From: Dehalococcoidia bacterium
Lineage (GTDB): Bacteria > Chloroflexota > Dehalococcoidia > UBA6926
NCBI GenBank assembly: GCA_965206275.1
Contig: OZ242203.1
Coordinates: 761,894 to 825,893 of the forward strand
DNA: 64,000 nucleotides
Direction: 5' to 3'
Shown here: positions 1 to 64,000 of the stretch, in pieces
Position numbering within the stretch: position 1 is the stretch's first letter
How the letters are laid out: every line of letters starts with the position of its first letter
Made by a program: the position numbers and the translations under genes
The notes under the pieces: model-generated
What the model saw: the letters and a program-made list of their open reading frames with translations, nothing else
The model's database searches: none
What the model was told of the DNA's origin: nothing

Positions 1-107
1 ACCCAACACCCTGCCCGCGTCAGCATTCTGGATATGGGGGTGGGGACTGACCGCACGGTCAGGCTCCCTCCAATAACTTGGCAGAACAACACCGGAAGGA
101 GTTTTTG

Positions 108-1574
108 ATGGCAGACTCGACGAGCAACGGGGTGCTGGGAACGTTTTCCTCGCCGGGCGAGGTGATAGCCTACATCGCCGCCAACGACATTAAGATGGTC
201 GACCTGCGGTTTACGGATCTGCTCGGGACAACGCAGCACTTCACAATCCCCGCAGCCCTTTTGGACGAAACCATGTTCAGGAATGGCACGGGCTTTGACG
301 GCTCAAGCATTCGTGGGTTCCAGACAATCGACGAGTCCGACATGCTCGTGGTGCCGGATCCCGCCGGCGCGTACGTGGATCCGCTCTTGCAGGTCTCAAC
401 CCTGGCCGTGATCTGCGATATCCGCGACCCCGTGACGGGACAGCCCTACTCGCGTGACCCGCGCTACGTGGCGCGCAAGGCGGAAGAGTACCTGAAGAGT
501 ACCGGCATCGCGGACACCAGCTTCTGGGGCCCGGAGGCGGAGTTCTTCATCTTCGACAGTGCCCGCTACGACTACCAGCAGAACGAGGGCTACTTCTTCA
601 TCGACTCCAACGAGGGCATCTGGAACTCCGGCATGGAGAGCTTCCTGGATAGCCCGAACCTGGCGCACCGCCCCCGCAACAAGGGCGGCTACTTCCCGCT
701 CCCGCCCGTCGATACCCAGCAGGATTTGCGGTCTGAAATCATCCTCTCGATGATGGACGCTGGCCTGAACATCGACAAGCACCACCATGAGGTGGCCACC
801 GCGGGACAGGGCGAAATCGGCCTCCATTACGGACCGCTGGTGGGCGAATGCGACGCCATCCAGATTTACAAGTACATCGTCAAGGAGAAGTCCCGGCAGA
901 TGGGCAAGACCGCCACGTTCATGCCCAAGCCCATCTTTGGCGACAACGGCACCGGAATGCACACGCACCAGTCTCTCTGGAAGGACGGAGCCACCATCTT
1001 CTACGATGCCAACGGCTACGCCCAGACCAGTGAGGAGATGCGCTACTACATCGGCGGGCTGCTCAAGCACGCCGCCTCCATCCTGGCCTTTGCCGCGCCG
1101 ACGACGAACTCGTACCGCCGCTTGGTGCCCGGCTATGAGGCGCCCGTGAACCTCGTCTACTCGCAGCGGAATCGCAGTGCCGCAGTACGGATTCCGATGT
1201 ATGAGATGGACACGCCCGCCGCCAAGCGCATTGAGTTCCGTTGCCCGGACCCACTGGCGAACTCCTACCTGGCATTCTCCGCGATGCTGATGGCGGGACT
1301 GGACGGCATCCAGAACAAGATTGATCCGGGCCCGTCCGTCGACCACGACATCTACGAGATGGAGGGTGAAGAGGCCGCGGCGCTGCCCAACGTCCCCGGT
1401 AGCCTGGCTGAAGCGTTGAACGCCCTTGAGGCGGACAACGAGTACCTGCTCAAGGGCGGCGTGTTCACCCCTGACCTCATTGAGGGCTGGATCTCCTATA
1501 AGCGGGAGAACGAGGTGGATCCGATGCGCCTCCGCCCGCACCCCTACGAGTACTTCCTGTACTACGACGGCTAA
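108..1574 (+). CDS. glnA: Glutamine synthetase, type I (488 aa). The ATG at 108 is preferred over the ORF-track start at 78.
   Basis: ORF 78-1574 translates to canonical GS-I regions (beta-grasp N-terminus, central catalytic/ATP-binding region, adenylylation-region-like C-terminus). AAGGAG lies 6 nt upstream of the ATG at 108. Confidence 0.9.
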   Translation: MADSTSNGVLGTFSSPGEVIAYIAANDIKMVDLRFTDLLGTTQHFTIPAALLDETMFRNGTGFDGSSIRGFQTIDESDMLVVPDPAGAYVDPLLQVSTLAVICDIRDPVTGQPYSRDPRYVARKAEEYLKSTGIADTSFWGPEAEFFIFDSARYDYQQNEGYFFIDSNEGIWNSGMESFLDSPNLAHRPRNKGGYFPLPPVDTQQDLRSEIILSMMDAGLNIDKHHHEVATAGQGEIGLHYGPLVGECDAIQIYKYIVKEKSRQMGKTATFMPKPIFGDNGTGMHTHQSLWKDGATIFYDANGYAQTSEEMRYYIGGLLKHAASILAFAAPTTNSYRRLVPGYEAPVNLVYSQRNRSAAVRIPMYEMDTPAAKRIEFRCPDPLANSYLAFSAMLMAGLDGIQNKIDPGPSVDHDIYEMEGEEAAALPNVPGSLAEALNALEADNEYLLKGGVFTPDLIEGWISYKRENEVDPMRLRPHPYEYFLYYDG

Positions 1575-1713
1575 ACGGCGACATCCCAGGCACAGCGGTG
1601 CGTCTGCGAGATTCTTCGGCTGGTAAGCAGCCGGGACTCGCAGGCGCTCGCCGCCCCTCAGGGCAGTACCGCTAGCGACCAGAAGCGGCCAACCGGGAAG
1701 CCACGGGAAAACG

Positions 1714-3063
1714 GTGGGAACAGTGGCAATACAGGCTGACGAATCGGCAAGGGAATTCGTGCTCCGAACCGTCAAGGAGCGCAACGTCAAGTTCATCCGG
1801 CTATGGTTCTCGGACATCCTCGGGAACCTCAAGGGATTCTCATTGAGTCCCGCCCAGCTTGAGGTCGCGCTTGAGCACGGCATCGGTTTCGACGGCGCAT
1901 CCATTGAGGGATTCGCCCGCGTTGACGAATCGGACATGGTCGCCGTGCCGGACCCCTCCACCTTCGCCATCCTTCCCTGGCGTCCGGAGCATCCCGGCGT
2001 TGCCCGCATCTTCGCGGACATCTACACGCCGGAGGGCGAGCCGTTCGATGGTGACCCGCGCTACGTCCTCCGCCGCAACCTGCAGCGCGCGCAGGAACTC
2101 GGCTACACCTTCTACGTGGGGCCGGAGCTCGAGTACTACTACTTCCAAGCGCCGGACGACCCGACGCCGCTGGACAACGGCGGCTACTTCGACCAGATGC
2201 CGTTGGATGTGGCGTCAGACCTGCGCCGGGAAACCATCTTGACGCTGGAGGAGATGGGAATCGAGGCGGAATACAGCCATCACGAGGTCGCCCCCGGACA
2301 GGATGAGATTGTCCTCCGATACACGGACGCGCTTACAATGGCAGACAACTGCATGACCTACCGTCTTGTCGTGCGCGAGATTGCGCGGCAGCATGGCGTC
2401 CACGCCACGTTCATGCCGAAACCCATTACCACTGAGAATGGCAGCGGCATGCACACGCACCAGTCGCTCTTCAGGGGTGAGGCCAACGCCTTCTATTCCC
2501 CGGACGACCCAAACAACCTGTCCCCGATTGCCCTGAATTTTATCGCGGGGCTGCTTGAACACGCGCCGGCGTTCACGGCCATCACGAACCAGTGGATCAA
2601 TTCCTACAAGCGCCTTGTGCCGGGCTATGAAGCCCCGGTGTATCTGACGTGGGCGCATCGCAACCGTTCAGACCTCATCCGCATCCCGCGCGTGCCGCCC
2701 GGCAATCCGGAAGCTGCGCGTCTCGAATACCGGGCGCCTGATCCCGCCTGCAACCCGTACCTCGCCTTCTCCGTCATGCTCGCCGCCGGCCTTGACGGCA
2801 TCGAGCGCAATCTACAGCCGCCGGAGCCGTTGAACGAGAACGCCTTTGGCATGTCCGAAGAGCAGCGAGCCGAACTGGGCATCGGCGAACTGCCGAGGAG
2901 CCTCCATGAGGCCATCCTGCTAACGGAGCAGAGCGACCTTGTGCGGGGTGCGCTTGGTGACCATATATTTGACAGCTTCATCCGCAATAAGCGGATTGAG
3001 TGGAATTCCTTCCGCGCGCATGTGACCGACTTTGAGATTGACCGCTACCTGCAAACCCTATAA
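1714..3063 (+). CDS. Second glutamine synthetase family protein (449 aa, GSI-alpha/GlnA2-like paralog). It starts at GTG 1714 or GTG 1723.
   Basis: Full-length GS homology, clearly paralogous to the upstream glnA. It has a non-ATG start with GGGAAA/GGTGGGAA purine tracts upstream. Confidence 0.8.
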   Translation: MGTVAIQADESAREFVLRTVKERNVKFIRLWFSDILGNLKGFSLSPAQLEVALEHGIGFDGASIEGFARVDESDMVAVPDPSTFAILPWRPEHPGVARIFADIYTPEGEPFDGDPRYVLRRNLQRAQELGYTFYVGPELEYYYFQAPDDPTPLDNGGYFDQMPLDVASDLRRETILTLEEMGIEAEYSHHEVAPGQDEIVLRYTDALTMADNCMTYRLVVREIARQHGVHATFMPKPITTENGSGMHTHQSLFRGEANAFYSPDDPNNLSPIALNFIAGLLEHAPAFTAITNQWINSYKRLVPGYEAPVYLTWAHRNRSDLIRIPRVPPGNPEAARLEYRAPDPACNPYLAFSVMLAAGLDGIERNLQPPEPLNENAFGMSEEQRAELGIGELPRSLHEAILLTEQSDLVRGALGDHIFDSFIRNKRIEWNSFRAHVTDFEIDRYLQTL

Positions 3064-3108
3064 ACAACATCGCTCACCCCGTGAGTTTCAAGGGGGTTTT
3101 GTGTACAA

Positions 3109-6100
3109 TTGGCTATGGCCAATATAGAAGCACGTCGGTTGCGGCGTCCTGACGCGCCGCCACTGTACGATCCTATCCACGAAAAGGATGCTTGCGGAAC
3201 CGGCTTTATCGCACAGGTTTCCGGCGTCCCGTCGCATGACATCGTCAGGCAGGCAATCACTGCCGTCGTCAATCTCACGCACCGCGGCGCAGTGTCCGCG
3301 GACGCCCGAACGGGCGATGGCGCGGGCATCCTGACACAACTCCCCCGCAAGCTGCTCCTCCGCGAGTTGGCTGCACAGGGCATCTCAGACGTCTCCGGTG
3401 ATGACCTCGCCGTCGGCATGATCTTCTTCACACCCGCCGATCCTGAGGGCGGAAAACACGCCGTAAAGACCATCGAGAAAGAAACCGAGCGGCGTGGCCT
3501 TCGCTTCCTCGCATGGCGCGACGTGCCGAACGACCCGTCCGTGCTCGGCGAGCAGGCGCTGGCGACGCTCCCTGACATCCGCCAAGCGATCATCGCTTGT
3601 CCGCCTGACATGGACAAGGATGCCTTTGAGCGCGCGCTGTACTTGGTACGACGAGCCGTCGAGGCAGAGATGACTGGACGGGGTGACGACGAGTTCTACA
3701 TCCCGTCCTTTTCGTCACGGACGGTCGTGTACAAGGGTCTGCTCGTCGCGACGCAGTTGTCGGGCTTCTACAAGGACCTGGATGATCCGGATTTTGAGTC
3801 GGCGCTCGCCGTCTTCCACCAGCGCTATTCCACCAACACGTTCCCCAACTGGCAGCTCTCTCAGCCGTTCCGCTTCCTGGCCCACAACGGCGAGATCAAC
3901 ACGCTGCAGGGCAACCGCAACTGGTTGCGGGCACGTGAGGCCAACCTAAGCTCCGAGGTGTGGTCGAAGGACGATCTGCGCACGATAACCCCGGTGACAA
4001 ACCAGTCGGTCTCCGACTCCGCCTCGCTGGATCACGCATTTGAACTCCTGCAGGTGTCCGGTCGAAGCATCCTGCACTCAATGATGATGCTCACGCCGGA
4101 GGCGTGGGAAAACATGCCGCACATGGACGAGGACTTGCGCGGATTCTATCGATACCACGCGTCCCTCACCGAGCCGTGGGACGGCCCCGCCGCGCTGGCG
4201 TGGTCGGACGGCGAAACTGTCGGCGCGTCGCTGGACCGGAACGGCCTCCGTCCTGCCCGCTACATCATCACGGATGACGGCCTCGTGGTCATGGGATCAG
4301 AGGTCGGCGTCCTGCCGCATATCTCTACTGACCGCATCATCGAAAAGGGGCGGCTTGGCCCCGGGCACATGATCGCCGTTGACACGCGCAGCGGGCGCGT
4401 CATGAAGAACGGCGAGATCAAGAGCGAAATTGCCGTGCAGCAGCCCTATCGTGAGTGGGCGGAGCAGCAGTACATCCAGTTGAACGTGCCCATCCACGCC
4501 ATGCAGAACGGCGCGGGGCATCACATTGAACCTGAGATGGAGTTGATGCGTCGCCAAAAGGCCTTCGGCATGACGGCGGAAGAGCTGCTCATCATCATCA
4601 AGCCCATGGTGCAGGAGGGCAAGGACGCCACGTATTCGATGGGCGACGACACGCCGTTGGCAGTCTTCTCCCGGATGCAGCCCTCTCTGTTCAACTACTT
4701 CAAGCAGCGCTTCGCGCAGGTGACCAACCCGGCAATCGACCCCATCCGCGAGGCCATCGTCATGTCCGCCGAGACCTATCTCGGGCCCCGCGACAGCATG
4801 CTGCGTGAGCGAGAAGAGGCGGCGCACCTGCTCGCCATCCCCGGCCCCGTCATTCGCGACCACGAACTGGACGCCATACGCAGTGTCGACTCACCACATC
4901 TGTCGTCCGTCACACTGCCGGTAGTCTTCGCCGCTGAGGACGGACCGGACGCGCTGGAGCAGGCACTCGACGATCTCTGTGAGCAAGCAGTCTCCGCAGT
5001 GGACGAGGGTCACTCAATCATCATCCTGTCAGATAGGGCCGTCGACGAGCGACACGCCCCCATCCCGATGATGCTGGCCCTCGGGGCAGTCCATCACGAC
5101 CTCATCCGACGCGGCAAGCGCATGAAGGCGAGCCTTGTGTGCGACACCGGCGAGGCGCGAGAAGTACACCACTTCGCGGCGCTCATCGGCTACGGCGCGA
5201 GCGCCGTCAATCCCTACCTCATCTGGGAGAGCCTGCGTGAACTCTTCGAGCGCGGGGAGTTCAGTGAGGAAGAAGACGAAGACTATACGATCGCCAAGTA
5301 CCAGGCGTCGGCCAACAAGGGCGTGCTGAAGATCATGTCCAAGATCGGCATATCTACTGTCACGTCCTACCACGGCGCGCAGATTTTCGAGGCTATCGGC
5401 CTGAGCGACGACATCGTTCAGAAGTGCTTTGCGGGTACGCCGTCGCAGGTGGGCGGCTTGGGATTCCGCGAGCTCGCAACGGACGTCCTCGCACGGCATG
5501 ATCGCGCCTTCAACTCTGAACTCACGCCGAAGTCTAAACTCGAAGACCACGGATTCATCCGCTATCGCAAGAGCGGAGAGTTCCACGCCAACAACCCCGT
5601 CGTTGTGCGCACGCTCCACAAGGCCGTTCGCTCTGGCGACTACGAGGACTATGTTCCCTACCGCGACGCCCTGAACAATCGGCCGGTCTCCTCGCTGCGG
5701 GACACGCTCACCTTCAACAAGACGCGTGAGCCGATTTCCATCGACGAGGTGGAGCCGATAGAAGAAATCTGGAAGCACTTCACCACGGGCGCAATGTCGC
5801 TCGGCGCGTTGAGCGCGCGCGCCCACGAGACACTGGCGATGGCTATGAATCACATCGGCGGTGCGGCTGACACGGGCGAAGGCGGCGAGGATCCACGGCG
5901 GTTCCGTGGCCTGACGCGCGGCTACAACGCCAATTCCAAGATCAAGCAGATTGCCTCAGGCCGATTCGGCGTCACGCCGGAATATCTCGCCATGGCCGAA
6001 GAAATCGAAATCAAGATGGCGCAGGGCTCCAAGCCCGGCGAGGGCGGACAGTTGCCCGGCCACAAGGTCATTGAATACATCGCATACCTCCGGCACACGC

Positions 6101-7692
6101 AGCCCGGCATCACGCTGATCTCGCCGCCGCCCCACCATGACATCTACTCCATTGAGGACCTGGCGCAGCTCATCTATGACCTCAAGACGGTCAATCCCCG
6201 AGCCAAGGTCAGCGTCAAGCTGGTGGCGGAAGCAGGCGTCGGCACTATTGCAGCCGGCGTCGCCAAGGGCTACGCGGACAAGGTCCAGATCTCCGGCCAT
6301 GAGGGCGGCACGGGCGCAAGTCCGCTGTCATCCATCAAGAACGCCGGCACGCCGTGGGAGCTTGGTCTCACAGAAGCGCAGCAAGTCCTGGTGATGAATG
6401 ACCTGCGCGGCCGCGTCAAGCTGCGCACGGACGGTGGTATCCGCACGGGGCGTGATGTCGTCATCGCAACGATGCTCGGCGCGGACGAAGTCGGCTTTGG
6501 CACCGTTGCCTTGCTCGCATTGGGCTGCGAAATGGCGCGCCAGTGTCATCTGAACAGCTGCCCCGTCGGGGTGGCCACGCAGCGAGACGATCTGATCGCC
6601 AAGTTCAACGGCTCCGTTGAGAATGTCGTAAATTACTTCACCTTCGTCGCAACGGAGGTCCGCGAAATCCTGGCTAGCATCGGCGTACGGTCCTTGAATG
6701 ACATCATCGGCCATCCGGAGTTCCTGAAGCTGCGCCCCGACATTGAGGAGTTTGAGCGCGCCAGGTTCGTGGACGCGCTCAAGCTAATCGCCCCCGCCGA
6801 CCCCACGTTCCAACGCCCGGTCAGCAATGAGCAGGACCGCAACGACAGGCCGAACGACGAGAAGCTCGACGACCGTATCCTGTCGGAGATCACGGGCGCT
6901 ATCGAGAGTAGAACTCCCGTCAAACTGTCCTACGACATCAGGAACGCCCAGCGCACGGTTGGTGCGCGCATCTCCGGAGCCATCGCGCATCGCTACGGCG
7001 TGAAGGGGCTGCCTCCCGGCACCATAGACCTCTCATTCACCGGTTCCGCTGGGCAGAGCTTTGGCGCATTCCTCAATGAGGGCGTGCGGATGACGCTCAC
7101 AGGCGAGGCGAATGACTATGTTGGCAAGGGAATGGCGGGCGGCGAACTCGTCATCAGGCCTCCTGCCGATGCAACCTTCGAGTCGCACAAGAACTCCATC
7201 ATCGGCAACACCTGTATCTACGGCGGCACAGGCGGCTACTTCTATGTTGCCGGACGAGCCGGAGAGCGGTTCGCCGTCCGCAACAGCGGCACGCAGGCCG
7301 TCGTGGAGGGAGTCGGGGATCACGGCTGCGAGTACATGACCAGCGGCATCGTGGTCGTCCTCGGAACCGTGGGACGCAACTTCGGCGCGGGCATGTCCGG
7401 CGGCGCGGCGTTCGTCCTGGACGAGACAGGCGATTTCCCGTCGCTCTACAACCAGGAACTGCTGGTTCTGGACAGGCTTGAAGACGATGACGACGAGCGG
7501 CACGTGCTGGAGCTCATTGAACGCCATGCAGAGACCACGGGCAGCAAGCGCTCCGCTGAAATCCTCGCCGATTGGCCCAGATACCGCGCAATGTTCTGGA
7601 AGGCGTTGCCGGCCCAGTTGCGGGACAAGAATCTCTCGCTCGCCGAGGTACTCAAGAAGGTTGAGGGAGCCGCGCTCGTAACCGCGCGGTAA
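3109..7692 (+). CDS. gltB: Glutamate synthase large subunit (1527 aa). It contains the Ntn amidotransferase, central, FMN/Fe-S and C-terminal GXGXG domains, and no gltD small-subunit gene follows it.
   Basis: The N-terminal ACGTGF motif carries the Cys nucleophile. The protein has the length and domain order of a ferredoxin-type or stand-alone GOGAT large subunit. The frame opens at TTG 3109, with an ATG at 3115. Confidence 0.9.
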   Translation: MAMANIEARRLRRPDAPPLYDPIHEKDACGTGFIAQVSGVPSHDIVRQAITAVVNLTHRGAVSADARTGDGAGILTQLPRKLLLRELAAQGISDVSGDDLAVGMIFFTPADPEGGKHAVKTIEKETERRGLRFLAWRDVPNDPSVLGEQALATLPDIRQAIIACPPDMDKDAFERALYLVRRAVEAEMTGRGDDEFYIPSFSSRTVVYKGLLVATQLSGFYKDLDDPDFESALAVFHQRYSTNTFPNWQLSQPFRFLAHNGEINTLQGNRNWLRAREANLSSEVWSKDDLRTITPVTNQSVSDSASLDHAFELLQVSGRSILHSMMMLTPEAWENMPHMDEDLRGFYRYHASLTEPWDGPAALAWSDGETVGASLDRNGLRPARYIITDDGLVVMGSEVGVLPHISTDRIIEKGRLGPGHMIAVDTRSGRVMKNGEIKSEIAVQQPYREWAEQQYIQLNVPIHAMQNGAGHHIEPEMELMRRQKAFGMTAEELLIIIKPMVQEGKDATYSMGDDTPLAVFSRMQPSLFNYFKQRFAQVTNPAIDPIREAIVMSAETYLGPRDSMLREREEAAHLLAIPGPVIRDHELDAIRSVDSPHLSSVTLPVVFAAEDGPDALEQALDDLCEQAVSAVDEGHSIIILSDRAVDERHAPIPMMLALGAVHHDLIRRGKRMKASLVCDTGEAREVHHFAALIGYGASAVNPYLIWESLRELFERGEFSEEEDEDYTIAKYQASANKGVLKIMSKIGISTVTSYHGAQIFEAIGLSDDIVQKCFAGTPSQVGGLGFRELATDVLARHDRAFNSELTPKSKLEDHGFIRYRKSGEFHANNPVVVRTLHKAVRSGDYEDYVPYRDALNNRPVSSLRDTLTFNKTREPISIDEVEPIEEIWKHFTTGAMSLGALSARAHETLAMAMNHIGGAADTGEGGEDPRRFRGLTRGYNANSKIKQIASGRFGVTPEYLAMAEEIEIKMAQGSKPGEGGQLPGHKVIEYIAYLRHTQPGITLISPPPHHDIYSIEDLAQLIYDLKTVNPRAKVSVKLVAEAGVGTIAAGVAKGYADKVQISGHEGGTGASPLSSIKNAGTPWELGLTEAQQVLVMNDLRGRVKLRTDGGIRTGRDVVIATMLGADEVGFGTVALLALGCEMARQCHLNSCPVGVATQRDDLIAKFNGSVENVVNYFTFVATEVREILASIGVRSLNDIIGHPEFLKLRPDIEEFERARFVDALKLIAPADPTFQRPVSNEQDRNDRPNDEKLDDRILSEITGAIESRTPVKLSYDIRNAQRTVGARISGAIAHRYGVKGLPPGTIDLSFTGSAGQSFGAFLNEGVRMTLTGEANDYVGKGMAGGELVIRPPADATFESHKNSIIGNTCIYGGTGGYFYVAGRAGERFAVRNSGTQAVVEGVGDHGCEYMTSGIVVVLGTVGRNFGAGMSGGAAFVLDETGDFPSLYNQELLVLDRLEDDDDERHVLELIERHAETTGSKRSAEILADWPRYRAMFWKALPAQLRDKNLSLAEVLKKVEGAALVTAR

Positions 7693-7879
7693 GGAGAAAG
7701 AGTCGCCACACCGGCTTGCCATTTGAGGCCTTTCTTGCTGGTGGCGACGGCAAATTCGGGGGATCGTACCTCTTTCCCGATTACGTGATAGACTACCCCA
7801 TCCGGCGTTAGCCGATGATTCTTGGCCGCGATGCGCTCGAGGGGGGATAGAGCCTCGCCGCCACACAAAGGAGATTCGT

Positions 7880-8608
7880 ATGAAGGCTGTCATTTTGGCA
7901 GCGGGACATGGCTCCCGCTTTGGCCAATACGGTGTCCGCCATAAGGCGCTCCTGCCTGTCAACGGGCAGACCGTGATCGACCACACACTGGACGGGATTC
8001 AACAGGCCGGTATAACGGACATCTGCATCGTCATCGGCCATGAGGGCCAGGCGCTGCAGGACGTTCTTGGCGACGGTTCAACACGCGGCGCCGATATCAC
8101 CTATGTCATGAACACCGAGCACCATCGGGGAAACGCCGTTTCCGTCCTTACTGCGAAAGATGAGGTCGGCACAGACCCGTTCATCCTCTCCATGGCCGAT
8201 CACATGCCTTCCTCAGACATCATTATTGGGCTCGTTGATGGGGCAAAGGAGAACGGGTGGGACCTGAATGCGCTCGCCGTGGATTTCGACCCTGACGACC
8301 GCGATGTCGAGGAAGGAACACGCGTCAGTGTGGATCATCACGGCCACATCGTGGCGATCGGCAAGAACCTGCCGAACTGGAACGGCATTGATTGCGGCGT
8401 CTTCCGGTTCACGCCCGCCATCTTTGAGGCCATAGAAGCCAAACTCGTGGAGGACAGTTCCCACGATGAGTTGAGCCAGGCCGTGACGCGTATGATCCTC
8501 TCCGGCAACGATCTCCATGCGCACGACGTTGACGGCGCGTTCTGGTTCGACGTTGACACGTGGGAAGACCTGAAGCTGGCGCGCGAGGCGCTCGGGTACG
8601 TCACGTAG
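7880..8608 (+). CDS. Sugar-phosphate nucleotidyltransferase resembling inositol-1-phosphate cytidylyltransferase (IPCT).
   Basis: It has the MKAVILAAGxGxRFG NTP-transferase N-terminus. Block-by-block it matches my recollection of the Archaeoglobus IPCT domain (ILSMADH, GAFWFDVDTWEDL). AAGGAGA lies 7 nt upstream of the ATG. Confidence 0.6.
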   Translation: MKAVILAAGHGSRFGQYGVRHKALLPVNGQTVIDHTLDGIQQAGITDICIVIGHEGQALQDVLGDGSTRGADITYVMNTEHHRGNAVSVLTAKDEVGTDPFILSMADHMPSSDIIIGLVDGAKENGWDLNALAVDFDPDDRDVEEGTRVSVDHHGHIVAIGKNLPNWNGIDCGVFRFTPAIFEAIEAKLVEDSSHDELSQAVTRMILSGNDLHAHDVDGAFWFDVDTWEDLKLAREALGYVT

Positions 8609-8617
8609 CGCCGACGC

Positions 8618-9241
8618 ATGCACGAAGGCTTCGTCTCCCGGTATCTGAACCGACGCTTCTCGCGCCCCATCGCGCGGGCGCTCGCCCATACCCCCGTCAC
8701 GCCAAACCAGGTCTCGCTCGTCGCGTTCCTGATGGCCGCCGGCGCGGCGGTGCTGTTCTACTACGACCTCAACATCTGGGCGGGTGTTCTCGTCCAGGCG
8801 TCATCCATCGTGGACGGCGTTGATGGCGATCTGGCACGCGCCAAGGACATGGCCAGCCGCTTCGGCGGGTTCTTCGATGCCCTGCTGGATCGATATGCGG
8901 ATGTACTAATCCTGGCCGGACTGGGCTACTGGTCCCATGCATTCGAACCGGGCGTGTCCATCCCCGTGGTCTCGACGGCTGCTCTTGCAGCAATTGTTGG
9001 CTCGCTGATGATCAGCTACAGCCGCGCCCGCGCAGAAGCAACGTTTGGCCAGCCCTTTGAGGGCCTGCCCGGCGCGCTCGCGTCACGCGACCTGCGCCTA
9101 TTCGTGATCATGATCGGCGCAATCATCGGCCAAGGGGTAGCAACACTGGCCGTCATCGCCGTCCTCACCAACCTGGTCGTCATCTGGCGCCTCGGCGTCG
9201 CCCGCTGGGGCAACGTAGGCTCGGGCGATGGCAACCACTAA
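8618..9241 (+). CDS. CDP-alcohol phosphatidyltransferase family membrane protein resembling di-myo-inositol-phosphate-phosphate synthase (DIPPS).
   Basis: It carries the DG(x)2AR(x)8G(x)3D(x)3D signature (DGVDGDLARAKDMASRFGGFFDALLDRYAD) and several transmembrane segments. The N-terminal amphipathic segment (SRYLNRRFSRPIA...PNQVSL) resembles the DIPPS domain of bifunctional IPCT/DIPPS. Confidence 0.6.
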   Translation: MHEGFVSRYLNRRFSRPIARALAHTPVTPNQVSLVAFLMAAGAAVLFYYDLNIWAGVLVQASSIVDGVDGDLARAKDMASRFGGFFDALLDRYADVLILAGLGYWSHAFEPGVSIPVVSTAALAAIVGSLMISYSRARAEATFGQPFEGLPGALASRDLRLFVIMIGAIIGQGVATLAVIAVLTNLVVIWRLGVARWGNVGSGDGNH

Positions 9242-9311
9242 CTTACGGGCAGCCCAATCAAGTACAATATCCGTGCGTTCCGCACATTGAGGGAATCGGG
9301 GGAAGGGCGAT

Positions 9312-10226
9312 ATGGACTACCAGAATCTGCTCTATGAGAAGCAGCGCAACGGCGTGCTCATCACGCTCAACCGCCCCGAGGTAATGAACGCCATCTCCGA
9401 CGAACTGGACATCGAGCTTCACCACGCCCTCGATGCCGCCGATGCCGATCCCGAGGTGCGCGCCATCGTGCTCACCGGCGCGGGGCAGGCCTTCTCTGCC
9501 GGATTCGATATCGCAGGCGGCGGAGCCGACTACGAATGGCCCTACGGCCTCCCCAAGGGCTCCAACGTCGCCTCGGAGATCGACCGCTGGCGCACACGCT
9601 TCTGGAAGAAGGAGCACGGCCGTATCGCCCGCGTCATTGATGAGATCGACACGCCGATCATCGCCGTCGTCAGCGGCTGGTGCATGGGCGGCGGCTCCTG
9701 GTACGCGCTGACCTCACACATCACCATCGCGGCGGAAGACGCCGTCTTTGGGCAGGTCGAGGTCCGCATGATTTCGGACGACAACTACATCTGGATTCAC
9801 CACGCCGGCTACAAGAACGGCCTGCGCTACGCCCTCACCGGCGACCACATCGACGCCCAGGAAGCGCTGCGAATCGGCATCGTCAACAAGGTCGTCCCAA
9901 CAAAGGACGACGCGCTTGAAGAGGCTTTTCAACTGACAGAGCGTTTGGCTCTTGTCAGCCCGGAGACCGTCAAGATTAACCTTGCCGTCGCCATGCGCGG
10001 CATTGAGATGCAGGGCATCCACAACGTCATGCGGCTCAACTCCGAGCTTGCCGCGGCCGTCATCGTCTCCAAGCGCGAGGATTTCACTGCCCCGCTCGAG
10101 GAGGCGCGTAAGGAAGGCGGTCTCCGCGCATTCATTCGCAAGCGTGATGAGCCGTTCCAACCGGAGCCGTTCGGACCACGCTCCGCCAAAGCGCGTGAAG
10201 AACGTGAGCGCGAAAAAGGCTCATGA
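9312..10226 (+). CDS. Enoyl-CoA hydratase/isomerase (crotonase) family protein with a charged C-terminal tail.
   Basis: Crotonase-fold homology. GGGGGAAGGG lies upstream of the ATG. It is a paralog of the gene at 25868-26764. Confidence 0.8.
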   Translation: MDYQNLLYEKQRNGVLITLNRPEVMNAISDELDIELHHALDAADADPEVRAIVLTGAGQAFSAGFDIAGGGADYEWPYGLPKGSNVASEIDRWRTRFWKKEHGRIARVIDEIDTPIIAVVSGWCMGGGSWYALTSHITIAAEDAVFGQVEVRMISDDNYIWIHHAGYKNGLRYALTGDHIDAQEALRIGIVNKVVPTKDDALEEAFQLTERLALVSPETVKINLAVAMRGIEMQGIHNVMRLNSELAAAVIVSKREDFTAPLEEARKEGGLRAFIRKRDEPFQPEPFGPRSAKAREEREREKGS

Positions 10227-10813
10227 TCTGCGCTAGAAGGAGCGGCGGGCGGTGAATCTCCTGCATCTCGCCGCCACGCCGGAAACCGGCCCCGATCAAG
10301 CCGTGCTTGAGCGCGCGCCTCTGGCCCCTCTCAGTTGCACCCGAACCCTTCTGCGGTTACGGGCATCCTCTCTCTTATCAACCCCCGCTACGGAACAATC
10401 CGAACACTCACATCGCCCTGCCCCGGTCGTTCTCAGCCTTGAAGTCGACAGTCAGACCTCGACAGACGCTCCACCCGCTGTCACTCCTGCCTGTGTCAGG
10501 ACTATAGTCGCCCTCGCCTCGCTTGCGCGCAGGCGAAGAAATGGCCATGTCCCCCCCACCACATCGGAGTGCTGTGCCACGTCGCAGACGGCACGTTTGC
10601 AATTCAACGTGGAGAAGGTATGCGCACACCACGCCGCATCCACTCCTGAACAACTCACGCCATCTCACGAGACGGCGGTGCATGGACCGACCGTCATCCG
10701 CCATTCCCACAGACGCAGCCGTCCGAGATTACGGTCTGCGTGCCGACTGCCCCGACTACCCGACGCTCCAATTGACGTTGAAAATCCTTTCTTCGTTCAA
10801 TTGGAGGTAACTC

Positions 10814-11857
10814 ATTTCCCGATTACTCATCGGACTCATTGGAGTCCTGACACTACTGTCGGCAGCCGCCTGTCAGGCGGATTCTGATTCTCCGTCCACC
10901 ACTGACCCGACAGCGACAGAGACCGATACCAACGGCGAGCTTGTCGTCTATTCAGGCCGCAGTGAGAGCCTTGTCGCGCCGCTCATCGAGCAGTTCGCAG
11001 AGGCGAGCGGTATCGATGTCAGCGTCAAATACGGCAGCACGTCGGAGATAGCCGCCACCATCCTTGAGGAGGGCACGAACTCGCCCGCGGACATCTTCTT
11101 CGCCCAAGACCCGGGAGGGCTTGCCGCAGTGGAGTCCATGTTCGCAACACTGCCAAGCAACGTGCTGGATCGCGTTCCCGCCAACTTTCGCTCGCCGGAT
11201 GGCAAGTGGGTAGGACTATCGGGACGCGCGCGCGTCATCGTCTACAACACGGATCGGGTTTCGCCGGGCGACCTGCCGAGCGACCTGCGTGGATTCACAG
11301 ACCCGGAGTGGGAGGGCCGCATCGGTTGGCCGCCCACCAACGGCTCATTCCAGGCGATGGTGACTGCAATGCGTGTCGTCTGGGGCGAGGACGAGACCCG
11401 TGCCTGGCTTGAGGGAATCCAGGCGAACAATCCACAGATCTACCCCAAGAACACGCCTACGGTCGCGGCAGCCGGCGCGGGGGAAATCGACGTCGGATTC
11501 GTCAACCACTACTACCTGTACCGCTTCCTTGCCGAAGAGGGTGAGACGTTCGCTGCCCGCAACGCGCACCTCACAGGCGGCGGACCCGGCGCGATGGTCC
11601 TCGTCGCCGGAGCAGGCGTCCTTGACGGCGCGGACAACATCGACAACGCGATTCGATTCATCGAGTTCCTGTTGTCCACCGAAGCTCAGCAGTACTTCGC
11701 TGACGAGACATACGAATATCCCGTCGTGGAGGGTATAAGAGTCAATCCACTGCTCACCCCTCTCTCGGAAATCAACGCGCCGCAGATCGACATGGCTGAC
11801 CTCGGAGACCTCGAGGGCACAGTCGACCTTCTCCGTGATACGGGAATCCTTCCGTAA
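10814..11857 (+). CDS. ABC transporter substrate-binding lipoprotein of the Fe(3+)/FbpA-like family 1. The start is probably a non-canonical ATT at 10814.
   Basis: The reading frame is continuous from 10811 through ORF 11129-11857. It has a lipoprotein signal (LLIGLIGVLTLLSAAAC) and GGAGG lies 6 nt before the ATT at 10814. No ATG, GTG or TTG follows the upstream stop in this frame. The mature domain resembles FbpA/AfuA. Confidence 0.65.
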   Translation: MSRLLIGLIGVLTLLSAAACQADSDSPSTTDPTATETDTNGELVVYSGRSESLVAPLIEQFAEASGIDVSVKYGSTSEIAATILEEGTNSPADIFFAQDPGGLAAVESMFATLPSNVLDRVPANFRSPDGKWVGLSGRARVIVYNTDRVSPGDLPSDLRGFTDPEWEGRIGWPPTNGSFQAMVTAMRVVWGEDETRAWLEGIQANNPQIYPKNTPTVAAAGAGEIDVGFVNHYYLYRFLAEEGETFAARNAHLTGGGPGAMVLVAGAGVLDGADNIDNAIRFIEFLLSTEAQQYFADETYEYPVVEGIRVNPLLTPLSEINAPQIDMADLGDLEGTVDLLRDTGILP

Positions 11858-13488
11858 TGAGCGGCACGGCAGCCACAGTTCGCAGGATCAGGGCGATCCG
11901 GCGTCAACGACGCTGGCCGCCGTTCACGCTCAGTCTCACCACGTCCATCATCGGCTTCGCGCTCCTCTTACCCATCATCTACCTGTTCATCCGAACGCTC
12001 GACGCAGGTCTGGATTCGCTTGCAGACCTTCTGCTCAGGCCAAGAACGGCGGCAATCATCGTGCGCAGCATGGCGCTGGTCATCATTGTCTCCGGCGGAT
12101 CAGCAGTGCTCGCATTGGCCCTGGGCTGGCTCATCGAGCGCACGGATCTGCCGTTCAGACGCTTGTGGAGCATCGTGACGGTCCTCCCACTCGTCATACC
12201 CAGCTACATCATGGCCTTCCTGTTCATCTCCGTCTTTGCCCCGCGCGGCATGGTGCAGCGAATCTTCGCGGAACCGTTCGGCATACAGGAGATACCCTCG
12301 TTCTACGGCCTGCCCGGCGCGGCCATCGTCCTGATCCTCGTGTCGTACCCGTACACACTGCTAACCGTTCGGGCGGCTTTGAGGGGATCGGGACGCGCGC
12401 TGGAAGAAGCCTCCCGAACACTGGGCAAAGGCCCGTGGGAGACGTTCATGCGCGTGACCTTGCCGCAGATGCGGCCCGCGCTGGCCTCCGGCAGCTTGCT
12501 GGTCGCTCTCTACACGATCAGCGACTTCGGCGCCGTGTCCCTGATGCGCTATGAGACGTTCACGTGGGCGATTTATCTCCAGTACACAAGCTACGTTGAC
12601 CGCACCGCTGCCGCTGCGCTCTCCCTCGTCCTCGTGGGACTCGCCGTCATCCTGTTCCTGACGGAAACCACGGCGCACGGAGACCGCCCCTTGGAAGAGA
12701 CACACCAGGCGGAGATGGGCGGAGCAGACTCGCCGTCCGTCCCGCTCGGCCCGTGGAAGTATCCGGCGCTGGGACTGTGCTCACTCGTTGGCGTCTTTGC
12801 CCTGCTCGTCCCAATGGCCGTGCTTTTGTTCTGGCTGGTTCGCGGTATCGGCGCAGGACAAGAGCTGAGCGTGGTGTGGGGACCGGCGATCAATTCAGCG
12901 CTGGTATCCTCGTTGGCGGCGGTCGCCGCGGTCTTTGTTGCCCTGCCCGTCGTGGTTCTCGCCGTGCGATTTCCCGGCCGTTTCAGTGTGCTCATCGACC
13001 GCGTCAGCCACGTCGGATTTGCGTTGCCCGGCATCGTCATCGCCCTCGCGCTCGTCTTTTTCGGTTCAAGGCTCGCCCCGGCGCTCTACCAGACACACGC
13101 CATGCTGGTGATCGCGTACGTGATCCTCTTCCTACCAATTGCGATGGGGCCGGTGCGGACGTCACTGCTGCAGGTCAATCCTCGCTTGGAGGAAGCGGGA
13201 CGAACGCTCGGCCATCGCCCCCTCACCGTTTTCCGTACAATTACAGTGCCGTTGTTGCGCCCCGGCATCCTGGCCGGAGGCGCGCTCGTATTCCTCACAG
13301 CGATGAAGGAGCTTCCTGCAACCTTGCTCTTGAGCCCGCTTGATTTCAGCAGTCTGGGAACGACAATCTGGGCCGCGAGCTCAGAGGCGTTCTTCGCCCA
13401 AGCCGCCCTGCCCGCCCTGCTGCTCATCGCGATTTCCGCAATCCCAATGATCTTCCTCATCGGCCGCGGCAGGAGCCAACAGGCATGA
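11857..13488 (+). CDS. ABC transporter permease with two tandem transmembrane domains (FbpB-like).
   Basis: The 543-aa protein has two tandem permease halves. Its start overlaps the substrate-binding-protein stop (TAATG). Confidence 0.85.
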   Translation: MSGTAATVRRIRAIRRQRRWPPFTLSLTTSIIGFALLLPIIYLFIRTLDAGLDSLADLLLRPRTAAIIVRSMALVIIVSGGSAVLALALGWLIERTDLPFRRLWSIVTVLPLVIPSYIMAFLFISVFAPRGMVQRIFAEPFGIQEIPSFYGLPGAAIVLILVSYPYTLLTVRAALRGSGRALEEASRTLGKGPWETFMRVTLPQMRPALASGSLLVALYTISDFGAVSLMRYETFTWAIYLQYTSYVDRTAAAALSLVLVGLAVILFLTETTAHGDRPLEETHQAEMGGADSPSVPLGPWKYPALGLCSLVGVFALLVPMAVLLFWLVRGIGAGQELSVVWGPAINSALVSSLAAVAAVFVALPVVVLAVRFPGRFSVLIDRVSHVGFALPGIVIALALVFFGSRLAPALYQTHAMLVIAYVILFLPIAMGPVRTSLLQVNPRLEEAGRTLGHRPLTVFRTITVPLLRPGILAGGALVFLTAMKELPATLLLSPLDFSSLGTTIWAASSEAFFAQAALPALLLIAISAIPMIFLIGRGRSQQA

Positions 13489-14573
13489 CAAGCACCGAAC
13501 ACCCATCTCGCGTCATGCTCCGCTGCGTTGGCATGACGAAACAATATTTCCCCTCCCGCGCAGGAGCCCACGACGTTTCCCTTGAAGTCACGGAGGGGCA
13601 GATCCTCGCGCTCGTCGGACCAAGCGGCTGCGGCAAGACCACGCTGCTGCGCGTCATCGCAGGTTTGGAAAGCCCTGATGAGGGAACGATCGAGGTCGAC
13701 GGCAGGACGGTCACAGGGCACGGGGTCTTCGTACAGCCGGAATTCCGCAGCGTCGGTTTCGTGTTTCAGGACTATGCCCTCTTCCCGCACATGACGGTGG
13801 AATCCAACATCGCCTACGGCCTGCCGGGCAACGCCCCCAATCGCGAGCAGCGCGTTAATGAGTTGCTCGATCTCGTCAATCTTTCGGACCGTCGAAACAG
13901 GCGGCCCCACGAACTCTCCGGCGGCGAGCGGCAGAGGGTGGCTCTCGCCCGCGCGCTCGCGCCATCACCCAAGATTCTCCTGATGGACGAGCCGTTCTCG
14001 AACCTCGACCCCAACCTGAGCGCCCGCCTGCAGCTGGAGGTGCGTGAAATCCTGCATGAGGCAGGTATAACAGTCGTGTTCGTCACGCACGATCAGGAAG
14101 CGGCGCTGTCCATGGGTGATGTCATCGCCGTCATGGATCGGGGGCGCATCCAGCAGGTCGGCGCGCCGGACCTGGCATTCCACAGCCCCGTCAACCGTTT
14201 CGTCGCCGCGTTCCTTGGAGAGGCTGACTTCATTCCGGCGGAGCCGACGGCGGTTGAATCACGAGTGTTGACGGAGCTCGGGGAGGCTGAGGTGAGCAGC
14301 GCGTTGACGCTTGATGGCGAAACCGCCATGGACTTGATGGTAAGGCCGGAAGATCTGTCCATCAGTGCGGATGACATCGGAAACGGTCGCGTTATTGGAC
14401 GAATCTTCAGCGGCGCATTCTACGCCTACAACGTGGAGTTGGACTCCGGGGTTGTATGCCGCGCCATGGCCTCTCACGCAACCGCTATTGATGTTGGCGC
14501 ACGCGTAACTCTCCGCATCGACGCAGGCCACCCCCTGCCCATCTTCCCCCGGGAGCCTGCCCGTTCCCCCTGA
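13485..14573 (+). CDS. ABC transporter ATP-binding protein (FbpC/PotA-like, with a C-terminal TOBE-like extension).
   Basis: Walker A GPSGCGKTT, signature LSGGERQRVALAR and Walker B LLMDEP are present. The ATG overlaps the permease stop (ATGA). Confidence 0.9.
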   Translation: MTSTEHPSRVMLRCVGMTKQYFPSRAGAHDVSLEVTEGQILALVGPSGCGKTTLLRVIAGLESPDEGTIEVDGRTVTGHGVFVQPEFRSVGFVFQDYALFPHMTVESNIAYGLPGNAPNREQRVNELLDLVNLSDRRNRRPHELSGGERQRVALARALAPSPKILLMDEPFSNLDPNLSARLQLEVREILHEAGITVVFVTHDQEAALSMGDVIAVMDRGRIQQVGAPDLAFHSPVNRFVAAFLGEADFIPAEPTAVESRVLTELGEAEVSSALTLDGETAMDLMVRPEDLSISADDIGNGRVIGRIFSGAFYAYNVELDSGVVCRAMASHATAIDVGARVTLRIDAGHPLPIFPREPARSP

Positions 14574-14587
14574 GTGCCCATACTCCG

Positions 14588-14617
14588 TTCGCCCTGAGCT
14601 TGTCGAAGGGCGAGCTC
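14588..14617. repeat. REP-like hairpin element with the core TGAGCTTGTCGAA.
   Basis: The sequence gttcGCCCtgagcttgtcgaaGGGCgagc recurs with variation at 35590-35620 and 54953-54986. Confidence 0.5.
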
Positions 14618-14653
14618 ATCCCAACCTAACTTGCCTCACACAATGGCGGCTAC

Positions 14654-14659
14654 TATAAT
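14654..14659 (+). promoter_or_regulatory. Candidate sigma-70 -10 box (TATAAT) upstream of the first FmdB gene.
   Basis: A perfect TATAAT sits 24 nt upstream of the ATG at 14683. Confidence 0.3.
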
Positions 14660-14682
14660 CCGCTACACGGAGGCACACGGAA

Positions 14683-14913
14683 ATGCCCATCTTTGAATAC
14701 GGCTGCAAGACCTGCGGACACGGCTTTGACAAGTTCGTTCGCGGCTACAACACGCCCGTCGACGTGACCTGCCCTACCTGCGACAGCGAAGAGGTTGAGC
14801 GCAAGATGTCCGCCGTCGGCGTCACGGGTGTCTGGCAGAGCAACGCTCCCCAATTCGAGATGCCCAAGCCCCAGCGCGTACACCCGGACGACCCGTTCCG
14901 CTGCATCGCCTAA
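14683..14913 (+). CDS. FmdB family zinc-ribbon protein (76 aa).
   Basis: It has the MPIFEYxCxxCGxxF...CPxC architecture typical of FmdB putative regulatory proteins. Confidence 0.75.
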   Translation: MPIFEYGCKTCGHGFDKFVRGYNTPVDVTCPTCDSEEVERKMSAVGVTGVWQSNAPQFEMPKPQRVHPDDPFRCIA

Positions 14914-14937
14914 GTTAAGCCTCGGCGGGCTTGAGCA

Positions 14938-15168
14938 ATGCCCCTCTTTGAATACGAATGCCACACATGTGATGGTCGTTTTGAGAAACTGATCCGTAGC
15001 ATCAACGCAGAACCGGGCGAGGTTGAATGCCCCGGCTGCGGCTCCAAGGACACCCAGAGGGTCATCTCACAGTTCGGCGTCACCAGCAGCAGCTCGGATC
15101 TCGGCTTTGGATTCCCCGGCATGGCCGGTGGTGGCAGTCCCGCGGGCCACGTCCACGGCCCCGGTTGA
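14938..15168 (+). CDS. FmdB family zinc-ribbon protein (76 aa), a tandem paralog with a Gly-rich tail.
   Basis: MPLFEYECHTC...CPGC. It is a paralog of 14683-14913. Confidence 0.75.
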   Translation: MPLFEYECHTCDGRFEKLIRSINAEPGEVECPGCGSKDTQRVISQFGVTSSSSDLGFGFPGMAGGGSPAGHVHGPG

Positions 15169-15213
15169 ACCACTTGAAGCGGCTAAGTGCTTAACGCCCC
15201 GTGCGGGCGTGTC

Positions 15214-16038
15214 CTAGTAGTCCCCCGGCGTCCACAGATGCGTGGATGTTGCTGGGCGGCGAGTCATCAGTTCACGAATGGCGGCGTGGGTCGTCGGCCC
15301 CGCCGCGATAACGCCGTCAATCAGCGTGTCCCTCTGATTGAACTGCATGGGACGCCCACCCAGGTCCGTCACCACGCCGCCCGCCGCCTCTACAAGCAGC
15401 GCTCCGGCGGCAACGTCCCATTCATTCTTCGGCTCCAGGCTGATAACCGCATCCGCTTTGCCTGCTGCAACGAGCGCCATCTTGTACGCGATGGAGCCAA
15501 TTGTTCGCACCTTGAATGATGCGCCACGAAAACGATGCCACGAACCCCATCGAACCTCGCTCCGCGACGCAAGAATCGTCACGTCTGAGGACAGTTCTTC
15601 ATGGTCGGTCACACGCGTACCGTCACTGTTGAGCGTGGCCGTGCCGCCACGTTCTGCGAGATACGTCTCTTCCGCCCACGGGTTCAGGATTCCCGCGGCA
15701 GCGATCTCCCCGTCCACGGATAGCCCGACGGACACGCACCACTCGGCTTGTCCCGCAAGGAAGCCCCGCGTACCGTCGATGGGATCGACAACCCACACGC
15801 GCTCCATGCCAATGCGATGGCCATCATCATGGGTTTCCTCTGACAACCACCCCTCTCCGGGACGAACGAGCGCTTTATGCAAGAGTTCATCGAGAGCGTG
15901 GTCGGCCTCCGTCACCGGGCCGTCCCAGCCCTTGTGCTGCACATACACCGAAGATGGCGAGAACGTGCTGGCAAGCTCGGCAGACTCCTCCAGCGCGGCC
16001 GCAATCCGACCTACATCTGTGTCTCCGTCGCTGGTCAT
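15214..16038 (-). CDS. Inositol monophosphatase family protein (IMPase/SuhB-like).
   Basis: It has the WVVDPIDGTRGF metal-binding motif and the IMPase fold. It lies 28 bp downstream of the VWA gene on the same strand. Confidence 0.8.
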   Translation of the reverse strand: MTSDGDTDVGRIAAALEESAELASTFSPSSVYVQHKGWDGPVTEADHALDELLHKALVRPGEGWLSEETHDDGHRIGMERVWVVDPIDGTRGFLAGQAEWCVSVGLSVDGEIAAAGILNPWAEETYLAERGGTATLNSDGTRVTDHEELSSDVTILASRSEVRWGSWHRFRGASFKVRTIGSIAYKMALVAAGKADAVISLEPKNEWDVAAGALLVEAAGGVVTDLGGRPMQFNQRDTLIDGVIAAGPTTHAAIRELMTRRPATSTHLWTPGDY

Positions 16039-16066
16039 GCCGTACTACGTGAAGTGATAATGGGCA

Positions 16067-18370
16067 TCAGGACGCGATGGCGCTGCGCTTGTTGTTCAGG
16101 TAATCGACAAGCACGTATTGCCCCAGCTTGTCCGGCTGCGTAAAGAATGCCCGCCCCCGGTTGAGCCGCGTCATCTGCCGCACGAAATTAACCAGGTAGT
16201 ACGCCATCTCCAGCATGAACACGTTGATGGTGATGCCCTCCTGCGTGCAGCGCTTGACCTCGCGCAGCGTCATATCGATGGTGCGCTGGCTGGGCGGATA
16301 CGTGAAATAGGGCGTCCCTCCCTCAAGGTGCGCCGTTGGCTCGCCGTCCGTGACCATGATCACCTGCCGCGTGCTGGAGCGGTGCTTGTTGAGCAGCTGG
16401 CGTGAGATCATCAGCGCGTGCTGCATATTCGTGCCGGGTGAATAACCGCCCCACGTCGCCTTGATCAACTCATCGCCCTTGAGCTCCCATGCGTAGTCGG
16501 CAAACCCGACCACGTACAGGTTGTCGCGTGGGAACTGCATCTTGATGAGCGTGTGGAGGGCCAGCGCCATACGCTTGGCGGCGTCAAAGCTCCCGCTGAT
16601 GGCCATTGACCGGCTCTGATCCAGCAGAATCACCGTGCTCGCCTGCGTCAGCGCCTCGTCGCGATAAACCTCGAAATCGTCAGGGGCGATGGTAAGCGGC
16701 GTCCCGGGGCCGCTCCGCATGACGGCATTCTTCACCGTCCGCGACATGTGGACGTCAAAGTGGTCCCCGAATTCATAGATCTTCGTGGACTCCTCATCCT
16801 TCTCGCCGAAGAGGCCGTTCTTGCGCATCTCATGCGCCCCAATACCGGCGCTCCGCAGCCGGTTAAAGATGTCCTTGAGGGCCTTTTCGCCGATCTTGCG
16901 GATGCCCCGGGGCGTCAACTCCAGCTTGTCGCCGTTCTTGCGGATGTAGCCCGCCTTCTCAAGCTGCTCTTGCAGCTGCCGCAGCCAATCAAGATCACGC
17001 GCGGCATCCTCACCAATGAGGTTCTCTACCTGCTCTCTGTCGATTTCATCGATGTCGCCCCGGCGCTCGGCGGCCCGCAACTGCGCCTCAAGATCATCGA
17101 TCTGCTGAAGCTGATCCATCAGTCGCATGGCTTCTTGCAACGACAGCGACTCATCACCGGCGAACGGATAGTTCTGCCGCATCTCCTGCATGGGCATCAG
17201 CGATTCCATGAGCGATGAGAGTTCGGCCATCTCCTGCATGAGTTCAGGGTCGTTGAGTGCCGCCTCCATCGTCTCCTGCAGCTGTTGGCGCATTTCCTCA
17301 GGCAGGCTGTCCATCAACGACTGGAATTGCGACATCTGCTCCATCAGCCGATCCAGCAGTTCGTCGATATCGCGGGGTGGGTTGTCGCCAAACATCTGGC
17401 CCCACTTATCTATGAACTCATCGAACTTGGGATCATTCCCCTGGGCGTAGTCGCGCAGCATGTCGTTCAGGTCGCGCATCATCTGCCTGTTTGCTTCCAT
17501 CTGCTCAGGCGTGATGTTCTGCATCTGCTGCATCATGTTCTGCATGTAGGACTGCGCGGCCTGCTGGCGGAGCGAATCCAGCAGTTCCTGGAACTTCTCC
17601 CGCGCATCTTCGTCCATGAAGTCGTAGTCGCTGAGTTCCTTGATTGCTCCACCTGGATCATTGGGCAGCGAGTCCATGAAGTCCATCTTGCGCTGCGCCA
17701 TATTCTCCAGCGCCTGCGCCGTCATGCGGTCCATGCCCTGCCCGCGCTGTGAGCGCTGCCCCGCGCCTTGCTGTTGCTGATCGCCCTGCTGGCCGCCGGA
17801 CTGCTGGCCGTCTTGCTGACCGGACTCGGAACCGTCCTCGTTGTCCTGCCCCTGCCGGCCGCCGCTGTTCAACTCACGCTCAAGCTGCTCCAAGAATCGT
17901 TGAAGCTCTTCCTCCGCCGCCTGCCGACCTGAGCCGGGCTGCATGTTGTCCGAGTCCTGCTGAGAGGATTGGCCATCCTGCGATTCCGACGGCGCGTTAC
18001 CGCCGTCCTGCTCGGCATCAGGCGCGTCCCGCATCGCATCCTGCGCGTCCTGCATCCGCTGTTCGAGGGTGTCCCGCTCGAGGTCGCGGATCTCCTGAAG
18101 CTTCTCGCGGATTCCATCCAGTACGGAGTTCAGGTCATAACGATCCATGTAGTCCTGACGTTGTTGGCGGAGACGTTCTGTCATCTGGCGAATGCCGTCG
18201 ATATTCCGCCCGTCCTGCATGTCGTAGCCGCGCATCATCATGCGGCGCAGGGCGCGGCGTATATCCCCGTGGGAAGCGAGGTCGTCCGAGATGGCCTCCA
18301 TCAGGTCCTCCGGCGCTGCGCCGAAAGGCTCCTGCGTGTTATCCCACCGGCCGTATCGAAAAATCGGCAT
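16067..18370 (-). CDS. VWA (von Willebrand factor A) domain protein with a roughly 450-aa Q/E/D/M-rich low-complexity middle region.
   Basis: The C-terminal VWA domain contains the MIDAS-like D-x-S-x-S motif (DQSRSM). The ATG at 18370 (MPIFRYGRW) is preferred, with GAGGG upstream. The ORF track extends the frame to 18427. Confidence 0.75.
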   Translation of the reverse strand: MPIFRYGRWDNTQEPFGAAPEDLMEAISDDLASHGDIRRALRRMMMRGYDMQDGRNIDGIRQMTERLRQQRQDYMDRYDLNSVLDGIREKLQEIRDLERDTLEQRMQDAQDAMRDAPDAEQDGGNAPSESQDGQSSQQDSDNMQPGSGRQAAEEELQRFLEQLERELNSGGRQGQDNEDGSESGQQDGQQSGGQQGDQQQQGAGQRSQRGQGMDRMTAQALENMAQRKMDFMDSLPNDPGGAIKELSDYDFMDEDAREKFQELLDSLRQQAAQSYMQNMMQQMQNITPEQMEANRQMMRDLNDMLRDYAQGNDPKFDEFIDKWGQMFGDNPPRDIDELLDRLMEQMSQFQSLMDSLPEEMRQQLQETMEAALNDPELMQEMAELSSLMESLMPMQEMRQNYPFAGDESLSLQEAMRLMDQLQQIDDLEAQLRAAERRGDIDEIDREQVENLIGEDAARDLDWLRQLQEQLEKAGYIRKNGDKLELTPRGIRKIGEKALKDIFNRLRSAGIGAHEMRKNGLFGEKDEESTKIYEFGDHFDVHMSRTVKNAVMRSGPGTPLTIAPDDFEVYRDEALTQASTVILLDQSRSMAISGSFDAAKRMALALHTLIKMQFPRDNLYVVGFADYAWELKGDELIKATWGGYSPGTNMQHALMISRQLLNKHRSSTRQVIMVTDGEPTAHLEGGTPYFTYPPSQRTIDMTLREVKRCTQEGITINVFMLEMAYYLVNFVRQMTRLNRGRAFFTQPDKLGQYVLVDYLNNKRSAIAS

Positions 18371-18525
18371 CGGAGTCACCCTCACCAGAACGGGCTTTCG
18401 AAGCGCCGTCGTTCCCCTTTTCCCCATCGCTCAGCTTTCGGCCAATCATACCTTGCCAGCTATCCCCCCGCCAAACGCCCCCGCTCTACCCCACTCGCCC
18501 ACAAATGCGCTACAATCGTCTCTGT

Positions 18526-18643
18526 CCCGGTGACTCTGGCGAAGCGGACCCACCCGTTCCCATCCCGAACACGGAAGTGAAACGTTTCAGCGCCGACGAT
18601 ACTGGAGGGGCAGCCCTCTGTGGAAAATAGGTCGTTGCCGGGG
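18526..18643 (+). rRNA. rrf: 5S ribosomal RNA, unlinked to any 23S gene.
   Basis: It matches the 5S consensus (CCCGTTCCCATCCCGAACACGGAAGTGAAAC...GCGCCGA-GATACTGG). Helix I closes between 18526-18534 and 18634-18642. A TACAAT element sits about 10 nt upstream and a T-rich tract follows the gene. Confidence 0.85.
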
Positions 18644-18668
18644 CTTTTTCTTTGCCCATAATTCTGTA

Positions 18669-19496
18669 ATGACTAACCAACCCGAGAACCCACAGACACC
18701 GGCGGGCGCATTCCGCCCCGGTGACCTCGTCCTGCTCACCGACCGCAAGCGCCGCAAGTACCTCGTCACGCTCAGAGAGGGCGGCGAGTTCCACTCTCAC
18801 GCAGGCATCATCCTTCATGACGACATGATCGGCCGGCCGGAGGGCACCGAATTCAGAACCTCCCAACGTGGCGGTGTCTACCTCGCGCTGCGGCCCACAC
18901 TCGGCGACTACATCCTGACGATGAAACGCGGCGCGACACCCATCTACCCAAAGGACATCGGCGCGATTCTCACCTATGCGGACATTCGCCCCGGCGCGCG
19001 GGTCGTTGAGGCGGGCATCGGCTCGGGCGCGCTGACCATAGCCCTGCTGCAGGCCGTTGGCGACTCCGGCCACGTCTATTCCTACGAGACCCGTGAAGAT
19101 TTCGCCAAGCTGGCGCAGAGCAACGTCTCCGACTTTCTCCCCGATGACTCAGCCGGTCGGCTCACCGTCCACGTCTCTGACATCTACGCGGACGGCATCA
19201 AGGAGTCAGATGTGGATCGAGTTGTGTTGGACTTGCCTGAGCCGTCGCGCGTCATTTCCCATGCGCGGAACGCGATGCGGCCGGGCGGAATCTTTTTGGC
19301 CTTTGTTCCAACCACCTTGCAGCTGCACCGGCTCTGGCAAGACCTGGACGCCGACCCCGTATTCGATCTGATCGAACAGTTTGAGATCGCCCTCCGTGCT
19401 TGGGACGCCGGCCCAAACACGCTACGCCCCGCGCACCGCATGGTCGCCCACACTGGCTTCATCACGACAGCCCGCCGCTTGGCGAACCCCGCCTAG
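18669..19496 (+). CDS. trmI: tRNA (adenine58-N1)-methyltransferase (TrmI/Gcd14 family).
   Basis: It has the TrmI N-terminal beta-domain and a class I MTase motif (VVEAGIGSGALT). Its ATG lies only 25 nt after the 5S 3' end. Confidence 0.8.
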   Translation: MTNQPENPQTPAGAFRPGDLVLLTDRKRRKYLVTLREGGEFHSHAGIILHDDMIGRPEGTEFRTSQRGGVYLALRPTLGDYILTMKRGATPIYPKDIGAILTYADIRPGARVVEAGIGSGALTIALLQAVGDSGHVYSYETREDFAKLAQSNVSDFLPDDSAGRLTVHVSDIYADGIKESDVDRVVLDLPEPSRVISHARNAMRPGGIFLAFVPTTLQLHRLWQDLDADPVFDLIEQFEIALRAWDAGPNTLRPAHRMVAHTGFITTARRLANPA

Positions 19497-20710
19497 AACA
19501 GCCGCCTCTGGCTCTCGTCCTGCAGCCGCTCAATCGCGCGGCCAAGCCGCCGCAGCCCTTCATTAATGTTGTCGATCGACGCCTCGCTGAACGCGAACCG
19601 CATGTAGCGCATGGGCGGCTCATCCTCCACAAAGAACCGGTGCCCCGGCGCGAACGATACCCGCTCCTCCCGCGCCAGTTCCCACAGCCGTGAAACATCC
19701 ACGCCTTCAGTCGCCTCAAGCCAGAAGAAGAAGCCTCCTGCCGGATTGGTCCACCGCGCCATCGGCCCAAGATTCTCCCTAGCCGCAAGGCTGAACGCCA
19801 CACGCTTGCGTCGATACACCTCACGCACCCGATTGATATGCGGATCAAGCTCGTCGTTGGCAAGAAATCGCGCCAGCATTCGGGAGAGCGTCACGCTCGT
19901 CCCCATGTCCGTGCGGTTCGCTGCCGCGTGCTGAACGGCAGGCGGCGAACCAGTGAGCCAACCGATTCTCAGACCGGGACCGATCACCTTGCTGAACGTG
20001 CCCACCTGCACCGTCTGATCCGGCGCAAGAGACAACAACGACGGCGTATCAATACCATCGATACCCACCTCGGCATACGCTGCGTCCTCAACAACCAGGC
20101 AGCCGGCATTCGCCGCAAGTTCCACGAGCCGCCTCCGCAGCATCGTCGGCATCTGCACGCCGGTCGGGTTCTGGTAGTCGGGCGTGAGATAGATCAGCTT
20201 GGGGCGGTCGCCCGCCGCGTGTAGGTCTGAAAGAGTCTGCTCAAGCTCATCGATATCCAGCCCATTTGGGCCGGACGAAACGGGCACGAGCCGCGCGCCA
20301 TGCGCCCGGAACGTCCACAGCGAGCCGGTGAACGCGGGATTCTCCGTAATCACAACATCGCCGGGGTCGATGAACGTGGCACAGACGATATCCAACGCCT
20401 GAGATGCGCCCGTCGTGATGACAACATCCTCCGGCGGCGTCTCGACTCCATGCAGCCTCGTCGTTCGTTCCGCAATTTGTTCTCGCAGAACAATATCGCC
20501 CATCGAGGACCCGTATTGCAGAGACGCAATTCCCTCCTCCGCAATCACCGCCCGCGCCGCCTCATTCAGCTGCTCCAATGGCAGCGTCTCGGGATCGGGC
20601 ACACCCGCGCCAAACCCGATCGTTCCCTCCGGCGCGGGCGCGACACTGCTCCACGGGTGCTGCAGGCCGCCCCGTCGCGACAGCAAACCGTTGAACGTTT
20701 CCTGATCCAA
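19493..20710 (-). CDS. PLP-dependent aminotransferase (class I/II fold).
   Basis: Homology over the aminotransferase fold, including a lysine in the motif SFSKVIGPGLRIG. It overlaps trmI convergently by 4 nt. Confidence 0.8.
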   Translation of the reverse strand: MDQETFNGLLSRRGGLQHPWSSVAPAPEGTIGFGAGVPDPETLPLEQLNEAARAVIAEEGIASLQYGSSMGDIVLREQIAERTTRLHGVETPPEDVVITTGASQALDIVCATFIDPGDVVITENPAFTGSLWTFRAHGARLVPVSSGPNGLDIDELEQTLSDLHAAGDRPKLIYLTPDYQNPTGVQMPTMLRRRLVELAANAGCLVVEDAAYAEVGIDGIDTPSLLSLAPDQTVQVGTFSKVIGPGLRIGWLTGSPPAVQHAAANRTDMGTSVTLSRMLARFLANDELDPHINRVREVYRRKRVAFSLAARENLGPMARWTNPAGGFFFWLEATEGVDVSRLWELAREERVSFAPGHRFFVEDEPPMRYMRFAFSEASIDNINEGLRRLGRAIERLQDESQRRLF

Positions 20711-20784
20711 CTCGATGCGCCTCCCGTGCGCCTAACCTCAAGACTGGTCTCTATCCATGATGTAGGTCAATGAATACACGGGCA

Positions 20785-20790
20785 ACCACC
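20785..20790 (+). promoter_or_regulatory. Candidate -35 box (TTGACA) of the tRNA-Gly promoter.
   Basis: A TTGACA followed 17-19 nt later by a CATACA/TACATA-like element lies about 40 nt upstream of the tRNA. Confidence 0.3.
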
Positions 20791-20847
20791 GCACCTTGAC
20801 ATTGGGAAGTCGTAAGCGCATACATAGTCCTACGCCATACCCGGCGA

Positions 20848-20921
20848 GCGGGCGTAACTCAGTGGTAGAGTGTCTGCTTCCCAAGCAGAATGTCGTGGGT
20901 TCGATCCCCATCGCCCGCTCC
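20848..20921 (+). tRNA. tRNA-Gly (anticodon CCC).
   Basis: Cloverleaf: acceptor GCGGGCG/CGCCCGC, anticodon stem TCTGC/GCAGA, loop TTCCCAA, T-loop TTCGATC, with CCA encoded. Confidence 0.9.
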
Positions 20922-20952
20922 ACAATTACCTACCCGTTACACTGGATAGACC

Positions 20953-22284
20953 ATGTTTGAGGCACTCACCGAACGACTCACCGGCGTCTTCAACAGACTC
21001 TCCGGCCGTGGCCGCATCACCGAGGCAGACGTTGAAGAGGCTCTGCGCGAGGTCCGCCGTGCCCTCCTCGAGGCCGACGTCAATCTCCGCGTCGTGCGCG
21101 AACTCCAGCAGAGCATCCGCGACCGCGCCGTCGGCGAAGAGGTCCTTCAGTCCGTCACGCCCGTCCAGCAGATCATCAAGATCGTGCAGGAAGAGCTGAC
21201 GGACGTTCTCGGCAAGGAGAATCGCGGCCTCGATGCGGGCGATAACCGCCCCGCCACCATCCTCCTCGTCGGTCTGCAGGGCTCCGGCAAGACGACAACC
21301 GCCGCCAAGCTCGCCTCCAACCTCGCGCAGCAAGGGCAAGCCGTTTCGCTCGGTGCGGGCGATGTACGCCGCCCCGCCGCCATTGAGCAACTGACCGCAC
21401 TCGGCAACCAAATCAATATTCCAGTCCATGCCGAGCCCGGAAACTCCAACGCAGTTGCCGTCGCCAAATCGTCTCTGGCCGCGGCTCGCGACGCCAACGC
21501 CCACTGGCACATCTTCGACACCGGCGGTCGACTGCAGGTCGACGATGAACTCATGAAAGAACTGGCGGACGTGCGCAAGGCGCTCAACCCTGCCGAAGTG
21601 TTGCTCGTCGTCGACGCCATGACCGGCCAGGACGCCGTGAACGCCGCCGAGGAGTTTCATCGGCAGGTGCCTCTCACCGGCCTCGTGCTCACCAAGATGG
21701 ACGGTGATGCGCGCGGCGGCGCGGCCCTCTCCATCACGTCCGTCACCGGCCTCCCTGTCATGTTCATCGGCGTCGGCGAGCGCATGGACGCGCTGGAACC
21801 CTTCTACCCGGACAGGCTCGCGGGCCGCATCCTCGGCATGGGCGATGTCGTCACGCTCGTTGAGAAGGCGCAGCAGACTATCGACGAGGAAAAGGCCCAG
21901 GAGATGGAGCGCAAGCTGCGCACCGCCACCTTCGATCTCAACGATTTCCTGGAGCAGATGAACCAGCTGCGCAACATGGGCGGCATGGCGAATCTGGTCG
22001 ACATGATCCCCGGCTTTTCCCAGATGAAAGGCAAGCTGCCAACGGACGCGTTCGACGAGAAACAGATCAAGCGCGTCGAGGCCATCGTGCTGTCCATGAC
22101 GCCGGAGGAGCGGCAGAGGCCGGACATCATCGGCGGCAGCCGCAGAAAGCGCATCGCGCGGGGCAGTGGCACACAGCCTGCCGATGTCAACCGCCTGCTC
22201 AATCAGTTCGGGGAAATGCGCAAGATGATGCGCCAGCTATCGTCCGGCAAGAAGATCCGCGGCCTGCCCTTCAAGCTTGGCTAG
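20953..22284 (+). CDS. ffh: Signal recognition particle protein Ffh.
   Basis: It has the N-domain, the G-domain (GLQGSGKTT, DTAGR) and the Met-rich M-domain. Confidence 0.95.
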   Translation: MFEALTERLTGVFNRLSGRGRITEADVEEALREVRRALLEADVNLRVVRELQQSIRDRAVGEEVLQSVTPVQQIIKIVQEELTDVLGKENRGLDAGDNRPATILLVGLQGSGKTTTAAKLASNLAQQGQAVSLGAGDVRRPAAIEQLTALGNQINIPVHAEPGNSNAVAVAKSSLAAARDANAHWHIFDTGGRLQVDDELMKELADVRKALNPAEVLLVVDAMTGQDAVNAAEEFHRQVPLTGLVLTKMDGDARGGAALSITSVTGLPVMFIGVGERMDALEPFYPDRLAGRILGMGDVVTLVEKAQQTIDEEKAQEMERKLRTATFDLNDFLEQMNQLRNMGGMANLVDMIPGFSQMKGKLPTDAFDEKQIKRVEAIVLSMTPEERQRPDIIGGSRRKRIARGSGTQPADVNRLLNQFGEMRKMMRQLSSGKKIRGLPFKLG

Positions 22285-22585
22285 ACCCCTGCGCCCGCAG
22301 GCCCTCGCGTAGCCGCGCCACCAGCAGCTTCAAGGACTCCAACAGCGCGCTGGCCTCGTCAGGCGGGATCTCGAACGGCTTGCGATTCGTCTCCGGAAAC
22401 ACCATCCAGAAATAGAACCCCTCCCACGCCCGATCCGCGGCTAAATCGTTCCGCGCCCGCATGATCGTCTCCAGGTACTTCCCCTGAAACCGCTGCCGCA
22501 CGTGCTCCAGCAAATCGGCATCCCCCGCCAACGAAGGCGCCCCCTCAAACGCGCTTAGCCACTCTTCCGCCGCAGGAATAGTCAT
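22271..22585 (-). CDS. Hypothetical protein (104 aa).
   Basis: An ORF with host-like high GC. It starts 22 nt downstream of the PD-(D/E)xK-like gene and its 3' end overlaps ffh convergently. I recognise no family. Confidence 0.4.
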   Translation of the reverse strand: MTIPAAEEWLSAFEGAPSLAGDADLLEHVRQRFQGKYLETIMRARNDLAADRAWEGFYFWMVFPETNRKPFEIPPDEASALLESLKLLVARLREGLRAQGSSQA

Positions 22586-22607
22586 TCAATTACCACGCCA
22601 AAAGCCC

Positions 22608-23663
22608 TCACCGGTACGTCGGCCCGTTAGGATCAATAATCTCGGCGATTCGTTCAAGTTCAGCCACGATGGCGTTGAGAGTGGCTTCTCGGTCTGCGCC
22701 AGACAGCAACGGAATCGCCACACAGTGAGTCATCCAGTTATGCCATTCTGTTCTTGATTCAACCAGAGTGCCCAATTTGTCCAGTACCGTATCACGACTA
22801 ACAGGTTGATCTGCACTAGTTGGTTGAATGGTCAGCCAGAGTGGAGGATTAGGCATTCGCTTCGCTGCCTCGTCGACTATGCCAAGCCAGACATATGCGC
22901 CAGACAGTACCATGAAACGCCCGTAAAAGCTCCCGAGGTATGACCCCACGTTCTGCGAACCTGGTTCTGCCCACCCTAACTGTTGCAGCCGTTCCCCAGC
23001 TTCCTGTATAAGCGTTACCAGATTCTCATCACGGCGGGGATCTCCGCCTTCCCGCGCGGCTTCGGCGAGGCCCTGCAGTTGGCTAATTTCGAACGCTGTT
23101 TGGGAGTCTCCTGCTCCCTCCGCCAGCACCTCTAACAGACGCTCCCAGCTCATGAGCATAAGACGTCGTGGTGTGCCTGTAGGGGTGGCGGCAATGAGGC
23201 CATCGTGCTCCGTGCGCTTGTCGAGTGTGTGACCCGCCTCGCTCAACCGCTGTACAAGTTCGTCCCACAGCCAGTTCTCACCAAGGCGCTGCTCTGGGGC
23301 GACAAAAAGCAGGGTGGTTGGGCGGTCATTCGAAAGGGCTTCCCAATATGTGACCGGTTGGTGGTAGGTCAGTGACGCCCAGAACTTGGCTTCAATAAAG
23401 GCCATGACACGGTCGTCAGTATCCTTCAGCGCCATGTCCGGATACGAGTAGGACGATGAGAGGTAATACTGCGTGTCGACGGAGTGGATGGGGATCGGAG
23501 TGCCGTCTGCATCACGCAAGAATCCAGACAGCGCGGCTCTCGCCGATTCGGAGCGGTTGAGAACAAAGCCGAGGGCACTCGTCATCACGTCCTCCATGCC
23601 CTGCGTGTGATAACGAGCAACATGGCCGAGCAGGCTGTACCCATCATTATCGGTGGCGGTCAT
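22608..23663 (-). CDS. Hypothetical protein (352 aa) whose N-terminal region carries a PD-(D/E)xK nuclease-like motif.
   Basis: The ATG at 23663 is preceded by GGAGGG. The motif is ...YPDMALKDTDDRVMAFIEAKFW..., which has the PD...(hydrophobic)4-E-x-K pattern. The C-terminal ~230 aa are unrecognised. GC is lower than in neighbouring genes. Confidence 0.55.
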   Translation of the reverse strand: MTATDNDGYSLLGHVARYHTQGMEDVMTSALGFVLNRSESARAALSGFLRDADGTPIPIHSVDTQYYLSSSYSYPDMALKDTDDRVMAFIEAKFWASLTYHQPVTYWEALSNDRPTTLLFVAPEQRLGENWLWDELVQRLSEAGHTLDKRTEHDGLIAATPTGTPRRLMLMSWERLLEVLAEGAGDSQTAFEISQLQGLAEAAREGGDPRRDENLVTLIQEAGERLQQLGWAEPGSQNVGSYLGSFYGRFMVLSGAYVWLGIVDEAAKRMPNPPLWLTIQPTSADQPVSRDTVLDKLGTLVESRTEWHNWMTHCVAIPLLSGADREATLNAIVAELERIAEIIDPNGPTYR

Positions 23664-23688
23664 GTTCCCTCCGTGACCTAGTCGCGAA

Positions 23689-24417
23689 TCATGCGTCTGA
23701 TGGTACAGCAGACACCTCAGTAACGATCCCATAGTGGTCAGACAGCTTCGCGCCATCATGAATGTTGCTGATTGCTTCCACGGATTCGCACGCCAGACCC
23801 CCGCTCAGCGCAATATGGTCGATGTTCCGGCGTCCCTCGAACGTGACATCAGCCGTCACAATTTCCAGATTCGGCGAGAAGGCGTCCTTGAGCGCCTCCC
23901 TGAGATGGACGGGAGCCCGAGCACCCTGCCCAATCACCTGGTTGAAATCTCCCAAGATGATGAGCGGCACATCGGTCTGCTTGGCAAGAACCTCAGTCAA
24001 AGCAGTCAGATATTGCTCGTGGTCCTCCCACCGCTCCTTGCGTTCCGCCCCACGTCTCTTCTCGGCGCGCGACCCGAACCACGGAATACAGATTCCCATC
24101 ACCATGACGTCGCCGATGGATGTCTGAGTAACGCCCGAAATGAACCGCCCCGGCGTCAGCGATTCATCCCCAAGGTCGTCAACGTCACGCCAAGGCTGCC
24201 GCGACCACAGCATCACCTTGCGACGATTCCCCTTATCGCCATAGCCATAGTCGGCCTGCGCCGTGACTGTATAGCCGCCTCGTGATAGCAACCGTTCGTC
24301 AGCCTCAGTCAGGCAAACAATTTCAGGTGCAAGCGAATCAATGCGGTGAAGAATCTCCGGAGTTCGCGCAGATCGCGGCGTCGCCCACTGAACATTCCAG
24401 TTAACGACGCGAATCAT
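23689..24417 (-). CDS. Endonuclease/exonuclease/phosphatase (EEP) family protein (242 aa).
   Basis: The MIRVVNWNVQ N-terminus and the ...LGDFNQ..., ...IDHI... and ...SDHY... blocks are typical of the EEP fold. The ATG at 24417 is preferred over the GTG at 24435. The gene lies 25 nt upstream of the next gene. Confidence 0.75.
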   Translation of the reverse strand: MIRVVNWNVQWATPRSARTPEILHRIDSLAPEIVCLTEADERLLSRGGYTVTAQADYGYGDKGNRRKVMLWSRQPWRDVDDLGDESLTPGRFISGVTQTSIGDVMVMGICIPWFGSRAEKRRGAERKERWEDHEQYLTALTEVLAKQTDVPLIILGDFNQVIGQGARAPVHLREALKDAFSPNLEIVTADVTFEGRRNIDHIALSGGLACESVEAISNIHDGAKLSDHYGIVTEVSAVPSDA

Positions 24418-24468
24418 GCGTGAATCGTAGACCACGCAATCATGCGGAGCAAAAGGAGAGCCGCCCTG

Positions 24469-24500
24469 CCCCCGCGTGACCTGGGCAGGTCACGCGGGGG
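24469..24500 (-). terminator. Intrinsic terminator-like hairpin with a 14-bp GC-rich stem, downstream of the 122-aa gene.
   Basis: The stem is CCCCCGCGTGACCT and AGGTCACGCGGGGG with a loop gggc. On the minus strand it is followed by ...CTCCTTTTGCT. Confidence 0.5.
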
Positions 24501-24508
24501 CAACCAAC

Positions 24509-24877
24509 TCAGTTCAACTCAAGGCCAGTGAGCGTATAGACCTCGGGGGTCGGAGGCTCCAGCCACGCCGGCATCACCTCATCCTCCCAGGGAATGAAGT
24601 CCATCTCGTCGGACTCATCCACGATGGAGTCACTGGGCGCAGGACGCTCGGAATTTCGGCGCACATTGTGAACGGTAGGCGGAACGCTCGCGATCCCCGT
24701 ATCAACAAAAAGTGTCTGTGCAGACACGTCCGTTGGGCGCGCCAGACTCTCCTCTGCCTCGTGATCAAACGGCTTGGCCGTTGGGCGATCGGGCTCGCTG
24801 GTGGAGCCCGCCGGTACATTGACGATGGGGTGTGCTCCCTGGGAAAGAACCGCCCCGATGTGAAGGCTCCTCAACAT
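24509..24877 (-). CDS. Hypothetical protein (122 aa) with an acidic C-terminus.
   Basis: AAGGAGGG lies 4 nt upstream of the ATG at 24877. The gene has its own terminator hairpin. I recognise no family. Confidence 0.5.
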   Translation of the reverse strand: MLRSLHIGAVLSQGAHPIVNVPAGSTSEPDRPTAKPFDHEAEESLARPTDVSAQTLFVDTGIASVPPTVHNVRRNSERPAPSDSIVDESDEMDFIPWEDEVMPAWLEPPTPEVYTLTGLELN

Positions 24878-25061
24878 GTCGCCCTCCTTCGCAGGCCGGG
24901 CAACTCTGCCGTCCCTTTCGGGTCCCCGACCCGCTGTACACGGACGGTATACTCCTCAAATTGTAACGTGTCAACTGTTTGATCCCGGCAAGGAGGCATA
25001 TGCGGCAAAGTACGCCTTCTGAGCCGCGAAACCCAATGCCGAAGAATTGTCTTTTGATTAG

Positions 25062-25093
25062 AATGTGACTATGGTCATGACCATAGTCACATT
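25062..25093. promoter_or_regulatory. Perfect 32-bp palindrome, likely the operator of the Phd/VapC module.
   Basis: AATGTGACTATGGTCA and TGACCATAGTCACATT are exact reverse complements. The palindrome lies within the promoter region about 30 nt upstream of the antitoxin gene. Confidence 0.6.
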
Positions 25094-25125
25094 AACTGCT
25101 AGACTGGCTCTCACGAGGTGTAGAA

Positions 25126-25395
25126 ATGGCAAACCCGACAGATAACCCACGCACCATCAAGGCGTCCGAATTCAAGGCGACATGCCTCAAGCTAATGGAC
25201 GAGGTAGCTGAGACGGGCGAGGAAATCATCATCACCAAGAACGGCAAACCCGTCGCCAAGCTCACCCCAACGGAGAATCGTCCACGCCGGACGTGGTTTG
25301 GCGCCGACCGGGACAAGCTCATCTTCATGGGCGACGTCATATCTCCAATCGACGTCGAGTGGGACGCCGAACAAGGCCGAATCGGCGGCGAGTGA
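25126..25395 (+). CDS. Type II antitoxin, Phd/YefM family (89 aa).
   Basis: It has the Phd/YefM N-terminal fold (TIKASEFKATCLKLMDEV...GEEIIITKNGKPVAKL). GAGGTG lies upstream of the ATG. Confidence 0.8.
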   Translation: MANPTDNPRTIKASEFKATCLKLMDEVAETGEEIIITKNGKPVAKLTPTENRPRRTWFGADRDKLIFMGDVISPIDVEWDAEQGRIGGE

Positions 25396-25796
25396 TGCTG
25401 CTACTCGATACTCATGTCCTCCTGTGGCACCGCTTTGGAGACAATCAACTTGGAATCGCAACCCGAAAGGCACTGGACGCCGCGTGGGTGTCACGCGAAG
25501 TAGCAGTGTCAGCGATGACTTTCTGGGAAATCTCCCTACTACGAAACAGGAATCGTCTGGACTATGTCGGAGACGCTTTAGCTTGGCGCGCCCAGTTGCT
25601 ATATGACGGATTAACCGAGATTCCCGTCGATGGAGAGATCGGCATCCACGCCAACTTGCTCTCAAACTTCCATGCGGACCCCGCAGATCGCATCATCGTC
25701 GCCACCGCCCTTGAAGGTCGTCACTACCTCGTGACGGCGGACGAGAGCATCCTCCAATGGGACAGCGTTCTGCCCCGAGTGGATGCTCGGGAATAA
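25395..25796 (+). CDS. vapC: Type II toxin VapC (PIN domain, 133 aa).
   Basis: The MLLLDTHVLLW N-terminus carries the PIN acidic residue, and a later ...VATALE... block is present. The ATG overlaps the antitoxin stop by 1 nt (TGATG). Confidence 0.85.
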   Translation: MLLLDTHVLLWHRFGDNQLGIATRKALDAAWVSREVAVSAMTFWEISLLRNRNRLDYVGDALAWRAQLLYDGLTEIPVDGEIGIHANLLSNFHADPADRIIVATALEGRHYLVTADESILQWDSVLPRVDARE

Positions 25797-25812
25797 GCAC
25801 CAGAGTAAACAA

Positions 25813-25844
25813 GTGCCCCCTCCGCTCGTGAGCGGAGGGGGCAC
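25813..25844. terminator. Bidirectional terminator hairpin between the convergent vapC and enoyl-CoA hydratase genes.
   Basis: The 14-bp stem GTGCCCCCTCCGCT/AGCGGAGGGGGCAC has loop cgtg and is followed by TTTCTGTCTT. Confidence 0.55.
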
Positions 25845-25867
25845 TTTCTGTCTTGGTCGATAAGAGG

Positions 25868-26764
25868 TTAGTCCCGCGCCGCAGCAGACCTCGGCCCGAA
25901 CGGCTCTGGCTGGAAGGGGCCGTCCCGTTCCTGCAGGTACGCCCTCAGGCCGCCCTCTTTACCGGCGTCCTCCATCTTGCGCTTAAAGTCTTCGCGCTGG
26001 GACGTGTGCGCCAGTGCGGACAGCTCCGCGTTCAGGTTCCACGCATTGTGGAATCCCATCATGTTCAGGCCCTGCGTCGCGACGGCCAAATTGATCTTCA
26101 CCGTCTCCGGGCTGACCAGCGCGATGCGCTCGCCGATGTACGTGCACTCCTCCATCAGGTCCTCGTGCGGCACAACCTTGTTGACCAGCCCGATCCGCAG
26201 CGCCTCCTGCGCGTCGATGTGGTCGCCTGTCAGACCGTAGCGCAGCGCGTGCTTGTAGCCCGCCAGCAGCGTCCAGATGAAGTTCGTGTTGGAGATATGA
26301 CGAATTTCCGGCTGACCGAACACCGCGTTCTCGGACGCAATCGTGATATGGGTCGTCAGCGCGTACCACGAGCCCCACGCCAGAGCCCAGCCGTTGATCG
26401 CGCCGATGATCGGCGTCGTCAGCTCCCACATGTGCATCAGGCGGCGGATGCCCGTCCTGTCCTGCGTGCGCCACTGATCGAGGAACGATGCGACGGACTG
26501 ACCTTCCTGCAGACCATACGGCCACACGGTATCGGAGTTTCCGCCACCCGCGCCAAGCGCGAGGTCCGCGCCCGCGCTGAACGCCCTGCCAGCGCCCGTC
26601 AGGATGATGTATCGAATGTCCGGGTCCTGCTCCGCCTCGTCGAACGCGGCATGCACGTCGCCGCGCAAGCCCTGGTTGAATGCGTTCATCTGCGCGGGGC
26701 GATTCAGCGTGATAACAACGCCCTTGCCCTGCCGCTCATACAGCACATTCTCGTACTCAGCCAT
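25868..26764 (-). CDS. Enoyl-CoA hydratase/isomerase family protein, a paralog of 9312-10226.
   Basis: The ATG at 26764 (MAEYENVLYERQGKGVVITLNRP) is preceded by AGGAGGAA 7 nt upstream. It shares with the paralog the C-terminal tail ...KEGGLRAY...PFQPEPFGPRSA. Confidence 0.8.
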   Translation of the reverse strand: MAEYENVLYERQGKGVVITLNRPAQMNAFNQGLRGDVHAAFDEAEQDPDIRYIILTGAGRAFSAGADLALGAGGGNSDTVWPYGLQEGQSVASFLDQWRTQDRTGIRRLMHMWELTTPIIGAINGWALAWGSWYALTTHITIASENAVFGQPEIRHISNTNFIWTLLAGYKHALRYGLTGDHIDAQEALRIGLVNKVVPHEDLMEECTYIGERIALVSPETVKINLAVATQGLNMMGFHNAWNLNAELSALAHTSQREDFKRKMEDAGKEGGLRAYLQERDGPFQPEPFGPRSAAARD

Positions 26765-26937
26765 GTAGTGATTCCTCCTAACCCCCGCCACCGTGGGCGG
26801 CATCAGAACTGATTGTTTGACAAGCTTACCATTGCCATACAGATGTGCTACACTTCGGAACAGGAGTTCCACGAACGCACGTTCGCTCGGCCCCAAACAA
26901 CGTGGAACACAGACGGCAGAACGGGAGGAATGGTATT

Positions 26938-28035
26938 ATGACAACAGCAATCAAAGCCCCAAAGAGCGCGGAAAAAATGGTGACCGAGAAGGAAAAGGCA
27001 CTCGAACAGGCGCTGACGCTGATCGAGCGCAGCTTCGGTAAGGGATCCCTCATGCGATTCGGCGATTCCGCCGGACGCTTTGACGTGGATGTCATACCCA
27101 CCGGTTCTCTGTCACTTGACCTCGCGCTTGGCATCGGCGGCATTCCGCGCGGACGCATCACGGAGATCTACGGCGCGGAATCGTCCGGCAAGTCCACGCT
27201 GGCGCAGCACATCATCGCCGGCGCGCAGAAGCAGGGTGGCACGGTGGCGTATATCGACGCCGAGCACGCAATGGACCCCACGTACGCCGCCGCCTGCGGC
27301 ATCAACGTGGATGACCTGCTGATCTCCCAGCCGGACAACGCAGAGCAGGCGTTGGACATCACAGAGGCGTTGGTGAGGAGCGCCGCAGTGGATGCCATCG
27401 TCATCGACAGCGTAGCAGCGCTGGTACCGAAGGCTGAGATTGACGGGAACATGGGAGACATGCACGTAGGCCTCCAGGCCCGCCTCATGTCCCAGGCCCT
27501 GCGGAAATTGACCGGAACCACCCATCGTTCGAAGACGGCGGTAATCTTTATCAACCAGATCCGTGAGAAGGTCGGTGTCCTCTTTGGCAGCCCCGAGGTC
27601 ACTCCCGGCGGACGCGCGTTGAAATTCTATTCGTCGATTCGAATTGATTTGAGACGTATGGAAACCATCAAGCAGGGGACGGAGAGCGTGGGTCTTCACC
27701 TGCGCGCGCGTGTGGTCAAGAACAAGATGGCCCCGCCTTTCCGCGTCGCCGAGTTTGACATCATGTTTGGACATGGCATCAGCCGCGAGGCCGATCTCAT
27801 CGACCTCGGCACCCAGGCCGGTTTCCTCAAGAAGACGGGAGCCTTTTACTCGTACGGAGACGTTCGCCTCGGACAGGGACGCGAGAACGCCAAATCGTTC
27901 CTCCAGTCCAATGAGGAAATCGCCACTGCCCTTGAACAGGACATTCGCGGCAGTCAGGCCTCCCGGAACGGCAAAGCTAACGAGTTCATGCCGGCGACCG
28001 TCGACGACACGGACGATACGGAGGAAGTCACCTGA
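26938..28035 (+). CDS. recA: Recombinase RecA.
   Basis: Walker [10 protein letters not shown] and the L1/L2 loops are present. The ATG at 26938 ([10 protein letters not shown]) is preceded by GGGAGGAA. Confidence 0.95.
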
Positions 28036-28212
28036 CTCTATATTCGAACTTAATTCTGGACACAAGGGGCTGCGGGATAACCGCGCCCCTTTTTCTTTGT
28101 CTTTTGATAGCTAATTCACGCATTGGCGGCGCCGCTCGGCGCCGTCTTTTGTTCGCACAAACACACCACAACAGGCGGACGTCGTGCCGCCATGAATCCG
28201 GGGAGAATCACC

Positions 28213-29748
28213 ATGACTATCAATCCCATCCTGTTCGTTTTTCTTATGCTCCTGCTCAGCGCCGTCGGCACCGCGGGTGGCTTCGTCCTGCAGCGCATCA
28301 TCACCTCAGGAAATCTCCGCGGCGCCTCCCTTGAGGTTCAGCGCCGCATCGAGGAGAGTGAGACCGAGAGCAAGGAAATCCTCCTCCGCGCTCAGCAGGA
28401 GGCTATCCGCGTTCGCGATGAGTCCGAAAAGGAAGTGCGCGAGCAGCGCAGTGAAGTCCAGCGCGTAGAGCGACGCCTCCAGCGAAAGGAGGAGCAGGTC
28501 GACCGCCGTCTCGACAATTTCGAGAAGCGGGAACGCCAACTCAACGAGAAAGAGACTGAAATCGACGAGGTTCGCTCGCAGGTAGACGAACTGCACGCCG
28601 AACATCTGCGGGAACTCGAACGGGTCTCTCAGCTCACCATGGACGAGGGACGTGAACTGCTTCTTAGCCAATTGGAGAGCGAAATCGAAATCGAGTCCTC
28701 ACGCCGCGTGCGTGAGATGGAAGAGGCCGTGCTGGAGGAATCCACGGAGCGCGCCTACAAGATCATGGCGCAGTCCATGCAGCGCTACGCCAATGAAGTC
28801 GTCTCAGAGCTGACCACCAGCGTCGTCTCCTTGCCCAATGACGAAATGAAGGGGCGGCTAATCGGCCGTGAGGGTCGCAACATCCGCGCCCTTGAAAACG
28901 CCACCGGCGTCAACCTCATCGTCGATGACACGCCTGAGGTCGTCACGCTGTCGGCCTTTGATCCCGTGCGCCGTGAGGTGGCCCGCATGGCCGTCTCCCG
29001 CCTCGTGCAGGATGGGCGAATCCAGCCCGCCCGCATTGAGGAACTCGTCGTCAAAGCCCAGGAAGAGATGGAAGACATAATCAAGAAGGCGGGTGAAGAG
29101 GCCTGCTACGACGCCCGCGTCCAGGGCCTGCATCCCGACCTCATCAAGACCCTGGGCCGCTTGAAGTTCCGCTACAGCTACGGCCAGAACGTTCTCCAGC
29201 ACAGTATCGAGACGGCGCACCTTGCCGCATCGCTCGCGTCTGAACTGCGCGCCAACGTGGATATTTGCCGACGCGCCGGTTTCCTCCATGACATCGGCAA
29301 GGCACTCTCCCATGAGGTTGAAGGCCCGCACGCCGCCGTCGGCGCGGACCTCCTTGAGCGCTACAAGATCAACCAGCGCGTCGTGCGCGCCGTCGGTGAC
29401 CACCATGGTGAAGAGGGTTGGAAGAGCGTCGACGCATTTGTCGTGGCCGCCGCGGATGCCATCAGCGGCGCGCGGCCCGGCGCGCGGCGGGAGAGCGCCC
29501 AGCAGTACATCAAGCGGCTTGAAACCCTTGAGCAGATCGCGATGGGATTCGGCGGCGTGGACAAGGCCTATGCCATCCAGGCAGGGCGTGAAGTCCGCGT
29601 GATGGTCCAGCCGGACAGCGTGGATGATGTCGCCGCCATGCGCATGGCCCGTGACATGACCAAGAAGATCCAGGACTCCATGGAATACCCCGGCCAGATC
29701 AAGGTCATGGTGATCCGCGAGACCCGCGCCGTAGAATACGCGCGCTAG
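28213..29748 (+). CDS. rny: Ribonuclease Y.
   Basis: It has an N-terminal transmembrane helix, a coiled coil, a KH domain and an HD domain (HSIETAH...FLHDIGK). The ATG at 28213 is preceded by GGGGAGAA. Confidence 0.9.
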   Translation: MTINPILFVFLMLLLSAVGTAGGFVLQRIITSGNLRGASLEVQRRIEESETESKEILLRAQQEAIRVRDESEKEVREQRSEVQRVERRLQRKEEQVDRRLDNFEKRERQLNEKETEIDEVRSQVDELHAEHLRELERVSQLTMDEGRELLLSQLESEIEIESSRRVREMEEAVLEESTERAYKIMAQSMQRYANEVVSELTTSVVSLPNDEMKGRLIGREGRNIRALENATGVNLIVDDTPEVVTLSAFDPVRREVARMAVSRLVQDGRIQPARIEELVVKAQEEMEDIIKKAGEEACYDARVQGLHPDLIKTLGRLKFRYSYGQNVLQHSIETAHLAASLASELRANVDICRRAGFLHDIGKALSHEVEGPHAAVGADLLERYKINQRVVRAVGDHHGEEGWKSVDAFVVAAADAISGARPGARRESAQQYIKRLETLEQIAMGFGGVDKAYAIQAGREVRVMVQPDSVDDVAAMRMARDMTKKIQDSMEYPGQIKVMVIRETRAVEYAR

Positions 29749-29765
29749 ATGCCCACCGACAAACC

Positions 29766-30539
29766 ATGCGCATCCTGATGATCGGCGATCTCGTCGGGCA
29801 GCCCGGGCGGCAGGCAGTGCGAAAATACCTGCCCGATTTGCGGCGTGAACACGACATCGACCTTGTTGTCGCCAACGGCGAGAACTCCGCCGCAGGCTTC
29901 GGCATCACACCCAAGGTGGCCAAAGAACTCTTCGACGCCGGCGTGGACGTCATCTCCTCCGGCAATCACATCTGGGACAACAGGGACATGATGCCCCACA
30001 TGAACGACGAGACCCCCGTCCTGCGGCCCCTCAACTATCCGAAGGCCGCCCCCGGACGCGGCGCGGTCATGGCCAATGGCGCGCTCGTCGTCAGCTTGCA
30101 GGGGCGCACGTTCATGCCCGTCCAAATCGACGACCCGTTCATGGCGATGGACAACTTGCTCACGAACCTCACCGAGCAGCCTCGTGCCATCGTCGTCGAC
30201 TTTCACGCTGAAGCTACGTCCGAAAAGGGAGCGCTCGCGTGGTACGTGGACGGGCGCGTTGCTGGGGTCGTTGGTACACACACCCACGTCGCCACCGCGG
30301 ACGCCCGCGTCCTGCCCAAGGGGACGGCATTCGTCACCGACCTTGGCATGTGCGGGGCAATCGACTCCATCATCGGCAGTGACCCTGGCCCCGTGCTGGA
30401 GCGATTCCTCACCGGCGTCCCCGTCCGCCTCAACGTCGGAAACGGCCCCAGCCGGTTCAACTCCGTCCTCATTGAAACAGACGATACTACCGGTCTTGCC
30501 ACATCCATCCGGCGCGTGGACTGCGCTGACACCGAATGA
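29766..30539 (+). CDS. ymdB: YmdB-family metallophosphoesterase (TIGR00282; 2',3'-cyclic-nucleotide phosphodiesterase-like).
   Basis: It has the MRILMIGDLVG...ANGENSAAGFGIT N-terminus. The recA-rny-ymdB gene order is conserved, as in Bacillus. Confidence 0.85.
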   Translation: MRILMIGDLVGQPGRQAVRKYLPDLRREHDIDLVVANGENSAAGFGITPKVAKELFDAGVDVISSGNHIWDNRDMMPHMNDETPVLRPLNYPKAAPGRGAVMANGALVVSLQGRTFMPVQIDDPFMAMDNLLTNLTEQPRAIVVDFHAEATSEKGALAWYVDGRVAGVVGTHTHVATADARVLPKGTAFVTDLGMCGAIDSIIGSDPGPVLERFLTGVPVRLNVGNGPSRFNSVLIETDDTTGLATSIRRVDCADTE

Positions 30540-31369
30540 GCTCCGACCTCCACACCCACTCGACAATCTCAGACGGCCTCCTGTCGCCCGCGGAGCTTGT
30601 ACACCAGGCCGCCGCCGCAGGCGTCACGTATCTCGCGATCACTGACCATGACTCCACGGACGGGCTTGCCGAAGCACGGGAGGCGGCAGATCAACACCCC
30701 GGCCTGACACTCATCCCCGGCATTGAGATCTCCACAGACGTGCCGGAGGGGGAAGCGCACATCCTCGGCTATCTGCTTGACACCGAGAATGAGGAATTGC
30801 AAGCAACGCTCGCCTCGTTCCGTGACGACCGTGTAGGCCGCGCCATGCGCATGGTCGAGAACCTCGGAAACCTCGGCGTGCCCGTGTCATGGGAGCGCGT
30901 TGTGGAGATTGCGGGCGATGGAGCAATCGGCCGGCCTCATATCGCCCAGGCGCTCATGGAGGCGGGACACGTTCCCAGCATCCGCGAGGCTTTTGACCGT
31001 TACATCAGCAACGACGGCCCCGCGTACGCAGGCCGCCGCAAGATGCTCCCGGAAGAGGCCTTTCGCTTGGTGCGCCAGTACGGCGGCATCCCGGCCCTCG
31101 CCCATCCGAACGAGACGCCGCAATTGGAGTCCCTGCTCGCGGGATGGGTCGAGGCGGGCCTTGCGGGCATGGAGGTCTACTACGGTCTCTATCCTGACGA
31201 CCTGCGCGCCCACCTCAAGTCACTCGCCGATGAACACGGCCTGCTCGCCCTTGGTGGCAGTGACTACCATGGCCCGGGCCGAGCCGCGGAATGTCCTCTC
31301 GGCGGCTCCAACACCCCCTTGGAAGCAGGCGAGAGCCTTCTCGCCCTCCACGCCACAGTGTCTGGTTAA
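30536..31369 (+). CDS. PHP-domain phosphoesterase (TrpH/YciV-like).
   Basis: HTHSTISDG...ITDHD PHP motifs are present. The gene overlaps the ymdB stop by 4 nt. Confidence 0.8.
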   Translation: MSSDLHTHSTISDGLLSPAELVHQAAAAGVTYLAITDHDSTDGLAEAREAADQHPGLTLIPGIEISTDVPEGEAHILGYLLDTENEELQATLASFRDDRVGRAMRMVENLGNLGVPVSWERVVEIAGDGAIGRPHIAQALMEAGHVPSIREAFDRYISNDGPAYAGRRKMLPEEAFRLVRQYGGIPALAHPNETPQLESLLAGWVEAGLAGMEVYYGLYPDDLRAHLKSLADEHGLLALGGSDYHGPGRAAECPLGGSNTPLEAGESLLALHATVSG

Positions 31370-31376
31370 GAAATCC

Positions 31377-32507
31377 TCACCCGCCCAGCAAGACCGCAGC
31401 CCAGCCGACAACGGCGGCGACTGTGATCGCGAAGGCGGACTGCTTCACAACAAGCGTGCCCGCGAACCGTACCCCGAGTTCCCGCCCAATCGTGATTGCA
31501 GTGACCAGGCATGGCAGCACCGTTCCGGCGAGGAATGTTGCCACCAGCAGCTGGGTCGCGCTCAACGAAGCGACGGTGCCGGCCTCGGCCAGGAGCAATA
31601 TACCGTCCTTGCGCACACCGGCGAGCACGGTCGGCAAAGCCGCGTCCGCCGGCAGTGCGAACACAGCCATCGCCGGTGCCAACAGGGGCCCCGCTGCATC
31701 GAGCGCGCCTGACCAGTCGAGGAGAGAGGCGACCATCGCGATCGCGAAGAAGATCGGGACCGCCGTGCGGAAGAACGCCCAAACCATCGCTCGCGCCTCC
31801 GCCCCGACTGCCGCGAGGGAAGGCCACGTAAGGGCGGCGCGCTGTTCCATGAGGAGTGCGTTGAGCCTTGATCGCGCGTCAGGGCGACTGATAAGGCGCG
31901 TGTAGACGAGCGTCGCCGCGACGAGCAGTGCCAGGTACGGCACAACAAGACTGCTCCTGTCGGCGGCGGCAAAGACCGCGAGCGTCGCGCCGAGTTGGTA
32001 CGAGCAGGCAGACCCGAAGGCGATCGCGCCGACGGTCGTCGGCCGGGTGCAAGAAGCGCAGGAGCGTGTCGCGACGATCGCCGGGACGTTACAGCCGAAG
32101 CCCATCAGCACTTGTGTCACGTCGCGCCCTTGAAGGCCGACCCGCCGCAACAGCGGGTGAAGCGCCGTCCCGATGCCATCGGCGAGGCCGCTCACCTTGT
32201 AGGCGCTGATAAGCGCGGAGTAGACCAGCACAGTGGGAACCGCCCACACGAACAGCAGCGGCCCCATCGTGAGCAGTCCGTAGTCACCGGAGAGCACGGC
32301 CCTTAGCGGTCCCGGCCAGCCCGCTATCCTCTCGGCAAGCGGTGTCGTGATCGCCACGACAGGCGGATCAAGCCAGGCAGCCACCTGGTTCGCGCCGAGC
32401 ACGGCGAGCACAGCCGGCAAGACCAGCAAGATGACCGCGCTTGCGGGGCCTGCAACCGCGTGGTCGAGGAGTCCGTGCTGTGGCGTGTTCTGCCATCCCG
32501 CCCGCAA
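31377..32507 (-). CDS. FeoB-like gate-domain membrane protein (nucleoside-recognition domain) lacking the GTPase domain. The start is uncertain; a TTG near 32507 is suggested.
   Basis: It has the GFGCNVPAIVATRS gate motif and multiple transmembrane segments. The ORF-track start (32684) overlaps the upstream FAD-oxidoreductase gene, so an internal non-ATG start is more likely. Confidence 0.55.
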   Translation of the reverse strand: MRAGWQNTPQHGLLDHAVAGPASAVILLVLPAVLAVLGANQVAAWLDPPVVAITTPLAERIAGWPGPLRAVLSGDYGLLTMGPLLFVWAVPTVLVYSALISAYKVSGLADGIGTALHPLLRRVGLQGRDVTQVLMGFGCNVPAIVATRSCASCTRPTTVGAIAFGSACSYQLGATLAVFAAADRSSLVVPYLALLVAATLVYTRLISRPDARSRLNALLMEQRAALTWPSLAAVGAEARAMVWAFFRTAVPIFFAIAMVASLLDWSGALDAAGPLLAPAMAVFALPADAALPTVLAGVRKDGILLLAEAGTVASLSATQLLVATFLAGTVLPCLVTAITIGRELGVRFAGTLVVKQSAFAITVAAVVGWAAVLLGG

Positions 32508-32562
32508 CGGCGGTCGTTCAAGGCTGACCGGAGCGGGCGCGATTACGTCGATGTCATGTCGG

Positions 32563-33726
32563 TCAGCACGCACAGGATTCCACGCAGCAAGAAAGGTCGT
32601 CCAGGTACATCCCCGCCGTGCGGCGGGCCTCAACGGCTTCCGTGGTGTCCATTCCAAGACGCTGCGCGATAGCGTCTGCAACAACCGCGAAGCGCTGCCG
32701 GAACTTGTAGATGAAGCAGAAGTTCACGCCCCGGTGCTGAACAATCGGGCCGGAGAGGAACAGGTCGGGCACGAGCGTGGACTCGTCGGCCTCTTCCGTG
32801 ACGATGGGTTTGCCGTCCTCATCGTACTCAATCATGCCGTCGAGGTAGCTGAGAGACCCCTTGAAGCCGGTGGCGAGAATCGGTTGCGTCTCGCTCTCCC
32901 ACTCGCGGCCGTCCGAGGCCTGGACGACCCAACTGTCACCGTCCTCCCGTACCGACGTGATGTCGACACTGTCAAGGAGGGTCACGGAGCCCGTGGAGTC
33001 GGCCCATTCCAGGCGTTCACGCGAATATGGAGAGAGCGAGATGCTCGGATCCGGGTCTTCTCTCTTCCATGTCGCGTATCGCGCCAACACCGTCACGTCC
33101 TTCTCCAGCTGCACCAGCGAGATGGTCGCGTCTGCGGCGCTCTCGTAGCCGCCAATCACCGTGAAACGATCACCCTCCAGTTCCTGCCATGTGCCGACGT
33201 CGGAAGAGTGGCGGCAGAATTCTGCGCCCGGGATCGAATTGCGATTCGGGTACTGGAACTCCCCGGCCGCCCAGATGAGATGTCGCGCCCGCACCGGCCG
33301 GTCGCTAGTCGTGAGTGTGAACGTTCCGTTGTCCTCGACCGTGACGGAGCTGACATCGATGCCGGGCTTCACCTGGAGCTCGTAGTGATTGGCGACGTTG
33401 TCGAGGTACTTCGCGTAAGCGACTCCGCTGGGATGTTCGCGGTCGAGCGTGTACGCAGGCGACGTGTTGGGGACAATCGCGTTGAGATCGAGCAACCCAA
33501 ACGCGTTCGCAGTGAACGACGGCGTGATGAAGCGCATCTCTTGCGGCCACCGCCGGAACGAAGCGCCCACCTCGTAGCGATCCAGGATGATGACGTCGTC
33601 GACGCCAAACTCCTTGAGGGCCACCGCGCATCCCAGCCCGGCCGCCCCCGCGCCCACGATCGCGACTTCATGCACCTGCGACCCTTCCACCTTATCGCGC
33701 CATCGTCCCTGGTTCCGTTTGCTCAT
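32563..33726 (-). CDS. FAD-dependent oxidoreductase (NAD(P)/FAD-binding, flavin-monooxygenase-like).
   Basis: An N-terminal GAGAAG dinucleotide-binding motif is present. GAGAGGAA lies 7 nt upstream of the ATG at 33726. Confidence 0.75.
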   Translation of the reverse strand: MSKRNQGRWRDKVEGSQVHEVAIVGAGAAGLGCAVALKEFGVDDVIILDRYEVGASFRRWPQEMRFITPSFTANAFGLLDLNAIVPNTSPAYTLDREHPSGVAYAKYLDNVANHYELQVKPGIDVSSVTVEDNGTFTLTTSDRPVRARHLIWAAGEFQYPNRNSIPGAEFCRHSSDVGTWQELEGDRFTVIGGYESAADATISLVQLEKDVTVLARYATWKREDPDPSISLSPYSRERLEWADSTGSVTLLDSVDITSVREDGDSWVVQASDGREWESETQPILATGFKGSLSYLDGMIEYDEDGKPIVTEEADESTLVPDLFLSGPIVQHRGVNFCFIYKFRQRFAVVADAIAQRLGMDTTEAVEARRTAGMYLDDLSCCVESCAC

Positions 33727-33972
33727 GTGTCGTTCCTCTCAACGTGTTGCGTGTCAAAGTATTGCTCGCGATCCTCAACGTCGCAAAGCCAAATATAATC
33801 CCATGTGCCCCCAATCACGTCAATCCAAAATGAGACTGTCGCGAAGGTTTGTCCAGAATTGATACGGGCGGGAATCCGGCAGTCTCAATCCCGATGCGCC
33901 ACTCCCCCGATAGTGCTAGAGTCCGAATAACCGTTAGCTCTGATTCTCTTAACACACTGGAAGGAGCCTACG

Positions 33973-35430
33973 ATGAGAGCGATGCAGTGGTTGATGACCC
34001 GCCAGCGTGTCCCCGCCATCCTCGCCGCAACTGGCATCGTAACCCTGTTGCTCATGCTCCTCCGGCCCGCCGTCGCGCATGCGCAAGGTGTTGAACAGGA
34101 AACCGCTTTCGTCTTCAACACCCTCTCATTCCTCATCTGGGGCGCGCTCGTCATGTGGATGTGCGCCGGCTTCACCATGCTGGAAACCGGATCCGTTCGG
34201 ACCAAGAACGCCGCCATGATCTGCATGAAGAACATCGGCCTCTATTCCATCGCCGGACTTGCCTACTACATCATTGGCTACAACCTCATGTACGTGGACG
34301 TTGGCCGAGATCTGAACATCCTCGGCCTCAACGTGGGCGATCTCATCGGCACGTTTACCCTCACCTACAGTTCGTCCGCAGCGGAAATGGCGCTGCTTGA
34401 AGCTGAAGCAGGGGCCTCGGCGGCGGGTGTCCTGGAAGAATCCACCTATTCCTCGATGTCCGACTGGTTCTTCCAGATGGTCTTCGTCGCCACCACCGCC
34501 TCCATCGTCTCCGGCGCCCTCGCTGAGAGAGTCAAGATGTGGTCGTTCTTCATATTCACCCTGTGCCTCACGGCATTCATCTACCCGACAATCGGCGCGT
34601 GGACGTGGGGCGAAGGCTGGCTGAACCAACTCGGCTTCACCGACTTTGCCGGCTCCACCATCGTCCACAGCACTGGCGGCTGGGCTGCGTTGGCCGGTCT
34701 GATTGTCGTCGGGCCACGATTGGGCAAGTTCCGCCGCGATGGCACTGCGCGTCCCACCCCGCCCTCCAACATCATCTCCGTCACGTTGGGAGTCTTTATC
34801 CTCTGGTTCGGCTGGTTGGGATTCAACGGCGGATCGCAGCTCGCCCTCGGCAGTGCCGTCGACGCCGTCTGGATTAGCATCGTGCTGGTGAACACCAACC
34901 TGTCCGCAGCATCCGGCGTGCTGGTCGCCCTCTTTACGTCCCGATACATCCTGGGGCGCACGGATTTGTTCGCCGTCCTCAACGGCGCGATAGCTGGCCT
35001 TGTCTCCATCACCGCCGCCCCCAACTTCGTCGACCACTATTGGGCAATCATCATTGGCGCAGTCGGAGGACTTATCTGCACGGTCGGCCTGCGACTCCTT
35101 GAACGCATCAAGGTCGATGATGTCGTCGGCGCAGTCCCCGCCCACCTCTTTGCGGGCATCTGGGGCACGCTCGCGGCGGCCATCACGGTTGGCGCGCAAC
35201 TCCACGTCCAACTGCTGGGCGTCGTCGTCATCGGCGTTACTGTCTTCGGCATTGCCTGGCTCGTCTGGAAGGCGCTGGACATGACGCTGAGCGCCAGGGT
35301 GTCACGCCAAGTCGAAGAGCTCGGTCAGGACGCCGGCGAACTCCGCATGGAGTCATACCCCGAATTCGTCCTCATGCCCGAACCTGACTACGACGATGAC
35401 CTGGACCCCGAGATGCCAGCGACAAGCTAG
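33973..35430 (+). CDS. amt: Ammonium transporter (Amt family) with a signal peptide. No glnK gene is adjacent.
   Basis: It has the Amt transmembrane core (GFTMLETGSVRTKN..., DFAGSTIVH). GGAAGGAG lies upstream of the ATG. Confidence 0.9.
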   Translation: MRAMQWLMTRQRVPAILAATGIVTLLLMLLRPAVAHAQGVEQETAFVFNTLSFLIWGALVMWMCAGFTMLETGSVRTKNAAMICMKNIGLYSIAGLAYYIIGYNLMYVDVGRDLNILGLNVGDLIGTFTLTYSSSAAEMALLEAEAGASAAGVLEESTYSSMSDWFFQMVFVATTASIVSGALAERVKMWSFFIFTLCLTAFIYPTIGAWTWGEGWLNQLGFTDFAGSTIVHSTGGWAALAGLIVVGPRLGKFRRDGTARPTPPSNIISVTLGVFILWFGWLGFNGGSQLALGSAVDAVWISIVLVNTNLSAASGVLVALFTSRYILGRTDLFAVLNGAIAGLVSITAAPNFVDHYWAIIIGAVGGLICTVGLRLLERIKVDDVVGAVPAHLFAGIWGTLAAAITVGAQLHVQLLGVVVIGVTVFGIAWLVWKALDMTLSARVSRQVEELGQDAGELRMESYPEFVLMPEPDYDDDLDPEMPATS

Positions 35431-35450
35431 GGCGCTTGGTATCGGACTTA

Positions 35451-35658
35451 CTGTCATTCCGAGCGCAGCCGAGGAATCTAAAGCCGCGCCCTGTCAATCC
35501 ACCCCAATCCCCCGCGCAGGCGGGGACTGTCCCCACCGTCATTCCCGCGAAAGCGGGAATCCAGTGCGGCGCGCAGCGCCGCCTCCCCCGCTCACCCTGA
35601 GCCTGTCGAAGGGTTGAGCGTCCCCCTGTCATTCCGAGCGCAGTCGAGGAATCTAAAG
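35451..35658. repeat. Cluster of four REP-like elements filling the intergenic space between amt and the low-GC islet.
   Basis: Two copies of CTGTCATTCCGAGCGCAG(C/T)CGAGGAATCTAAAG lie at 35451-35483 and 35626-35658. A GAAA-tetraloop hairpin CGTCATTCCCGCgaaaGCGGGAATCC lies at 35537-35562. A TGAGCCTGTCGAA hairpin lies at 35590-35620. Confidence 0.6.
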
Positions 35659-35665
35659 ACCTGCC

Positions 35666-36433
35666 TTAGACATCGACGCAGGTAAAGTGTGGGTTTCGCC
35701 CCCTGCCCCAGCACGAATCCATGAAGGAATTGACACGCTCATACAAGAGAGTGGGGACCTCTTCGTTGGCAGAATTCGGGATGACAAAGAATACGCGTGG
35801 AGGTAACCGGTTGAATCGAAGAGCGACAATCTCACCACTTGGCCCAACAAGGTTTAACTCTCGTCGCAAATTGACAGCATGACGGTGTATTTGTTCTTCA
35901 TGAGTGCCGTCTCTATTGAAGTGCTGATAAATTACCAGTGACTTGCCCATTTCCCACAGTCTGGCTGCTTCGCCATGAGTAGCGTGCTCAACGTCAGGGG
36001 TATCCGCCAAGCCATTATCCGGATCGAGAAAGACTAAATCGCGGTCCCCCACCTCATGCATTGCCCGAGTGAACCAGCCGTCCCTAGCCAAAGGGGCATT
36101 GACCGAATCGCGGTAATACATTGTGCCATCCGACAACGCCCCTGAGTTTTGCATCGCCATAACCGATCTCTGGCCGTCATTGATGAGATTCTGCAAAATC
36201 CCATACAGCTCAGGGTCGCACTGTATCAAGCGTTGCTCGTGTTGACTTGGAATTTCGAGATAATTGAACGGTTGCCCTAGTTCAGGCAACGCTGCGTTTG
36301 TCTCAACGTAATACCAAATAACCCCTAGCCGCAGTTGCCATCCACCATCCGAGTCCCCACATAGCCACCTAAGCAACCCATATTTCCCAAAATCACCAAC
36401 ATCTCCGACGAATCGATCTTGCATCCGTGCCAA
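35666..36433 (-). CDS. Hypothetical cytoplasmic protein (255 aa) of low GC.
   Basis: The ORF is about 50% GC against about 65% in its surroundings. The N-terminus reads FVGDVGDFGKYGLLRWL. Later ...VFLDPDNGL... and ...LVIYQH... blocks weakly resemble the RlmJ-like methyltransferase fold, with the catalytic (D/N)PPY motif degenerate. Family is unassigned. Confidence 0.5.
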   Translation of the reverse strand: MARMQDRFVGDVGDFGKYGLLRWLCGDSDGGWQLRLGVIWYYVETNAALPELGQPFNYLEIPSQHEQRLIQCDPELYGILQNLINDGQRSVMAMQNSGALSDGTMYYRDSVNAPLARDGWFTRAMHEVGDRDLVFLDPDNGLADTPDVEHATHGEAARLWEMGKSLVIYQHFNRDGTHEEQIHRHAVNLRRELNLVGPSGEIVALRFNRLPPRVFFVIPNSANEEVPTLLYERVNSFMDSCWGRGRNPHFTCVDV

Positions 36434-36545
36434 CCTCCCAGCCTGGAATAACAGTGATCGCTAACCTACCACAGGCCAGCCATTTTCGCGGGCATTAACC
36501 CCGAGGCGCCCGCGGAGTTGATATCCCCACCGCTCCCCCCCCAAA

Positions 36546-36586
36546 ACCACCTCTGCCGCCCTCTTGATCAAGAGGACGGCAGAGGT
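36546..36586 (-). terminator. Intrinsic terminator hairpin downstream of the membrane-protein gene.
   Basis: The 9-bp stem CCTCTGCCG ... CGGCAGAGG encloses a nested palindrome (CCTCTTGATCAAGAGG). On the minus strand it is followed by GGTTTTGGGGGG. Confidence 0.5.
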
Positions 36587-36625
36587 TTCTAGTCCGTATT
36601 AGCCCGTGTGGACTGACGGGGAAGT

Positions 36626-37369
36626 CTAGTCTGCCGGGGAAAGCTCGCTGCGGCCCTGGTACATTCCGAAGCCGATGATGAACAGCGCTATCGAGCCCAC
36701 CATTAGGGTCACGTTGTTGATGACCAGTAGCATCTCTAGATCCAAATCAGTGAGGTGCATGCCCGCGTTGACGACTACGAAGGTCACAACTCCCACCAGC
36801 ATCAGCGCATAGCCGGCAATCTTGTAGATGTTCATCTCCTTGATGCACATCACCAGGCCAAGACCCAGGAGGAATGAGGCAAACGGCAAGATGAATAGGG
36901 ACGCCAGAAACGCCCCAACCATGTCCGCGTATCCTCCTATTGCCAGTAACTCAAACTGCGCCATCCCTTCAGGGCCCAGGGTGTCCTCGCCACGCTGCAG
37001 GAGATGGAGCAGGAGGTGTCGCTCGGCGTGTCCAAGGATGACCAAAGCCCACTCAACCACGGTCAGAATAATGCCGAAGCAGAGAATAGGACGGGCTAGG
37101 GCGCCTTCACCCTCAGATAAGGTGTAAAGCCGAATCACTGCCCCAATCATCAGAAGCATGCCGATAATCGAAACTGTTGAAGACACGTGACCAATGTTTG
37201 GATAGTCTGCCAGTACAGCGACAGTACCCACGTAGTCCGCTGGGTCCGTGTACTCAATGAGGAATCCACCCGGAAGGAAAAATGGCGCAACAAACGAAAG
37301 GACTATTCCGACCATAAACGCCAAGCCTGCTGCCTTGGTCTTCCGCGCAGCTCGCTCCTCGTTACTCAT
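36626..37369 (-). CDS. Hypothetical polytopic membrane protein (247 aa, about 6-7 transmembrane segments) of low GC.
   Basis: The ORF is about 50-52% GC, has a hydrophobic periodicity consistent with 6-7 helices, and has its own terminator. I recognise no family. Confidence 0.55.
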   Translation of the reverse strand: MSNEERAARKTKAAGLAFMVGIVLSFVAPFFLPGGFLIEYTDPADYVGTVAVLADYPNIGHVSSTVSIIGMLLMIGAVIRLYTLSEGEGALARPILCFGIILTVVEWALVILGHAERHLLLHLLQRGEDTLGPEGMAQFELLAIGGYADMVGAFLASLFILPFASFLLGLGLVMCIKEMNIYKIAGYALMLVGVVTFVVVNAGMHLTDLDLEMLLVINNVTLMVGSIALFIIGFGMYQGRSELSPAD

Positions 37370-37471
37370 GGGGCCTCCCCTCTGAGCTACTCCAATGGCA
37401 CAACGCTGACGCCATTAACCTAGACTTAAACTGTCCATTTATCAATGGGCAATTGTATCTCGCCAAAGGTT

Positions 37472-38875
37472 TCAGGCGGGCGGCAGCTTTGTCCCCGGCA
37501 CGGAGCGCATCGCCCGGTAAACAACCTCCGGCGCGGCCGGATGCACGTAGATTCCCTGCGAATACACGTCCGTCGTCAGGCCAATCCGCATCCCGTTTGC
37601 GATGTCCTGGATCAACGTTGCCGCGTCCGACCCCATGATGTGCGCGCCGAGAATCTCTCTGGTCTCCGCGTGCGCGATGATCTTCACGAAGCCCGTCAAA
37701 TCCCCGATGGCCACGCCGTGCGCCGTCCACGCGTACTCATACGTCCCCAGCACGTACGGCACACCCTCCTTGCGCGCCTGCTGTTCCGTCATGCCCACCG
37801 CGCCAACCTGCGGCGAGGCGAACACCGCATGCGGCATCGCGTGGTAGTTCACGGCCTCCTTTTGCCCGCGCTTGAACATGTTGTGGTCGGCGTACCACCA
37901 CTCCCAGTTCGCGTTGTGCTTCAGCTGGTATCGCCCCACCACGTCGCCCAGCGCCCAGATGCCCGGCACGTTCGTCTCCAGGTACTCGTCCACGATCACC
38001 AGCCCCCGCGCGTTCGTCTCAACGCCCGTCTTGTCCAGGTCGAGCCGATCCGAGTTCGGACGACGACCCGTCGCGAGCAGCAGCGTATCGCCCGTGATGG
38101 TCTCGTCGCCGCTCGGAGTCATGATTTCCAGCGAGATTTCGCCGTTGTTATGCGCCACGCTGCGCGTCTCCGCATCCAGAATCACGCGGTGCTTGCGCCG
38201 GAACAAATCCGTGAAACGCCGTGACACGTCCTCATCCTCGATGGGCAAAAGCGTTGGCCCGCGCTGAACAATCGTCACGTCCGTCCCAAGCGCCCCGTAG
38301 AAATGGGCAAGCTCGATGCCCACAAATCCGCCGCCCACGACGATGAGCTTCTCCGGCTGCTTGTCGTACCGCAGCGCCTCATCGGACGTCAGGTACGGCA
38401 CATCCTCGATGCCCGGGATGGGCGGCACAACGGGGCGGCTGCCCGCAGCAACCATGATCATCGGCGCGGTGATCCGCTCGCCGTTGACCTCCATCACTTT
38501 ATGGTCGACAAACCGTCCCTCACCCTTGTACAAAGTCACCTTGTCATTGCGTATGTACCGCGACTCAATGATGTTGGCGGCGTCATCCGCCTCGGAAACG
38601 ACACGGCTGACGATCTTATCCCAGTCAATGGCATCGACGTGGGCGATGATGCCGAAATCGGCCGCCTTGTCGATGATCTCCATCACGTCGGCGGAATGAA
38701 TGAGCTGCTTGGAGGGGATGCAGCCCCAATTGACGCATGTCCCGCCGAACGGCCCGCTCTCCACAATGGCGGCTGTCAGGCCCTCCGCCGCGGCGGAATC
38801 CGCGATGCTCACACCGGACCCCGTCCCAATCACGATCACGTCAAACTCACGCGCGCCGTTGCTCGTTGTTGTCAT
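37472..38875 (-). CDS. Dihydrolipoyl dehydrogenase-family pyridine nucleotide-disulfide oxidoreductase (class I).
   Basis: It has the GGTCVNWGCIPSK redox-active disulfide motif, FAD/NAD Rossmann motifs and a C-terminal dimerisation domain. GAGGAGAAGG lies upstream of the ATG at 38875. Confidence 0.8.
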   Translation of the reverse strand: MTTTSNGAREFDVIVIGTGSGVSIADSAAAEGLTAAIVESGPFGGTCVNWGCIPSKQLIHSADVMEIIDKAADFGIIAHVDAIDWDKIVSRVVSEADDAANIIESRYIRNDKVTLYKGEGRFVDHKVMEVNGERITAPMIMVAAGSRPVVPPIPGIEDVPYLTSDEALRYDKQPEKLIVVGGGFVGIELAHFYGALGTDVTIVQRGPTLLPIEDEDVSRRFTDLFRRKHRVILDAETRSVAHNNGEISLEIMTPSGDETITGDTLLLATGRRPNSDRLDLDKTGVETNARGLVIVDEYLETNVPGIWALGDVVGRYQLKHNANWEWWYADHNMFKRGQKEAVNYHAMPHAVFASPQVGAVGMTEQQARKEGVPYVLGTYEYAWTAHGVAIGDLTGFVKIIAHAETREILGAHIMGSDAATLIQDIANGMRIGLTTDVYSQGIYVHPAAPEVVYRAMRSVPGTKLPPA

Positions 38876-38948
38876 GATTCCTTCTCCTCGTTGCACGATC
38901 CTTCATTCTCTACGGTACAGAGTCGGCTTGGCCGCGACTTGGAGGGGA

Positions 38949-40385
38949 TCAGTTCGTATGCGTCTCGGCGAGGTAATCCAGCAGACCGATACCGATGTCC
39001 GCCGCCCAAACGATCAACTGTGGGTCGACGAAATCCAGGGTGTCCCGCGGCGAGTTGATACGGGACGTATCATTCGCGGTCACGATAACGGCCAGCACGC
39101 CAACATTCTGGAATGGCCGGTGATCACTATTGGATAACCCCCTGGTCAATGCCTCGGAAATCTCAATGCCTGTTTGCTCCGCCACCCGTATTGCTGCAGT
39201 CTCCAAGTCCGGGGCGCCCTGCACTTCAATCCTGTTTCCGGATCCGGGTGAGTCATAGTTGATCATCGCGATGATCTCTTCCCGTTCCTGCTCTGTCAGT
39301 TGCTCAACATAGTGCCTGCTGCCGAGCAGTCCAACCTCTTCCGACCCAAACAGCAGCAACCGAACGGTGAATGGATAGTCGGTGTCGATGATGTGGTTAG
39401 CGATGGCCATGAGCGCCGTCAGGCCCGAACCGTTGTCATTCGCGCCCTCAGTGAAATGGACGGTGTCATAATGCGCCCCCAGGATGACAACACCCTGACT
39501 GTCCGGCCCGCCCGGTTTATCGGCAATCAGGTTGCGCGATGGTTGATAGATATTCCTGACGCCCACAGTCACTTCCAGCCCGCCGCTCTCGATCGCTTCC
39601 TGCAGCGCAAGTCCATTCCCGCGACTGATACCGACTGCTGGTATGGCAGGCACTGTGTCCGGATTTACCATTCGCCCTCGATACAGAGCGTTCTCGGTAT
39701 TGAAGACGATGGCTCCAACGGCGCCTGCTTCCTCAACCCGCTCCACCTTCTCCTGGAATGTGATGAGACCCCGTTCAATTAGAGCAACCTTGCCGTCGAG
39801 CCACTGATCCCCAATGTCCTCAGGCAGCGCCAACCCAACAAAGACCAGCTCACCGGTGCCTTCTCCCACAAAAGAATGTGTGATTGGCAGCGACTGGAGG
39901 GTCTGCACGCTGGGCAGTTCCACGGATGCAACCACCGAGGATATTACGTTCGCCAACCGCTCGAATTCCTGGAATTCGGTGACGTAGCCAATTTCTGTGA
40001 GCACACAGTTCAACTCTTCACCCGCCGCGTATTCCTCATCCGTCGCGCTTTCCCGGGGACTGAATTCCTGCGTCAGTTCAAACAGGAAACGCCATGCCTC
40101 GTCGATGGCTATGGGGGGCGGTAGATCGATATCAGGAGCACTAAGGACACACGACGGCTCAGGTATCGCAGTCGGCGTGGCTGTCGGCGGCGGGGGAGTT
40201 GCCGTTGCCGTTGCTATGGGCGTTGCAGTTGGAACCAGCTCGATGACCGGTGGCGACGCCGGAGGAACCGGCGATCCCGTCGATTCCGGTGTAAAGTCAT
40301 CGCACGCCGCCCCAATCAACGCAACCGCGAGAATCCCCGCCAGCCAAAGCCATGCCATGCCCGTGCGTCGAGGGCTGGATATCAT
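38949..40385 (-). CDS. M28-family aminopeptidase lipoprotein with a PA domain and a Pro/Thr/Ala-rich linker.
   Basis: It has a lipoprotein signal (ILAVALIGAAC), a PT-rich linker and the M28 metal-binding region (...LLLFGSEEVGLLGSRHY...). The start is the ATG at 40385 or at 40358. Confidence 0.8.
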   Translation of the reverse strand: MISSPRRTGMAWLWLAGILAVALIGAACDDFTPESTGSPVPPASPPVIELVPTATPIATATATPPPPTATPTAIPEPSCVLSAPDIDLPPPIAIDEAWRFLFELTQEFSPRESATDEEYAAGEELNCVLTEIGYVTEFQEFERLANVISSVVASVELPSVQTLQSLPITHSFVGEGTGELVFVGLALPEDIGDQWLDGKVALIERGLITFQEKVERVEEAGAVGAIVFNTENALYRGRMVNPDTVPAIPAVGISRGNGLALQEAIESGGLEVTVGVRNIYQPSRNLIADKPGGPDSQGVVILGAHYDTVHFTEGANDNGSGLTALMAIANHIIDTDYPFTVRLLLFGSEEVGLLGSRHYVEQLTEQEREEIIAMINYDSPGSGNRIEVQGAPDLETAAIRVAEQTGIEISEALTRGLSNSDHRPFQNVGVLAVIVTANDTSRINSPRDTLDFVDPQLIVWAADIGIGLLDYLAETHTN

Positions 40386-40400
40386 TGCCGAATTAACACC

Positions 40401-40425
40401 ACGCCCCGACCTAAACGATCGGGGC
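40401..40425 (-). terminator. Hairpin terminator downstream of the copA/YHS operon.
   Basis: The 8-bp stem CGCCCCGA / TCGGGGCG has loop cctaaacga. It lies between the YHS-gene stop and the M28-peptidase start. Confidence 0.4.
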
Positions 40426-40475
40426 GCTTTGCGGAAGAGTTTCAGGATAGTGCCCGAGAACAACGTGTTCTTCCC

Positions 40476-40682
40476 TTACATGTCCATGCTCTTCTCACCG
40501 CTCAGATACGCCTCCGGCTCCTTGGAAAACGCGACGCGGCACCCCGGCCCGCAGAAGTAATACGTCGTCCCCTCGTACTCATAAGAGCCTCCGGGCGGCT
40601 TGCTCGGGCTGACCATCATGTGGCAGACCGGGTCCTCCGCCGGCTCCTCCTTCTTCATAAACCCCAGAAACTTGCTGACCAT
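40476..40682 (-). CDS. YHS (TRASH) domain metal-binding protein (68 aa).
   Basis: It has CHMMV...YYFCGPGC cysteine spacing. It lies downstream of copA on the same strand, and a GGGGAG tract precedes the ATG at 40682. Confidence 0.7.
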
Positions 40683-40841
40683 CTTCTCTCGCTCCCCTGC
40701 CCGCCGGGCGTGCCAATATCCCGCCACATTCACGAGCTTAATCATCTTAACGCACGGCTGAGGTGGAAGGATGCAGACTTTCGATTCTTCGTTGCGCCCG
40801 GAATGAGGAGAGCCTGTGCGGGACTGACGAACGGATTCGTC

Positions 40842-43337
40842 CTACCTCGCCCTAAACCCCTTCAGCCGCAGCGAGTTCAACACGACACTCACGCTGGACA
40901 TGGCCATCGCCGCCGCCGCCATCATCGGATTCAGGAACCCGTGCTCGCCCAGCGCGAACTGCAGGCCCGTCGGCACGCCGTCGCCGAAAATCGGATACAG
41001 TGCGCCCGCCGCAATCGGAATAAGCGTCACGTTATAGATGAACGCCCAGAACAGGTTCTGCCAGATGGTGAGCACGGTGCGGCGAGAGAGTTGAATCGCC
41101 GTCGGAATTCCATTCGGATCGCCGCTTACCAGCGTCACGTCCGAGGCCTCCATCGCAACGTCCGCCCCCGTGCCGATGGCGATGCCAACGTCCGCCTGCG
41201 CCAGTGCGGGCGCGTCATTGATGCCGTCACCTACCATCGCGACGCGGCCCTCTCCGGTTTGCAGCCCTGCCACGGCCTCTGCCTTCTGAGCCGGCAGCAC
41301 CTCCGCCCGCGCCTCCTCGATGCCGACCTGCCGTGCGATGGCCTCCGCCGTCGCCTTGTTATCCCCCGTCAGCATCACAGTGCTGACACCCAGCGCATGG
41401 AGCCTTTCAACGGCCCGCGTCGCCGATGGCTTCACTGGGTCCTGGATGGCCAACACCCCGATGCATTCGCCGTCCACTGCAACGAACATCAGCGTCTTGC
41501 CCTGCTCGGCCAACGAGTCCGCGCCTTCACGCAGTTCGCTTGGGATGTCCGCGCTGCGCTCGCCAAGCAGGCGCGCGCTGCCGACAATAACGGCGCGTCC
41601 ATCGACGTTGGCCGTGACGCCCGCGCCAGGCAGCGCCTCGAAGTCCGTGACCGCCATGTCCTGCCCCGTCGCCCTGCCCGCACGGGACAGCACCGCCTCC
41701 GCCAACGGATGCTCCGAGTTCGCCTCAACCGCCGCGGCAACTGCTAGAATTTCGGACTCAGCGGCAGTGTCACGTTTAAAAATATCTGTTACTGCGGGAC
41801 GGCCCTGCGTAATGGTCCCTGTCTTATCCAGCGCGACGGTGCGGATCTTGCTGGCAAGCTCAAGCGCCTGCGCGTTGCGAATGAGAACACCATTCTCAGC
41901 GCCCTTGCCCGTGCCGACCATGATGGCCGTCGGCGTGGCCAGTCCCAACGCGCACGGGCAGGCGATAATCAGCACAGCCACCATGTTCAGCGTGGCCAGC
42001 GTGAAGGCCGGGTCGGGCCCCAGGGTGATCCAGAAGACGAACGTGATGATGGAAACGGCAACGACCGTCGGCACGAAGTAAGACGAAATCAGATCTGCAA
42101 GCCGCTGTACCGGCGCCTTTGAACCCTGCGCCTCCTCCACAAGCCGGACGATCTGTGAGAGCGCCGTGTCCTTGCCAACCCGCGTCGCCCGCAGCCGGAA
42201 CGCGCCCGTCCCGTTCACCGTCGCGCCGTAGACCTCGTCGCCCTCGCGCTTATCAACGGGGATGCTCTCTCCCGTCAACATCGATTCGTCGATCGTGGAC
42301 GCCCCTTCGGTGACAACCCCGTCAACCGGCAGCCGCTCTCCCGGACGTACTGCGACGATGTCATCGGGCAGCACACTCTCCACGGGCAGCATCACCTCCG
42401 CGCCGTCACGCATGACGCGCGCCGATTTCGGTTGCAGGCCTAACAGGGAGGCGATGGCGTCCGATGCCCGGCCCCGCGCGCGCGCCTCCATCCATCGTCC
42501 CATGAGAATGAGCGCGATGATGATAATCGCCGTGTCGTAATAGACGGCCGCCTCGCCGCCCGCCGACTCAAAGAATCCTGGCGCGAACGTCGCCGCCACG
42601 CTGTAGAGATACGCCGCCGTCGTTCCAAGAGAAATGAGCGTGTTCATATTGGATGTGCGCTGTTTGAGCGCCGACCACGCGCTCGCGTAGAAGAGCGACC
42701 CCGCCCAGAACTGGATCGGCGTCGCGATAGCGAACATGATCAGATGCGCGAACTGATCGGGCACGGCGCTGAGCATTCCGAGCAGCATGACGAACGCGCC
42801 GCTGGACAAGGCAACAAGGAATCGCATGCGGAGCGCCCGCTCCTCCTCCTCTTTGGCGACGACGCGGGCGTCTTCCTTCTCCTCGATCGCGGCAACCCGC
42901 AGCCCTGCCTCCACCACCGCGCCGCGCAAGTCGCTGGCGTCCACGGCGGCGCTGTAGTGCTCGATCGTCAGAGCAGTGGAGTCCTCCTCATCCGGCGTCA
43001 CCCATCGCACGCCGCGCAGGTTCATCAAGGCTGTCACGGCGCGGTCACGGTCGCTGTCCCCGCCCTCTTCGGGCTCGATGAACAGCCGTTGTGTCTCCGT
43101 CCGCGCGCCATAGCCCGCGTCCTTGACTGCGGAGGCGAGCACATCAAACGAAAGCCCTTCGGGGACCTCGACGACTGCCCGCTCACTTGCCAGGTTCACG
43201 CGCGCCTCTGACACGCCGGGCACGTCCGTCAGCGCATGCTCCACGTGCATCACGCACGCCGCGCACGTCATCCCGGACACGCTGATAGAAACGGTCTCAA
43301 GGTCTGAGAACCTGTCCTCAGATTCAGTAGTGGTCAT
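40842..43337 (-). CDS. copA: Copper-translocating P-type ATPase (P1B-type) with an N-terminal HMA domain.
   Basis: It has GMTCAAC (HMA), the CPC transmembrane motif, DKTGT and GDGINDAP. The ATG at 43337 ([10 protein letters not shown]) is preferred; the ORF track extends the frame to 43424. Confidence 0.9.
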
Positions 43338-43357
43338 GTGGATAGTGTACGCCCCCT

Positions 43358-43390
43358 CTGTCATTCTGAGCGCAGCGAAGAATCTAGGGG
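43358..43390. repeat. REP-like element (CTGTCATTCTGAGCGCAGCGAAGAATCTAGGGG) in the copA upstream region.
   Basis: It is a variant of the repeat at 35451-35483 and 35626-35658. Confidence 0.5.
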
Positions 43391-43464
43391 CTCGATTTCG
43401 TAAGCCATTCGTCATCCCCCTCATCTTGTGATTGGGGGTACTATGGATAGCGCGATGCCTCTGC

Positions 43465-43538
43465 TGGGGAATCGTCTAACGGTAGGACGACAGACTCTGG
43501 ATCTGTTAGTCGTGGTTCGAATCCACGTTCCCCAGCCA
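43465..43538 (+). tRNA. tRNA-Gln (anticodon CTG).
   Basis: Acceptor TGGGGAA/TTCCCCA, D-stem GTCT/GGAC, anticodon stem ACAGA/TCTGT with loop CTCTGGA, T-stem CGTGG/CCACG with loop TTCGAAT, discriminator G, and CCA encoded. Confidence 0.85.
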
Positions 43539-43552
43539 AAACCAACGACCTC

Positions 43553-44197
43553 TTACGGAATCTCAGTAGCCAGCGTCTCCCAGCCCGGTGCCAGTGTCGG
43601 AATTCCCCATTCGGTCGGCGGTATCCACGTCCGCCAGCGGTCATCGATAGCAGGATGATCGCCACTCTGTATCCATTCGATCGCCCGCTCCGCCTCCGCC
43701 CGCGCCGCATCGGCATCCTGACGAGTCATGCTGCCATAAGCGACCGCCTCTTCGACCTCATCCTCATCCTTCCACTGAGGCTCACTGAGATCAGGTGGAA
43801 ACACAACGTCAAGGTGCAAGTCCGTCGTATCGAGTCCAATCACGGTTCGTCTGAAGGGCGCCTCCAGGTTCACATACCACCACAGCACGTCCCCATCCCC
43901 AAGGAAGACCAACACGGAATGCGCCGCGCCCTCCAGGAAAACGCGCACCATTCCATTTCCATACCAAACGTCGTCACGCAGTTCCCAGTCACCGTGCGGC
44001 AGTCGAACGTCATTGCCTTCAAGATCGACGGGGCGTTTCCAGACAGTCCCCGGCGGCGTACAAGCCGCAATCAAATCACCGCGATCCTCAATAACCACGA
44101 ACGCCCACGCTGTGAACACCCGCCCATGCCAGATATTCCGCCCCGTAATGTACTCCCCCGGCCGCCAGAGATCCGGGGTGGGGTGGAGCTCATTCAT
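43553..44197 (-). CDS. Hypothetical protein (214 aa), possibly DUF402/NTP-hydrolase-like.
   Basis: An ORF of intermediate GC. The family call is weak and from memory only. Confidence 0.4.
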   Translation of the reverse strand: MNELHPTPDLWRPGEYITGRNIWHGRVFTAWAFVVIEDRGDLIAACTPPGTVWKRPVDLEGNDVRLPHGDWELRDDVWYGNGMVRVFLEGAAHSVLVFLGDGDVLWWYVNLEAPFRRTVIGLDTTDLHLDVVFPPDLSEPQWKDEDEVEEAVAYGSMTRQDADAARAEAERAIEWIQSGDHPAIDDRWRTWIPPTEWGIPTLAPGWETLATEIP

Positions 44198-44208
44198 ACA
44201 GCAGGAAA

Positions 44209-45036
44209 TTAGGAACTTGGGTGAGTTTGCTCAGTTGACTGAGCACGATAGTCATGTCTCCGGATTGTCTCTATGACTTCATTGAGGAAATCAGTGAGCA
44301 CGCCAATCTGCGTGTCGTCCAAGTCTCGATCTGTATCGAACCGAAGATTTTCCCCGGTTCCAGCGATTTCAAAGAGGCTTGTTTTTCGTGCATTTTCCCT
44401 AAGCTCGTCAATCGCATCATCTGATACTCCGCCTTTTTGGCGAGCAGAATCGAGGGCTGTGTATATTCTTTGATCGTAGGCGCTAGGTGGGAAACCATAA
44501 CAGACCACAACGGGTCCATTACTGGATAGCACGTTTAACGAAAATCCACTGACACCCCATTTGACGTGCATTCCTTTCTTTGCGCCAAGTGCCAGCACTT
44601 GCTTATATACCCCGGCGCCATTCTCAGTTAGGGACGCCATAAAATCATCTTCGGTCGTCTTGCTTTGCCGCCTCTTATAGATCACGAGGGCATCCCGATC
44701 CTCAGTTTCAAGGACAGCATCTTGTTCGTTGCGATCGGGTGTCGCATCCTTACCCGGCATTACACTCAAGATAGCTTCAGCTTGCTCAGGTTCTATCTTG
44801 AAGAATTCCCGAGAAGGGTTTATGCGATAGGGTTCAAATGCTCTGTGCAATGCGCTTTCGATGTTCTGCGCATCCCTACCTTCAATTTCACGGGCTACAA
44901 AACATTCAAAGGGGAGTGGCAGTCCAGTACCATAGAGTTCCGCCATCCGGATCTGTACGTCATTTCTGTCGGTCATTCCGATTTTGACGAACCCGGGCAT
45001 AGCCGGGTTCGTCAGGACATAGACAATGTTCGGCAT
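44209..45036 (-). CDS. T5orf172 (GIY-YIG-like, MUG113) domain protein of low GC.
   Basis: The N-terminus IVYVLTNPAMPGFVKIGMTDRNDVQIRMAEL...PFECF...SREFFKI matches the T5orf172 signature. The ORF is about 50% GC. Confidence 0.8.
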   Translation of the reverse strand: MPNIVYVLTNPAMPGFVKIGMTDRNDVQIRMAELYGTGLPLPFECFVAREIEGRDAQNIESALHRAFEPYRINPSREFFKIEPEQAEAILSVMPGKDATPDRNEQDAVLETEDRDALVIYKRRQSKTTEDDFMASLTENGAGVYKQVLALGAKKGMHVKWGVSGFSLNVLSSNGPVVVCYGFPPSAYDQRIYTALDSARQKGGVSDDAIDELRENARKTSLFEIAGTGENLRFDTDRDLDDTQIGVLTDFLNEVIETIRRHDYRAQSTEQTHPSS

Positions 45037-45052
45037 TCTGTGCCCTATCCCC

Positions 45053-46237
45053 CTACCTCGGCAACCCCAGCCCTCGCGTAGCCACGATATTCCGCTGAAT
45101 CTCCTTCGTCCCGTGTCCGAACGTCCGGCCCGTGCTCATCAGCGCGTTCACCCCGATGAACCCGTCCATCGGCGCCCACTCTGCCCCATACGGCATCACG
45201 AGCGCCGCGTCGCCGATAATGCGCGTGAATCCGCGCCACAGCTCCTGCACCAGCTCGCCGGACAGCACCCGCGAAATCGACGCAATCCGTGACACGTCCT
45301 CGCCCTGCCTGCTGTCCCACGCGCCCTTCCAGCAGATCGCCCGGAACATGCCGAGCTTCACACGCAGGTCCGCAAGAAGTTGACGATTAATCGGATCGTC
45401 AAGCGGCGTGCCGCCGTCAACGCGATACGTCCGCGCAAAGTCCACGAACCGCTCCCACTCGCGTAGCAGCGAAGCGGGCGAACCAACCTCCACGCGCTCC
45501 GCGGTCAGCGACGCCGCCATCACGTACCACCCGCGATTCTCCTCACCGAGCATATAGCGCGAGGGCACCCGCACGTCCTCGAAGAACTCCTCGCTCCAGC
45601 GACGTCGACCCGCCATGTCATGGATCGGACGGATCGTGATGCCGGGAGAATCCAGCGGCACAAAGAAGATTGAGAGGCCTCGATGCTTGGGCGCGTCCGT
45701 GTCCGTCCGAACCAGCATCCGTATCCACGTCGAATGATGCGCCGTTGACGTCCACATCTTCTGGCCGTTGATCACATAGTCATCGCCGTCACGCACCGCC
45801 CGCGTCGTCACACCCGCCAGGTCGGAGCCGTTGCCGGGCTCCGAGAGTCCGAGCGCGATGGGCATATCCGCCGTCGCGATCTTCGGCAGCCATTCCTCTT
45901 TCTGCCACGGCGTCCCGTGCAGGATCACGGCGTCCCCGCCGAACGCCCCGCTCGCCGGCGCGCCTCGATACGCCATCTCCTCGCGGTACGTCAGCATCCG
46001 TGTGAATCCGGCGTCCTGCCCGCCGTGCTCCGTCGGCCAGTGCATCGTGTACCAACCCTTGTCCACGAGCTTCTTGGCGAATTGATGCGCCGCCTCCAGC
46101 GCCTCCGGATCATCCAGGTGCCACGACGCGTTGGACACGTCGTTCATGTGGTAGCGGGTATCATCCCAATTTGCCTGCACAAAATCACGAATCTCATCAC
46201 GAAACGCGAGGTCCTCAACCGACTGCTGGAAGTCCAT
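45053..46237 (-). CDS. Acyl-CoA dehydrogenase family protein.
   Basis: ACAD fold blocks are present (...GSDLAGVTT..., ...INGQKMWTS..., C-terminal ...RGLGLPR). It is a paralog of 47379-48590. Confidence 0.85.
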   Translation of the reverse strand: MDFQQSVEDLAFRDEIRDFVQANWDDTRYHMNDVSNASWHLDDPEALEAAHQFAKKLVDKGWYTMHWPTEHGGQDAGFTRMLTYREEMAYRGAPASGAFGGDAVILHGTPWQKEEWLPKIATADMPIALGLSEPGNGSDLAGVTTRAVRDGDDYVINGQKMWTSTAHHSTWIRMLVRTDTDAPKHRGLSIFFVPLDSPGITIRPIHDMAGRRRWSEEFFEDVRVPSRYMLGEENRGWYVMAASLTAERVEVGSPASLLREWERFVDFARTYRVDGGTPLDDPINRQLLADLRVKLGMFRAICWKGAWDSRQGEDVSRIASISRVLSGELVQELWRGFTRIIGDAALVMPYGAEWAPMDGFIGVNALMSTGRTFGHGTKEIQRNIVATRGLGLPR

Positions 46238-46386
46238 GACGCCTCCCTTTCCCCATCATTCGGGCATCCGACGCCTCAGTGTAGCCGATTCGACGGCCCA
46301 ATTGAGACTCAAAAACACTAGCCAGCCGTAGGTGACAGCGCCCTACAATTTCAACATTGAGCGACTCACCGAAGGAATGGATAACA

Positions 46387-47313
46387 ATGACACAATCCGA
46401 AATCGACGCGTGGCGCGAGCGAATCATCGCTCACGACCGTGAGGCGGCGACGATACGAAGCGGCCACACCCCCGGCCATCACCACGCGCACGACGACCAT
46501 GACGAAGGCCATGAGCATGATGAACGTGGAGGCGCTCACGGGCATGGGCCTGGCCACGTTCACGGAGGCCACGGCGGATTCTCCTACACAAACCGACCCC
46601 GTGACATCCATCGCACGGATGACCCGACCGTCAATGCCCTTTTTGACCTGATCGGCTCGGACACAACCGTCCTCGATGTCGGCGGCGGCGCCGGCCGATT
46701 CGCCCTCCCGCTTGCCACCCGTGCCAGACACGTCACCGTCGTCGAACCGTCCACGGAGGCCGTCGGGATGCTGCAGGAGCGCGCCGCCGAAGCCGGGCTC
46801 TCCAACATCACTGTCATAAGCGAACGATGGGAAGATGCGGACGTCGAGGCGGCTGACTTGGTGCTCTGTTCTCTGGTGCTGCACCACGTGCCGGAGGGCG
46901 CAACGTTCATCACAAAGATGCAGGAGAGCGCCGCAGACCGCGTCGCCATTCTCGAGATGATGGAGGCGCCAAGCGCCCTTGAGGTCCCCTTCTATGAGCG
47001 CGTTTACGGCACTGTTCCTACCGCCATGCCCGGCGTGCCTGAGCTCTTGAACCTCCTCTGGGCGATGGACATCCACCCTGATATCACGATGCTTCCGCCG
47101 GAGACGCCTGTCATGGGGCGCGACCGTGACGAGATCACGGCTCAGCTTCGCCGCCGGCTCGACGTGGAGGGAAACACCCCGGCAGATTCCCGCCTCCTCG
47201 CCGCCCTCGATGAGCTCCTTGAAGAAACCCCGCACGGCTACACCGTCTCCGGCATCGCCCCCCGCCGCGCCGCCATCATCACCTGGCGAACGACTGTTAG
47301 AGGCCCGAACTAG
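46387..47313 (+). CDS. Class I SAM-dependent methyltransferase with a roughly 45-aa His-rich N-terminal region.
   Basis: Motif I is VLDVGGGAGRFA. The N-terminal tail reads HTPGHHHAHDDHDEGHEHDERGGAHGHGPGHVHGGHGG. The ATG at 46387 has GAAGGAATGG upstream; a TTG at 46357 is an alternative start. Confidence 0.75.
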   Translation: MTQSEIDAWRERIIAHDREAATIRSGHTPGHHHAHDDHDEGHEHDERGGAHGHGPGHVHGGHGGFSYTNRPRDIHRTDDPTVNALFDLIGSDTTVLDVGGGAGRFALPLATRARHVTVVEPSTEAVGMLQERAAEAGLSNITVISERWEDADVEAADLVLCSLVLHHVPEGATFITKMQESAADRVAILEMMEAPSALEVPFYERVYGTVPTAMPGVPELLNLLWAMDIHPDITMLPPETPVMGRDRDEITAQLRRRLDVEGNTPADSRLLAALDELLEETPHGYTVSGIAPRRAAIITWRTTVRGPN

Positions 47314-47378
47314 CCCAAAAAGTCGTGAGGGGCGGCCAAATGGCCGCCCCTCACATTTTTCTCGAAACCGATTGAAGC

Positions 47379-48590
47379 CTACCGAGGCAGCCCCAATCCT
47401 CTCTGCGCGATCAGATTCCGCTGGATCTCCGTCGTGCCGCCGCCAAGGCCGCTCCCATGCATCGCGCCGTAGCGGAAGCCCGGGTAGCCGCCCATCGGAG
47501 CGCGCGACTCGCCAAGGCCGAGCCGGCCGTACTCCTGCAGGATGCTCGCCATCAATTGCGGCCACTTCTTGCCGAGGTTGTCGCCCCACGCCTTGCCCAT
47601 GGAGCCTTCCTTCACGGGCAGCTCGCCGCGAGACTGCATGAACGCGACGCGGTAGGACAGCATCCGACGCGTCTCAAGCTCGATCTTCAGATCGGCCACC
47701 TTGTGGCGGATGAGCGGGTCGTTCAGCACCGGATCGCCATTGAATCGGGTATCTCGCACGACCGTGAGGAATCGATCAAGCTCGCCGAGGTACTTGGCTG
47801 CGGTCTCAATGCCCGAACGCTCAAAGGAGAGCGTCGTCATCGCGGCGTACCACCCGCGGTTCTCCTCGCCGATGAGGTTCCGAACAGGAACCCGCACGTT
47901 ATCAAAGAACACCTCGCTCCAGCGGCGCGTGCCCGTCATATCGAACAGCGGTCGCAGGGTGACGCCGGGGACCACCTCGCCCTCATCGCGCAGCTGCATC
48001 AGGACGTAGCTGATGCCGCGGTGCTTCGGCGCGTCCGGGTCTGTGCGAACCAGCACGTGGTACCACTCGCCGTAGTGCGCGCCGGACGTCCAGATCTTCT
48101 GGCCGTTGATTATGTAATCGTCGCCGTCGCGGACTGCCCGCGTCTGCAGGCTTGCCAGGTCGGAGCCCGCGTTCGGCTCGGAGAACCCCTGCGCGAAATC
48201 GATGTCCGCGTTGGCCATCTTCGGCAGAAACTCTTCCTTCTGCCACTCCGTGCCATGAATCATCAGCACGGGCGCGACGAGCCCGCCGCCGAACGATGCC
48301 GGAGCGCCCTCATAGGCCATCCCCTCGCGATAGGCAAGCTGCGTGGTGATGGCGGCGGCGCGGCCGCCGTACTCCTCCGGCCAGTGCATCGTCCACCAGC
48401 CCTTGTCCACCAGCTTCTTTGAGAAATCTCGCTGCGCTTTCAGAGCCTCATCATCCGCGTGATACGGAGACAGCAGGCCCATGTCATCCCAGCCGCGCGG
48501 GTCGGCGACCTTCTCGCTCCACTCGGTTCGCGTAAATGCGCGCGCCTCATCCTGCAGAGCCTGGTCGTCCGCGTTCAATCGAAAGTCCAT
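47379..48590 (-). CDS. Acyl-CoA dehydrogenase family protein, a paralog of 45053-46237.
   Basis: ACAD fold. Its domain order and C-terminus parallel 45053-46237. Confidence 0.85.
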   Translation of the reverse strand: MDFRLNADDQALQDEARAFTRTEWSEKVADPRGWDDMGLLSPYHADDEALKAQRDFSKKLVDKGWWTMHWPEEYGGRAAAITTQLAYREGMAYEGAPASFGGGLVAPVLMIHGTEWQKEEFLPKMANADIDFAQGFSEPNAGSDLASLQTRAVRDGDDYIINGQKIWTSGAHYGEWYHVLVRTDPDAPKHRGISYVLMQLRDEGEVVPGVTLRPLFDMTGTRRWSEVFFDNVRVPVRNLIGEENRGWYAAMTTLSFERSGIETAAKYLGELDRFLTVVRDTRFNGDPVLNDPLIRHKVADLKIELETRRMLSYRVAFMQSRGELPVKEGSMGKAWGDNLGKKWPQLMASILQEYGRLGLGESRAPMGGYPGFRYGAMHGSGLGGGTTEIQRNLIAQRGLGLPR

Positions 48591-48696
48591 CGCGTCCTCC
48601 CCTCCCGTGACTCTCCTGAGTCGTTGTCAGTCACTAGTGACGTGATTGGCTTGTTTGATGCGTCATTATGGCGCGTTATGACCCGCGCGACAATGC

Positions 48697-49485
48697 CTAA
48701 TTCGCTTCCGTTTCAGTTATTGTCACGCTGATGAGGCCTGTGCCCGGATTCGGGTCTGATTGCGGGTCCCTGATACGGATCGACCGCACCACGTCCATTC
48801 CCTCCGTCACGCGGCCAAACACCGCGTGCGCGTCATCCAGCCATGGTGTCGGTCCGAACGTGATGAAGAACTGCGCGCCTCCCGTATTCGGCTGTCCAAC
48901 GTTGGCCATGGACAAAATGCCCGGCCCGTCGTGGCGAAGGGTTGGATCAAACTCGTCAGGGATGGTGTACCCGGGTCCACGCCTCCCCGTCCCGGACGGA
49001 TCACCCCCCTGCGCCATGAAATCAGGAATCACGCGGTGGAACGTCGTGTTGTCGTAGTACCCCTCACGCGCCAGGAACACAAAGTTGTTGACGGTAATCG
49101 GCGTCTTGTCGGCGGTCAGTTCGATGACGAAGCTCCCGACCTCCGTCTCAAACGTCGCCGAATAGCACTTCGCCGGATCGATCTGCATCTCGGGCGGCGC
49201 GGTCCATTGATTCAGCTTTTCAGTCACGGTAAGGGGCTCCTCTCTCTCTACGGGCGTAGCGGCCACTGGAGTCGGGCATTCCGAATCCATAGCCGAATCG
49301 GTCGTGTCACCTGATGCGGGAATCGGTGTCGCTGTTGGAATAGGCGTGAACGTGGGAGGTGGTGGCACCGGCGTCGGCGTGTCTTCCGCAACCTCGCACG
49401 CAATGGCCCCAAGCACAAGGCCAATCGCCAGAACAGATATGGCAATCAGAAATAGCCGCTGAACATCGGGGCGGAAATGCATCAC
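48697..49485 (-). CDS. Cyclophilin-type peptidyl-prolyl cis-trans isomerase lipoprotein with a Pro/Thr-rich linker.
   Basis: The cyclophilin core is present (FHRVIPDFMAQGGDP..., ...LSMANVGQPNTGGAQFFITF...), together with a signal peptide and lipobox LGAIAC. Confidence 0.85.
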   Translation of the reverse strand: MMHFRPDVQRLFLIAISVLAIGLVLGAIACEVAEDTPTPVPPPPTFTPIPTATPIPASGDTTDSAMDSECPTPVAATPVEREEPLTVTEKLNQWTAPPEMQIDPAKCYSATFETEVGSFVIELTADKTPITVNNFVFLAREGYYDNTTFHRVIPDFMAQGGDPSGTGRRGPGYTIPDEFDPTLRHDGPGILSMANVGQPNTGGAQFFITFGPTPWLDDAHAVFGRVTEGMDVVRSIRIRDPQSDPNPGTGLISVTITETEAN

Positions 49486-49589
49486 ACCTTCAGCATAACT
49501 GTCGCTGAATTAGCCCCGCAACACGGCTCTTCGCTGTATCATTTTCTTTTACACGGCGCGCCGCCTGAACGGGAGGAGGGGCAGCACGC

Positions 49590-49628
49590 ATGGCGCGAAT
49601 GCGCTCTTGGGACGCCCTGAGCGTCTGA
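49590..49628 (+). other. Candidate 12-codon upstream ORF (MARMRSWDALSV), translationally coupled to the peptidase gene.
   Basis: GGGAGGAGGGG lies 8 nt before the ATG at 49590. Its TGA stop overlaps the peptidase ATG (TGATG) at 49626-49630. Confidence 0.3.
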
Positions 49629-50662
49629 TGGACGAGAACCGGACCATCACGTCCGTTCCGGGCGTCCGTCTCGCGCACATCACGGACAGGGACGCCGTGA
49701 CGGGCACGACCGTCCTCCTCTTTCCCGACTACGGCGCGATTGGTGGCGTCGAGGTTCGCGGCGCGGCTCCCGGCACTCGTGAGACCGATCTCCTCCGCCC
49801 CGGCACCCTTGTCGAGCGCGTCCATTCCATCTTCCTCACCGGCGGCAGCGCCTTTGGCATGAACGTCGCAGAGGGCATCATGCGCCACCTTGAGGTGGAG
49901 GGCATCGGTTTCCGGACACCCGGCGGCGTCGTCCCTATCGTCCCCGGCGCGGTGATCTATGACCTTGGCATCGGCAACACGGATCGACGAGTCACCCGTG
50001 ATTTCGGACTCGACGGCGCCCGTGAGGCCTCGGATGCCCCAGCCGAATCCGGCAGCGTCGGCGCCGGTACAGGCGCAACGGTCGCCAAGGCCCTTGGATC
50101 GGATCACGCCCTCAAGGGAGGCGTCGGCACTGCCGTCACGGATCTGGCGAGCGGCCACAAGATAGGCGCGGTCATGGTCGTCAACGCCTTTGGCGACATC
50201 GTCGATCCCGATACCGGCACACTCATCGCCGGCCCGCGCAATGACAACGCGGACGGCCCGCCCTTCCTCAGCACCCGCGACATCCTGCGCAGCAACCAGA
50301 GACGTGGCCCCGGCGGCCGGTTCGGCCAGCAGCCAACAAACACCACTATCGGCGTCGTCGCGACCGACGCGCCCCTGAACGTCGCACAGGCAAACCGACT
50401 CGCCATGATGGCCCACAGCGGCATCGCCCGCGCCATCGTGCCGTCATACGGCATGGGCGACGGCGATACCCTCTTCCTCGTCTCCACCGCCCCGCCGGAC
50501 ACGCCAACGGTTGACACCTTTGGCCTCACGCCCATCGGCGCGGCAGCAGCGGAAGTGGTTGAACGCGCTATCGTCGACGCAATCCGGTCCGCCACCGGCA
50601 TCGCCGGCATCCCGTCCGCCGCGGAACATATCTCTGGAATGAATGGACGCATGCGGCAATGA
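49628..50662 (+). CDS. P1-family peptidase (DmpA/L-aminopeptidase D-Ala-esterase/amidase-like, S58).
   Basis: Homology to the DmpA/OAT fold, including a GGSAFGM-type Gly-rich region. The start is the ATG at 49628 or the TTG at 49607. Confidence 0.65.
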   Translation: MDENRTITSVPGVRLAHITDRDAVTGTTVLLFPDYGAIGGVEVRGAAPGTRETDLLRPGTLVERVHSIFLTGGSAFGMNVAEGIMRHLEVEGIGFRTPGGVVPIVPGAVIYDLGIGNTDRRVTRDFGLDGAREASDAPAESGSVGAGTGATVAKALGSDHALKGGVGTAVTDLASGHKIGAVMVVNAFGDIVDPDTGTLIAGPRNDNADGPPFLSTRDILRSNQRRGPGGRFGQQPTNTTIGVVATDAPLNVAQANRLAMMAHSGIARAIVPSYGMGDGDTLFLVSTAPPDTPTVDTFGLTPIGAAAAEVVERAIVDAIRSATGIAGIPSAAEHISGMNGRMRQ

Positions 50663-51555
50663 CGACACTCCGTGGCGACAGGGTCGGCATTCTCGGCGCG
50701 GGAGCCGTTGGCACCGCGCTAGCCGTCGGCCTCTCGGAGGCAGGCTACAACGTCACCGCCATCACCAGCCGGAACACGGACCGTGCCAGGATGCTCTCCG
50801 GTCTCGTCGGCGGCGCCATCCACACCCGCCACGCCGGACTCCTCGTTGACGTCGCGGACATCGTTTTCCTCACAGTGCCGGATGACGTGATCGGCTCCGT
50901 TGCGGAAAGCGTCCCGTGGCGTAGTGGCATGGCCGCCGTCCACTGCTCCGGCGGAACGCCCGTCAGCGTGCTGGAGTGCGCCAGCGAATATGGGGCGGTG
51001 ATTGGCGGATTCCATCCCCTCTACACTTTTCCCCCTAGTGCGACGAAACCCGTAACGCTCGAAAACGTCACCTTCGCCATCGAGAGCCAGGACCCCGCTC
51101 TCCACCATGAATTGCGCGACATGGCGCATGCCCTCCACGGCCACGCCATCGACATCAATGAGAAGACGCGCGCCCTCTATCACATCTCCGGCGTGCTTGC
51201 CTCCAACTATTTGGTCGCGATTATTGCCGAAGCTGCTGGCCTTTGGGCGCAATTCGGGTACAATCAGTCGCAAGCCTTGCAGGCGCTGTTGCCGCTGGTT
51301 CGTGGAACGGTGGGGAATATCGAACGCGATGGAGCGGCCGCCGCGCTGACAGGTCCGATAGTCCGGGGAGACCTCGGCACCGTGCAGGCGCACCTGGAGC
51401 AGTTGCGGGCAACCTTGCCGAGCGTAGTACCCTTATACGCGGCGCTCGCGCAAGCGACGGCAAAGTTTGCCGTTGATGCGCAACGGCTCGATGGGACGAG
51501 AGGAGCGGAGATTCTCGCCCTGGTGGGGCGCGAGTCATCAGAGACGACAGGATAG
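50659..51555 (+). CDS. Rossmann-fold NAD(P)-binding protein with a DUF2520-like C-terminus; a putative ketopantoate reductase (PanG-like).
   Basis: GILGAGAVG Rossmann motif. It sits immediately upstream of panD-panB and overlaps the upstream gene by 4 nt. The DUF2520/PanG assignment is from memory. Confidence 0.55.
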   Translation: MTTLRGDRVGILGAGAVGTALAVGLSEAGYNVTAITSRNTDRARMLSGLVGGAIHTRHAGLLVDVADIVFLTVPDDVIGSVAESVPWRSGMAAVHCSGGTPVSVLECASEYGAVIGGFHPLYTFPPSATKPVTLENVTFAIESQDPALHHELRDMAHALHGHAIDINEKTRALYHISGVLASNYLVAIIAEAAGLWAQFGYNQSQALQALLPLVRGTVGNIERDGAAAALTGPIVRGDLGTVQAHLEQLRATLPSVVPLYAALAQATAKFAVDAQRLDGTRGAEILALVGRESSETTG

Positions 51556-51563
51556 ACGAACCG

Positions 51564-51947
51564 ATGATGCGCACAATGCTGGCCGGGAAGATTCACCGTG
51601 CCACCGTGACCGAGGCAAACGTCGATTACGAGGGCTCGATAACAATCGACCCTGATCTGCTGGAGGCCGCCGGCATCCTGCCCTATGAGCTCGTGCAAGT
51701 GCTCGACATCACGAATGGCGCGCGGCTCGAAACATACGCCATCGAGGGCGAGCGCGGCTCCGGACAGGTCTGCGTCAACGGCGCGGCCGGCTTGCTCGTT
51801 CGCGAGCGTGACCTGATTATCGTCCTCCATTTCATGCACATGTCGGAGGAGGATGCCTGCCGCGTCAGCCCACGCATCGTGCGTGTCGATGCCCGCAACC
51901 GTATCGTCCAGCGGACTAATCGCATCGAGGCCCGCAGCTACTACTAG
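51564..51947 (+). CDS. panD: Aspartate 1-decarboxylase (pyruvoyl-dependent).
   Basis: MMRTMLAGKIHRATVTEANVDYEGSITID contains the Gly-Ser self-cleavage site. Confidence 0.9.
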   Translation: MMRTMLAGKIHRATVTEANVDYEGSITIDPDLLEAAGILPYELVQVLDITNGARLETYAIEGERGSGQVCVNGAAGLLVRERDLIIVLHFMHMSEEDACRVSPRIVRVDARNRIVQRTNRIEARSYY

Positions 51948-51977
51948 AGCGCGTCTCGCCGTCGCGACGGCAAGGGA

Positions 51978-52811
51978 ATGATGTCCGTGCGCACAACCAT
52001 CAAGACGATTCAGGAATTCAAAGACCGGGGCGAACGCTTTCCGGTTCTGACCGCCTATGACTATTACACCGCGTGCGCCATTGATGAGTCTGGTGTTCCG
52101 GCCATTCTCGTCGGCGATAGCCTTGGCAACGTCGTGCTCGGGTACGACTCCACCGTCTCCGTCACGATGGACGACATGATCCACCACACCGCCGCCGTGG
52201 CCCGAGGAACGAAAAGGGCCCTCGTCATTGCCGATATGCCCTTCATGTCCTACCAGACCAGTCCGCAGGATGCCCTGCGCAACGCCGCGCGATTCCTCCA
52301 GGAGGCCGGCGCGCAGAGCGTCAAACTCGAGGGCGGCGAAGTCATGGCGGAGACAATCAGGGCGCTCGTCGACCGCGGCATCCCCGTCATGGGTCATATA
52401 GGATTCACGCCTCAATCCGAGTTCCAGATCGGACGTCGTTTCCAGGGACGCCGAAACGTTGAAGACGCGCGCAAGATGATCCGTGATGCCGAGGCCCTAC
52501 AGGCCGCCGGCGCCTACTCAATCGTGCTGGAGCTCGTGCCGGAACAGCTCTCCCAGATCATCACCGAGCGGCTCAGCATCCCCACAATTGGCATCGGCTC
52601 CGGCCCCCACTGCGATGCCCAGGTGCAGGTCGTAAGCGACATGCTCGGCATCGTCTCAGACCACGTCGGGCGGCACGTCAAGCGCTACGCGGACCTGAGC
52701 GACACCATCCGCGCCGCCGTCAGTGAATACGCTCAGGAAGTCCGCGACGGCACATTCCCCACCAGCGAGCACACCCGCCCCCTCTCAGAAGACATCCTCA
52801 AAGACCTCTAA
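51978..52811 (+). CDS. panB: 3-methyl-2-oxobutanoate hydroxymethyltransferase.
   Basis: PanB TIM-barrel homology (...LTAYDY..., ...VGDSLGNVVLGYDST..., ...KLEGG...). Confidence 0.9.
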   Translation: MMSVRTTIKTIQEFKDRGERFPVLTAYDYYTACAIDESGVPAILVGDSLGNVVLGYDSTVSVTMDDMIHHTAAVARGTKRALVIADMPFMSYQTSPQDALRNAARFLQEAGAQSVKLEGGEVMAETIRALVDRGIPVMGHIGFTPQSEFQIGRRFQGRRNVEDARKMIRDAEALQAAGAYSIVLELVPEQLSQIITERLSIPTIGIGSGPHCDAQVQVVSDMLGIVSDHVGRHVKRYADLSDTIRAAVSEYAQEVRDGTFPTSEHTRPLSEDILKDL

Positions 52812-52854
52812 ACCCCACCCGTCATTCCCTCCCCCCTCCCCCAACGTCAGTAAA

Positions 52855-53349
52855 ATGAAGAGCATGGAACTGCCTCGCCCAATCCTGACCCTCCTCCTAA
52901 TCTCCGCCATAGCCCTCGCCGCCCTCCTCGCCTCAGCCTGCGAAGAACGCGAACCGCAAGACCTTTCCTTCAGCATGAGCATCGAGGGCGGAGAACTGGT
53001 CGGCGACGAATCAACCCTGACGGTCAATCAGCACGATACTGTCACGATCGATTGGACAAGCGACCTGCCGCTTCTGGTTCATCTGCACGGCTACAACATC
53101 GAGGCACAGATGGAGCCGGGAGAAACGGCGCAGATGAGTTTCGTGGCCGATGCGACGGGGCGCTATGACATCTTTATCCACGCCGCAGAGGGCGTCCTAA
53201 CGGCAGGCTCCGGCATGGATAACATGAGCGGCATGGACTCGTCATCCGATTCCGAATCAGTGGATCACACCGAACACTCCATGACCGAGATGGCGGTGGG
53301 GCCGGGTGTCAGGGAACGCAAAATCGCCACTCTCGAAGTCAGGCCGTAA
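52855..53349 (+). CDS. Secreted lipoprotein (about 165 aa) with a Met/His/Asp/Ser-rich C-terminal region; a possible metal (copper)-binding cupredoxin-like protein.
   Basis: The ATG at 52855 (MKSMELPRPILTLLLISAIALAALLASAC) gives a lipobox. The C-terminal tract is MDNMSGMDSSSDSESVDHTEHSMTEM. The ORF track (52723) starts the frame before the panB stop. Confidence 0.55.
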   Translation: MKSMELPRPILTLLLISAIALAALLASACEEREPQDLSFSMSIEGGELVGDESTLTVNQHDTVTIDWTSDLPLLVHLHGYNIEAQMEPGETAQMSFVADATGRYDIFIHAAEGVLTAGSGMDNMSGMDSSSDSESVDHTEHSMTEMAVGPGVRERKIATLEVRP

Positions 53350-53364
53350 AATAAGCGGGCCGCA

Positions 53365-54900
53365 ATGAAGAGGCTCGCCGTAACTATCGTCCCGCTTGCA
53401 ACCGCGCTGGCGACTTTCGCATGGCTTATCCCCGGAGTCGCGTTTGCTCACGGCTTTGGCGAGAAATATGACCTACCCCTGCCCTTGTCTCTCTATGTGA
53501 CCGGCGCGGGTCTTGCCGTCGCCCTCTCATTCGTAATCGTCGCCGTCTTCGTGCGCCGAACACCAAGCGCAACCGACTACCCCCGCTTCAACCTCCTACG
53601 CCTCTGGCCTGTCCGCGTGTTGGCAACCACGCCTGTCATTCAGACGCTGCGCGTCCTCAGCGTCCTCCTGCTCCTGCTCGTTCTCCTGACCGGCGCGTTG
53701 GGCGTCAACCGTTCGACTACAAACATCGCACCCGTTCTGGTGTGGGTGTACTGGTGGGTCGGCATCGCGTTCGCGTCCGCGCTCATCGGAAACGTCTGGG
53801 GCTTGGTAAACCCAGTCCGCACTCTGTACGAATGGATGGACGCACTGGCGCAGCGCGTCATCCCCGGCGGCCTCAGCTTTGGGCAGGACGACTCCGCATA
53901 CCCGCCGCATTGGGCTGCATGGCCCGCCGTCATCGTCTTTGCACTCTTCGCATGGTTTGAGATCGCTTATGAGGGCTCAGCGGAGCCGCTCTCACTCGCC
54001 ATCGCCATCATCGGCTACTGCATGATCACGTGGTGGGGCATGGCAATCTTCGGAGCCGACTCGTGGATGCGCAACGCGGACGTTTTCTCTCTCATCTTTG
54101 GCATCCTTGCCCGATTCGCCCCAACAGAACTCCGCGTCGTCTCCGAATCGGGCGAGACCGTCTCCATTGACGATGTCGAGGCTTTCCGTGCCGCCCCGCC
54201 TGAACGACGAGAGTTCGGCCTCCGCCCTCCCGGCGCAGGACTGCTCAATGCGGCTGCAACGTCAACCTCCTACATGATTCTCGTCGTCGTCCTTCTCTCC
54301 ACCGTCACGTTCGACGGCCTACAGGACACCCCGCCCTGGGCGCGACTCGTCCACTCGGCGTTCGTCAACTCACCGGGCTGGACGTCCACCGCCGTCACGC
54401 TGGTGAACACGGCAGGCCTTGTCGCGTTCGCCGGGATATTCGTCGCCGCCTACCTCCTCTTCTGCGCCGTCATGGCCCGCTCAGGCGAGGAGCCTGAAAC
54501 GCGGAATACGCTGGCCGCTGCCCGCGTCTTTGCCCTCTCCCTTGTCCCCATCGCTTTCGCATACCATCTCGCCCACTTCGTCTCCTACCTGCTCATTCAG
54601 GGACAGGTCGTAATCCCCCATGCCTCCGACCCGTTCGGATTCGGATGGAATCTCTTCGGCACATCCGACTACGAGGTCAACATCGGCATCGTCAACGCGC
54701 AGTTCGTCTGGATACTGGCCATCGCCGCCATCGTCATCGGCCATGTCATTGCCGTCTTCCTCGCCCACGCCACGGCGCTGCGACACTTTGGCGCGCACGA
54801 CGTCGCTTTGAGAAGCCAGCGCGCTATGCTCATCCTGATGGTCGGCTACACGATGGTCAGCCTCTGGATCCTCGCCCAGCCAATCACCGAATATGTTTGA
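53365..54900 (+). CDS. Polytopic membrane protein (511 aa, at least 10 transmembrane segments) whose predicted mature N-terminus begins with His.
   Basis: The signal peptide ...PGVAFA|HGFGEKYDLPLPL predicts a mature N-terminal His. The protein has many hydrophobic helices. I recognise no family. Confidence 0.6.
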   Translation: MKRLAVTIVPLATALATFAWLIPGVAFAHGFGEKYDLPLPLSLYVTGAGLAVALSFVIVAVFVRRTPSATDYPRFNLLRLWPVRVLATTPVIQTLRVLSVLLLLLVLLTGALGVNRSTTNIAPVLVWVYWWVGIAFASALIGNVWGLVNPVRTLYEWMDALAQRVIPGGLSFGQDDSAYPPHWAAWPAVIVFALFAWFEIAYEGSAEPLSLAIAIIGYCMITWWGMAIFGADSWMRNADVFSLIFGILARFAPTELRVVSESGETVSIDDVEAFRAAPPERREFGLRPPGAGLLNAAATSTSYMILVVVLLSTVTFDGLQDTPPWARLVHSAFVNSPGWTSTAVTLVNTAGLVAFAGIFVAAYLLFCAVMARSGEEPETRNTLAAARVFALSLVPIAFAYHLAHFVSYLLIQGQVVIPHASDPFGFGWNLFGTSDYEVNIGIVNAQFVWILAIAAIVIGHVIAVFLAHATALRHFGAHDVALRSQRAMLILMVGYTMVSLWILAQPITEYV

Positions 54901-54952
54901 CGGCGCGTCCCATCCTGCTACGCTTTCGATTATCCGGCGCGGTGAGCCACAG

Positions 54953-54986
54953 CCCGTTCGTGGTGAGCTTGTCGAACCATGAACGG
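54953..54986. repeat. REP-like hairpin element with the core TGAGCTTGTCGAA.
   Basis: CCGTTCgtggTGAGCTTGTCGAAccatGAACGG is a variant of 14588-14617 and 35590-35620. Confidence 0.45.
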
Positions 54987-55021
54987 CCTTGAACCGCGTA
55001 TCGAGGGATAGAGGGGAGACA

Positions 55022-57400
55022 ATGACGACGACAGACAATGGAGCGTCCCCGTCCGTCTTGGGCGGAATCCGCGTGCTTGATCTCTCAGGCCTCGCCGGGC
55101 AGTACGCCGGACGCCTGCTTGCAGACCTGGGCGCGGAGGTCATCAAGATCGAGCCGCCGGGCGGCGACCCCGTCCGCTCCATGCCGCCATTCGCAGGTGA
55201 CGAACCTGGCCTCGACCGCAGCCTCCGCTGGCTCGCCTACAACTCCAACAAGTCCAGCGTCGTCATCGACATTGAAACGGACAGCGGCTGCCAACAACTG
55301 CTCGACATGGCACGGTCCGCCGATGTCCTGCTGGACAGTTTCGAGCCCGGCTATCTTGCAGGCATCGGACTGTCTGATGAAGCCCTCAGAGAGGCCAACC
55401 CCCGCCTGATCACCGTCTCCGTCACCCCGTTCGGCGAGTCCGGCCCCTACAGCGACTACCTCGCTTCAGACCTCCATGCCATTGCCATGAGCGGCCTGAC
55501 CACGATACAGGGCGACGACGAGCAGCCCCCCGCTACCGCCCCTCTCGACCAGGCATATATCCTGGCCAACACCCACGCCGCGCACGGCGTCTTCTACGCC
55601 CTCATGGCCCGCCGCAAGACAGGCCGCGGCCAGCACGTTGAGGTGTCCATGCAGGAGGTGCTGGCCAACATCTTCTACCAGATCATCCGATACTCGGCCA
55701 CGTCGGAAATCGGTGAACGCATCGGCGCAACCGGCAATCTCGCCCCATACAACATCTATCGGTGCAAGGACGGTTGGGTAAGCCTCGCCGTCCTCCTCGC
55801 CCCGCAGGCAAAGGTCTTCTTCGACTGGATGGGCGAACCCGCACTCCAAAACGACTTTTTCTATCCCCTCATCAACCGGCAGGGCGAGAACATGCTGTTC
55901 ATCGATACTTTCGCCCGCCCCTTCATCGAGCAGTTCACGGTGGCCGAGTTCGTGGAAGAGGCGCAGAGTCGACGCCTCCCCGCCGCTCCCGTTAACCGCC
56001 CCGGCGACTTTGCCGACAACCCGCAGTTCGCGGAGCGCGGCTACTTCCAGACCGTCGAACATCCGGAGATCGGCGAGTATCCCCTCCCCGGTGCGCCCTT
56101 CCGTATGTCGGAAACCCCCATCCCACAGCCCAACCGTGCCCCTCTCCTCGATGAACACGCCGGTAAGATCGAGGAACGGCAACCTGCTCCCGCCGGCGCG
56201 TCCGACAACGGCGCAACGCCCGTCCTCCCCTTGGAGGGCGTCCGGGTCCTCGACTTCACACGCATCTGGGCAGGGCCGTACTGCACGCGCCAGCTTGCCG
56301 ACTACGGCGCGGAGGTCATCAAGATCGAGTCGTCCCTTTTCGATAGGGACAATCGCATGGGCACCATGCCCTTCGTCGCCGACCTCAACCGTAACAAGCA
56401 CGGCATCACTCTTGATCTGCACCACGATGAGGCGAAGGACGTTGCCAAGCGCATCGCCGCCGTATCTGACCTCGTCATAGACAACTTCGCGCTCGGCGTC
56501 ATCGACCGCTTCGGCCTCGGCTACGAGGACATGCGCAAGGTCAACCCGGACATCATCCAGATCAGCATGCCCGGCTGGGGCAGCGTCGGCCCCCTCAGGG
56601 ATCACGTTGCCTTCGGATTCAGCCTCGTCTCCGTCTCCGGCCTCAGCTACACGTGGGGACACCCCGAGTCGGAGCCGAACGCCCGCTGTAAGTTCGATTA
56701 CCCGGACTTTCTCATCGCCAGCCTCACCGCGCTCGCCGCCCTTGCCGCCATCTACCACAAGGCGGAGACCGGACGCGGCCAGTACATCGAGATGGCGCAG
56801 GTCGAGGCCATTGGCAACACGATGGCCATGCCCTTCATGGACTACAAGCTCAACGGTCGCCCCGGCGAGCCTGTCGGCAACCGCCACCCCCTCCACGCCC
56901 CGCACGGCGTCTACCCCGCCAAGGGCGACGATGAATGGTGCGCCATTGCCTGCAGGACGGATCAGGAATGGGAAGCGCTCGTTGAGGCCATAGGCAGCCC
57001 CGCGTGGGCGCTGATCCCGGACTACGCGACGCAGGAAGGCCGAAAGGCCAACGAGGACGCCCTGAACACAGACCTGTCCGAGTGGACGCGAACGCTAACC
57101 CCGCGCCAGGTCATGCACCTGCTCCAGCGCCACGGCGTCCCCGCCACCGCCGTCCACAATGGCGAGGGCCTCTTCTGGGATCCCCACCTGCGTGATCGCG
57201 GCTACATCCACACCATTGACCACCCGGATTGGGGAGTCCTTGAGCAGCCCGGAGTCACCGTGCGACTCTCGGAAACCCCCGGCGGCTCGCGGATGCCCTC
57301 CGCCGCCCTCGGCCAGCACAATGACTACGTCCTCCGCGACATCCTCAACCTCTCCGACGAAGAGGTCAAAGCACTGCAGGACGTGGGAGCATTGACGTAG
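55022..57400 (+). CDS. CoA-transferase family III (CaiB/BaiF) protein consisting of two tandem transferase units in one 793-aa chain.
   Basis: Two repeats of ...GIRVLDLS...GAEVIKIE...D... occur at residues about 10-400 and about 405-790 (LEGVRVLDFTRIWAGPYCTRQLADYGAEVIKIES). GAGGGGAGA lies upstream of the ATG at 55022. Confidence 0.8.
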   Translation: MTTTDNGASPSVLGGIRVLDLSGLAGQYAGRLLADLGAEVIKIEPPGGDPVRSMPPFAGDEPGLDRSLRWLAYNSNKSSVVIDIETDSGCQQLLDMARSADVLLDSFEPGYLAGIGLSDEALREANPRLITVSVTPFGESGPYSDYLASDLHAIAMSGLTTIQGDDEQPPATAPLDQAYILANTHAAHGVFYALMARRKTGRGQHVEVSMQEVLANIFYQIIRYSATSEIGERIGATGNLAPYNIYRCKDGWVSLAVLLAPQAKVFFDWMGEPALQNDFFYPLINRQGENMLFIDTFARPFIEQFTVAEFVEEAQSRRLPAAPVNRPGDFADNPQFAERGYFQTVEHPEIGEYPLPGAPFRMSETPIPQPNRAPLLDEHAGKIEERQPAPAGASDNGATPVLPLEGVRVLDFTRIWAGPYCTRQLADYGAEVIKIESSLFDRDNRMGTMPFVADLNRNKHGITLDLHHDEAKDVAKRIAAVSDLVIDNFALGVIDRFGLGYEDMRKVNPDIIQISMPGWGSVGPLRDHVAFGFSLVSVSGLSYTWGHPESEPNARCKFDYPDFLIASLTALAALAAIYHKAETGRGQYIEMAQVEAIGNTMAMPFMDYKLNGRPGEPVGNRHPLHAPHGVYPAKGDDEWCAIACRTDQEWEALVEAIGSPAWALIPDYATQEGRKANEDALNTDLSEWTRTLTPRQVMHLLQRHGVPATAVHNGEGLFWDPHLRDRGYIHTIDHPDWGVLEQPGVTVRLSETPGGSRMPSAALGQHNDYVLRDILNLSDEEVKALQDVGALT

Positions 57401-57450
57401 GGCAAGGCAGCAACCACATCACGGAATCGACAGAACAGGGAGGAACGAAC

Positions 57451-59865
57451 ATGACATCTGGGAATGCGAACGGCGCCGGCGCCCTCGATGGCGTGCGCGT
57501 GCTTGATCTCGGCGGGCTGCCGTCCATGTACGCCTCCAAGCTTCTCGCCGATTTCGGCGCGGACGTCATCCTCATTGAGGGCCCGAACGGCGACCCAAGC
57601 CGCCACATGCCGCCCTACGCCGCCGGAGAGCCTGGCCCGGAGCGCAGTCTCGTCTTTCACTCCTTCCACGCCAACAAGCGCAGCGCCGTCGCCGACATCA
57701 CGACGGACGAGGGCCGCGCCGCTATTCGCCGCCTCGCCCGATCCGTCGATGTTGTCCTGGAAACCAACACCCCCGGTTACATGGCCGAAATCGGCCTCGA
57801 TTTCGAGAGCCTGCGCGCCGACAACCCCGGCTTGATTCTGTGTTCCGTCACTCCCTACGGCCAGACCGGCCCATATGCCTCCTACAAGGGCACTGACCTC
57901 CACGCCGAGGCCATGGGCGGCCTCATGCTCTTGCAGGGCGACCCCGACCGCCAGCCGGTCATGTCACCCTCTTTCCTCGGCTATTCCGTCGGCGGCACCC
58001 ATGCGGCCATCGGCATCATGAACGCCCTTTTCGCGCGGGAGCATTCCGGCCGCGGCCAGCGTGTGGACGTCTCAATGACGGAGGCGATAGCGAACATCCT
58101 GTTCATCGTGGCGCAATTCGGCTACAACAGCACCGTTGCTGACCGCCCCGGCACCGGCGGCGGCGGCGGGACCGGTGTCTTTGAGTGCTCCGACGGCTGG
58201 ATTGGCTTCTCTCCTATTCAACCCAACCAGTTCATGACGTTCGCGAAATGGACGGGCAATGAAATCATCTCCGACGAGATGTTTCGTGAACTCACCGTCC
58301 GACAGGAGAACAAGGACTTCATCAACGAGATAGCAGTGGAGTTCTTCCTTACCAAGACCGTCGCGGAGGCCGTGGAAGAGGCGCAGGCACAACGTATCCC
58401 CGCCGCGCCCGTCAGCTCTCCGGCCGACCTCGCCCAGAACCCTCACCTGCTCTTCCGCGACTACTTCCAGGACGTCACGCATCCGGTTCTCGGCGACTAC
58501 AAGCTCCCCGGTCCTGCGGGCCGACTTAGCGAAACACCGTGGTCCTTGCGCCGCCCAGCGCCAACGCTCGGACAGCACACGGACGAGGTGCTTGCAGAGG
58601 CCGACAACGCCGCGCCGTCGACACCGGCAGCTCCAGTCATGGCCAACCCCGGCAACGGACGCATGCCGATGGAGGGCGTCCGCATCACGGACCTGACCCG
58701 CATCTGGGTCGGCCCATACGGCACTCGCCAGCTGGCGGACTTTGGCGCGGACGTGATCAAGATCGAGTCCTCGCTATTCGACCCCGCGTCGCGCATCACC
58801 GGCATCCTGCCCATGCACCCGGAGCTCAACCGCAACAAGATGAGCATCACCGTCGACCTCCACTTCGAGGAGGGGCAGGACATCGTCCGCAAGCTGGCGG
58901 CGACAAGCGATGCCGTCGTTGAGAACTACGCCGCAGGCGCGCTCTCCCGCTGGGGTCTGGACTACGAGGGCATCCGCGCCGTCAAGCCCGACATCGTCTA
59001 CATGAGCATGCCCGGCTGGGGCAGCACAGGCCCGTTCGCGTCCCATGTGCTCTTTGGCTTGCAGGCGCAGACGGCCTCCGGCGTCACGTATCTCTGGGGG
59101 CATCCGGAATCGCCCCCGTCCATGCGCTGTGGCGTCTACTACGCCGACTTCTTCGTCGGTGGCCTCTCTGGCTACATGCTGCAGACCGCTCTCTATCACA
59201 AGCTCAAGACCGGCCAGGGTCAGCGCATCGAGGTTTCTCAGGTGGAGGCGCAGGCGAATGCGCTCGGCGTGCCCCTGCTGGACTACGTGATCAACGGTTT
59301 CAACCAGGAGCCGACGGGCAACCGCCGCGAATACGCCGCCCCGCACGACGCCTATCCGTGTCTCGGAGATGATCGCTGGTGCGTCATTGCCTGCCACACG
59401 GAGGAGGAATGGCAGGGCCTCGTGCGCGGCATGACCCCGTTCAACGAGGAAGACCCACCTGAGTGGACGCAGGACCCGCGTTTCGCAACGCTTGAGGCGC
59501 GCCTCGCAAACCGTGAGGCCCTCGATGAGTTCGTTTCAGAGTGGACGAGGAGCCTGACCCCCCGGCAGGTCATGGCGACGCTGCAGAAGCACGGCGTTCC
59601 CGCCGCCGCCGCGCAAACCACGGAGGACGTGTACTATGACCCCGCCATGAACGCGCGCGGCTACGTCGTCAACGTGCCGCACGTGGAACCACAGTGGGGC
59701 AACATCGGACACGCCTCATACGGCGCGAAGCTCGAGGACACCCCCGGCGCAATCCGCATGGGCGCCCCCGCCCTCGGCCAGCACAACGACTACGTCATGC
59801 GCGAACTGCTCGGCCTCTCCGAAGCTGACATCCGCGAACTCATCGAAGCAGGAGTCCTCGTCTAA
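57451..59865 (+). CDS. Second tandem-unit CoA-transferase family III protein (804 aa), paralogous to 55022-57400.
   Basis: It has the same double-unit architecture (GVRVLDLGGLPS...GADVILIEGP, then MEGVRITDLTRIWVGPYGTRQLADFGADVIKIES). GGAGGAA lies upstream of the ATG. Confidence 0.8.
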   Translation: MTSGNANGAGALDGVRVLDLGGLPSMYASKLLADFGADVILIEGPNGDPSRHMPPYAAGEPGPERSLVFHSFHANKRSAVADITTDEGRAAIRRLARSVDVVLETNTPGYMAEIGLDFESLRADNPGLILCSVTPYGQTGPYASYKGTDLHAEAMGGLMLLQGDPDRQPVMSPSFLGYSVGGTHAAIGIMNALFAREHSGRGQRVDVSMTEAIANILFIVAQFGYNSTVADRPGTGGGGGTGVFECSDGWIGFSPIQPNQFMTFAKWTGNEIISDEMFRELTVRQENKDFINEIAVEFFLTKTVAEAVEEAQAQRIPAAPVSSPADLAQNPHLLFRDYFQDVTHPVLGDYKLPGPAGRLSETPWSLRRPAPTLGQHTDEVLAEADNAAPSTPAAPVMANPGNGRMPMEGVRITDLTRIWVGPYGTRQLADFGADVIKIESSLFDPASRITGILPMHPELNRNKMSITVDLHFEEGQDIVRKLAATSDAVVENYAAGALSRWGLDYEGIRAVKPDIVYMSMPGWGSTGPFASHVLFGLQAQTASGVTYLWGHPESPPSMRCGVYYADFFVGGLSGYMLQTALYHKLKTGQGQRIEVSQVEAQANALGVPLLDYVINGFNQEPTGNRREYAAPHDAYPCLGDDRWCVIACHTEEEWQGLVRGMTPFNEEDPPEWTQDPRFATLEARLANREALDEFVSEWTRSLTPRQVMATLQKHGVPAAAAQTTEDVYYDPAMNARGYVVNVPHVEPQWGNIGHASYGAKLEDTPGAIRMGAPALGQHNDYVMRELLGLSEADIRELIEAGVLV

Positions 59866-59871
59866 ACACCC

Positions 59872-61734
59872 CTACATGAACTCCTCTAGGCGCTGGATAT
59901 TCCGCGGGTTATCAACCTCGTTGCCCTTCTGTATCCCCGCGTAGTACGCAAACAACTGCACCGGCAGCGCCGTCACCAGCGGCAGCAGCGCCTGCGGCGT
60001 GTCTGCCGGAATGAAGATGGGGTGGTCCACGATCGGCGCGAGTTCCTCGTCGCCCTCCGTGAGAATAGCCGCCACCACGCCCCCGTTGTCCTTCACCAGC
60101 CTGACCGCAAGCGCCATGCGCCCGTACTCGGGGCCCTGAGGTGCGATGGCAAATGCAGGTGTCTCGTCTCCGTTGACGAGGGCGATAGGCCCGTGAATAA
60201 TCTCCGACCCCGGATAGACCTGTGCGTGGATGTACCCAAGTTGTATGAGTTTCCACGCCCCCTCCGCCGCTATCGGGTACAGGCGTCCGTGTGCCAGGAA
60301 AAGCGCGTCACGACGCGTTGAATAGCGCGTGGCCAGCGCCGACGGCAGGGACGGGTCCTCAAGGATGCGATTCGCGTATCCCGATAGCTTGCTGAGTTCG
60401 TTCAACCGGCCGGGCACGGACTCCGCGCTGTCATTTCCTCGAACCTCGGCGAGGTGCATCGCTATCAGGTAGAACGTGAGCACTGACGATGTGAACGTTT
60501 TTGTGGACGCCATCCCCACCTCGCGTCCACAGCGCAGCGGCACCACCGCGTCTGCCAACATCGCCCCCGTCGATTCCTGGTCATTCGTCACCATAATCGT
60601 CGGGCAGCCCAGTTCGCTGGCCCGCGTCATGGCTCCCAGCGTATCCAGCGTTTCTCCGGATGCCGTCACCCCGATGAAAAGCGTGTTGGGGCCAAGCTCA
60701 AAGTCACCAAAGACAATCTCTGAGCCAACGTCGACCTGGCACGGCAAGTCCGTCATTTCTTCGATATACAGCCGGCCGGCGTCCGCAGCGTGGAGAGACG
60801 AGCTTGACCCTGTGAGCACCACCCGCTCAACGCCTACTAGCGCGTCGCGGATTGAGTCGAGTTCCTCCATCCGGAGAGAGACCGTGTCGAAATCCACGCG
60901 GCCGCGTAGCGTATCCGTCCACGCCTCCGGTTGCTCGGTAATCTCCTTGATCATGAACGTCATGTGGCCGCCGCGCGCCGCCGCCATCGGGTCGTCCGAC
61001 GGCGAAATGGAGCGCTTGGTGATGGGAACCCCGGCCATCAGCGTCTTGAAGTCCACGCCCTGCGGCGTCACGATCGCCATCTCTCCGGCGGCAAGGAACG
61101 CGATCCTGTCCGATACGCTTGTCAGCGGCCCCGCCTCGCTCGCCACGAAGGCCTCATTGTGCCCCCATCCCACAACAAGCGGGCTTGCGTAGCCGCTGCG
61201 CGCGGCCACGATGGTCTGCGGCTCCTCCGCCCGCGCCGCAACAACGGCCAGCGTTCCCTGCGTCCGCGCCATAGCCGCCCGGACGGCAACCTCAAGGCTC
61301 GCGTCCGCGCCCGCCATGAGTAATTCCTCTTCAATCAGGTGAGGAATAACCTCCGCGTCAGTGGTCGAGAGAAAGCGATGGCCGCGCCCACGCAGTTCCA
61401 GTTTGAGTTCAACGTGATTCTCCACGATGCCGTTCGTAACGACGGCAAGCAGGCCATGACAATCGAGGTGCGGCTGCGCGTTCTCGGTGGTCACCGCCCC
61501 GTGTGTCCGCCACCGCGTGTGTCCCAGACCCATAGGCCCAAGCGGCGGCTCTTCGGACAGCGCGCCCTCCAGCACGTCGAATCGTCCGACGGTCTTGACG
61601 GAATTGAAATAGCCGTCCGGGTCGCGCACGGCAACACCGGCGCTGTCGTAGCGCTGGTCTCTCACCTCTGAAAGGGCCTGCAAGAGGACCGGCACGGCCT
61701 CTCGAACACCGACGTAGCCAACGATGGCGCCCAT
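59872..61734 (-). CDS. Glutamine--fructose-6-phosphate aminotransferase homolog (GlmS-like, 620 aa) whose N-terminal Cys nucleophile is replaced. The N-terminus reads MGAIVGY instead of MCGIVG.
   Basis: It aligns along its full length with GlmS: the glutaminase domain (GHTRW.THG, HPH, NGIVENH) and two SIS domains. The start is unambiguous, with GAGGGA 6 nt upstream and an in-frame TGA 4 codons upstream, and no Cys codon is present at the N-terminus. Confidence 0.8.
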   Translation of the reverse strand: MGAIVGYVGVREAVPVLLQALSEVRDQRYDSAGVAVRDPDGYFNSVKTVGRFDVLEGALSEEPPLGPMGLGHTRWRTHGAVTTENAQPHLDCHGLLAVVTNGIVENHVELKLELRGRGHRFLSTTDAEVIPHLIEEELLMAGADASLEVAVRAAMARTQGTLAVVAARAEEPQTIVAARSGYASPLVVGWGHNEAFVASEAGPLTSVSDRIAFLAAGEMAIVTPQGVDFKTLMAGVPITKRSISPSDDPMAAARGGHMTFMIKEITEQPEAWTDTLRGRVDFDTVSLRMEELDSIRDALVGVERVVLTGSSSSLHAADAGRLYIEEMTDLPCQVDVGSEIVFGDFELGPNTLFIGVTASGETLDTLGAMTRASELGCPTIMVTNDQESTGAMLADAVVPLRCGREVGMASTKTFTSSVLTFYLIAMHLAEVRGNDSAESVPGRLNELSKLSGYANRILEDPSLPSALATRYSTRRDALFLAHGRLYPIAAEGAWKLIQLGYIHAQVYPGSEIIHGPIALVNGDETPAFAIAPQGPEYGRMALAVRLVKDNGGVVAAILTEGDEELAPIVDHPIFIPADTPQALLPLVTALPVQLFAYYAGIQKGNEVDNPRNIQRLEEFM

Positions 61735-61743
61735 AGACGTCCC

Positions 61744-62436
61744 TCACCGCTCCGCGCGTTCTTCAGCGTGTTGTGTGTCTCGCGCAGTGCTCTCATAGTA
61801 GCCGCGCATGTGCTCAGGCAACAGGCCCGCAATGGCATGCATAATCTCGTTCGTTGCGCGTTCAAACCGGTCGTCAACTTTGGATTCCGCTAGCTCAGAG
61901 AAATCCAACAACTTGCCGATGCGCGCCGTGAAGCGTGGCCTGCGAACAACAAACGTGGGGTTGTGCCCTAGTCCGGCAAGGCCCTCAATGCCAACCGGTA
62001 GCACCGGCGCGCCCGTCGTCAGCGCAAGGAAGCCCGTCCCAGGCCGGGCCTGCCCCACCCGCCCGTCCCGGCTCCGCGTCCCCTCCGGGAACATCCCGAT
62101 TGCGCCACCGCCGCGCAGGTGCTCCCGCGCGATTCTCAGCGCTTCACGATCAAGCCTGTCCCGCGTTATCGGAATCAACCCCCACGTCCGCACCAGCCAC
62201 CGCGTTAGTGCATTCCCCTCAGTCACAAGTTCCCGCTTGGCAAGAAACCGCACTTGCCACGGCATGATCACGCCGATCAGCGCCGGATCCATGTTGTGTG
62301 TGTGATTCACAGCCACAATTACAGGCCCCGTTGACGGCGCATTCTCGCGTCCATGTACCGTCAGTCGCGACCCTAGTCGAAACGCCCCTGCCGCGCTGGA
62401 GTGCAGCGCCTTTGACATCAGTGACTGTTTTTCCAT
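61744..62436 (-). CDS. plsC: 1-acyl-sn-glycerol-3-phosphate acyltransferase family protein.
   Basis: HxxxxD-type motif (VNHTHNMD) and FPEGTRS block. The start is the ATG at 62436 or the GTG at 62439. Confidence 0.8.
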   Translation of the reverse strand: MEKQSLMSKALHSSAAGAFRLGSRLTVHGRENAPSTGPVIVAVNHTHNMDPALIGVIMPWQVRFLAKRELVTEGNALTRWLVRTWGLIPITRDRLDREALRIAREHLRGGGAIGMFPEGTRSRDGRVGQARPGTGFLALTTGAPVLPVGIEGLAGLGHNPTFVVRRPRFTARIGKLLDFSELAESKVDDRFERATNEIMHAIAGLLPEHMRGYYESTARDTQHAEERAER

Positions 62437-62509
62437 CACGCCACTATAGTAGACGCTGTGCGTCTGTCCCTTTCCCTTTGACGGGGAAGGCTAGGTGGGG
62501 GTGAACGAA

Positions 62510-63745
62510 ATGACGTCTGCAAACGATAGCGCCGTGCTGAACGGCATCGACCGTGATGAGGTCGTGCAGCTCATGAAAGACCTGCAGAGCTATCGCAGCT
62601 TCTCCGGCAACGAGACGGAGGTCATGCGATTCCTTGCAGGCTGGTTTGATGAGCGTGGCCTCTCAACCGAACTCATTGACGTATCCGATGAGCCCGGCCG
62701 CCCTGATCTGGTCGTCCGCATCCCCGGCAGCGCTAGCGGCTCGTCGCTCATGCTCAACGGCCACTTGGACATCGACCCTGTTCCGCTCAACTATCCCGGC
62801 GATCCGTGGGACTGCCACGAAGACGGCGACATTCTCACTGGCCACGGCCTCGGCAACATGAAAGCTGGCGTGGCATCAGCCGCCGCCGCAACTGTCGCCG
62901 TCCACCGCTCCGGCGCTCAACTCCGTGGCGACCTGCTCTTCACCGGCGTCGTTGGTGAGTTGCAGGGCGGAGTCGGTGCCTCCGACCTCGTCCAGCGAGG
63001 CATCGGCTGCGACTACACAATCATCTGCGAGCCGTCGTTCCTCGATGTCCGCACCATGCACTCCGGCGCGTGCCAGTTCGTCATCACGGTCACCGGCTCG
63101 TCCGCGTGGATCGGGATGCTCCACCGCGCCGAATACGTCAATGCCGTCCGCGTCATGTCGGATGTCGTCAGCGCACTGGATGATGTCGAGTTCTCAGCGC
63201 AGCCGCACCACGCCACGCCCGGTCTGCCCCGCATGGTCGTCGGCGCGATCAACGGCGGCGTCGGAACTGATTTCCTGAAGTGGCGCGCCTCCTACGTAGC
63301 CGACTACTGCGCCATCATCATTGAAGTGCGCGGCGTGCCGGGACAGGACTGGGAGCAGACGCAGGCCGACATCGACAACGTGCTTGAGGGTGTTCGCGCC
63401 GCCAACCCGGACGCCACCATTGAAATCTCGCCGCCACCCGCCACGTACACGGACGATTGGCGCAGCATGAAAGTCCCCGGGCACGGCATCGATACACCAA
63501 TCGACCACATGCTGCCCCAAACAGTCGCGCGCCGACATACGGAGGTCACCGGAAGCGCGCCGGAGCGCGTCGGCCCTCAGGACCCCGGCTCCTATGCGTG
63601 GACGGACGCGGGATGGTTCGAACGAGGCGGCACAGTTCCCATTGTCTACGGCCCAACCTCCAACACGGAACGCATTACGCGCATCGAGAACGTGCTCACG
63701 GTCGCCCGCGTCCTCGCGCTCTCCGCGCTGGACATCTGCGGGTGA
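62510..63745 (+). CDS. M20-family metallopeptidase (ArgE/DapE/acetylornithine deacetylase-like).
   Basis: M20 fold blocks (...LNGHLDIDPV..., ...GHGLGNMKAG...). A GGTGGGGGTGA tract lies 7 nt upstream of the ATG at 62510; a GTG at 62495 is an alternative start. Confidence 0.8.
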   Translation: MTSANDSAVLNGIDRDEVVQLMKDLQSYRSFSGNETEVMRFLAGWFDERGLSTELIDVSDEPGRPDLVVRIPGSASGSSLMLNGHLDIDPVPLNYPGDPWDCHEDGDILTGHGLGNMKAGVASAAAATVAVHRSGAQLRGDLLFTGVVGELQGGVGASDLVQRGIGCDYTIICEPSFLDVRTMHSGACQFVITVTGSSAWIGMLHRAEYVNAVRVMSDVVSALDDVEFSAQPHHATPGLPRMVVGAINGGVGTDFLKWRASYVADYCAIIIEVRGVPGQDWEQTQADIDNVLEGVRAANPDATIEISPPPATYTDDWRSMKVPGHGIDTPIDHMLPQTVARRHTEVTGSAPERVGPQDPGSYAWTDAGWFERGGTVPIVYGPTSNTERITRIENVLTVARVLALSALDICG

Positions 63746-63794
63746 CCTGTCCCCGTGTTTGACACGCGCCCGCTAGAATAGTTAACGAATTCAC

Positions 63795-64000
63795 ATGCCG
63801 GACAACATTCTGATAGCGGTCGCGTGGCCGTATGCAAACGGAGATCTCCATCTCGGGCACATCGCCGGTGCGTATCTGCCCGCGGACATCTTTGCCCGTT
63901 TCCACCGCATGAGGGGCAATAACGTCCTCATGGTCTCCGGCTCAGACGCGCACGGCACCCCCATCACCCTCCGCGCCGAGGCGGAAGGTCGTACGCCGCT
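63795..64000 (+). CDS. metG: Methionine--tRNA ligase, 5' fragment (it continues beyond the window).
   Basis: The N-terminus carries the HIGH motif ([25 protein letters not shown]). Confidence 0.85.

Follow-up and report, generated by a model that had tools for sequence, protein, structure and literature searches.

The GlmS homolog encoded on the minus strand at 59872..61734 of the analyzed window (the whole stretch of DNA, 64 kb in length) is, on balance, best explained as a catalytically inactive, ligand-binding GlmS paralog, i.e., a pseudoenzyme, with a regulatory or sensor role, as judged from its sequence. We infer that this 620-aa GlmS-derived protein, referred to as the variant in the following, no longer makes GlcN6P, that its SIS pocket still binds a phosphosugar resembling Fru6P or GlcN6P, that its former glutaminase pocket still accommodates a Gln- or Glu-like amino acid, and that it serves hexosamine and envelope metabolism as a sensor or regulatory subunit. 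An operational definition was applied, according to which a pseudoenzyme is an enzyme homolog lacking key catalytic residues, being under purifying selection and having an active paralog in the same genome. The variant falls under this definition on account of residue loss, selection and the active paralog, its inactivity being deduced from the replaced residues.

Gene Structure and Neighboring Genes

The variant consists of an Ntn-glutaminase-like domain (approximately residues 1–245), followed by two SIS subdomains and a C-terminal tail (approximately residues 250–620). Its N-terminus, read from the open reading frame, is MGAIVGYVG, confirming the preliminary description of the gene, which had reported Gly (codon 2, GGC, 61729..61731) at the position of the nucleophile Cys1; the earliest Cys of the protein is residue 92. 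The start codon proposed there also stands, and there is no alternative to it: the in-frame TGA at 61746–61744, located four codons upstream of the ATG, is the stop codon of the preceding acyltransferase gene, and no upstream start is possible. Only the spacing of the ribosome binding site GAGGGA (61745–61740) had to be corrected from 6 to 5 nt. As stated in the same description, GltB encoded in this window keeps its Cys (ACGTGF, in a 1535-aa open reading frame near position 3193).

The gene located directly upstream on the same strand (61744..62439) encodes a PlsC-family acyltransferase of 231 aa featuring the HX4D motif HTHNMD; it scored 97.4 bits with PF01553 and remained under the TIGR00530 cut-off. 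Its TGA overlaps the ribosome binding site of the variant gene (61740..61746, minus strand), and this overlap is kept in most of the 21 orthologous loci, which suggests co-transcription of both genes and possibly coupled translation. The acyltransferase gene adjoins the variant gene in 21 out of 21 loci, and also in the locus of a more distant relative (P0010; see below). Furthermore, a divergently transcribed gene for an M20 ArgE/DapE-family deacylase (62495..63745, plus strand) is a conserved neighbor, being present in 20 of the 21 variant loci and in the P0010 locus.

Family Membership and Predicted Structure

In profile searches, the variant exceeded the cut-offs of TIGR01135 (482.8 vs. 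418.05 bits) and NF001484 (502.8 vs. 381 bits), and no curated family other than GlmS had its cut-off reached. The Pfam hits comprise GATase_6/7 and two SIS stretches, and E. coli GlmS structures could be aligned over residues 3–615; the end-to-end match and the presence of both SIS domains noted previously were thus verified. Sequence identity amounts to approximately 33% with E. coli GlmS and 40–46% with Chloroflexi GlmS. In contrast, the models for the SIS-fold deaminases NagB-II (NF046059; 68 bits, cut-off 430) and GlmD (NF041128; 46 bits, cut-off 580) scored below their cut-offs; the variant is also set apart from these deaminases by its glutaminase-like domain and by Gln in place of the catalytic Glu. 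In FrlB and FraB, a spacing of exactly 16 residues between the catalytic Glu and His is the rule (PMC10285752). This spacing is kept in the variant (positions 498 and 514), but residue 498 is Gln. Class II amidotransferases use their N-terminal Cys as nucleophile (PMC7605207, PMC9272926), and the variant lacks this sole nucleophile of the class II (Ntn) enzymes.

The AF2 model of the variant (pLDDT 91.2, pTM 0.90) indicates that the GlmS fold is intact, with per-domain TM values of 0.94–0.95 to the solved GlmS domains 1XFF, 7DNR and 2V4M. At full length, the model resembles chains A/C/E of 3OOJ (TM 0.78–0.80) rather than the active structures 2J6H and 1JXA (TM 0.56), whereas the model of a canonical paralog (P0105), obtained from the same sequence set and alignment, showed the opposite trend (0.91–0.92 to 2J6H and 1JXA; 0.55–0.57 to chains A/C/E of 3OOJ). 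The structure 3OOJ represents an inactive hexamer of the E. coli GlmS C1A mutant (PMC10087520). The variant is thus predicted to adopt the uncoupled domain arrangement of the inactive C1A hexamer and its canonical paralog the active one, a contrast that derives from a single AlphaFold run per protein with neither templates nor ligands.

Replacement of Catalytic Residues and Retention of Ligand Contacts

Catalysis depends on Cys1 alone at the glutaminase site of GlmS, and on Glu488, His504 and Lys603 at the isomerase site (PMC9272926). Three of these four residues are replaced in all 28 sequences of the variant clade, His504 being the one kept. In the gene studied, codon 498 (CAA, 60241..60243, minus strand) encodes Gln where GlmS has its isomerase general base Glu488 (KLIQ vs. 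KLKE), codon 615 (CGC, 59890..59892) encodes Arg in place of the Schiff-base Lys603, and codon 514 (60193..60195), 16 residues past 498, retains the equivalent of His504, the residue for ring opening. In addition, the invariant C-terminal lid LAKSVTVE is replaced by IQRLEEFM (59875..59898). In GlmS, this lid seals the sugar site and forms part of the wall of the ammonia channel. The substitutions of Glu488 and Lys603 and the wholesale replacement of the lid had been missed in the preliminary description.

These changes are uniform within the clade. At position 2, 27 of the 28 sequences carry Gly and one carries Ala, which answers the earlier question of whether the substitution is conserved in a clade; position 488 is Gln in 28/28 variants vs. 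Glu in 112/112 canonical sequences, position 603 is Arg in 28/28 vs. Lys in 112/112, and the His504 equivalent is His in 28/28. The lid follows the consensus I-[QREH]-R-[LI]-E-[ED]-[FLI]-x, and between positions 591 and 608, 9 out of 15 canonical-conserved residues are replaced. Moreover, Tyr25 and Arg26, which couple the two domains, are no longer present, His86 is Gln, and Q348 is Ala in 22/28 sequences. Early mutagenesis reportedly suggests that K603R alone may leave some activity in E. coli GlmS. Canonical relatives (n = 112) keep the three residues replaced in the variants, barring a few with truncated N-termini, and Cys1 was present in 105/105 N-complete Chloroflexi relatives, in 145/149 diverse representatives at 50% identity and in 77/77 N-complete metagenome loci. 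The replacement of Cys1 in the variant thus goes well past anything expected by chance. For another class II enzyme, PurF, exchange of Cys1 for Ala or Ser abolished glutamine-dependent activity, while the mutants were still able to use ammonia (PMC3261824).

Compared to a background of 115 out of 166 canonical-conserved columns retained (38 of the 166 positions are lost), the conserved ligand-contact residues are kept without exception (12/12). The retained glutamine-site residues are R73, W74, T76, H77, N98, G99 and D123, in accordance with the oxyanion-hole and substrate-binding motifs recognized earlier, and those of the sugar-phosphate site are S303, S349, T352, S401, E481 and K485. Furthermore, 54 positions are invariant in the clade and carry residues found in less than 5% of the canonical sequences; many of them, e.g., L484W, G500S, G301S and V605E, are located in the catalytic helix and the tail. 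As a counterpoint to inactivity, a different reaction is conceivable at a site with Gln and Arg that still has His504, Glu481 and Lys485.

Conservation of the Variant within Dehalococcoidia

The variant clade comprises 28 distinct sequences, including those of 21 species-level Dehalococcoidia MAGs, several of which originate from sponge or coral bins, with identities of 72–97%. More than 140 cluster members share the variant state, and in an exhaustive search of 50% representatives the whole clade formed a single cluster. Among 22 DNA sequences, codon 2 is GGC in 20 cases and GGA in two, codon 498 is CAG in 18 and CAA in four, and codon 514 is CAC in 15 and CAT in seven; at codon 615, four different Arg codons occur across the orthologs. 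Since synonymous codons differ at every replaced site, a sequencing error is excluded, and the suggestion of a sequencing or assembly error in the preliminary description is refuted by a state that is fixed across the clade.

The 620-aa frame is intact everywhere. Overall dN/dS values ranged between 0.035 and 0.127, with 0.05–0.14 for the glutaminase-like domain and 0.06–0.12 for the SIS domains. These low values in both domains mean that the variant is not a pseudogene. For the same genome pair, the variants are 78.2% and the canonical GlmS proteins 76.1% identical.

The net charge of the variants (approximately −30 vs. −15 in the canonical set) had been considered as a special acidity. However, canonical GlmS proteins from the same genomes range from −19 to −33 and neighboring proteins are similarly acidic, so the charge is a trait of the proteome. 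A wider family of Cys1-less GlmS proteins was likewise rejected: P0176 (MMGGIIGY) stands alone within a group of canonical Clostridia GlmS sequences, and P0187 and P0259 are scattered representatives that show different losses.

Canonical Paralog, Synteny and Origin

No canonical glmS is located in the 64-kb window; such copies, starting with MCGIMGY, are known from the genomes of close relatives, which supports the previously proposed interpretation as a glutaminase-dead GlmS paralog and answers, for these relatives, the question of a second, canonical gene. At least eight chromosomes or contigs carry both the variant and a canonical, bacA-linked glmS, the pairing having been established by look-up for two genomes and from contigs identical in size for six more. 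The canonical copies P0105 and P0117 share chromosomes with the variants L017 and L016 and adjoin glmU-like and bacA genes. A search at Rfam gathering thresholds for a glmS ribozyme, which might have singled out the housekeeping copy, gave no hit in the window or in five canonical loci and so does not tell the two types of copy apart.

P0010, a syntenic relative with 49% identity to the variant and the same M20-plsC-GlmS context, possesses Gly1 and keeps Glu488, Lys603 and the canonical tail. In the neighbor-joining tree, the only type of tree calculated, it was sister to the variants in 89–95 of 100 bootstraps, with a long stem leading to the variants. That P0010 has lost Cys1 alone suggests a stepwise loss. 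The L031 cluster shows the order cmk-plsC-ispH-glmS-PPDK, and more distant Chloroflexi-like contigs feature the same order with a canonical glmS. Accordingly, the variant looks like the occupant of the ancestral plsC-linked glmS slot, and its plsC linkage is probably inherited ancestral synteny, which therefore says little about the function of the variant. A functional coupling between the variant and the PlsC acyltransferase was dropped, because plsC is linked to canonical glmS in the distant contigs.

From synteny and the neighbor-joining tree, the following course of events may be proposed. A duplication within Dehalococcoidia would have left a working glmS at the bacA-linked locus, while the copy in the old plsC-linked slot would first have lost Cys1, a state still seen in P0010. 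A burst of change may then have followed in the sponge- and coral-associated clade, comprising Glu488 to Gln, Lys603 to Arg, the exchange of Tyr25 and Arg26 and the replacement of the lid, after which the variant would have been frozen by strong purifying selection.

Possible Functions of the Variant

Among the options named in the preliminary description, a regulatory form seems to fit best. In GlmS-type active sites, one chain contributes Glu and Lys, and the partner chain contributes His504. As this His is retained in the variant, it could fill in the missing part of the site of a canonical partner. A prozyme-like regulatory subunit heterodimerizing with canonical GlmS is put forward tentatively and considered doubtful in this specific form: the variant would donate His504 to complete the active site of its partner, and its dead but ligand-competent sugar-phosphate and glutamine pockets might act as allosteric sensors.

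An artefact or a decaying gene, i.e., an error in sequencing or assembly at codon 2 or a pseudogene left by duplication, is hardly credible. Although a single G-to-T change separates GGC from TGC, errors could account for isolated Gly1 singletons found elsewhere (P0176, perhaps also P0010), and fragmented copies occur in some long-read assemblies (e.g., the 109-aa P0344), the same state was found in 21 independent species-level MAGs and the more than 140 cluster members, with synonymous codon turnover at the replaced sites, an uninterrupted frame, dN/dS values of approximately 0.04–0.13 and a confident structure prediction. A residual GlmS-type enzyme operating without glutamine hydrolysis, either as an isomerase-only form, an ammonia-dependent GlcN6P synthase or a catabolic GlcN6P deaminase, is very improbable for the variant. 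Such an enzyme would be in line with a score exceeding the glmS equivalog cut-off, with the retained phosphate-binding loop, Lys485, Glu481 and His504, and with the use of ammonia by PurF Cys1 mutants (PMC3261824). However, Gln488 and Arg603 are present in 28/28 variants, the lid is replaced, the coupling residues Tyr25 and Arg26 are gone, the homologous deaminases and deglycases cannot do without the equivalent Glu, and the NagB-II and GlmD models score far under their cut-offs. Given the changes of Glu488 and Lys603 and the rewritten lid, the isomerase-only and ammonia-dependent forms suggested earlier find no support. For P0010, an intermediate with Glu488, Lys603 and the canonical tail still in place, a residual enzyme may well be the fitting reading.

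A neofunctionalized enzyme, whose remodeled site catalyzes a new reaction on a phosphosugar or a sugar–amino acid conjugate, is possible, if rather unlikely. This site would include the invariant Trp484, Gln488, Arg603, the acidic tail and Arg at position 75, and the chemistry would be provided by His504, by Glu481 or Lys485, or by a free N-terminal amine, since Gly or Ala at position 2 should still permit removal of the initiator Met, leaving the amine in the pocket. The 54 clade-invariant, canonically rare positions, many of them in the catalytic helix and tail, argue for a new reaction, as do the strong selection on both domains and the burst followed by a freeze, which is the classic pattern of a function shift. 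The SIS fold is also known to host diverse chemistries, namely those of the deaminases NagB-II and GlmD and the deglycases FrlB and FraB. However, the characterized SIS-fold isomerases, deaminases and deglycases cited all need the Glu that is Gln here, and the exchanges C to G, E to Q and K to R are of the type that removes chemistry while preserving shape and binding. Moreover, no neighboring gene indicates a new pathway, the plsC linkage probably being ancestral, and only GlmS models reach a curated cut-off. An inactive, ligand-binding regulator or sensor is the reading retained here.

Implications

GlmS, a drug target, is the universal and usually essential entry to UDP-GlcNAc, and the residues of its catalytic sites are regarded as invariant. 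The variant, by comparison, is a full-length, clade-wide GlmS-like protein under selection as strong as that on the real enzyme, despite having lost the nucleophile, the base and the Schiff-base lysine. It may thus serve as a natural experiment on non-catalytic uses of the GlmS scaffold, such as ligand sensing or the regulation of a paralog, and it would add a rare and well-supported bacterial case to the catalogue of pseudoenzymes. No report of a GlmS pseudoenzyme was found in the searchable literature.

Most likely, databases mislabel the variant as a working GlmS; NCBI names it as the enzyme (MCY4576012.1). As it passes the glmS equivalog threshold and bears this name, metabolic reconstructions of sponge and coral symbionts count it as glmS, and the gene so counted almost certainly does not work. 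For fragmentary MAGs in which the bacA-linked copy is missing, the pathway would be rated as complete on false grounds. If the heterodimer proposal holds true, the symbionts would control their hexosamine flux at the protein level by means of a sensor derived from GlmS, representing the first pseudo-GlmS and a new bacterial control of the first cell-wall precursor step.

Comparison with Known Systems

The variant is similar to GlmS/GFAT (glutamine--fructose-6-phosphate transaminase (isomerizing), EC 2.6.1.16; TIGR01135; E. coli structures 1JXA, 2J6H and 4AMV) in length, two-domain architecture and per-domain fold. It differs in the substitutions Cys1 to Gly, Glu488 to Gln and Lys603 to Arg, in the replacement of Tyr25, Arg26 and His86, in its coexistence with a canonical glmS, and in a model that takes the 3OOJ-like instead of the active arrangement. 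E. coli GlmS C1A (3OOJ), the best full-length structural match of the model, likewise lacks the Cys1 thiol. However, the 3OOJ protein was engineered to carry a point mutation, is complete in all other respects and equilibrates with an active dimer, whereas the losses in the variant are natural, multiple and fixed, and the likeness is one between a prediction and a crystal structure.

GlmD, NagB-II, FrlB and FraB are homologous to the isomerase half of the variant and share with it the phosphate-binding Ser/Thr loop, an inter-subunit site and a His located 16 residues past the catalytic position. In contrast to the variant with its N-terminal domain and Gln, these enzymes possess no glutaminase domain and keep the catalytic Glu.

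Like known pseudoenzyme partners, the variant is a disabled paralog under selection beside an active copy. The trypanosomatid ‘prozymes’ are disabled paralogs kept beside the active enzyme. Viral pseudo-GATs work together with an amidotransferase of the cell (PMC7605207), and in the PurF paralog Mlab_0150, Cys1 is replaced by Ser (PMC3261824). The viral pseudo-GATs are homologs of class I amidotransferases, whereas for the variant, the partnership with canonical GlmS is a proposal.

Identity and Catalytic Residues of the Variant

The variant gene (59872–61734, minus strand) encodes a protein of 620 aa with the N-terminus MGAIVGYVG. Its start is fixed by an in-frame TGA (61746–61744), the stop of the preceding gene, located four codons 5′ of the ATG, so that an earlier start is impossible; the first Cys is residue 92, and the motif GAGGGA (61745–61740) was located 5 nt ahead of the ATG, and not 6 nt as previously given. 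The protein scored above the cut-offs of TIGR01135 (482.8 bits, cut-off 418) and NF001484 (502.8 bits, cut-off 381), Pfam detected GATase_6/7 and two SIS stretches, and residues 3–615 were aligned with E. coli GlmS structures. Hence, the preliminary description of a GlmS-like ORF with Gly at residue 2 and an unambiguous start was borne out, and its remark that GltB in the window keeps its Cys was also correct. The variant is a GlmS homolog, and HMM-based annotation would assign it to GlmS; candidate assignments to GlmD, NagB-II or FrlB-type proteins were rejected on profile-HMM comparison.

In GlmS, Cys1 is the sole catalytic residue of the glutaminase site, and the isomerase site relies on Glu488, His504, and Lys603 for catalysis (review PMC9272926; E. 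coli numbering). At these positions, the window protein features Gly, Gln, His, and Arg, respectively, and the invariant LAKSVTVE of the C-terminal lid is replaced by IQRLEEFM. The loss of Cys1 had been recognized beforehand, but the changes Glu488 to Gln and Lys603 to Arg and the altered lid had been overlooked. In class II amidotransferases, the use of glutamine requires Cys1 (PMC3261824), and homologous SIS enzymes strictly depend on the Glu for catalysis, though not for binding, even the Glu to Asp exchange being dead (PMC10285752; PMC10201695). Because the variant lacks three defining catalytic features of the GlmS family, it should not bear its NCBI name, ‘glutamine--fructose-6-phosphate transaminase (isomerizing)’.

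Comparison of 28 clade sequences with 112 canonical relatives revealed 34 columns in which the canonical sequences reach a conservation of 95% or more and the clade never carries the canonical residue. These cluster in the glutaminase center and coupling residues (C1, G2, Y25, A75, and H86), the catalytic helix (L484W, K487, E488, E495, G500, and K503), and the tail (nine of its 15 conserved positions); furthermore, Arg26 is changed to Gln in 26 of the 28 sequences. All 12 conserved ligand-contact residues (R73, W74, T76, H77, N98, G99, D123, S349, T352, E481, K485, and H504) are kept in the clade, compared to a background retention of 115 out of 166 canonical-conserved columns (0.69^12, approximately 0.01).

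Predicted Structure

The AlphaFold model of the variant was of high confidence (pLDDT 91.2, pTM 0.90), and its individual domains matched solved GlmS domains with TM values of 0.94–0.95. The best full-length matches were chains A, C, and E of 3OOJ (TM 0.78–0.80), representing the inactive hexameric form of the E. coli GlmS C1A mutant (PMC10087520), whereas only 0.56 was achieved for the active forms 2J6H and 1JXA and for human GFAT-1. As a control, P0105, a canonical paralog, was modeled with the sequence set used for the variant, resulting in the opposite pattern (0.91–0.92 to 2J6H/1JXA, 0.89–0.92 to GFAT-1, and 0.55–0.57 to 3OOJ chains A, C, and E), with a disordered C-tail, as expected of unliganded GlmS. 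Based on one prediction per protein, the two domains of the variant are predicted to adopt a non-channel arrangement, as would fit a protein that has lost Tyr25 and Arg26 together with the lid.

Genomic Context and Canonical Paralogs

The preliminary description had considered the gene a paralog; a canonical second copy was indeed found in genomes of relatives, and none within the 64-kb window. The canonical proteins P0105 and P0117 (MCGIMGY...KLKE...NLAKSVTVE) are encoded on chromosomes of the same length as those of two variants (L017 and L016; 1,721,455 and 1,868,702 bp), hundreds of kb from the variant and beside a glmU-like gene and bacA. Six more canonical/variant pairs reside on contigs of identical size, and for one MAG, both proteins are present in NCBI with accession numbers close together. 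From these relatives, we infer a canonical copy in the window's own genome. At three canonical glmS loci of related Dehalococcoidia (L024, 3952–4944; L025, 2878–3912; L027, 3080–4063), a PF01933 (CofD/YvcK-family) gene adjoins bacA-glmS; because the YvcK-family protein GlmR regulates GlmS in Bacillus, a second protein-level GlmS regulator may, by analogy, exist in Dehalococcoidia carrying this gene. A tRNA gene lies directly 3′ of canonical glmS in each of the two complete chromosomes examined (L022, 7855–7926; L023, 7886–7957; both minus strand), and a tRNA pair 5′ of glmS is also conserved.

In the window, two tandem genes (54989–57400 and 57451–59865, plus strand; 803–804 aa each, ~47% identical to each other) encode two fused family III CoA-transferase (CaiB/BaiF) domains each. 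The second is convergent with the variant and ends 6 nt from its stop, and most related loci likewise carry the pair downstream of the variant. Some relatives feature an extra gene of ~1–1.7 kb in between (L002, 11965–12945, plus strand; similar gaps in L004, L006, L008, and L015). In L002, this extra gene is an ORF of 326 aa whose product has a hydrophobic N-terminal segment and a region resembling a coiled coil; the window lacks it. A 511-aa ORF (53365–54900, plus strand) without Pfam match at E ≤ 0.001 is 68–96% identical in 16 related loci. Only 55 nt (62440–62494) separate the divergent acyltransferase and M20 deacylase genes, and their promoters must therefore overlap. Moreover, a 5S rRNA gene (18526–18643, plus strand; 89 bits) appears to be unlinked from other rRNA genes, since 23S/16S rRNA gave no match in the 64-kb window at gathering thresholds.

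Rarity and Origin

When 1.84 billion representatives at 50% identity were searched exhaustively, the entire variant clade fell into one cluster (1197 bits), and the next match scored 471 bits (41% identity). Of the 149 remaining representatives, 145 had kept Cys1, 147 Glu488, and 147 Lys603, and none had lost all three. Likewise, Cys1 was present in 77 out of 77 N-complete genes from 80 metagenome loci, and every complete tail was canonical. Two unrelated GlmS-like cluster representatives show different catalytic losses, namely P0259 (Cys1 kept, but E488Q, H504D, and K603G) and P0187 (Pro1, N98G, K485L, and E488V), and degenerate GlmS homologs may have arisen several times. Four proteins of 230–240 aa listed in the variant's 90% cluster (P0337, P0338, P0343, and P0347) actually represent the upstream PlsC-like acyltransferase, based on their start (MDRQSFTS) and PlsC-like C-terminus, which suggests a clustering artefact or plsC-variant read-through fusions in some assemblies.

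The nearest protein outside the clade, P0010 (49% identity), features Gly1, yet has retained Glu488 and Lys603 as well as a tail of canonical type. Its gene order (divergent M20, acyltransferase, GlmS-like gene) is that of the variant loci, the M20-plsC arrangement thus being retained at this distance. In NJ trees, P0010 and the variants formed a sister pair (95/100 and 89/100), which in turn was sister to the bacA-linked canonical group, with a long stem leading to the variants. More distant contigs show the order cmk-plsC-ispH-glmS(canonical)-PPDK, and the P0010 locus likewise ends in PPDK. The plsC-linked slot would represent the ancestral glmS position; after duplication, the bacA-linked copy would have retained the GlmS job, and the old plsC-linked copy would have lost Cys1 first and isomerase chemistry and lid later, an order suggested by one intermediate sequence, the P0010 protein.

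Conservation and Possible Function

A genome-collection scan identified the variant gene in 21 species-level Dehalococcoidia/Chloroflexota MAGs (72–97% identity), several being sponge or coral bins (SB0661, APA, and Plut). All 21 begin with M/L-G-A-I and carry the variant tail, so that the Gly substitution is indeed conserved among orthologs. Codons at the replaced sites turn over (Gly, GGC/GGA; Gln498, CAG/CAA; Arg615, four different codons; the latter two in variant numbering), which refutes the sequencing or assembly error at codon 2 considered initially. Pairwise dN/dS was 0.035–0.127, and in one genome pair, the variant was 78.2% and canonical GlmS 76.1% identical. With omega values of 0.05–0.14 in the catalytically dead glutaminase-like domain and 0.06–0.12 in the SIS domains, constraint is as strong in the former as in the latter, and a pseudogene is excluded by the low dN/dS in both.

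The variant has lost three of four catalytic residues, keeps its binding residues and an intact predicted fold, is under selection in both domains, and has a canonical paralog. An enzyme with a new activity represents a rival explanation, favored by the large number of residues that became newly fixed in the vicinity of the old site, e.g., the invariant Trp at 484. The residual ammonia-dependent or isomerase-only form proposed in the preliminary description is possible for P0010, but unlikely for the clade, given Glu488 to Gln, Lys603 to Arg, and the replaced lid. The favored reading is a sensor or regulatory subunit that would not make GlcN6P, but would still bind a phosphosugar and an amino acid. 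Because the His of GlmS-type sites is supplied by the partner chain (PMC10285752) and the variant keeps this residue, pairing with canonical GlmS could, as an attractive possibility, give a heterodimer with one working and one sensing site. The case is well supported and restricted to one narrow clade of symbionts that are uncultured. The searchable literature yielded no account of a GlmS pseudoenzyme; precedents for the variant, namely viral pseudo-GATs and a PurF paralog carrying Ser1, are analogies only.
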